Source: a virus
Lineage: Duplodnaviria; Caudoviricetes
Direction: 5' to 3' (one strand)
DNA: 30,257 nt
Virus record (IMG/VR): IMGVR_UViG_3300036398_000221
Span: 1 to 30,257 of that record
In this document: positions 1 to 30,257 of the stretch, piece after piece
Layout: each line of letters starts with the position of its first letter
Numbering within the stretch: position 1 is the first letter of the stretch
Made by a program: the position numbers and the translations under genes
Notes under the pieces: generated by a model
Databases searched by the model: none
The model's input: only the letters and a program-made list of their open reading frames with translations
Told to the model about the DNA's origin: nothing

Positions 1-627
1 AAAGCAGATATGATAAAGTTCTTAGTTGATAGTGCTAAAGGCATTAATACTTCTAAGATTAACAAGGAGGTAAACCCTATGTCAGAAGATACAACAACAG
101 TTGATGCTCCAGTAGCAGATGCAGAAGTATCGTTAGAGGTCACTCCAGAGGCACAACCAACAGAAACAGCAGAAGCAGTCGTAGAAGCAGAAGCACCAGT
201 TGCAGAAGCAGAAAAGTCTGATTCAGTTGTGGAAGATAGTGCTACATCTTCAGTAGAAGATGCAATTCAGAATCCAGAAGCACCTGCAGCAGAAGACGCT
301 GCAAAGGCTGATGAAGTAATCGCAAATGCAATTACTGAAATTAAAGATTCTGTTACTAATGCCTTTGGCGATCTAACAGCAACACTCAAGTCACTTAGTG
401 ATGAAGTTGCTAATATAAAGAAGTCTCTTGATGCCACAACAACTGATGTAAATCAGATCAAGGGTACTTTTAATGAAATTGGAAAGAGAGTTGATTCCGT
501 AGAAAAGGACACCGCTTTCCGCAAGTCTGGCGATCTAGGCGAGATCGTGCAGGAATTGGATTCAACTCCAGTTCAAAAATCCCTATGGGGCGGACGTTTC
601 CTCAAATTCTCCGACCTATACAACTAA
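1..627 (+). CDS. C-terminal part of probable prohead (capsid maturation) protease / scaffold protein; open at the 5' edge of the window, internal start at 79
   Basis: Frame is open from base 1 (AAA GCA GAT ATG...). Acidic Ala/Glu/Pro-rich linker followed by a coiled coil and a short C-terminal tail (SLWGGRFL), directly upstream of the major capsid gene, which is the typical scaffold position. Strong SD AGGAGGT (65-71) precedes the in-frame ATG at 79. Confidence 0.75.
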   Translation, partial: KADMIKFLVDSAKGINTSKINKEVNPMSEDTTTVDAPVADAEVSLEVTPEAQPTETAEAVVEAEAPVAEAEKSDSVVEDSATSSVEDAIQNPEAPAAEDAAKADEVIANAITEIKDSVTNAFGDLTATLKSLSDEVANIKKSLDATTTDVNQIKGTFNEIGKRVDSVEKDTAFRKSGDLGEIVQELDSTPVQKSLWGGRFLKFSDLYN

Positions 628-654
628 CATAAAAATCACTAGGAGGTGAACAAT

Positions 655-1770
655 ATGTCAGAAGATATCGTAAAAAACTATCCAGGAACTGTTCTTGGCC
701 ACGGCCATGACGGAACAGGTGCAGTAGCATCTGGTTCTACAGCAGACGCAGCAGCCATCGTAAGTGGTCGTGACGGCGTTCTAGGTAACATTACTGGTGC
801 AAATTACGGAACATCAGGTGCCAACGCAGTTAACCCTGTCGGTACCCCAGGTGGTATTCTATTGCCTGAACAAGCACGTCGCTTCATTGATTATGTGTGG
901 GATGCTACAGTTCTCGCTAAAGACGGACGTAGAGTTACTATGCGAGCAAATACAATGGAACTTGAAAAAGTTAACGTTGGTGAGCGTGTAATTCGTGCAG
1001 CAGCACAAGCAGACCCTACATTTACAAATGCAGGCGCAACTTTCTCAAAGGTTGAATTGACTACAAAGAAGATTCGTCTTGATTGGGAAGTATCAACAGA
1101 AGCACTAGAAGACAACGTAGAAGGCGGCGCTCTTGAAGACCACCTAGTACGTTTGATGACAAGCGCTTTTGCTAACGACATTGAAGATCTTGCAATTAAT
1201 GGTACAGGAACTGGCAACAACGCATTCCTAAACATTATGGAAGGCTTCGTTGCAAAGGTACAGGGCGGAGACTCACACGAGTCAATGGTCACTGTAGCAG
1301 ACAACGCATGGACAACAGAGATTATGCAAAACATTATTCTCGCAATGCCACGCAAGTATCGTGCAATCAAGAACAATCTTAAGTTCTATGCAGGTACAGA
1401 TGCATTCCAGGGTATCGTAAAGAATAACGGAACACTTGCTGATGCAATCGCAGAAGCATTTGCTGGTAAGCCAGCAGGTACACCTGCAAACCGTCAAGCA
1501 TACCTTGATGGCGCAGCCCAGACATTTGGTGGAGCACGTACAACTCGTGTTCTCGGTGTCGAGGTTCAGGAAGTTCCTTACTATCCTGCAGGTTATATTG
1601 ACTTGACATTCCCACAGAACCGTGTATGGGGATTCCAACGTGATATCACTGTAAACCGTTTCTATCAGCCAAAGAAGGACACAATTGAATACACAGTATT
1701 CGTCCGCTTTGGTCTACAATGGGAAGAACTTGACGCAGTCGCATTCGCAACAGCAGCAAATAACTCATAA
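655..1770 (+). CDS. Major capsid protein, HK97 fold
   Basis: HK97-type motifs: GGILLPEQARRFIDYV, 'VELTTKKIRLDWEVSTEALEDN', 'FANDIEDLAINGTG', 'VLGVEVQEVPYYP'. SD AGGAGGTG (641-648) supports ATG 655 rather than GTG 646. Followed by a terminator. Confidence 0.93.
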   Translation: MSEDIVKNYPGTVLGHGHDGTGAVASGSTADAAAIVSGRDGVLGNITGANYGTSGANAVNPVGTPGGILLPEQARRFIDYVWDATVLAKDGRRVTMRANTMELEKVNVGERVIRAAAQADPTFTNAGATFSKVELTTKKIRLDWEVSTEALEDNVEGGALEDHLVRLMTSAFANDIEDLAINGTGTGNNAFLNIMEGFVAKVQGGDSHESMVTVADNAWTTEIMQNIILAMPRKYRAIKNNLKFYAGTDAFQGIVKNNGTLADAIAEAFAGKPAGTPANRQAYLDGAAQTFGGARTTRVLGVEVQEVPYYPAGYIDLTFPQNRVWGFQRDITVNRFYQPKKDTIEYTVFVRFGLQWEELDAVAFATAANNS

Positions 1771-1785
1771 TCACTGAAACACTTT

Positions 1786-1827
1786 ATAGGGAGGGTAGCG
1801 TAAAAACTACCCTCCTTATTTTCTTTT
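1786..1827 (+). terminator. Rho-independent terminator after the major capsid gene
   Basis: Stem ATAGGGAGGGTAG (1786-1798) / CTACCCTCCTTAT (1807-1819), 8-nt loop, followed by TTTCTTTT. Confidence 0.88.
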
Positions 1828-1837
1828 AGGAGTAAAT

Positions 1838-2074
1838 ATGTCATATCCAGGAACACCAGAAGATCATAGTCACAATGGCGAAGGTGCAATTGTTACATTG
1901 GGAAATCCAGGTGTTATTATTATGGGGCCAAGTGGTCTACAGGTTAATACCTTGGGAACTTCAGGAGCAACTCTTGGAGAAACATCAGGACCAAATGCCG
2001 TAAATCCATCAGGAACATCAAGCGGAATTCGCTTACCAATGCAAAACAATTTTGCTAGAGGCAGACGACGCTAA
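1838..2074 (+). CDS. 78-aa Gly/Ser/Pro-rich protein paralogous to the N-terminal arm of the major capsid protein; putative minor capsid/cement protein
   Basis: YPGTPEDHSHNGEGAI vs MCP YPGTVLGHGHDGTGAV, and TSGPNAVNPSGTSSGIRLPMQ vs MCP TSGANAVNPVGTPGGILLPEQ. SD AGGAG at 1828-1832. Confidence 0.75.
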   Translation: MSYPGTPEDHSHNGEGAIVTLGNPGVIIMGPSGLQVNTLGTSGATLGETSGPNAVNPSGTSSGIRLPMQNNFARGRRR

Positions 2075-2077
2075 TTC

Positions 2078-2086
2078 TGGTATAAT
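2078..2086 (+). promoter_or_regulatory. Extended -10 promoter element TGGTATAAT
   Basis: Perfect TGnTATAAT in the intergenic gap before the 2103 gene, followed by SD AGGAGG. The same motif recurs before several other genes. Confidence 0.65.
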
Positions 2087-2102
2087 GACATAGGAGGAAC
2101 TA

Positions 2103-2450
2103 ATGTCTATCATTGAAGATTTGTCTAAAAAGACTGTTATGGAAATAAAGTCTTATGCAAAAAATAACAAAATTGATCTATTTGGTGCAACAACAAAGTT
2201 ACATATGCTTGAGGTAATTGCTAGTTGGACCCCAAGAGAAGAGCCCAAAGAGTCTAAAAAAGTTGAAAAGCAATTAGACGAAAAGGTAGCATTATTTTCT
2301 GAAAGAAATATATACTGGAATGAAGTTGGTGAAGTCGTAAAGGGCTATAACATTGTTACCAAGGAGGTTTCCGAAAAGTGGCTTACGCACGAAAAGGTTC
2401 GCATAGCGACTCCTCAAGAAGTAGCAAGGCATTACGGTAAACAAGTATGA
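2103..2450 (+). CDS. Head-associated small protein with N-terminal Rho-N/HeH-like helical DNA-binding motif
   Basis: 'LSKKTVMEIKSYAKNNKIDLFGATTKLHMLEVI' matches the Rho-N/HeH pattern often seen just downstream of capsid genes. Strong SD AGGAGG. Confidence 0.6.
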   Translation: MSIIEDLSKKTVMEIKSYAKNNKIDLFGATTKLHMLEVIASWTPREEPKESKKVEKQLDEKVALFSERNIYWNEVGEVVKGYNIVTKEVSEKWLTHEKVRIATPQEVARHYGKQV

Positions 2451-3439
2451 TAATTCTTAGACTGCCCCCATACCCAATTGAAGTTAAGTACGATGTCCCT
2501 TTAGCAAATACCGACTACTTAGTTACTATTGAAAACTCTACAAGAACAGTCAGGGCATCTGAAGTAATTCGATCTAGTGTAGCAAAAGAAGTTACTCTCA
2601 CCCTTGCTGGTGACTTAATTAAATATGACCACGACTACTCTGTTGAAATTTATAAAATTAATGATGATGAAGATTCAGAAGACAACATTGTTGTTCAGGA
2701 TATGCTTACAATCATACGACCATATGTTAATCCAAACATACTAGGAACAACTGCAACAGAGATTGCAGAAGCAAAATACAATGAAAGTATTGCCAGAGCA
2801 ATAGTTGACGCACTAACTACTCGTGGATTTACATTTGAAAGAAAAATTCTTGAGGTTGTTGGTCAGGGAACAGACTATATACCTGTTTGGGGCACAATAT
2901 ATAAGGTCAATCAAGTATTTGAAAACGGCAAACTTGTTTATGATATTACAAATACTGTTGATGGCCCTGCTCTAGACGGATTTAGTTATGAGGTTACAAA
3001 AGATAGAACTGCAATTGTAAAAGTTCCTACAGACTCATCTTACTATGACTCAAAAGATCGTTCAGAAAGAAAACCTCTTAAATATAGAGATGCAGGCTCA
3101 GACTCATTTTACGTCTACGCCCCATACGAGAATTATGACAACATGTGGACCAATACAAAAAATACAGCAGTCGCATTCCCTGAAGGATTTGATTATATAA
3201 TTGACTATGACTCTGGATACAAAGTTATTCCAAATGATATACAGGATGCAATGACAATGATTATTAATGATCTTAAGTGCGGAAAAATGGACCATTATAA
3301 GTCCTATGTTACCGAATATGAAACAGACCAGTTTAAAATAAAATATGATTCATCTAAATTTGATGGAACTGGGAATATCTTAGTTGACATTATTCTTGAC
3401 AAGTATACAACAAACTTTCGCACCCCAGGGATGCTGTGA
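2447..3439 (+). CDS. Head-to-tail adaptor (SPP1 gp15 / HK97 gp6-like, extended form)
   Basis: Position in the neck cluster. C-terminal 'IDYDSGYKVIPNDIQDAMTMII' resembles the Y-x-x-G-Y-x-x-x-P-x-D-I-x-x-A adaptor motif. ATGA overlap with the upstream gene. Confidence 0.7.
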   Translation: MIILRLPPYPIEVKYDVPLANTDYLVTIENSTRTVRASEVIRSSVAKEVTLTLAGDLIKYDHDYSVEIYKINDDEDSEDNIVVQDMLTIIRPYVNPNILGTTATEIAEAKYNESIARAIVDALTTRGFTFERKILEVVGQGTDYIPVWGTIYKVNQVFENGKLVYDITNTVDGPALDGFSYEVTKDRTAIVKVPTDSSYYDSKDRSERKPLKYRDAGSDSFYVYAPYENYDNMWTNTKNTAVAFPEGFDYIIDYDSGYKVIPNDIQDAMTMIINDLKCGKMDHYKSYVTEYETDQFKIKYDSSKFDGTGNILVDIILDKYTTNFRTPGML

Positions 3440-3885
3440 TGAACTGTGATACAACAGACTTTATGTACCCAATGCTTGCTGATGTTTATTATCCAATAAT
3501 TAAGCAAAGCGAATATGGCAAGGCTATTAAGGAATGGATCTTTGATAGAACAATCACATGCAATGCACAGTCTCTAACTCAAAAATCAAACGAAGAAACC
3601 TCACCAGCAGTATTTCTAGTATCTGAAGGCAAACTTATTGCAAGATCAAAATCAGACATAAGAACATCTTCAAAAAATGAAAACAACAATATTACTAATA
3701 TTCTTATAACGAATGTTAGACTTCCAGGAGACAATCTAGTTTATAGAGAAACAGCAGGACCAAGAAACGGAAGAGGAACAATATTTGAAATTGCAACTGT
3801 TGAGCCTTTTGTTGGAGGGCTTCAGAGCATTGAGTACTACCACATGGTATGGCGTAGATCTGAAAACCAGACGGTGGGCGACTAA
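3436..3885 (+). CDS. Probable head closure (stopper) protein
   Basis: About 149 aa, beta-rich, immediately after the adaptor. Call rests mostly on synteny. Confidence 0.6.
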   Translation: MMNCDTTDFMYPMLADVYYPIIKQSEYGKAIKEWIFDRTITCNAQSLTQKSNEETSPAVFLVSEGKLIARSKSDIRTSSKNENNNITNILITNVRLPGDNLVYRETAGPRNGRGTIFEIATVEPFVGGLQSIEYYHMVWRRSENQTVGD

Positions 3886-4562
3886 TGAATATTGTTATGA
3901 ACACTAAACATCTTGAAAAAATTATAGGCAATGCCATAGATTATTCTGTTGGATTTTTAGACGGAGCACAAAAAGGCAAGAGCATATTTTTAAAAAATCT
4001 TGGAAATAGTACAATTAATATATTAAAAGATTACGTAGATGTTGAAGCACGATCTAACCCAAAAGCCCTACACCACATTTATGAGTGGTATCAGGTTGGC
4101 AGCCCTAAAGCAAGACTATATGATTTTACATATGCGGTTAGCAATGCTGGACTTTCTTTTAGGTCAAATTTTAAACAATCACAAAGTTTACCCTCTGGAT
4201 CATCTGTACCTTTTGAAAATAAAGCAAAGGTTATGGAGGATGGAACTCCAGTTACTATATCTCCAGTAAGATCAGATGTTTTAGCATTTGAAGCAGACGG
4301 ACAAACAGTGTTTACAAGAAGAGATATAGATGTTCAAAATCCTGGAGGAACAGAAGTGCAGGGCTCATTTGAAAAAACTGTAGATGAATTTTTTCGTGTA
4401 TACTTTAAACAGTCATTCTTAAAATCTTCAGGACTATACTCTTATATAAAGAAGCCAGTTATATACAAGAAAAACTTTGCTTCTGGTTCAAGAGCGGGAA
4501 GATCTGTTGGAACTGAAACAGGCTTTAAATGGATTGCAAATGCACATATTGGGGTAGAATAA
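3885..4562 (+). CDS. Probable neck / tail completion protein (HK97 gp10-like position)
   Basis: Basic protein between stopper and tail terminator, with TAATG coupling to the upstream gene. Call rests on synteny. Confidence 0.5.
   Translation: MNIVMNTKHLEKIIGNAIDYSVGFLDGAQKGKSIFLKNLGNSTINILKDYVDVEARSNPKALHHIYEWYQVGSPKARLYDFTYAVSNAGLSFRSNFKQSQSLPSGSSVPFENKAKVMEDGTPVTISPVRSDVLAFEADGQTVFTRRDIDVQNPGGTEVQGSFEKTVDEFFRVYFKQSFLKSSGLYSYIKKPVIYKKNFASGSRAGRSVGTETGFKWIANAHIGVE
4552..4560 (+). promoter_or_regulatory. Possible -10 element (GGGTAGAAT) for a leaderless transcript of the 4567 gene
   Basis: TAGAAT at 4555-4560, with the ATG starting 7 nt downstream (4567) and no clear SD. Confidence 0.4.
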
Positions 4563-4566
4563 GACT

Positions 4567-5106
4567 ATGGCGACAGTAGCAGCAGAAACAGGCTTTCCAC
4601 CCATTTTTATCAATAAGTATATTATTGCTCAATTAAAAGAGTTTGAAATAGTTACGGGCATTGAAGGAATAGACCCAATAGTACCAGTTCAGTCCACCAA
4701 TCTAGATGACTTATTTGGGGAAATAACGGTAACGGGGGATGCATTTTTAATAGCATATGACAGACTTGCAAGATACAGACCAAACACAATGTACAGACAT
4801 AAGAGAGAACAACTAGTTTATACGATCCACTCGTCTAGCGATGCCCAAGGGTTTGATATAGCCAGAATTATTACGGCTGCCCTAGATAGGGAAGACTCAG
4901 CAGCACAAGATGTGAATAAATGGCTTATCAATAATCCAGATCAAATCCCAGCATTAAATGTGTTTTTTCATCGTTTTAAGGTTTTTCAAATTGATGAGAC
5001 AAGAGATCTCGTTGAACTAGGCTCTATCAAGTTCAACTGGAGGGGCAAACTGATAATTGAGTATGACTACCACACCAAAGACTCAGACCTGCCTTTGTAT
5101 ACTTAA
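4567..5106 (+). CDS. Probable tail terminator protein
   Basis: 179 aa, immediately before the major tail gene, with an alternating alpha/beta pattern ending in a beta strand (KLIIEYDY). Call rests on synteny. Confidence 0.6.
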   Translation: MATVAAETGFPPIFINKYIIAQLKEFEIVTGIEGIDPIVPVQSTNLDDLFGEITVTGDAFLIAYDRLARYRPNTMYRHKREQLVYTIHSSSDAQGFDIARIITAALDREDSAAQDVNKWLINNPDQIPALNVFFHRFKVFQIDETRDLVELGSIKFNWRGKLIIEYDYHTKDSDLPLYT

Positions 5107-5112
5107 AAACGC

Positions 5113-5121
5113 TGTTATAAT
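5113..5121 (+). promoter_or_regulatory. Extended -10 promoter element TGTTATAAT for the major tail gene
   Basis: TGnTATAAT in the intergenic region, about 60 nt before the ATG at 5183 (SD GAGGTG). Confidence 0.65.
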
Positions 5122-5182
5122 AAATACGAGGAAACAGCGCCAAACAACTTAATAACCCTATCTAAGAAAAAGAGGTGAACAT

Positions 5183-5821
5183 ATGGCCACTTACAGTCGT
5201 GGTACATCAACCAACATTATCGTTGGTGCAGCAGCGCTATTCGTTGCTGATACAACTTTGGACGCTTCATCATTAACCGCCTTTGAGTCTTCAAAGACTT
5301 TCAGAGACACACTTACTAATGATGCTGACTATACAAACGTTGGTTATACAATGAACGGTCTCGAACTACAGTTCCAACCTGACTTCGGCGAAGTTACAGT
5401 TGACCAGATTCTTGACGTTGCAAAACTTTACAAGCAAGGTATGCAGGTTTCTCTTGCAACAGCATTCGCTGAAGCAACACTAGAAAACCTTCTACTTGCT
5501 TTGGCTTACGGAGATTCTAAACTCTCTGGAACAAAGTCAACTTCAAACGGACAGGCACTTAACCTTTCTGCAGGAGATATTGGCGAATGTCCAGTTGAGC
5601 GTGGTATCGTTGCAGTAGGCCCAGGAACAGGCGATTGCGTAGATTCTGCTTATATCGAGCGTGTATACACAGCATACCGTGCACTTTCAATTGAAAATGT
5701 TACAGTATCTGCAAAGCGTGACGAGGCTTCAATGTTTGAAGTTTCATTCCGTCTACTTCCAGAAGATGTTTCTGGTTCATATGGTAAGATCGTAGATCGT
5801 ACCTGGACACCAGCATCATAA
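5183..5821 (+). CDS. Major tail (tube) protein
   Basis: Siphovirus tube motifs: 'NIIVGAAALFVA', 'NVGYTMNGLELQFQPDFGEVTVDQ', 'FAEATLENL', 'FEVSFRLLP'. Strong SD, followed by a terminator, then chaperones and TMP. Confidence 0.88.
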   Translation: MATYSRGTSTNIIVGAAALFVADTTLDASSLTAFESSKTFRDTLTNDADYTNVGYTMNGLELQFQPDFGEVTVDQILDVAKLYKQGMQVSLATAFAEATLENLLLALAYGDSKLSGTKSTSNGQALNLSAGDIGECPVERGIVAVGPGTGDCVDSAYIERVYTAYRALSIENVTVSAKRDEASMFEVSFRLLPEDVSGSYGKIVDRTWTPAS

Positions 5822-5831
5822 TTTAATATAA

Positions 5832-5874
5832 AAGCGACACGGCCCATCTCTTAGGAGGTGGGCCTTGTTGTTTA
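5832..5874 (+). terminator. Rho-independent terminator after the major tail gene
   Basis: Stem GGCCCATCTC (5841-5850) / GAGGTGGGCC (5855-5864), loop TTAG, then TTGTTGTTT. Confidence 0.85.
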
Positions 5875-5887
5875 ATAGGGCATTTTG

Positions 5888-5896
5888 TGGTAGAAT
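5888..5896 (+). promoter_or_regulatory. Extended -10 element TGGTAGAAT before the long tail chaperone gene
   Basis: TGnTAGAAT ends 10 nt before ATG 5906. No SD, implying a very short or leaderless mRNA. Confidence 0.55.
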
Positions 5897-5905
5897 AGAA
5901 TTTAT

Positions 5906-6616
5906 ATGGCTACAACAATATACAGAAGTGCTATTATTCATTTATTTGATGGCACAGAATTAGAGATTATCCCATTAAAGATTAAGTATCTTCGTGAGTT
6001 CATGGATGCTTTTGAAAAGGTAAAAGATACAAGTGGGGATCAAGAGGCAATAGAAAAACTTGTAGAATGTGTAAGAATTTGCATGAAGCAGTATTACCCA
6101 AGAATATCTAGTTCCACTGAAGATATAGAAGACAATGTTGACATGCAGACAATCTATACTATTTTAGATATTGCTGCAGGAATAAGAATTAATAAGCAAT
6201 CTAAAGAAACAGTTAAAAACCAAGTAGAAGAAAGTGGCGATACCTGGGATACTTTAGATTTAGCAAAGTTAGAGTCTGAGGTTTTTTTGCTGGGAATTTG
6301 GAAAGACTACCAAGAGTTAGAAAAATCTTTGTCAATGGCAGAACTGATGGCAACACTAGAAAGCAGCAGAGAACTTGACTATAATGAAAAAAAGTTTTTG
6401 GCTGCCATTCAGGGGGTTGATTTAGATAGTGAATCTGGCAGCAGTAAAGGCCAGAAAGAATGGGAAGACATGAAAGCCAGAGTATTTAGTGGCGGGGCAA
6501 CTTCTGATGCAAATGATGTTCTTGCTTTACAGGGTCAGAATGCACAAAAAGCAGGGTTTGGAATTGGGATGGGTCTTGACTATGAAGACGGTAGAGACCC
6601 CTCTCTTATGCTATAA
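5906..6616 (+). CDS. Tail assembly chaperone, long form (G-T fusion equivalent)
   Basis: Between major tail and TMP. The N-terminal ~100 aa are paralogous to the 6643 protein, followed by a T-like segment ('LLGIWKDYQELEKSLSMAELMATL'). Confidence 0.75.
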   Translation: MATTIYRSAIIHLFDGTELEIIPLKIKYLREFMDAFEKVKDTSGDQEAIEKLVECVRICMKQYYPRISSSTEDIEDNVDMQTIYTILDIAAGIRINKQSKETVKNQVEESGDTWDTLDLAKLESEVFLLGIWKDYQELEKSLSMAELMATLESSRELDYNEKKFLAAIQGVDLDSESGSSKGQKEWEDMKARVFSGGATSDANDVLALQGQNAQKAGFGIGMGLDYEDGRDPSLML

Positions 6617-6617
6617 T
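6609..6617 (+). promoter_or_regulatory. Extended -10 element TGCTATAAT before the short tail chaperone gene
   Basis: TGnTATAAT overlapping the stop codon of the upstream gene, followed by SD AGGAGG and ATG 6643. Confidence 0.6.
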
Positions 6618-6642
6618 TAACATAGCCTATCTAGGAGGAAAA

Positions 6643-6975
6643 ATGGCAACAACAGTACATGAGGGTGAAGAACTTATTCTTATGGATGGCTCAAAGATCA
6701 AGGTTCGTCCCTTGAAGATTTCTTTGCTACGTCCATTTATGAGTAAGTTTGAACAGGTGGCAGCGGTGGCAGAAGATAACGAAAAGTCTATGACTCTTCT
6801 TATTGAATGCGTACAAATTGCTATGCAGCAGTATAAGCCAGAACTTGCAAAAGATCTGAATGCTTTAGAGGAGATCATGGATCTTCCAACAGTCTATAAG
6901 GTAATTGAGGCGGCTTCGGGCGTCAAACTTACTGATGCAAATTCTTTGCTGAACACAGTTCTTGCAAACAATTAA
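6643..6975 (+). CDS. Tail assembly chaperone, short form (gpG equivalent)
   Basis: 110 aa directly before the TMP, with strong SD. Shares MATT, DG, PLKI, ECV, M.QY.P and 'D..T.Y.....A.G' with the N-terminus of the 5906 protein. Confidence 0.78.
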   Translation: MATTVHEGEELILMDGSKIKVRPLKISLLRPFMSKFEQVAAVAEDNEKSMTLLIECVQIAMQQYKPELAKDLNALEEIMDLPTVYKVIEAASGVKLTDANSLLNTVLANN

Positions 6976-6992
6976 ATAAAGAGGTGACATAG

Positions 6993-9900
6993 ATGAGTGA
7001 TGTTAATGCCAATATTGGCGTACATATTGATACGTCGTCCGCATTAGCAGAACTCAAAAATCTACAACGTCAACTTGCAAATTTCCACGCATCAATAGCA
7101 AAAACTAGTGCCGCAGCAACAATGGCACAAAAGGGATTGCAAAACAATCTCCTGAATTCTATCAATGCTACGGGGCAGTTTTCTGCCACGATGGGCACTG
7201 TTAGATCATCTACGGAGTCGTTTACTCACGCATTAGAGTCTAATAAACTTTCAATGCGTGAGTATTTCCGTTATGCTGGAGGGTCATCAAAAACCTTTGG
7301 AAGACTGTTCAGACAAGAGTTTGACACAATTGGCAAGGTAGCAGAAGATCGTGTCAAGAAGATGCAGACTCAATATATTAAGATGGGTCGTGACGCTAGC
7401 GGTGCTATAAAGGCTATGGCAATTACGCCACAAACCTTGAACATGAACGACTATGCCACAAAGACAGCATTAGCAGCACAAAAACAAGCACTTTTTAATC
7501 AGGTAGTTAGACAAGGATCAACTAGCCTTTTAAACTTTGGTAAGAATACACAATGGGCTGGCCGCCAACTTATGGTTGGTTTTACAATTCCGCTTGCTTA
7601 CTTTGGCACAACTGCTTCTAAGGTATTTATGGATCTTGAAGCGCAGGCTATCAAGTTTAAGCGTGTTTATGGCGATATGTTTACAACTGCCGATGAAACA
7701 AACAAAGCATTAGCAGAAGTTGAAAAATTAGCAGAAGGTTTTACTAAGTATGGAGTTGCAGTAAGTAAGACTATGGAAATGGCAGCAGCGGCTGCGGCAA
7801 TGGGTAAAACTGGTGCAGACCTCACAGCGCAGGTATCTGAAGCAACCAGACTTGCAGTCCTTGGTGGCGTTGAACAAGAGCAGGCGCTTGAAACTACAAT
7901 TTCTCTTACAAATGCTTTTGGTATAGCAGCAGAAGATCTTGCATCAAAAATTAACTTCCTTAACTCTGTAGAAAACCAAACAGTTGTATCTATTGAAGAT
8001 CTGACAATTGCAATTCCAAAAGCAGGACCAGTTGTTCAACAACTTGGCGGAGATGTAGAAGATTTAGCATTCTTCCTTACAGCAATGAAGGAGGGTGGAA
8101 TTAATGCATCAGAAGGCGCTAACGCACTTAAGTCTGGTCTTGCGTCATTAATTAACCCAAGCACAAAAGCAAGTAAAATGCTTGCAGAACTTGGTATAAA
8201 TATTAAGGCGATAGTTGAAGGAAATGATGGTAATGTCAGACAAACTGTAATTGATTTTTCAAAAGCACTTGACACACTTGACCCCCTTAATCGTGCTCGT
8301 GCAATTGAACAATTATTTGGTAAGTTCCAGTTTTCTCGTTTGTCAACACTGTTTCAAAATGTAACCAAAGAAGGAACACAGGCAAGTAAAGTTTTAAAGA
8401 TGGCTGGCGCTTCAATAGAAGAACTTGCAATTTTATCTGAACGAGAATTAAAAACAGTAGAAAACTCTGTTGGTGTACAGTTTAAATCAGCGGTAGAAGA
8501 ACTTAAATTGGCAATTGCCCCAATTGGAAAGACCTTCCTTGAAGCAGTAACTCCAATCATTAAAACCATTGGAGGCCTTCTTGATAAGTTTAATAACCTT
8601 GGAGATGGAACAAAGAAGTTTATTGTAATTGCTTCTACCCTTGTTGGCATTATTGGTCCAACACTTTTGATGACCTTTGGTTTGCTTGCTAACGGTGTAG
8701 CAAACATCATTAAACTATTTCTTGCTCTTCGTGGAGGATTTTTAAGATTAGGCGGAAATAGTAAGATTCTTGCAGAGCAAACTAACTATTTGAATGCAGA
8801 ACAGTTAGAATCAGCAACAGTTGCCGCATCTCTTAATCAGGCACACACAAGACTTACACAATCATTTACTGCAGAAACTTCTGCTGTAAGAGCACTCAGA
8901 CAGGCATACATAGAAGCAACATTAGCCGCAGCAAATTTTGCTAGAGCAAACCCAGGAATGATGATGCCAGGAGGCGCCAAGGTCCCTAAGAAGTTTTCAA
9001 GAGGAGCAACCTATGTTCCAGGAACAGGAAACAAAGACACAGTTCCATCTATGCTTACTCCTGGAGAAGCAGTAATACCAAAACGAGTTGCACAAGACCC
9101 TAGGTTCCAGCCAATAATTGATGCAATGGTTAACGGCAATCTTCAAGGGTTTTCAGAAGGATCAGTCAGTGTAGGATCAAAGTCATTTAAAACAAGTAGT
9201 CAAAAAACTGCAAGAGATCTTGAAAAGACAATTGCTGAACTGATATCTAAGGGAATTCCTGAAGAAAAAATTGTTCGTGCATTAGAAAGAAATATTGAGC
9301 GTGGCCGCCCAATGAATGCCTCACAATTAAAGAGAAGACTTTCTATTGGTAGAGGTTCTTCATCTGGATCATCTGCTCCTTCATCAATAAGAACACTTGC
9401 AAAGCAGTCCCAATCTGGGTTCCTTCAAGAAACAGAAGCGGTAAAGAAAGCATTAAAGGAACAAGGCGTAGTATTAACTCCTGCACAAGAAAAGAATTTG
9501 TTTAATGTTCAAGCGTCCCACATTGATGAAGCACGAACTGGTGGAGTAAAAGAGTGGAAGGCCAATAATCTTGTTGCTGATTTAGGATATGTAAATAACT
9601 ACATCAACACAGTAAAGGGTAAACTTGGAACAGATTTACTTAAGATGACTGATGCTAGATTACAAGAACTTGGCATTGACAGAAAAGAACTTCAAAAACT
9701 TCAGGCTGGAACACACCCAACTACAGCGGACGCAGCAAAAACATTAAGAGCAGTTGCACAATACGACTCAATTCGTAATCCAGCATCCTATCAGGCAAAA
9801 GCAGTTGTTGCTGGGCTAGAGCATAGATCTAGAACTGGTTTTTATGCACAACCAATGAAGACATTGGCAGAGACTCAACCAGTTTCAAGCAGGGCAGAAA

Positions 9901-12900
9901 GAGCAATAAAGTCTAGAGTAGACTTAATAGAGCAAGAAAAAAATGCAAGAGCAGGTAACGACTCTCAGCAGATAATGAAACAAATAGATAGAGACATAAG
10001 AAGAAGCGCATTAGGAAAACAATCTCCAACAAACTTTGGAACTCAAATATCTCCAACAACTGGGCATAGTTTTCCAGTTAAAGGTTTGGGTGGCGTTTAT
10101 CAAAAGCCAGACGGAACCCTAGCATTTGTTAAGCCAGTTATTGATGCAAAAGCGGCATTGGCTGAACAAAGAGCAACAATTATTGCAAGAGATGTACATG
10201 GTCTAGATGCGCCTGAACAGCAAATTAGAACTATGCTTGACCCAACAGATCCAACAGGAAAAAGAAAACTTATTGTACTAGAGTCTCCTTTTGATCCTAG
10301 GTTTGATCCAAGTAAGATGACTGGCAAATTTACAAAAGATCAATACTTTAGACAACTCGTTGCTGCAAACCTGCGTGGAGACAAAGACTTAGGAAGAGGA
10401 AATCTTTCAGGAAATGTGCTTGCAGATGTTGGAACTGCAGGAGTTTTTGAAAAGGCTTCAGGAAAAAGAGATTTTGCTAAAACTATGCCTTCTATGGCAG
10501 AGCAAGCAAAGATTAATCTTCTTGGAGTAAAGGGCGGAGCAAAAAGATTCTTTGCCGAATCAACACTTGATATTCCTAGAGGAATGACTGCAGACGAATA
10601 CCACAGTAGAATGATAAAAGAAATTGACAAGGTTCTTCCAAAACTAAGGGATACTCTTTCAAGGCTTGATCTAACACCTGCAGAAAAAACTGTCTACTCT
10701 GGAATGGTAGCAAGACTTGAAGAAGGAAGAAAAGTTAACTGGAGAGAATTCCACAAGATGCATTCTTCTGCTCTTGTAACTAAAAAAGAAGCACTCCAGG
10801 ATAAAAAGACTGGTGATATAACAGCGATTAAAGGCAAGCCAAAACCTAAAAGGGCTGTATCAAGTTCTGGCAAAATATCTGACAGCGTAATTACTCAAAT
10901 TCCTCCAGGTAAAACAGTTGTTCAAAAACCAAAGGGATTTATTAGTTCTCGTATTGCAGGTAAGTTTATGCTTCCAGGCTATGCGAAAGCCCCTACTGCA
11001 GCAGGTGCAACCATTGGAGATATTTCTCAATCACAAAGACTGTCAAGGGCACAAATTCTTGCTGCTACAGAAAAAATAAGTTTAAACCAGGCCAAAAAGA
11101 AAATTGCAGCAGAGGCAAAACTAATTGCTGCTATGAAAGAAACAACAGAAGCACAAAAAACAACAAAAGAAAAACTAACAAACTTTAGTAACAAGGCAAA
11201 TCTTGGTATGGGTGCAATGAGTGGTTTGACAATTGCAGCATCCTTTGCTGGTGGAAGACTTGGAGAAGTGGCTAACACACTTATGCCATTTGTATTTGGT
11301 CTTCAGGGTATTGTATTGTTGTTGCCTCTATTGGCTAATCCTTGGGTTGCCGCAATCGCTGCCATCGCAGCGGTAGGTGGAATGATGTGGAAACTGGCTC
11401 GTGATGTTGAAAATGCGAGAAAAGAAGGAGTTAATCTTGCTAAGGCAATGAGTATGACTTCTGAAAAACTACAAAGTCTTTCATCCATAACTGGGACAGT
11501 AAGTGCTACGGAAGCAGCAGACAGAAAACGACAAAATACATTAACTGGTGAAAGTGCAGTTCAAAGAAAAGTTGGTCAAAATATTCTTGGTAGTGATTTT
11601 GGTAAAGGTCTTTTGGCTGATATTGAAAAACAAGCAAAGTCTGGACAAGGAATTCAAGAAATTGGTAGAAATATATCTACCAGTCTTTCTTATGCAATTA
11701 TTCAAGGAGTAATAACAACAGACCAAGCAAAAAGTATTGCTTCTGCACTTGGAGAAGAACTAAAGAGTTATGAAATACCAGCAGTTATTAGCGGTAGATT
11801 AGTTAAACTTTTTGGACCTAATGGTGAAAACCTAGCAACAGATCCTCTTAAGATTACTCTTGAAATTCAAGAAGAGTCAATGACTAGACAGGCTGACTTC
11901 TTTAAGACTGCGCTTGAACAATCAGTTAGCACAATAACATTTACAAACTTAGGAAATGTTGTCACGGGCGGCGTTATGGCAGCCATAGGTGGAACCATGG
12001 CAGTAGCAGGCGTTCCAGCCTTTGCTGCAGGCGGAGTACCAGGTGTTGGGCTTATGGCATCAGGAACTGCTCTAACGGCGGCAGGTACAGCAAAGGTAGC
12101 ATCTGGATTTTCAGATCAAAATCAACGTAGAGAAGTAAATGCAAACCTTGGTGCCGCAGCCCTACAACTTGGTTTAGAGCAAGTAGTTCTAAACAATGGG
12201 CTAGTTGACTCATTAAATAAACAGTATGAAATTAAACTTAAGATGGCTCAAACAGATGCCGAAATTAAAAAAATTGAAGATGAAAGAGCAGCAGCAATAG
12301 ATGCACTTAATGCAAAAAATACAGAAGCGCTAAATCTTCTTATTTCTCAAAAAGATGCTTTTGGCCCAGAAATATTTACTAAGGGTATAAATGCAGCAAT
12401 AGATGCACTTTATCCAACAGGACCTCTTAAGGTTTTTGCTGATGAAGCAAAGAAAGAACTAGAAGGAATTAAAGATGCAGACTTTAAGGCACTGCTACAG
12501 GTTCAATTTGCTGGTGGTGCACTTGACCCAGTAACCATAATGAAACTTGCCAACAACCAAGAACTACAAAGTAAATTTACAGTTATGGTTGAACAGCAGG
12601 GTAGTGAGCAGGCAAACCTAGTAATGCAACTACTTATGAAGGCTGGAACAGACGAAACTAACCTTCCAATCTTTATGGACATTTTAAATAAAGATAAAAA
12701 GAATTTTGATAAAAACCTTGATGCTATTTCAGTTCTCGCTAACATGCAACAAAAATATGGAATAACAATTGATGTTAATGATGACGGCGTAACACAGATT
12801 AAAGAAGTTGTTGCAGTAACCGACAAACTAAAAGGAATAAAAAATGAAGAACTTTCTAAAGAGGCATTCTTTGATCTTGGAATAACTGGAGATATGACAG

Positions 12901-15900
12901 GACCAGACTTTGATAAACTCTGGACCACTCTTGTCGGAACAGCAAATACAATTAACAAAAAGGTAGTAATTGACTTTGTTGCTTCTCAGGACAAGAATGT
13001 CGTAGATCAGTATATGGCTGCTATGGGAATTACTGCTCCAAAGGGCAGGCTTGGAGCAATGCTTCGTAAATCACTTGAGCCAAAAGCAGCAGCATGGAAT
13101 ACTGGAAGACAGGGTAAGGTTACTGTAGATCCCGATCCGACTGAAGAGACGGATGTAACAACAACAGGAAGAAACACAGTATTTGATAGTATACTTCAAG
13201 ATCTTAAAAACACTAGAAATGCAACTATTAATGCCATGGGTGGTGCTAAAGAATTAATGCGTATTCTTGGCGGTAAAAAAGATATACAGTTATTTAATGG
13301 AATAGATCAACAACTATCTAAGTTGGGGGCTAACTCTGATTTTATAGACTTTGTTGGTGGGCTAGAAAATGCTGTTAAAGAAAAAATTATTAAGATTAAC
13401 AAGCAGGGAGTTGTTTCATACGGAGAATTTGGTGAGGCAGCCAAGAAGGCATTTGATGAAAAACAACTTGGAGCGTTTAGTTCTAAGTCAGCAATAGCAA
13501 TAAAAGAATTACAAGGGCAGCGTTCAGGGTTTGTGGCACTAAGGGCTGCTGGAGTTGAGACCGCAGATGCCGTTGAAATGGTTGCAGATGCCACGTTCAT
13601 GGTTTCTCTTGCTGCTCAAAAAAATCCTGAAGAAATTAAAAGAATGACCGATGAGTGGAAGATAATGAAGAGAGAGATGGATCTTACCACCGCCGCAACA
13701 AATCCACAAGAATATTTCAATGACCAGATGGCTATTGCAGAAAGACAACTTAGTCATCAAGAAGAGATGGCAAGAAGAACTTACGAACCACAAATTGAGG
13801 CTACAGAGAAATTAGTTAAAGCAAACAACATCCTTATTGAGCAGGCACAGCGTAAACTTGAACTAGATGCTACATATGGTAGCCGACAAATTGACAAGAT
13901 TAATGCTGAGATTGATGCATTAAACAGACAGATTGCCACAGGGATAGATGCGACAATTCAAGCACTTTCAGAAGAGTCAGCCAAACTCTCTGAAGACCAA
14001 GCAACCATTGCTAAAACAGTTGATGCTATTAATGAAAAATATGATTTACAAGAAGAAGCACTTTCAAAAATATCAGATCTAAATAAAGATATTATTGATG
14101 AAAAGAAAACTCAGATATCTCTTGCTGATGCATTAACACGAGGAGATATTTCAGCAGCAGCCCAGGCTGCAGAAGATATGAGGTCCGCTTCTGCAAGTCG
14201 AGCACTTAGTTCTGCCTCAGATGCAATTTCTTCAGCAAGAGGGTTTGAGGTTGACGCAGTTACTGGATCTATAACTGGAAAAAATTCATCTGCTATTACA
14301 GAAAGACAATATCAGATTGATCGTGAAACATATAGACTTGGAGTAGAACGTGCCAAGACAGAAGCATTAATTGCAGCAAAACAAGAAGAAATCTATAAGA
14401 TTGACTTGTTGCGTAAACCAATTCTTGCAGAAATTACAAGACTTGAAGATCTTAATTATAATTATCTAAACAATGAAATTCCTTTATTAAGAAGTAAGTT
14501 AGACCAAGAACTTTCAGCAATTGATGCTCAACGTGAAAAGTGGACAACTGCACAACTTGCTATTGATTCTGCTAATTTAAGCACCGAAACATTTAAGGGC
14601 AAACTTGAAAAAGCAGAAAGTTTTGTAGACTCTATAGCAAAACTATGGGGAAAGATTACAGACAAAGATGTTAAAATAACAATTCAAACAATTGAAGAAG
14701 TTATTAAGCAACAGGCATCATTCGTAAAAGCAGGAACTGTAACAACACAAAGTGGAGCAGTCATAGCAGTAGATGCTAACGGAAGAGCAGCAGATGGATC
14801 TGTTCCTATATCGAAGTCTTCTGAAACTTCAGGAACAACGCTAGTTCCTGTTCCTAATTTTACTCCATACCTAGATCCACCAAAGAACACACTAAGCCCA
14901 GGAGATAAAGGCTTTGTTGGTCCCGTTGCACCAGAACCACCTATTGTAACTCCAAAGGCAACAACAAACTCCGCAAGAAGGCTTATGCCATTAGAAAGGC
15001 TGGCTCTTGCTAAGGGTGGAATGGTTCCTAACAATTTTATTGCTGGAGAATATGCCCAGGGAACAGATACAGTTCCAGCAATGCTTACTCCAGGAGAATA
15101 TGTACTAAGAAGAGATGCAGTAAAGAAGTATGGAGTTAAGCAACTTGATGCAATGAATGTTGGATATTATGACAAGGGTGGAGAAGTATCTAAGTTTGCA
15201 TCAAGACCAAAATATGGAATAAAATCTAATCCTGAAGAAAAAGGTATAGGTAGTTTCTTTAAAAAGAGTGACCGAGATAAATGGACCGCAGAATCTAAGT
15301 ACAATAGTTTTCTGTCTACACACGCTAGAAAACTGGCAGAACGAGATAAACGAATACAAGAAATGCTTAACAAGTCTCCTCTTACGTCTTGGATGGGCGC
15401 AGAAGGTCTTGGTACTTCTGGTTTACTTAAGTCCATGACTGGACAGGGAACTAAGTCTGACAAAGTTATGGCTGCACTATTCCCACTAAATTTCATGGGT
15501 ATGGGAAAATTTACTAAAGAAGGATCAAAAGCAATAAAACCAGTATCTTCTGGAGTTGAAGAGTTGGGTTCAAAGATTTTGAAAGACAACTTAGTAACTA
15601 AAATATCATCAATGCTTCCAAAAATAAGTGCTCCTGCTGGCAAATTTATGGGCACACTAAAGAAAATAATTAATTTACCACAAACCAGAAGAGCAGAAAT
15701 AATAGCAGCAGAAGCAGCAGAAGCAAGAAAAACCGCAGAGGCTGTAGAGTTTCTTAAAAATAATCCACCAGCATCAAGGCCTACTGGTCCTGGTGCGCCA
15801 CCATCACTATGGGATGGGGTAGACGATAGTTCTGGCATGCCTGATGATTTTTGGACTTCTATAGATGATGCTCCTGTTGATCCTAATAGTTTTTTCATGC

Positions 15901-17768
15901 AAAACGCTTTACAGCAAAAACCCCCAAGTGCTTTAAGAAAAACTTTAGGTAAAATTGGTTCTACTGTTGCTAAGCCTGTAACCGTTCCAGCAAAACTTTT
16001 AGCAAGAGCCGCCAAGATAGGTAAAAATTCTTGGGACGTAGGACAATCCAGTTTTAGATGGGCTGGAGATTTTGACTATTACGGCAGAACTACGCTGATG
16101 AGAGAAATTGCTAGTAGAACAATTGGAAAACTTGCAGAAAAGGTTAATCCAAAGGTAACAATGGGCTTAAAATTTGACCAATTTCACGCAGGGAAAGCCA
16201 AATCAATTTTAGATCTGATTTCTCCATTGCAAACATACATGAGGCCACTAGACGATACAACTATTGGTCTAAGATTTGGGCTTAAATATAGAAATATCCC
16301 GAAAAATATTTTAGAAAAAAACATAAAGCCTCCAGTAATGAAAGCATTAAGTTCTGCTACTGAACTAAAAAATTCAGTAAAAAATAAATTTACCACAATA
16401 AAAGACAAAATTACTCCAGATATATTGTCAACAGATAATCGTTTATTTAATTATCTTTATTCTAGTACTCCTGTTGGTGGATTGATCGCAAGAGGAGCAG
16501 CAGCAAGACTAGGTTTCAAAAAAACAGAAAAGGTTAATAAATCAGGCCTAGAACTTTCAATGGAAAAACTTTTAGAACAGGCTTTCTATCATGGAGGAAA
16601 TCTTCCAGGTAAAATAAAAAATAGATTCCCAGTTCCTAATCCCATGGATAACAGCAACTACGTTCCAGCAAATAGAACTTCAAATTGGTTTGCACATGAT
16701 TTTTTTGCAACAGTGGGCATTCCTCAAGCACAACAATATGCAATAACAAAAAATGCTGAGGGGATGGCAGAAGGAGCCTCTGATATATTTAGAACATTTT
16801 TTAATCTAGATAAATCAAAAACTTGGGATATGAGACCAGGATTCAAATCCCTGTATTCTCAAAATCCAGAGGCATACAGATTACTTGAGTCATACATAGC
16901 AAAAACAAGAGGCATTAAGGCTGCAAGGGAATTTTTACTGGGAGAGCGTGTTGCTGGAACAGCAATGGGTAAAATGGAAGGATTCGGTGGTACACCGTTT
17001 GAAAGAGGAACTCAAGGAGCAACACCTTTTACTGGTCTTAATCTTGGTGATGTTTTGGCTAAGACAGTTGATGGTGTACCGACAAGAGTTATAGATAGTA
17101 TAATTCATAAAGGTGGAATTGGTAATTGGGGACTTCCAGAAAACCCACACACAGTTATTGCAACTATGAATCCAAAAACAGTTACACAAAATTTAACAAA
17201 ACTTTTTCCAAGAGAACTTGTTGCCTCAACAATAGGTGCGCCAGAAGAAATGATACCAAGCATAATGGAAAGAATGCTAGATCAGGTTGCCAAAACAGGT
17301 AAAGCAACTCCACTTCTTGCTCAAGGACACGTGGGAAGAAGAGTAATATCAGGGCCTACAGATAGAATAGCCATGGCAAGTGGTGGACTAGTTCCAAGAT
17401 ATTTGTCTAATGGTGGATACGCAGTGGGAACAGATACCGTACCCGCAATGCTAACTCCTGGGGAGTTTGTTATAAACAGAATAGCAACCAAGAAGTTTGG
17501 TCCAATGCTTAATGACATTAATAATCTTCAGTATCCGTCCATGATGCAGGATCTAAGCCCTGCAACATATAAAAATACCAGATCTTCAACTGTTGTCCCT
17601 GCTGTTAATACCATGTCCACAAGTGTAAGCGACAACTCCAGAACCATGTATAATTATGGTATCAGCGTTAATGTTTCTAACTCTAATGCAAGCACAGATG
17701 ATATTGCAAGAGCAGTTATTACTCAAATTAGAAACATTGATGGTCAAAGAATTAGAGGGCAGAGATAA
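6993..17768 (+). CDS. Tail tape measure protein (3591 aa) with inserted enzymatic cargo domains (kinase-like, HNH-like, ADP-ribosyltransferase-like)
   Basis: Follows the chaperones. N-terminal TP901-type TMP core ('AFFLTAMKEGGINASEGANALKSGLASL'), Ala-rich helical and coiled-coil regions, hydrophobic segments near 8619-8730, 11200-11395 and 11950-12110, and a typical C-terminal 'YGISVNVS...DDIARAVITQI'. SD GAGGTG. Confidence 0.93.
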   Translation: MSDVNANIGVHIDTSSALAELKNLQRQLANFHASIAKTSAAATMAQKGLQNNLLNSINATGQFSATMGTVRSSTESFTHALESNKLSMREYFRYAGGSSKTFGRLFRQEFDTIGKVAEDRVKKMQTQYIKMGRDASGAIKAMAITPQTLNMNDYATKTALAAQKQALFNQVVRQGSTSLLNFGKNTQWAGRQLMVGFTIPLAYFGTTASKVFMDLEAQAIKFKRVYGDMFTTADETNKALAEVEKLAEGFTKYGVAVSKTMEMAAAAAAMGKTGADLTAQVSEATRLAVLGGVEQEQALETTISLTNAFGIAAEDLASKINFLNSVENQTVVSIEDLTIAIPKAGPVVQQLGGDVEDLAFFLTAMKEGGINASEGANALKSGLASLINPSTKASKMLAELGINIKAIVEGNDGNVRQTVIDFSKALDTLDPLNRARAIEQLFGKFQFSRLSTLFQNVTKEGTQASKVLKMAGASIEELAILSERELKTVENSVGVQFKSAVEELKLAIAPIGKTFLEAVTPIIKTIGGLLDKFNNLGDGTKKFIVIASTLVGIIGPTLLMTFGLLANGVANIIKLFLALRGGFLRLGGNSKILAEQTNYLNAEQLESATVAASLNQAHTRLTQSFTAETSAVRALRQAYIEATLAAANFARANPGMMMPGGAKVPKKFSRGATYVPGTGNKDTVPSMLTPGEAVIPKRVAQDPRFQPIIDAMVNGNLQGFSEGSVSVGSKSFKTSSQKTARDLEKTIAELISKGIPEEKIVRALERNIERGRPMNASQLKRRLSIGRGSSSGSSAPSSIRTLAKQSQSGFLQETEAVKKALKEQGVVLTPAQEKNLFNVQASHIDEARTGGVKEWKANNLVADLGYVNNYINTVKGKLGTDLLKMTDARLQELGIDRKELQKLQAGTHPTTADAAKTLRAVAQYDSIRNPASYQAKAVVAGLEHRSRTGFYAQPMKTLAETQPVSSRAERAIKSRVDLIEQEKNARAGNDSQQIMKQIDRDIRRSALGKQSPTNFGTQISPTTGHSFPVKGLGGVYQKPDGTLAFVKPVIDAKAALAEQRATIIARDVHGLDAPEQQIRTMLDPTDPTGKRKLIVLESPFDPRFDPSKMTGKFTKDQYFRQLVAANLRGDKDLGRGNLSGNVLADVGTAGVFEKASGKRDFAKTMPSMAEQAKINLLGVKGGAKRFFAESTLDIPRGMTADEYHSRMIKEIDKVLPKLRDTLSRLDLTPAEKTVYSGMVARLEEGRKVNWREFHKMHSSALVTKKEALQDKKTGDITAIKGKPKPKRAVSSSGKISDSVITQIPPGKTVVQKPKGFISSRIAGKFMLPGYAKAPTAAGATIGDISQSQRLSRAQILAATEKISLNQAKKKIAAEAKLIAAMKETTEAQKTTKEKLTNFSNKANLGMGAMSGLTIAASFAGGRLGEVANTLMPFVFGLQGIVLLLPLLANPWVAAIAAIAAVGGMMWKLARDVENARKEGVNLAKAMSMTSEKLQSLSSITGTVSATEAADRKRQNTLTGESAVQRKVGQNILGSDFGKGLLADIEKQAKSGQGIQEIGRNISTSLSYAIIQGVITTDQAKSIASALGEELKSYEIPAVISGRLVKLFGPNGENLATDPLKITLEIQEESMTRQADFFKTALEQSVSTITFTNLGNVVTGGVMAAIGGTMAVAGVPAFAAGGVPGVGLMASGTALTAAGTAKVASGFSDQNQRREVNANLGAAALQLGLEQVVLNNGLVDSLNKQYEIKLKMAQTDAEIKKIEDERAAAIDALNAKNTEALNLLISQKDAFGPEIFTKGINAAIDALYPTGPLKVFADEAKKELEGIKDADFKALLQVQFAGGALDPVTIMKLANNQELQSKFTVMVEQQGSEQANLVMQLLMKAGTDETNLPIFMDILNKDKKNFDKNLDAISVLANMQQKYGITIDVNDDGVTQIKEVVAVTDKLKGIKNEELSKEAFFDLGITGDMTGPDFDKLWTTLVGTANTINKKVVIDFVASQDKNVVDQYMAAMGITAPKGRLGAMLRKSLEPKAAAWNTGRQGKVTVDPDPTEETDVTTTGRNTVFDSILQDLKNTRNATINAMGGAKELMRILGGKKDIQLFNGIDQQLSKLGANSDFIDFVGGLENAVKEKIIKINKQGVVSYGEFGEAAKKAFDEKQLGAFSSKSAIAIKELQGQRSGFVALRAAGVETADAVEMVADATFMVSLAAQKNPEEIKRMTDEWKIMKREMDLTTAATNPQEYFNDQMAIAERQLSHQEEMARRTYEPQIEATEKLVKANNILIEQAQRKLELDATYGSRQIDKINAEIDALNRQIATGIDATIQALSEESAKLSEDQATIAKTVDAINEKYDLQEEALSKISDLNKDIIDEKKTQISLADALTRGDISAAAQAAEDMRSASASRALSSASDAISSARGFEVDAVTGSITGKNSSAITERQYQIDRETYRLGVERAKTEALIAAKQEEIYKIDLLRKPILAEITRLEDLNYNYLNNEIPLLRSKLDQELSAIDAQREKWTTAQLAIDSANLSTETFKGKLEKAESFVDSIAKLWGKITDKDVKITIQTIEEVIKQQASFVKAGTVTTQSGAVIAVDANGRAADGSVPISKSSETSGTTLVPVPNFTPYLDPPKNTLSPGDKGFVGPVAPEPPIVTPKATTNSARRLMPLERLALAKGGMVPNNFIAGEYAQGTDTVPAMLTPGEYVLRRDAVKKYGVKQLDAMNVGYYDKGGEVSKFASRPKYGIKSNPEEKGIGSFFKKSDRDKWTAESKYNSFLSTHARKLAERDKRIQEMLNKSPLTSWMGAEGLGTSGLLKSMTGQGTKSDKVMAALFPLNFMGMGKFTKEGSKAIKPVSSGVEELGSKILKDNLVTKISSMLPKISAPAGKFMGTLKKIINLPQTRRAEIIAAEAAEARKTAEAVEFLKNNPPASRPTGPGAPPSLWDGVDDSSGMPDDFWTSIDDAPVDPNSFFMQNALQQKPPSALRKTLGKIGSTVAKPVTVPAKLLARAAKIGKNSWDVGQSSFRWAGDFDYYGRTTLMREIASRTIGKLAEKVNPKVTMGLKFDQFHAGKAKSILDLISPLQTYMRPLDDTTIGLRFGLKYRNIPKNILEKNIKPPVMKALSSATELKNSVKNKFTTIKDKITPDILSTDNRLFNYLYSSTPVGGLIARGAAARLGFKKTEKVNKSGLELSMEKLLEQAFYHGGNLPGKIKNRFPVPNPMDNSNYVPANRTSNWFAHDFFATVGIPQAQQYAITKNAEGMAEGASDIFRTFFNLDKSKTWDMRPGFKSLYSQNPEAYRLLESYIAKTRGIKAAREFLLGERVAGTAMGKMEGFGGTPFERGTQGATPFTGLNLGDVLAKTVDGVPTRVIDSIIHKGGIGNWGLPENPHTVIATMNPKTVTQNLTKLFPRELVASTIGAPEEMIPSIMERMLDQVAKTGKATPLLAQGHVGRRVISGPTDRIAMASGGLVPRYLSNGGYAVGTDTVPAMLTPGEFVINRIATKKFGPMLNDINNLQYPSMMQDLSPATYKNTRSSTVVPAVNTMSTSVSDNSRTMYNYGISVNVSNSNASTDDIARAVITQIRNIDGQRIRGQR
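9036..9068 (+). repeat. TMP internal module copy 1 (DTVPSMLTPGE)
   Basis: GACACAGTTCCATCTATGCTTACTCCTGGAGAA, 29/33 nt identical to copy 2. Confidence 0.9.
15066..15098 (+). repeat. TMP internal module copy 2 (DTVPAMLTPGE)
   Basis: GATACAGTTCCAGCAATGCTTACTCCAGGAGAA. Peptide identical to copy 3. Confidence 0.9.
17433..17465 (+). repeat. TMP internal module copy 3 (DTVPAMLTPGE)
   Basis: GATACCGTACCCGCAATGCTAACTCCTGGGGAG. Same peptide as copy 2 with synonymous divergence. Confidence 0.9.
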
Positions 17769-18394
17769 TGGCTACATCATCATACATGAACCAAAGAAAG
17801 AGATACCAAAGACCACAAGGAATTTTATGGTCAGAAAATTCTGGAACACTAACAAATGGATTTTATGTACCTCAAGGCTATGAAGTTGGTGGGGCATATC
17901 CAGAAGGAACATCTTCAGACTTAATTGATCAATTTTTGGTGTTGTCAGATCACAATAGAAATGACATGTCCTTTAGTCCGCAAAGAATTGAGCAGCGTCA
18001 AAGAACCATTAATGGAAGAATGAGATCTTATCACATTGCAGATAAATTACAGATATCTGTTTCTTGGAATAACTTGCCATCAAGATCACATAATGCAAAT
18101 CCAAACTTTTCCGATGAAGATGGAGCAGCATCTGCTGCAGAGTATACTGCTGATGGCGGCGCAGGTGGTGGCGAACTACTTGACTGGTACGAAAACCACA
18201 AGGGTCCATTCTGGATGTTTTTAGCATACGATAAATATAAAAATTTTGAAACAAGTGAAAATCAATATGCACATCTTTCACAGTATAACCAGATACTTCA
18301 GGTTTATGTTTCTGATTTTAGTTATACAGTTGTAAAGCGTGGCGGAACAAACCATGATCTTTGGAACATAAATGTAAGTCTAGAAGAGGTTTAA
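17768..18394 (+). CDS. Distal tail protein (Dit-like)
   Basis: Immediately after the TMP with TAATG coupling. About 200 aa, with 'RTINGRMRSYHIADKLQISVSWNNL' and terminal 'WNINVSLEEV', as in Dit/lambda gpM-like proteins. Confidence 0.72.
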   Translation: MATSSYMNQRKRYQRPQGILWSENSGTLTNGFYVPQGYEVGGAYPEGTSSDLIDQFLVLSDHNRNDMSFSPQRIEQRQRTINGRMRSYHIADKLQISVSWNNLPSRSHNANPNFSDEDGAASAAEYTADGGAGGGELLDWYENHKGPFWMFLAYDKYKNFETSENQYAHLSQYNQILQVYVSDFSYTVVKRGGTNHDLWNINVSLEEV

Positions 18395-21300
18395 ATGTTT
18401 GTTAACGAAACACTAAAGACTCACTTTGAAACTTCATCAACAGTAAGACTTGAATCACTTGTTCTGGCTGAGTGGAACATGAATATGCCAGATAATATTT
18501 TTAAGATTGGCAACTATAGATATAGGCCACAAGAGCCAGGAAGTCAGTACCATACTCTTTTGCAAAGTTTTGACCAAAGTGATTCAGGAAATTATTACAC
18601 TGGGGCACTTGAATCTTATACTATAGTTAACAGCGGACTGACGGATCAAGATGTTCCACAAGCATTTCTTTCTACAAAAGAAAAAAATAAACTTTTTTAT
18701 TCTTTGCAAGATTGTTTAAATCCATTTAGACCGAGATCAGGAATAAATAAACCACTTTATTTTTCAGGTAAATACTTAGCAAACTCAGGGAAAAACATTG
18801 CAGAAAGACCAAGATACTACATGCCCTCTAGGTATGATCAATTTAAGTATTGGACTTCATACAGAACAGAGTCAAATAAGGAATACGGAATTTCTAACAC
18901 TAAAGTAGGAACAGAATTCTACATAGCAGACACAGCACCATTTGTTGTCTATAAAGAGGCTGTTCCCGCAAATAGAATTGTTGTTAAGATGCAAACAAAT
19001 ACTGGAACAGTTGATCTAGGTCCTTTTCAAACCCCCACTGCATCTTTGCCAGACCCTTTGTATGGGGACCAAAATAAAACAACTCCAATAAAATGGAAAA
19101 TTCAGTACCTAGACAACAATAACTGGGTTGACCTATATTCATTTGATCAGAATACCCTTAGAGATGATGGAACCGCTGCAATTAAATCAGACGGATACGT
19201 TGAACTTCAGTATGGTTTAGATGTTCCGGAAAAATATAAAGATATATTTGTTTATGCAGAGAGTTTATCTAGTGCGACTTTGCTTCCAGGTCTGTCTATA
19301 ACTGGATACACCTATCACGTTGTTGAAAATGATGGGGATGCAGGAACATTCTATATCTGGACTGGTTCAGAATATGAAACATTCCCAGCAACATACGGAT
19401 GGTCACTAGGCTCAGAGTCAATAAACAACAATATAGATTTTGTTACAGACTTTACTTCTCCATCTACCTACATTAACTATGAAAATGATTCAACTCTATA
19501 CAGAGAGTTTTTATATATTAAGGGTTTAAGAATTGTTGTTGATACGATGAATAAGTTTGACTCAACCTTTGATTTAATTGAAATGTCTCCAAGGCTTGTA
19601 GCAAATATATCAGATAAAGTTGTTGACTACAAAGTAACCAAGGTTCTTTCTGATGTTGGCTCAACGTCTTTGCCAGTTGGACAACTCCTTGCATCAACTG
19701 GAGAATTAAATTTATTTGACGATGATCAATCTTTTAATTATGAAAATCCATCAAGTATAATTTATAAGTATATTAGAAAAAATATTAAATTTAATTTTTA
19801 TGAAAACATTCTAGATGTTGATGGTTTTAACTATTATGTTCCAATAAAAACTTTATATTCGGATGGAATCCCACAAGCAAATAACACTGGGGCAAGCATA
19901 AGTATAGGTCTTCGTGACTTTTATTTTTATTTTGAATCAATGACTGCTCCAAGACTGTTGCTTACAAATGTTTCACTGAGTTATGCAATTTCTGTTTTAC
20001 TTGACTATGTTGGCTTTACTAACTATAGTTTTAAGAGATTAGAAAATGAAAGCGATCCAATAATTCCGTACTTTTTTGTTGCACCAGATCAAAATGTTGC
20101 AGAGGTCTTAAATCAACTTGCAGTATCTACTCAAAGCGCAATGTTCTTTGATGAGTTTAACAATTTTATTGTAATGAGTAAAAACTATATGATGCCATCC
20201 AGCACAGATAGACAAACAGATTTTGTGTTGTCTGGAACAAATAATCAATCTTCTAGCGGAATAATAAACAATCAGTCCTCTGGAAAACTTCCTAACATTT
20301 TACAGATATCATCAAAAGACAAAAACGTTTACAATGACGGACAGATAAACTATACAACTAGATATATCCAACGCTCTTATGGCTCAGTGCGCCAAGCAAG
20401 CCTTATAGACAAAGAGCAAACATGGATATACAAGCCTGTGCTTTTATGGGAAGTTGCTGGTACAGAACAGACAAAAACAGTAAACTCTGCTTCATCAAAC
20501 CAGAGCACCTACGTACTAGGAGCAATGCCGATTAATTCAGACTTATCTTCAAATCCTCCTCTTGTGGTAAACAATGCAATAACAAATAATATTTTTGATC
20601 TAGGAGAAAACGTTTTTTGGCTTACAAGATATAGAGGATATTTTTATTCTAATGGAGAAATCATTAAGTATGATGCGGCAGAATTTAATATAACTGGAAC
20701 TGGAAATGTTTGGATATCAGATAATCAAGAATATCAAAAATACTTTGCATCCTTACCATTTAACGGAAAGATATATCCTACTGGACTAGTTCGCATATAT
20801 TCAAAGCCTTATTATGAAATAGTAGAAGGAACCACAAAGTTAAAAAATGGAGAAGTTGAGTCTCACGGTAGAGGACAATTTGGTACAAAAATAACACAGC
20901 ACTCTGCTGGACTTCCATCGTATTGGTCAAATAATGATTATGTTCGTGCTTGTAGAATGAAGTCGCAATATTTATTTACAACGGAAATTAGTCCAACTTT
21001 GCCTGCTACAGAAACAGGAGCCGCAGGAGTAGATAACGTTATATCAAAACAAACTACTAGAAATGGCGTGATTAAAAACTTTATGGCAGTTTCAAATAAA
21101 ACAGAAACTGATGTAAACCTATTTCAGGCAACACAAACTGGAACAATTCAGTCTTCTGCCTTAGTGATAAACGGTCCATCGTTTAAAACAAATGAAATTC
21201 CACTGAACTATATTTCTTATGTTTACAAAAACCTTGATAGCGCATATAAACATTTTGGAACAAGATTACGTATTGTTGGAAAAATAGAAAATAACGTTGA

Positions 21301-22699
21301 TCGCTTTCAAACGCCAATTGGATCAACATCTTATTATCAGGTAAATCCTTCAACCCCTAATCAAAACCCAACAATTGGCGGTGGTTCTGGCGGACTAGCA
21401 GTAATGGTTAACCCTGAAACAAATAATGGATATTACTTTGAAGTTGTTGCATTAACTGAAAGTAACATTGAGTCATACTTAAATATTGATGAACAAGGAC
21501 AAAGTTCAATTTCAATTAACAATGTTGTTTTTTATAAGATTAAAAAAGAAACAGGAACCTCAGAAGCAATACCAGTAAAACTTTGGGGTGGTCTTGCAAG
21601 CATACTTGTCGATGATGGACGATTCACGGGACAGTACAGAATGACAGGACAAGAAAATCCAACGGTATATGACCTATCTATTGAGTACGAAAATATTGGC
21701 TCTACAAGAAGATTCTATCTTTACATTAACAATAAGTTAATTAGGGTGGTAGACGACACAGACCCTCTACCAATTTATAACAATATGGCACTGTTTACTC
21801 GTGGAGCATCACGCTGTATGTTTGAAAACATTTATGCAATATCTGAAAATTATTCACAAAATACTGTTTCAACAGTTGCAGAAAACATTTCAGATGTATT
21901 TGGCCAAGACCAAATTAATACCAGTGACTCCTTTAGAAAATATGCCATGAGCGGAGTTGTTCAGGCAACGTATCTTTCTGGTATAAGCGCACAACAACCA
22001 CCAAAATATAATATGTATTTTGAAGAGTTTGGCACAATAATGAGAGAATGCTCATACTTTAATATTAAGTATGATCGTGCATACCCAGCCCTATACGCTA
22101 AACTTTCTCCCACATTTAACAGAATCAAGGGATACACCCACTCTGGGTTTTATGCAGACTCTTACGGGGCAGAGTTTTTAGTTTTTAACTCTACAGATAA
22201 AGCATTAAGCCTAGACGAAACTAGTGGAAATTATTTAAGAATTCAAGGTGTAACATTTACACAAGATACAACTCATTCATTAACTGTAGATGAATATTAT
22301 AATAAAAGAGGAAATCTTGCAGACCCAGAATTAAAAGGAACAACTCTTGTGTATTCTCCATTAGTTGAACAAGAAAAATATGACAAAATTAAGTTAAGTA
22401 GGCTAACGTATGGAAAAAATGAGTTTACAATTGATACACCTTATATTCAGACAGAAGATGATGCCAATTCTTTAATGGGATGGATTACAGATAAATTAAT
22501 GACTCCTAAAAAATCAATAGGATTAAACATTTTTGCAATACCAACTATTCAACTTGGAGACATTGTTACAATTGATTACAAAGACAATAACAACATTGAC
22601 ATGGTTGCATCAGCAGATTCAAGGTTTGTTATTTATAACATAGAGTATTCAAGAGGATCAGATGGTCCATCCATGACGCTATATTTGAGTGAGGTGTAG
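18395..22699 (+). CDS. Large tail-tip / baseplate hub (central fibre) protein
   Basis: 1434 aa, beta-rich, after Dit. Hub-like segments ('VLNQLAVSTQSAMFFDEFNNF', C-terminal 'PTIQLGDIVTIDY') and a ConA/lectin-like stretch ('RFYLYINNKLIRVVDD'). Confidence 0.72.
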   Translation: MFVNETLKTHFETSSTVRLESLVLAEWNMNMPDNIFKIGNYRYRPQEPGSQYHTLLQSFDQSDSGNYYTGALESYTIVNSGLTDQDVPQAFLSTKEKNKLFYSLQDCLNPFRPRSGINKPLYFSGKYLANSGKNIAERPRYYMPSRYDQFKYWTSYRTESNKEYGISNTKVGTEFYIADTAPFVVYKEAVPANRIVVKMQTNTGTVDLGPFQTPTASLPDPLYGDQNKTTPIKWKIQYLDNNNWVDLYSFDQNTLRDDGTAAIKSDGYVELQYGLDVPEKYKDIFVYAESLSSATLLPGLSITGYTYHVVENDGDAGTFYIWTGSEYETFPATYGWSLGSESINNNIDFVTDFTSPSTYINYENDSTLYREFLYIKGLRIVVDTMNKFDSTFDLIEMSPRLVANISDKVVDYKVTKVLSDVGSTSLPVGQLLASTGELNLFDDDQSFNYENPSSIIYKYIRKNIKFNFYENILDVDGFNYYVPIKTLYSDGIPQANNTGASISIGLRDFYFYFESMTAPRLLLTNVSLSYAISVLLDYVGFTNYSFKRLENESDPIIPYFFVAPDQNVAEVLNQLAVSTQSAMFFDEFNNFIVMSKNYMMPSSTDRQTDFVLSGTNNQSSSGIINNQSSGKLPNILQISSKDKNVYNDGQINYTTRYIQRSYGSVRQASLIDKEQTWIYKPVLLWEVAGTEQTKTVNSASSNQSTYVLGAMPINSDLSSNPPLVVNNAITNNIFDLGENVFWLTRYRGYFYSNGEIIKYDAAEFNITGTGNVWISDNQEYQKYFASLPFNGKIYPTGLVRIYSKPYYEIVEGTTKLKNGEVESHGRGQFGTKITQHSAGLPSYWSNNDYVRACRMKSQYLFTTEISPTLPATETGAAGVDNVISKQTTRNGVIKNFMAVSNKTETDVNLFQATQTGTIQSSALVINGPSFKTNEIPLNYISYVYKNLDSAYKHFGTRLRIVGKIENNVDRFQTPIGSTSYYQVNPSTPNQNPTIGGGSGGLAVMVNPETNNGYYFEVVALTESNIESYLNIDEQGQSSISINNVVFYKIKKETGTSEAIPVKLWGGLASILVDDGRFTGQYRMTGQENPTVYDLSIEYENIGSTRRFYLYINNKLIRVVDDTDPLPIYNNMALFTRGASRCMFENIYAISENYSQNTVSTVAENISDVFGQDQINTSDSFRKYAMSGVVQATYLSGISAQQPPKYNMYFEEFGTIMRECSYFNIKYDRAYPALYAKLSPTFNRIKGYTHSGFYADSYGAEFLVFNSTDKALSLDETSGNYLRIQGVTFTQDTTHSLTVDEYYNKRGNLADPELKGTTLVYSPLVEQEKYDKIKLSRLTYGKNEFTIDTPYIQTEDDANSLMGWITDKLMTPKKSIGLNIFAIPTIQLGDIVTIDYKDNNNIDMVASADSRFVIYNIEYSRGSDGPSMTLYLSEV

Positions 22700-22700
22700 A

Positions 22701-23549
22701 ATGAGATATTACGGAGTCGTGCATGATGGTGGCGGATATGTACCTGATGAAGTAGATGCAAAAGCCAAAAAACTTGCCGACATGAAAGCAAAGCGAGAAG
22801 CAGAACTTGCTGAAAAGTCAAGAATTCGCAGAGAAGCCGCAGGCCTTTCTACTGACACTGGTTTCTGGGCTGATAGGAATCGTGCAGTCACCGATGTTAA
22901 AAATGCTCTTGCCGCTGTTGAAGCAGACACAGGAGTAGAGGAAGCGCTAGCAATCATTGCAGCACAGCAAGCCCTTGAGGCTGCGAGAGATGCGGCTCCA
23001 GTAAGAAACATAGTTGCACAAAATCAATCTGCGCCAGGCCCAGTTTACGCTGTTCCGTTAACCCCAGCCCCAGTAACATATGCTGAGTCTTCAATAGCAA
23101 AAACGGAAACAGTGGCAATAAAAACAGCAACACCAGATATTATTTTATTTGATGATTCTGCAATACCAGTACAACTAATGCAAGATCTTTTATTTGAAGA
23201 TATCGGCGGACAAGAATTAATCAACATATCAAGGACTGACACTATAAATGGACAAAACATTATATATCAGCCAATTAAAAATATTAACTCTATCAATCAA
23301 GAGTATAATCCAGGAAACATTCTTGGTCTTCAAAAAACATCAGACAAGTATTTTTCTGGATATGCAATTAAACTTGAAGAGCGTGTCCCAAAAGTAAGTA
23401 ACTCTTTAGATGGAAACCCCGTTTACTTAGATTCTAATGGCAACTTAGTCGTTGACAGTATTAACTTAAATGCTGATGAGCAGGTTGAGATTCAAATCAC
23501 CGTAAGTGGTACAATATATGAAATAGAACTTGGAGAAATCATCTCATGA
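22701..23549 (+). CDS. Minor tail/baseplate protein with Ala-rich low-complexity N-terminal half
   Basis: SD GAGGTG (22691-22696) favours ATG 22701 over GTG 22689. Position in the tail-tip cluster. Confidence 0.55.
   Translation: MRYYGVVHDGGGYVPDEVDAKAKKLADMKAKREAELAEKSRIRREAAGLSTDTGFWADRNRAVTDVKNALAAVEADTGVEEALAIIAAQQALEAARDAAPVRNIVAQNQSAPGPVYAVPLTPAPVTYAESSIAKTETVAIKTATPDIILFDDSAIPVQLMQDLLFEDIGGQELINISRTDTINGQNIIYQPIKNINSINQEYNPGNILGLQKTSDKYFSGYAIKLEERVPKVSNSLDGNPVYLDSNGNLVVDSINLNADEQVEIQITVSGTIYEIELGEIIS
23507..23515 (+). promoter_or_regulatory. Possible extended -10 element TGGTACAAT
   Basis: TGnTAnAAT about 30 nt before ATG 23546, inside the 3' end of the upstream gene. Confidence 0.35.
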
Positions 23550-24886
23550 TAACTAATACTGGTAAGGAAATTATTGCTAAGTACATGCTTGGCCAAGCAC
23601 CCGCCTTTGCCTCCTATTTGGCCGTTGGTTGCGGTTCTAAGCCACTTTTAGACGCTGACCCATATGGAGACTACTCCGACAAGACAAGCCTTGATTTTGA
23701 GATGTTTCGTGTTCCAATTTCTTCAAGGGGATTTGTAAATGAAAATGGAATATCAAAGTTAGTATTAACAGCAGAACTTCCTACAGAAGAAAGATATGAA
23801 ATTTCTGAAATAGGATTATATTCGGCTGGATTAAACTCCGCAGCAGGTGCCTACGATAGCAAAACAATTCTTGCATTTTCTCAAACAGAAAATTGGCAAC
23901 ACCATACATTAACACAGGTTAGTACAATCCCAACAATTACTGAGCCATTAGATGATCCGCTTGATGACAACAATATAGCAACAACAGAAGCAGTATTTCA
24001 AACAAACGCAGACAATAGTATTTTTTACAAAACAACTCGTGCAGAAAGATACGAAAGATGTAGGTTTTTAAATAACGTAATTATTATTAATGGAGAAGAA
24101 TCTAATCTAGCAAAAAGTGTTTCTTTAACAACTGTTGCAGGAAACGGAACCAGAATTACCTATACAACTTCAAAGGACCATAACCTAAAGGTTGGAGACT
24201 CTGTAACCGTAACAGGGGTTAACCCCGTAAACTATAACATCACTGGTTTAGTAAACACCATTCCGTCAACTACAACTTTTACAATCTTAAGTAACCAGGT
24301 TGGAACTTATGTTTCTGGTGGATCAACAACTGTTTCACATTTCTATATTGAAAGTGGTTCAAACCATATTCACCTACAGGGAACAGTGGTTGATTTTTCC
24401 AAAAACTCTCCAATTGATGAATTAAAGTTGGCATTCTCTGTAATTAATAAAGATGGTACTTCTACTGCAGCACCAGACACCGTTAGAGTTTTGGTTGAGT
24501 TTGCTTCATCTGATAATATTGATGGAGAATACGCAAGATTTGAGGCAAACATTGTTAAGGGCACTAGTGCTGGACAATATGACTTATTAAATAATCGTTA
24601 CTGCCTTGTAACAAAACAACTTCAGGAATTATATACAACCCCTAACTTCACCTGGGACTCTGTAGCGGTCATTAAGATATATGCCTCTACCTTTGTCGGT
24701 AGTTCATTGTCCGACAATTTTTATGTTGCTCTTGACTCTTTACGCTTAGAGAATGTTTCTTCTATAAATCCACTTTATGGACTAACAGGATATTCTGTTA
24801 TTAAAAATACAGATGCTTCAACAATTATTAAATCCCCAAATACAACAAACTATATTGAGTTTAGATTTTCAATAGGTGTTTCATAA
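23546..24886 (+). CDS. Minor tail / baseplate protein with fibre-attachment-type N-terminus and an inserted small beta-barrel domain
   Basis: 'MITNTGKEIIAKYMLG..ASYLAVGCG...ISEIGLY' resembles tail-fibre/baseplate attachment domains. Internal 'ITYTTSKDHNLKVGDSVTVTGV...YN...VNTIPSTTTFTI' repeat-type domain. Confidence 0.62.
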   Translation: MITNTGKEIIAKYMLGQAPAFASYLAVGCGSKPLLDADPYGDYSDKTSLDFEMFRVPISSRGFVNENGISKLVLTAELPTEERYEISEIGLYSAGLNSAAGAYDSKTILAFSQTENWQHHTLTQVSTIPTITEPLDDPLDDNNIATTEAVFQTNADNSIFYKTTRAERYERCRFLNNVIIINGEESNLAKSVSLTTVAGNGTRITYTTSKDHNLKVGDSVTVTGVNPVNYNITGLVNTIPSTTTFTILSNQVGTYVSGGSTTVSHFYIESGSNHIHLQGTVVDFSKNSPIDELKLAFSVINKDGTSTAAPDTVRVLVEFASSDNIDGEYARFEANIVKGTSAGQYDLLNNRYCLVTKQLQELYTTPNFTWDSVAVIKIYASTFVGSSLSDNFYVALDSLRLENVSSINPLYGLTGYSVIKNTDASTIIKSPNTTNYIEFRFSIGVS

Positions 24887-25386
24887 TGGCCGACATTGGT
24901 ATTAAGAAGTCCATTGTCCCTTCTAACGAACTCCCTGCAATCAATCCTATTCTAGAAGGATATAAGGTTAGATATAGAATCGTATCTGAAGACAAGAACA
25001 GAACGTCTCACTGGTCACCATCTTATTTAATTACTCCAGACTTTACATATACTCCTGGAACTATAACATGCAACACTAGTGGCGGAATTGCAACGGTAGT
25101 ATGGAACGATGTTGATATATATAAAGGAACCAAGTACGTAAGAACAGCAACAGATTATGATATTTGGGTAAAATGGGATAGATCAGATGGTGGAGATTGG
25201 TTATATAGAAGTCGTGTTGCTAACACTAGCGTGTCCTTGTTAGTTCCTTCAGAATACAAAATAAATGGAGTAGTACAATCACAAACTCCAAACAAGTTAA
25301 CAGTTGAGATTTACCTAAAGGGTGACCCCATCACAAGAGATACAACATTTTTGCGGGTGTATAATCCTGCACACTATAACGTTTAA
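24886..25386 (+). CDS. Minor tail protein, fibronectin type III-like beta sandwich
   Basis: 'YKVRYRIVSEDKNRTSHWS' and 'TVVWNDV...DYDIWVKW' fit FN3-like strands. TAATG coupling. Confidence 0.5.
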   Translation: MADIGIKKSIVPSNELPAINPILEGYKVRYRIVSEDKNRTSHWSPSYLITPDFTYTPGTITCNTSGGIATVVWNDVDIYKGTKYVRTATDYDIWVKWDRSDGGDWLYRSRVANTSVSLLVPSEYKINGVVQSQTPNKLTVEIYLKGDPITRDTTFLRVYNPAHYNV

Positions 25387-25395
25387 TGATATAAT
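25387..25395 (+). promoter_or_regulatory. Extended -10 element TGATATAAT
   Basis: TGnTATAAT immediately after the stop codon, 10 nt before ATG 25405. Confidence 0.55.
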
Positions 25396-25404
25396 GGAGA
25401 GATA

Positions 25405-25845
25405 ATGGCTAAAGTACCACTACCCGAAAGAGGGCAACCACTAGATGTAACATACATCTATCAATTGGCTGAGACAGTTAATGAACTGGCTACTCAGGTT
25501 TCTTCTGCTACATACAATTACACAACAATAAATAATGGATCATCTGGCGCCCAGAGCGTTAAAACATCAGAAACAAAAATTGTTGGTGGGTATGTTCAAG
25601 TTGCAAATAATACAACCGTAAATGCATCGTCAGAGGTTTCATTTTCTTATACCTTTGATGATTTCAAGTATTCACCGATAGTATCAGCAACACCCTACAA
25701 TATTGGAAATACCCCTGCTGGACAAAATGTCTCTGTTATTTTAAAAACAGTTACAACCAGCAAAGTTGAAGGTGTTGTAAGATTTAATGCATCTGGAAAT
25801 TTATCTTTGGCTGTACATCTAATCATTATTGGCATACCAAACTAA
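25405..25845 (+). CDS. Short tail fibre/needle-like protein with C-terminal H-type-lectin/gp53-like domain
   Basis: N-terminal short coiled coil, then 'VSFSYTFDDFKYSPIVSAT...VHLIIIG', matching the F..F...P.V..T ... W/H.AIG pattern of fibre tip domains. Confidence 0.5.
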   Translation: MAKVPLPERGQPLDVTYIYQLAETVNELATQVSSATYNYTTINNGSSGAQSVKTSETKIVGGYVQVANNTTVNASSEVSFSYTFDDFKYSPIVSATPYNIGNTPAGQNVSVILKTVTTSKVEGVVRFNASGNLSLAVHLIIIGIPN

Positions 25846-25857
25846 TAGAAAAAATGG

Positions 25858-26058
25858 GTGGAGAAGTTGATTAGTTGCAAAAAGTGCAATGGAAGAGTTT
25901 TTATTGATAGACAATTTACATCTATTCTTCACATTGAAACTTACTGTGTACGTTGTGGGAAAAGAGAATTCTATCATCCCCCGCAAGATAGTAGGGAGGG
26001 CAGATGGCTACTGCTAAACGAAAAATACAGAGCGAAGAATACAATAACGAGTCTGTAA
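25858..26058 (+). CDS. Small zinc-ribbon protein
   Basis: CKKC...CVRC pair. The start may be the in-frame TTG at 25867. Confidence 0.65.
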   Translation: MEKLISCKKCNGRVFIDRQFTSILHIETYCVRCGKREFYHPPQDSREGRWLLLNEKYRAKNTITSL

Positions 26059-26546
26059 TAAAAGGAAACCAGAAGATTTGGTTTTTAAATAATGACTTAG
26101 TTAGAATACACCACAGTTCAAGATCAACTGGCATGGTTTCTTTTTATAATATTACAAAAGATAGACTTGAAACTTGTCTTCGTACAGACTTTCGTCGTAA
26201 CAGAGAAAGAGCCTACACCATAGCAGAAACTTCGGTACTTGTCAATAGACATCGCAAGTATATGCCAAGACTAATTAAATCAGGAATAATTCCTGCTCCA
26301 ACAGGATCAAGTTTTGGAGGAAAGACAGGATTTCAAATTAGGGCATACTATTCAGAATCTAAAGTTAAAGAGATCCGTGCTATACTTGCAAGTATACATA
26401 TAGGACAACCAAGAAAAGATGGACTAATAACAAATAACATGACTCCTACTACGCAAGAGTTGACAAGGCGTATGGGAGACGGTATACTTACATATACAAA
26501 GACAGAAGATGGAAGATTTATTCCAACTTGGTCAGAGAGCATTTAA
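26004..26546 (+). CDS. DNA-binding protein with MerR-like helix-turn-helix
   Basis: 'AYTIAETSVLVNRHRKYMPRLIKSGIIPAP...RAYYSESKVKEIR' fits the MerR/excisionase-type winged HTH. Confidence 0.72.
   Translation: MATAKRKIQSEEYNNESVIKGNQKIWFLNNDLVRIHHSSRSTGMVSFYNITKDRLETCLRTDFRRNRERAYTIAETSVLVNRHRKYMPRLIKSGIIPAPTGSSFGGKTGFQIRAYYSESKVKEIRAILASIHIGQPRKDGLITNNMTPTTQELTRRMGDGILTYTKTEDGRFIPTWSESI
26460..26488 (+). promoter_or_regulatory. Near-consensus sigma70/SigA promoter TTGACA-17-TATACT inside the HTH gene
   Basis: TTGACA 26460-26465, 17-nt spacer, TATACT 26483-26488, pointing into the replication genes. Confidence 0.7.
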
Positions 26547-26564
26547 AATAAGAATGGGTGGACA

Positions 26565-26774
26565 ATGGAAAACGATTCAACAAAAGTAAACGTAACTCTT
26601 GGATATACTCTTAACCTGGGAAATTTCCAGTCACTAAGACTTGATCTAGGCGTTATTGATAGTAAGCGTGATGGTGAAACAACAGAGCAGGCTTTTGATC
26701 GTGTCTATAAGTTTGTAGAAGATAAACTTACAGATAAGATTAAAGAAGCACAAGAAGAGGCTTCTGAAGGATAA
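26565..26774 (+). CDS. Small conserved-type phage protein (beta hairpin plus helix)
   Basis: Clean 69-aa ORF ('VTLGYTLNLGNFQSLRLDLG') with TAATG coupling to the next gene. Confidence 0.7.
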   Translation: MENDSTKVNVTLGYTLNLGNFQSLRLDLGVIDSKRDGETTEQAFDRVYKFVEDKLTDKIKEAQEEASEG

Positions 26775-27082
26775 TGGCAGACCGCAAAGACAGAATGGCT
26801 TTGCTCAGTCGCTACAACAAATTTTATACACAACGCTATGAGCGTAAGTCTAATATCAATTTAAATGTTGAGCAGTGGGCAGCAGATGCTCTCGTAGAAT
26901 CATATGGCATTTCGCAGTGTTATGATTTGCTAGAGTATTACTTTAGTATCGCACAAGATCCCACATGGAATTACTTTGCTTATAATGCAGAAAAAATTCT
27001 TAATGGTAAACTAGAAGTACAAGAAGACATTAAACAAAGAGCAGAATTAAGAAAAAAGGCAAAGGAGTGGCTGAGTGAATAA
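26774..27082 (+). CDS. Hypothetical helical protein, possible helicase loader/initiator
   Basis: 102-aa helical protein overlapping the start of the helicase gene. Function inferred from position only. Confidence 0.5.
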   Translation: MADRKDRMALLSRYNKFYTQRYERKSNINLNVEQWAADALVESYGISQCYDLLEYYFSIAQDPTWNYFAYNAEKILNGKLEVQEDIKQRAELRKKAKEWLSE

Positions 27083-28298
27083 TACAGAAGCAAAGGTAAT
27101 CTCAGCAGTCCTAGCAGATAAACAACTACATGTTTTACTACAGGCAAACGTAGAAACATTGCTTCGTACACACAATGATGTATGGAATTTTATTAGACTA
27201 TATGCTGAAAACAATGGAATGGTTCCTCCAACATCTTTGGTTGTAGAAAAGTTTAGAGACTTTCAGCCAGTACAAGGAATTGGTGCAACTAAGCATCACC
27301 TTGAAGAACTTCAGACAGAATATTTAAATGATAGCCTTAAAGATATTTTAAGATCCGCAGCAGGAGAAGTTCAAAATGGACAAGGCTCAATGGCGCTTGA
27401 AGAACTCATCACAAAGACTTCCCAACTAAAGAAAAACACCTCAGCAATTCGTGATATTGATGCAACAGATATTGATTCTGCAATTGCATATTTTGAACAA
27501 GTAAAAGAACAACAGGCATTAGGGCACAGAGGAATTAAAACAGGTTTGCCAGGGTTTGATAACTATCTACCATCAGGAATTATGCCAGGGCAGTTGGGAG
27601 TCTTTCTAGCATATCCAGGTATAGGAAAGTCATGGATGGCTTTGTACTTTGCTGTACAGGCTTGGAAGCAGGGCAAGACACCACTTATTATTTCTCTTGA
27701 AATGAGTGAGACAGAAGTTCGTAACCGTGCATTTACTATCATGGGTGAAGGACTTTGGTCACACCGCAAACTTTCAAATGGTGAGGTTGAACTTGACATG
27801 ATGAAGAAATGGCATGCGAACAAAATTGAAGGTCGTCCACCGTTCCACATTATTTCTAATGACTCTGGTGGGGAAGTAACCCCTTCAGTTATCCGTGGAA
27901 AACTAGATCAATACAAGCCTGACTTTGTTGTTGTTGATTATTTGCAGTTGATGAATCCAAACCAAAAGGCTGATAATGAAACGGTAAAGATGAAAAATCT
28001 TTCACGAGAACTTAAACTAATGGCTATTAGCGAAGAAGTTCCTATTATTGCTATTTCATCTGCTACCCCAGATGACGTTAAAGATCTTTCTACAGTTCCT
28101 ACTCTTGCACAAACGGCATGGTCAAGACAAATTGCATATGACGCTGACTGGGTATTAGCCATGGGTCGTGCAACTAATAGTGACATTATTGAGTGTGCAT
28201 TTAGAAAAAATCGTAATGGTTTTATGGGAGATTTCCTAGTTCAATGTGACTTTGATAAGGGCTATTATCGCTATAAAGATTTTGAGGATTCAAAATAA
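27075..28298 (+). CDS. dnaB: Replicative DNA helicase, DnaB family (SF4)
   Basis: Walker A 'AYPGIGKS', 'ISLEMS', Walker B 'VVVDYLQLM', 'LSRELKLMA', 'YDADWVL', 'RKNRNG'. GTG start with SD AAGGAG. Confidence 0.93.
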   Translation: MNNTEAKVISAVLADKQLHVLLQANVETLLRTHNDVWNFIRLYAENNGMVPPTSLVVEKFRDFQPVQGIGATKHHLEELQTEYLNDSLKDILRSAAGEVQNGQGSMALEELITKTSQLKKNTSAIRDIDATDIDSAIAYFEQVKEQQALGHRGIKTGLPGFDNYLPSGIMPGQLGVFLAYPGIGKSWMALYFAVQAWKQGKTPLIISLEMSETEVRNRAFTIMGEGLWSHRKLSNGEVELDMMKKWHANKIEGRPPFHIISNDSGGEVTPSVIRGKLDQYKPDFVVVDYLQLMNPNQKADNETVKMKNLSRELKLMAISEEVPIIAISSATPDDVKDLSTVPTLAQTAWSRQIAYDADWVLAMGRATNSDIIECAFRKNRNGFMGDFLVQCDFDKGYYRYKDFEDSK

Positions 28299-29029
28299 TG
28301 CTTAATAAAAATAAAAAGATATCCTTTAGACCATCTACGGAAAAGTCGGAACTTCTTACAAATCATCCAAGTCCAGGATACCATCACATACCAGAGTGGT
28401 TTAAAAAACAAAAACTATTTTCTAATAATGAAAATGATTATTTTAAAGCATTTAAAAAGTCTAGGTTTGCAAAAACATTCAAGATGTGCACACCACTTGT
28501 AGACTCTATTTCCTCTGGGTATATGTTTACTCTTCCAGTTGATATTGCTGTATTAAATGTTTCAACTAACGGTGGTTATGTTCCGCAGATTACTTGGCAT
28601 GTTTCTTGGCAAGTTGTTGATCCACAGCCAAAGGAGGTTTTAGGTCAATACCCAGTGCCAGATGGATTTTATCCACAAATGTTTAGATGGCACCCAGAAT
28701 GGATTGTAGAGACTCCAACTGGATATAGTTTATGGATTACTCACCCATCACATAGATATGACTTGCCTTTTATAACCATTAATTCATTTGTTGATACAGA
28801 TAAACATCCAAACGCACTAATGTTTCCATTTTTTATTAAGCAAGGCTTTGAGGGCATTATAGAAAAAGGCACTCCAATTGTTCAAGTTATACCAATTAAA
28901 AGAGAATCTTGGGTAACAAGAGTTAAAAAGTTTAATATAAAAAGCATTTTAATAGGCTTTGATAATGTTGATTTAAAATTTTCTAGAGTGTATAAACATA
29001 ACTATTGGTCAAAGAAAAAATATGAATAG
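28298..29029 (+). CDS. Accessory protein with dUTPase-like/DUF6065-like beta fold, inserted between helicase and primase
   Basis: 'KMCTPLVDSISSGYMF', 'TPTGYSLWITHP', 'VDTD', 'IIEKGTPIVQVIP', reminiscent of trimeric dUTPase-like motifs 3/4 but lacking canonical motifs 1, 2 and 5. Confidence 0.5.
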   Translation: MLNKNKKISFRPSTEKSELLTNHPSPGYHHIPEWFKKQKLFSNNENDYFKAFKKSRFAKTFKMCTPLVDSISSGYMFTLPVDIAVLNVSTNGGYVPQITWHVSWQVVDPQPKEVLGQYPVPDGFYPQMFRWHPEWIVETPTGYSLWITHPSHRYDLPFITINSFVDTDKHPNALMFPFFIKQGFEGIIEKGTPIVQVIPIKRESWVTRVKKFNIKSILIGFDNVDLKFSRVYKHNYWSKKKYE

Positions 29030-29942
29030 TATATATACAGAAGAACAAATTCGTCGTGTTCTAAATGGAGCAGGAATTGATGTTGAGGCAGAGTTTGGCT
29101 CTGATTTTATTATCTTTTGTCCTTATCACAACAACAACAGGACACCTGCTGGAGAAGTATCTAAAGAGTCTGGGTTATTCTTTTGTTTTGGCTGCCAAGT
29201 AACTAAAAATTTAACTGAACTCATTATGTTTATGTCAAATAGAACATATTTTGAAGCAGCACGATATATTAAAAGTAAAGAGCAAGAGTCAAACCTTTCT
29301 TCTGTAATTGATAAAGCGCTGTATGCTCCTGCAGACTTTGTGCAGTATGATGAACTATTAATTAAAAGACTTAACAACCAGGCTATTGAATCTCCAAGAG
29401 CAATGAGATACTTTGAAGGTCGCAGCATCACTAAGGATTCTGTGATAAAATTTAATCTAGGATATTCAGAAAAGCAAGATTCAGTAACTATACCAATGGC
29501 AACACCTGATGGAATGTGTATTGGTTTTGTTGCTAGAACTATTGAGGGCAAAGACTTTAAGAATACACCAGGTCTACCAAAGAGTAAGATTTTGTTTAAC
29601 TTGCACAGAGTTAAAACATCAACAACGGTCTATGTAGTTGAATCATCATTTGATGCTATTAGACTTGATCAAGTAGGTTTCCCAGCAGTTGCAACACTGG
29701 GGGCTAACGTTTCTGCATCACAGATTAAACTATTATCAAAGTACTTCAACAATGTTGTGCTTGTTGCAGACAATGATGAGGCTGGCTCTATAATGAAAGA
29801 TAAACTAGTTGAGAAACTAGGTCATCTTGTCACAGCAATACAGTTAGATAAAAAATACAAAGACATAGGGGATATGGATGATGAGACAATTAAAAAGTTG
29901 GAGTTCCAATTTGACAACTCAATCATTGCTATGCTAAAATAG
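29022..29942 (+). CDS. dnaG: DNA primase, DnaG type (CHC2 zinc finger plus TOPRIM)
   Basis: 'CPYH...FFCFGC' zinc finger, 'IGFVAR', 'KSKILFNL', TOPRIM 'VVESSFDAI', 'VATLG', 'ADNDEAG', 'KDIGD'. Confidence 0.93.
   Translation: MNSIYTEEQIRRVLNGAGIDVEAEFGSDFIIFCPYHNNNRTPAGEVSKESGLFFCFGCQVTKNLTELIMFMSNRTYFEAARYIKSKEQESNLSSVIDKALYAPADFVQYDELLIKRLNNQAIESPRAMRYFEGRSITKDSVIKFNLGYSEKQDSVTIPMATPDGMCIGFVARTIEGKDFKNTPGLPKSKILFNLHRVKTSTTVYVVESSFDAIRLDQVGFPAVATLGANVSASQIKLLSKYFNNVVLVADNDEAGSIMKDKLVEKLGHLVTAIQLDKKYKDIGDMDDETIKKLEFQFDNSIIAMLK
29911..29940 (+). promoter_or_regulatory. Candidate promoter TTGACA-18-TAAAAT with extended TGn
   Basis: TTGACA 29911-29916, TGCTAAAAT 29932-29940, then SD AAGGA and ATG 29957. 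Confidence 0.5.
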
Positions 29943-29956
29943 AGTAAAGGAAAATA

Positions 29957-30250
29957 ATGAAATTTAGAACACAATGGATAGAAGCACTAAAGACAATGAG
30001 ATTTAAGTCTTATTGGAATAAGCCAAATACGGTAGAGTTCTTTGCATTTATGACAAAGATTTGTATTATCTTCCCTGGCCTTCTTTTAGGCAAACAGTTT
30101 TGGTGGCTATATATATTTGCATTGGTATCAAGCCTTGCATTAATTTGGTCATCAACAGTAAAAACCTTGCCAACAATTATTTGGTTTAATATATTGTGGT
30201 CTTTACTGGCAATTTTATCAATTGCAAAACATTTTGGCGTAATACTATAA
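29957..30250 (+). CDS. Small integral membrane protein (about 3 TM helices)
   Basis: Three hydrophobic stretches (FFAFMTKICIIFPGLLLG, WWLYIFALVSSLALIWS, IIWFNILWSLLAILSIA) and a basic N-terminus. Confidence 0.7.
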   Translation: MKFRTQWIEALKTMRFKSYWNKPNTVEFFAFMTKICIIFPGLLLGKQFWWLYIFALVSSLALIWSSTVKTLPTIIWFNILWSLLAILSIAKHFGVIL

Positions 30251-30257
30251 CAAAACA

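Follow-up and report, generated by a model that had tools for sequence, protein, structure and literature searches.

The locus analysed here raises the question of whether a tape measure protein (TMP) can also serve as a carrier of enzymes into the host cell. The window (the whole stretch of DNA analysed, 30,257 nucleotides) belongs to an uncultured tailed phage, and the original prediction, made from its letters alone, was a TMP of 3591 aa with enzyme domains bracketed by copies of a repeated module marking processing or insertion sites.

Results

The TMP consists of a conserved backbone and two variable cassettes

The open reading frame at 6993-17768 (plus strand) has the predicted length of 3591 aa and matches the tape measure families PF10145 (E 1.8e-24, 87.2 bits against a cut-off of 33.2) and TIGR01760 (E 7.5e-31, 107.4 bits against a cut-off of 28.8); it lies between tail chaperone-like genes and distal-tail/hub-like genes and encodes hydrophobic segments. 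It is a siphophage TMP of the TP901 family. The window is a linear fragment (~28% complete according to CheckV) with the gene order protease, capsid, tail tube, chaperones, TMP and tail tip, followed by helicase and primase. The closest cultured TMPs are those of Streptomyces phages (~31% identity across the N-terminal 570-690 aa). WhiB was found in all five relatives with a completeness of 90% or more (101-122 kb), and 11 of the 36 records tested had it above cut-off; its presence in relatives therefore points to an actinobacterial host. An assembly artefact was rejected on the basis of a second contig, L081, which may share the same population and is 100% identical over aa 260-3591.

The TMP is composed of a conserved backbone and two variable cassettes (A and B), each headed by a repeated module of ~55 residues (Table 1). 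Cassette A sits between the two hydrophobic segments, and a helical backbone follows the second of these, up to ~aa 2560. The conserved strand and helix at the C-terminus is likely a tail-tip plug, a role transferred from T5, lambda, JBD30 and Douge. The gene directly after the TMP was distal-tail-like in 71/71 TMP-bearing loci (from the scan keeping the best 80 of 259 candidates), and neither an immunity gene nor an orphan cassette followed the TMP in these 71 loci.

The tail chaperones of the window are encoded as an in-frame G+T fusion (5906-6616) and then a separate G paralogue (6643-6975; 36% identity over 96 aa), an order present in 73 of the 76 loci with matches; in Streptomyces phage Tomas the G and T frames overlap. 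Gene duplication appears to have taken the place of the frameshift by which G/GT is usually made. A direct repeat of 38 nt (54-91 and 630-667, 82%) spans a ribosome-binding site and start, upstream of the capsid gene and within the preceding ORF, which suggests an internal scaffold start.

Table 1 Features of the TMP gene and its downstream neighbour in the window.
Feature	Position	Strand	Basis
TMP, 3591 aa	6993..17768	+	family matches and gene neighbourhood
PF10145 TMP domain, aa 252-443, within the conserved N-terminal 660 aa	7746..8321	+	profile match
Hydrophobic segment 1, aa 542-577, possible membrane span	8616..8723	+	hydropathy
Module 1, aa 664-724, conserved E692, predicted cut F668/S669	8982..9164	+	profile; cut inferred
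HNH-like (His-Me finger) insert, aa 801-960	9393..9872	+	motif level only
Atypical kinase (CotH/CtkA/HipA/PI4K class), aa 1007-1264	10011..10784	+	model, fold search, conservation
Probable decayed module closing cassette A, ends PGYAKA at 10974-10991	10845..10991	+	weak profile
Hydrophobic segment 2, aa 1426-1469, likely membrane spans	11268..11399	+	hydropathy
Module 2, aa 2672-2733, heads optional cassette B, conserved E2702	15006..15191	+	profile
Two mobile segments, b1 ~aa 2745-2840 and b2 ~aa 2941-3186	15225..16550	+	identity to P0003/P0004
Probable ADP-ribosyltransferase-fold insert (H-Y-x type), aa 3187-3445	16551..17327	+	motifs
Module 3, aa 3461-3520, conserved E3491, predicted cut M3461/A3462	17373..17552	+	profile; cut inferred
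Conserved C-terminal strand and helix	17640..17765	+	conservation
Next gene, distal-tail-like by position	17768..18394	+	abuts TMP, no immunity gene between

The repeated module is widespread in phage TMPs

The three modules were found where they had been predicted, with DTVP(S/A)MLTPGE cores beginning at aa 682, 2692 and 3481, and a profile built from relatives scored them at 88, 55 and 67 bits, respectively; the cores are also visible in the DNA as a 43-nt repeat with 70-81% identity to copy 1. One or more [FYLM]-[AS]-x-G-G-like words open the module, the core D-T-V-P-x-M-L-T-P-G-E-x-V follows, and a second [FYLM]-[AS]-x-G-G-like word usually closes it; module 1 begins with F-S-R-G-A. An alignment of 97 copies shows two invariant Gly and at least 90% conservation of D, P, L, P and E. 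The PGYAKA sequence lies at its predicted position, and the stretch upstream of it is probably a decayed fourth module, so that its role as a closing variant stands as probable only: the profile match is weak (P 0.034) and the conserved Glu is absent in the window, with some relatives retaining P-G-E-T-V-V in this slot and others holding a full module. The proposed kinship with the C-terminal segment of lambda gpH was borne out, gpH 733-785 matching a broad module profile at 21.7 bits (best of 300 shuffles, 1.2 bits); PF09718, which may or may not cover this stretch of gpH, had no match in the window.

The module profile gave 32,582 matches among 1.84 billion representatives (E <=0.001). The best 150 of these proteins, a set biased towards many copies, have 2146-7872 aa and 3-10 modules, the copies rising to about ten in TMPs of ~7,800 residues. 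Twelve multi-module proteins were scanned against Pfam: PF10145 was present in 11, the sole other match being a weak EF-hand in one. The module also occurs in the TMPs of cultured phages from many hosts (83 records), including two copies (966-1013 and 1412-1461) in the TMP of mycobacteriophage Douge (gp16, PDB 8zdo) and one weak match each in JBD30 (1019-1056, E 0.035) and 8vjh (E 0.56). In large Synechococcus phages (H49-H51, H72, H80) the module is found in proteins whose annotation is lysozyme, hypothetical or transmembrane. P0152 has six modules in tandem (aa 3212-3540) and L077 two (13037-13372), none of them separated by cargo.

Cassette A carries a kinase fold and an HNH-like insert

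The original prediction placed HNH-like and kinase-like domains after copy 1. The kinase was upheld by its fold: the predicted model (pLDDT 91.8, pTM 0.90) confirmed a two-lobed atypical kinase with a full set of catalytic residues, its best Foldseek match being CtkA (E 3e-4) and its VIA-align matches including CotH (Z 12.1, rmsd 4.1 over 217 residues), MavQ (Z 10.8), PI4K2A (10.3) and CtkA (9.9). The structure check proposed with the prediction thus identified at least one insert as a true enzyme fold; this fold class takes in lipid kinases, and the substrate (protein, lipid or small molecule) is not readable from the fold. Residues K1047, E1058, D1132, N1137 and D1145 are invariant in 35/35 sequences sharing 32-86% identity; the full active site is kept, and the kinase is therefore likely under selection for activity. 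No named Pfam kinase family matched the window fragment or 86 cassettes.

The HNH label stands at the level of a motif. In the insert at aa 801-960, H843 is invariant in 31/31 sequences and N868 and N872 are at least 90% conserved, within the pattern S-H...W...D-x-G...N-x-Y-x-N, which we presume to be that of an HNH/His-Me finger. No PF13391, other family, PDB or named Atlas match was obtained for this insert, which by its motif is quite probably an HNH-like nuclease.

Searches of the window fragments against Pfam, NCBIfam and PHROGs returned no enzyme family, and the window TMP had no wall-hydrolase or Hint/intein family match. PDB sequence searches with kinase, HNH and ADP-ribosyltransferase (ART) profiles gave nothing meaningful, and the kinase, HNH-like and ART-like inserts of the window had no match among 50,697 GenBank phage records. 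Among the 86 cassette-A regions compared with Pfam, only the nucleotidyltransferase family PF01467 was above cut-off, in three (L033, L036, L049), where it forms the first cargo directly after module 1.

Cassette B is mobile and contains an ART-like insert

Copies 2 and 3 had been predicted to enclose a variable region with an ART-like domain. The variability was confirmed: cassette B of the window (b1, b2 and the ART-like insert) is absent from the 76 complete relatives described below and from every other one of the 122 TMP sequences (from the best 80 of 588 and the best 80 of 259 loci), and in close relatives the backbone continues straight to the last module. Pieces of the cassette are present in five distant proteins, with identities uncoupled from the backbone: b1 shows 96% identity to a stretch of P0003, and b2 shows 35-40% identity in P0003 and P0004, which have b2 in common and a different ART-like domain after it. 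Neither b1 nor b2 had a family match in profile searches of the window fragments.

The ART label is again at motif level. H3200, Y3249, D3368 and H3386 are common to 3/3 aligned sequences (33-56% identity), which share the motifs F-Y-H-G-G, F-x-T, Y, I-D and H-x-V; PF18760 (ART-PolyVal) is present in two of the three best-scoring Atlas clusters, with a score of 0.82, under the 0.9 lead threshold. PF18760 itself was found in 0/1 window and 0/48 related records (the first pass yielded no candidates), the model of the insert plus module reached a pLDDT of 42 from a 13-row alignment (10 of 63 C-terminal rows kept), and no profile link to other ART-like cargos was detected. Judged by these motifs, the insert is quite probably an ADP-ribosyltransferase. 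The VIP2-like and ART-like labels of the relatives' cargos, which we presume from motifs, stay at that level because PF03496 and PF18760 are both absent in the 48 related records.

Inserts are gained, lost and reordered among relatives

The 160 loci compared come from two scans (the best 80 of 588 and the best 80 of 259 candidates) and yielded 154 TMP-matching sequences including that of the window, 122 without duplicates and contained fragments, and 76 complete. Among the 76 complete relatives, which are related sequences and thus not independent, two modules were present in 65, three in nine and four in two; six carried kinase and HNH, 18 kinase only, 17 HNH only and 35 neither, with TMP lengths of 1956-3225 aa. 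Two modules are the ground state, and gain or loss of the kinase insert is independent of that of the HNH-like insert. The homologue comparison proposed with the original prediction accordingly showed polymorphic inter-module regions and a conserved N-terminal domain (86-91% identity over aa 170-640 across the five close relatives compared). In P0005 the identity is 42% in the N-domain against 63% in the kinase, in P0004 kinase and HNH are in reverse order, and in 14 of 21 other kinase-bearing library proteins the kinase is the sole recognised domain between two modules.

The suggestion that modules are insertion sites holds in part. Extra modules accompany inserts when relatives are compared; against this, the kinase (~aa 960-1260) is missing in L001, L004 and L113 with no module at its left edge, and this indel inside cassette A means that not every swap occurs at a module.

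Among the best 150 of the 32,582 module proteins, 112 have cargo from one or more of 13 recurrent families. The motifs of these families resemble those of PD-(D/E)xK nucleases, HAD phosphatases, GNATs, R-S-E and H-Y-x ARTs, zincins, a thermonuclease, P-loop kinases and nucleotidyltransferases; among these motif-level labels only nucleotidyltransferase is above a Pfam cut-off, and 21 cargo pieces gave sub-threshold hints only (HAD, AAA_33, SprT-like). Among the non-TMP ORFs of at least 300 aa in the 160 loci, none was a stand-alone relative of the kinase, HNH or ART inserts.

Several individual cases were also noted. In L135 (6723-9713) and L122 (6213-9713) modules 2 and 3 are separated by cassettes of 1000-1170 aa, that of L135 with GNAT-like and R-S-E ART-like motifs by eye and no Pfam support. 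L003 (15860-17089) has an HExxH zincin-like cargo between two modules, with a weak match to an N4-type virion RNA polymerase family (E 0.0023). P0005 contains an OmpA-family domain inside the TMP (aa 2711-2804, E 2e-17) and a second kinase-like segment near aa 3163. L009 and L018 encode the TMP in two separate ORFs, owing to either a frameshift or an assembly error.

Processing may occur at module starts

The signal [FYLMH][AS]xGG occurs 12.1 times per 1000 aa near modules, 0.53 times elsewhere and 0.22 times in shuffled sequences, a 23-fold enrichment at modules obtained from related, non-independent sequences. In the same kind of related set, a homology breakpoint is found no more than 10 aa away from 63% of 224 lone signals; the corresponding shares are 34% for random sites and 33% for 2763 other xxxGG control sites.

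Papers are cited here by PMC number and for parts of their text. Lambda gpH is cut after tail assembly with release of ~14 kDa, site and enzyme being unknown, and its reported products are ~78 and 14 kDa (PMC12617516). A hypothetical cut at F733/A734 would give calculated masses of 79.8 and 12.5 kDa; the end of gpH* has been placed near residue 710 (modelled at 691-730; PMC12617516), somewhat before residue 733. T5 pb2 is cut after R1127, as determined by MS (PMC10038345), and the sequence directly after this residue is A-E-G-G, then E-V-V-T-P. Residues 1128-1151 of pb2 had no positive score with either module profile, only the words A-x-G-G and E-x-V-x-P agreeing, and because of this the T5 link is one of a short motif only. 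The C-terminal pieces of lambda and T5 are present in particles (PMC12617516, PMC10038345). The TMP gp96 of P23-45 is full-size in virions (PMC10770324) and had no module by profile search; the comparison of cut and uncut proteins comprises n=3. In JBD30, a hook has been predicted at residues 1022-1066 and a cut site suggested downstream of it (PMC11445458), and this hook overlaps the module match at 1019-1056.

Processing at the module start is thus indirectly supported by a motif-level likeness to the T5 cut site. Cleavage at the internal modules, judged from the sequence, has slightly better than even chances; that the module cleaves itself is a tentative proposal, and equally doubtful is the broader idea that a self-cleaving x/A-x-G-G unit explains the maturation of lambda gpH and has been multiplied into a polymorphic TMP with injected cargo.

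Discussion

The TMP as a proposed magazine of enzymes

The comparisons above show a backbone with modules and inserts, which relatives have gained, lost and reordered independently of one another. We propose, at a probability of roughly 0.5, that the TMP is a magazine that would be cut at module starts and ejected into the host, so that a kinase is freed at infection, together with what are probably a nuclease and an ADP-ribosyltransferase. The inserts would very probably sit unfolded in the tail tube, as would the remaining TMP. The chain might then, with the balance tilting a little in favour, be cut at the x/A-x-G-G that opens each module and at comparable signals where modules end. The module itself may do the cutting, using its conserved Asp and Glu; this is conceivable because an unknown protease makes the lambda cut after tail assembly. 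Cuts at the main signals would give pieces of 71, 5.5, 67, 144, 5.9, 80 and 14 kDa, the 67 kDa piece comprising HNH and kinase, the 80 kDa piece cassette B and the last, after M3461/A3462, a C-terminal piece with a calculated mass of 14.0 kDa. In the models of T5 and JBD30 the C-terminal end of the TMP exits the tail first (PMC10038345, PMC11445458), and therefore cassette B would leave early and cassette A later. Whether freed or still tethered, the domains may, by a slight preference, refold in contact with the cytoplasm, which supplies ATP, NAD+ and nucleic acid; there they would modify proteins of host defence or transcription at an early stage. Module-plus-cargo units would move when co-infecting phages recombine at their modules.

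The strongest of the alternatives, which we regard as possible though on the doubtful side, is that the modules are small folding units or baseplate hooks and also recombination joints, the TMP being uncut internally or cut only at its last module and the enzymes acting while attached to the injection pore. The RNA polymerase of P23-45 is found in virions within full-size gp96 (PMC10770324) and the predicted JBD30 hook overlaps a module match (PMC11445458), both of which fit such tethering, as do the F-S-R-G-A of copy 1, the decay of the fourth copy and the fact that a cut at module 1 would part the N-terminal 668 aa from the remaining ruler; however, the T5 cut falls at the start of an A-x-G-G motif (PMC10038345), lone signals mark breakpoints even where the module core is missing, and the uncut gp96 has no modules. 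It is improbable that the cassettes are instead excised during tail assembly, to act late in the producing cell and be absent from the virion. Signals at both cassette ends would permit excision, the 700 extra residues would lengthen the tail if carried, and lambda gpH is cut in morphogenesis, with three of six C-terminal pieces possibly lost (PMC12617516), but that cut follows tail assembly and the C-terminal pieces of lambda and T5 are in particles (PMC12617516, PMC10038345); moreover, a late enzyme could be its own gene, and the 160 loci held no stand-alone relatives among non-TMP ORFs of at least 300 aa.

More improbable still is that the inserts act outside the host cytoplasm, either on the envelope, like TMP wall hydrolases, or as Trojan-horse toxins on grazing protists. 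T5 pb2C has been proposed to digest peptidoglycan (PMC10038345), the ARTs of freshwater phages have been read as anti-predator toxins (PMC6802176), P0005 has an OmpA-type domain and the kinase fold includes lipid kinases; yet kinases, ARTs and nucleotidyltransferases (PF01467, 3/86 cassettes) need cytoplasmic nucleotides, the window TMP has no wall-hydrolase family, and few copies per virion would fit a single bacterial cell better than a predator. Least credible, in our judgement, is a reading of the inserts as selfish or neutral passengers of a homing or intein-like kind, which the phage tolerates since its ruler can change in length: the HNH-like domain does adjoin a candidate self-cutting module and TMP length does vary in the 76 relatives (1956-3225 aa), but the kinase catalytic residues are invariant across 32-86% identity, no Hint/intein family matched, and the cargo types are many and mostly non-nuclease.

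Relation to known systems

The TMP of TM4 reportedly contains a peptidoglycan hydrolase motif, and the known cargo of this kind, TMP-borne wall hydrolases, acts on the envelope. Polymorphic toxin systems combine a conserved trafficking part with exchangeable enzyme domains and have a C-terminal toxin followed by an immunity gene, whereas the cargo of the window is internal. The window system is not a polymorphic toxin system, because no immunity gene follows the TMP (71/71 loci).

P23-45 gp96 is, like the window TMP, a giant (5002 aa), and provides a precedent for a TMP-fused enzyme active in the infected cell (PMC10770324); it differs in having one N-terminal virion RNA polymerase, conserved in relatives, in a full-size protein with no module, whereas the window TMP has several internal exchangeable domains fenced by repeats. 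Lambda gpH, processed to gpH* and gpHC, resembles it in one related module near the C-terminus, in or at the cut region (PMC12617516), and T5 pb2, processed to pb2* and pb2C, by a motif only, near the C-terminus at the cut (PMC10038345); both have a single copy, a single cut and no cytoplasmic-type cargo in the parts cited. Douge gp16 shares two module copies in a TMP, and neither repeats nor cleavage are discussed in the part of PMC13033339 consulted.

Polyvalent proteins, of phages and conjugative elements, are multidomain virion proteins built from shuffled enzyme domains (ART, kinase, GNAT, metallopeptidase and nuclease), for which injection and processing have been proposed (PMC5512222, PMC9503650). 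MuF, portal, N4-type RNAP or head proteins serve as their carriers in the published descriptions, and the main text of neither paper mentions a tape measure carrier; their processing is ascribed to zincin peptidases, and their kinase has no C-lobe, whereas that of the window is CotH/HipA-like. The window TMP has several shuffled enzymatic domains in one polypeptide, as polyvalent proteins do, most cargo labels being motif-level, and none of the named polyvalent domains (MPTase, LPD, ART-PolyVal, MuF carrier) was found in it. By its predicted domains it is a protein that would work like a polyvalent one with a TMP as carrier, and it lies outside the named-domain membership.

ARTs have been reported in 24 freshwater phages, with no TMP link in the part cited (PMC6802176), and PMC7824862, PMC12619734 and PMC10202952, as far as cited, have little bearing on TMP cargo. 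No description of a repeated module or of polymorphic TMP cargo was found in searches of open-access main texts. Enzyme-fused TMPs and TMP cleavage are known separately, and repeated modules with exchangeable cytoplasmic-type cargo were not met with in these searches.

Significance

Counter-defence proteins that enter by injection are mainly regarded as cargo of the head; one survey detected NAD-network proteins in only 16% of siphophages and related this low share to delivery (PMC9503650, in part). The analysis bears on the old question of where and how lambda gpH is cut, in a tractable phage: if the proposal is true, the predicted cut is F733/A734 and E755 would be required. The module would then have been multiplied to about ten copies in large lake-type siphophages, and kinases, ARTs, nucleases, acetyltransferases and phosphatases would be injected ahead of the DNA. 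The inserts are a pool of uncharacterised enzymes, and a TMP built as a modular magazine would be a general delivery route for long-tailed phages, concealed by the annotation 'tape measure protein' and undetected by Pfam.
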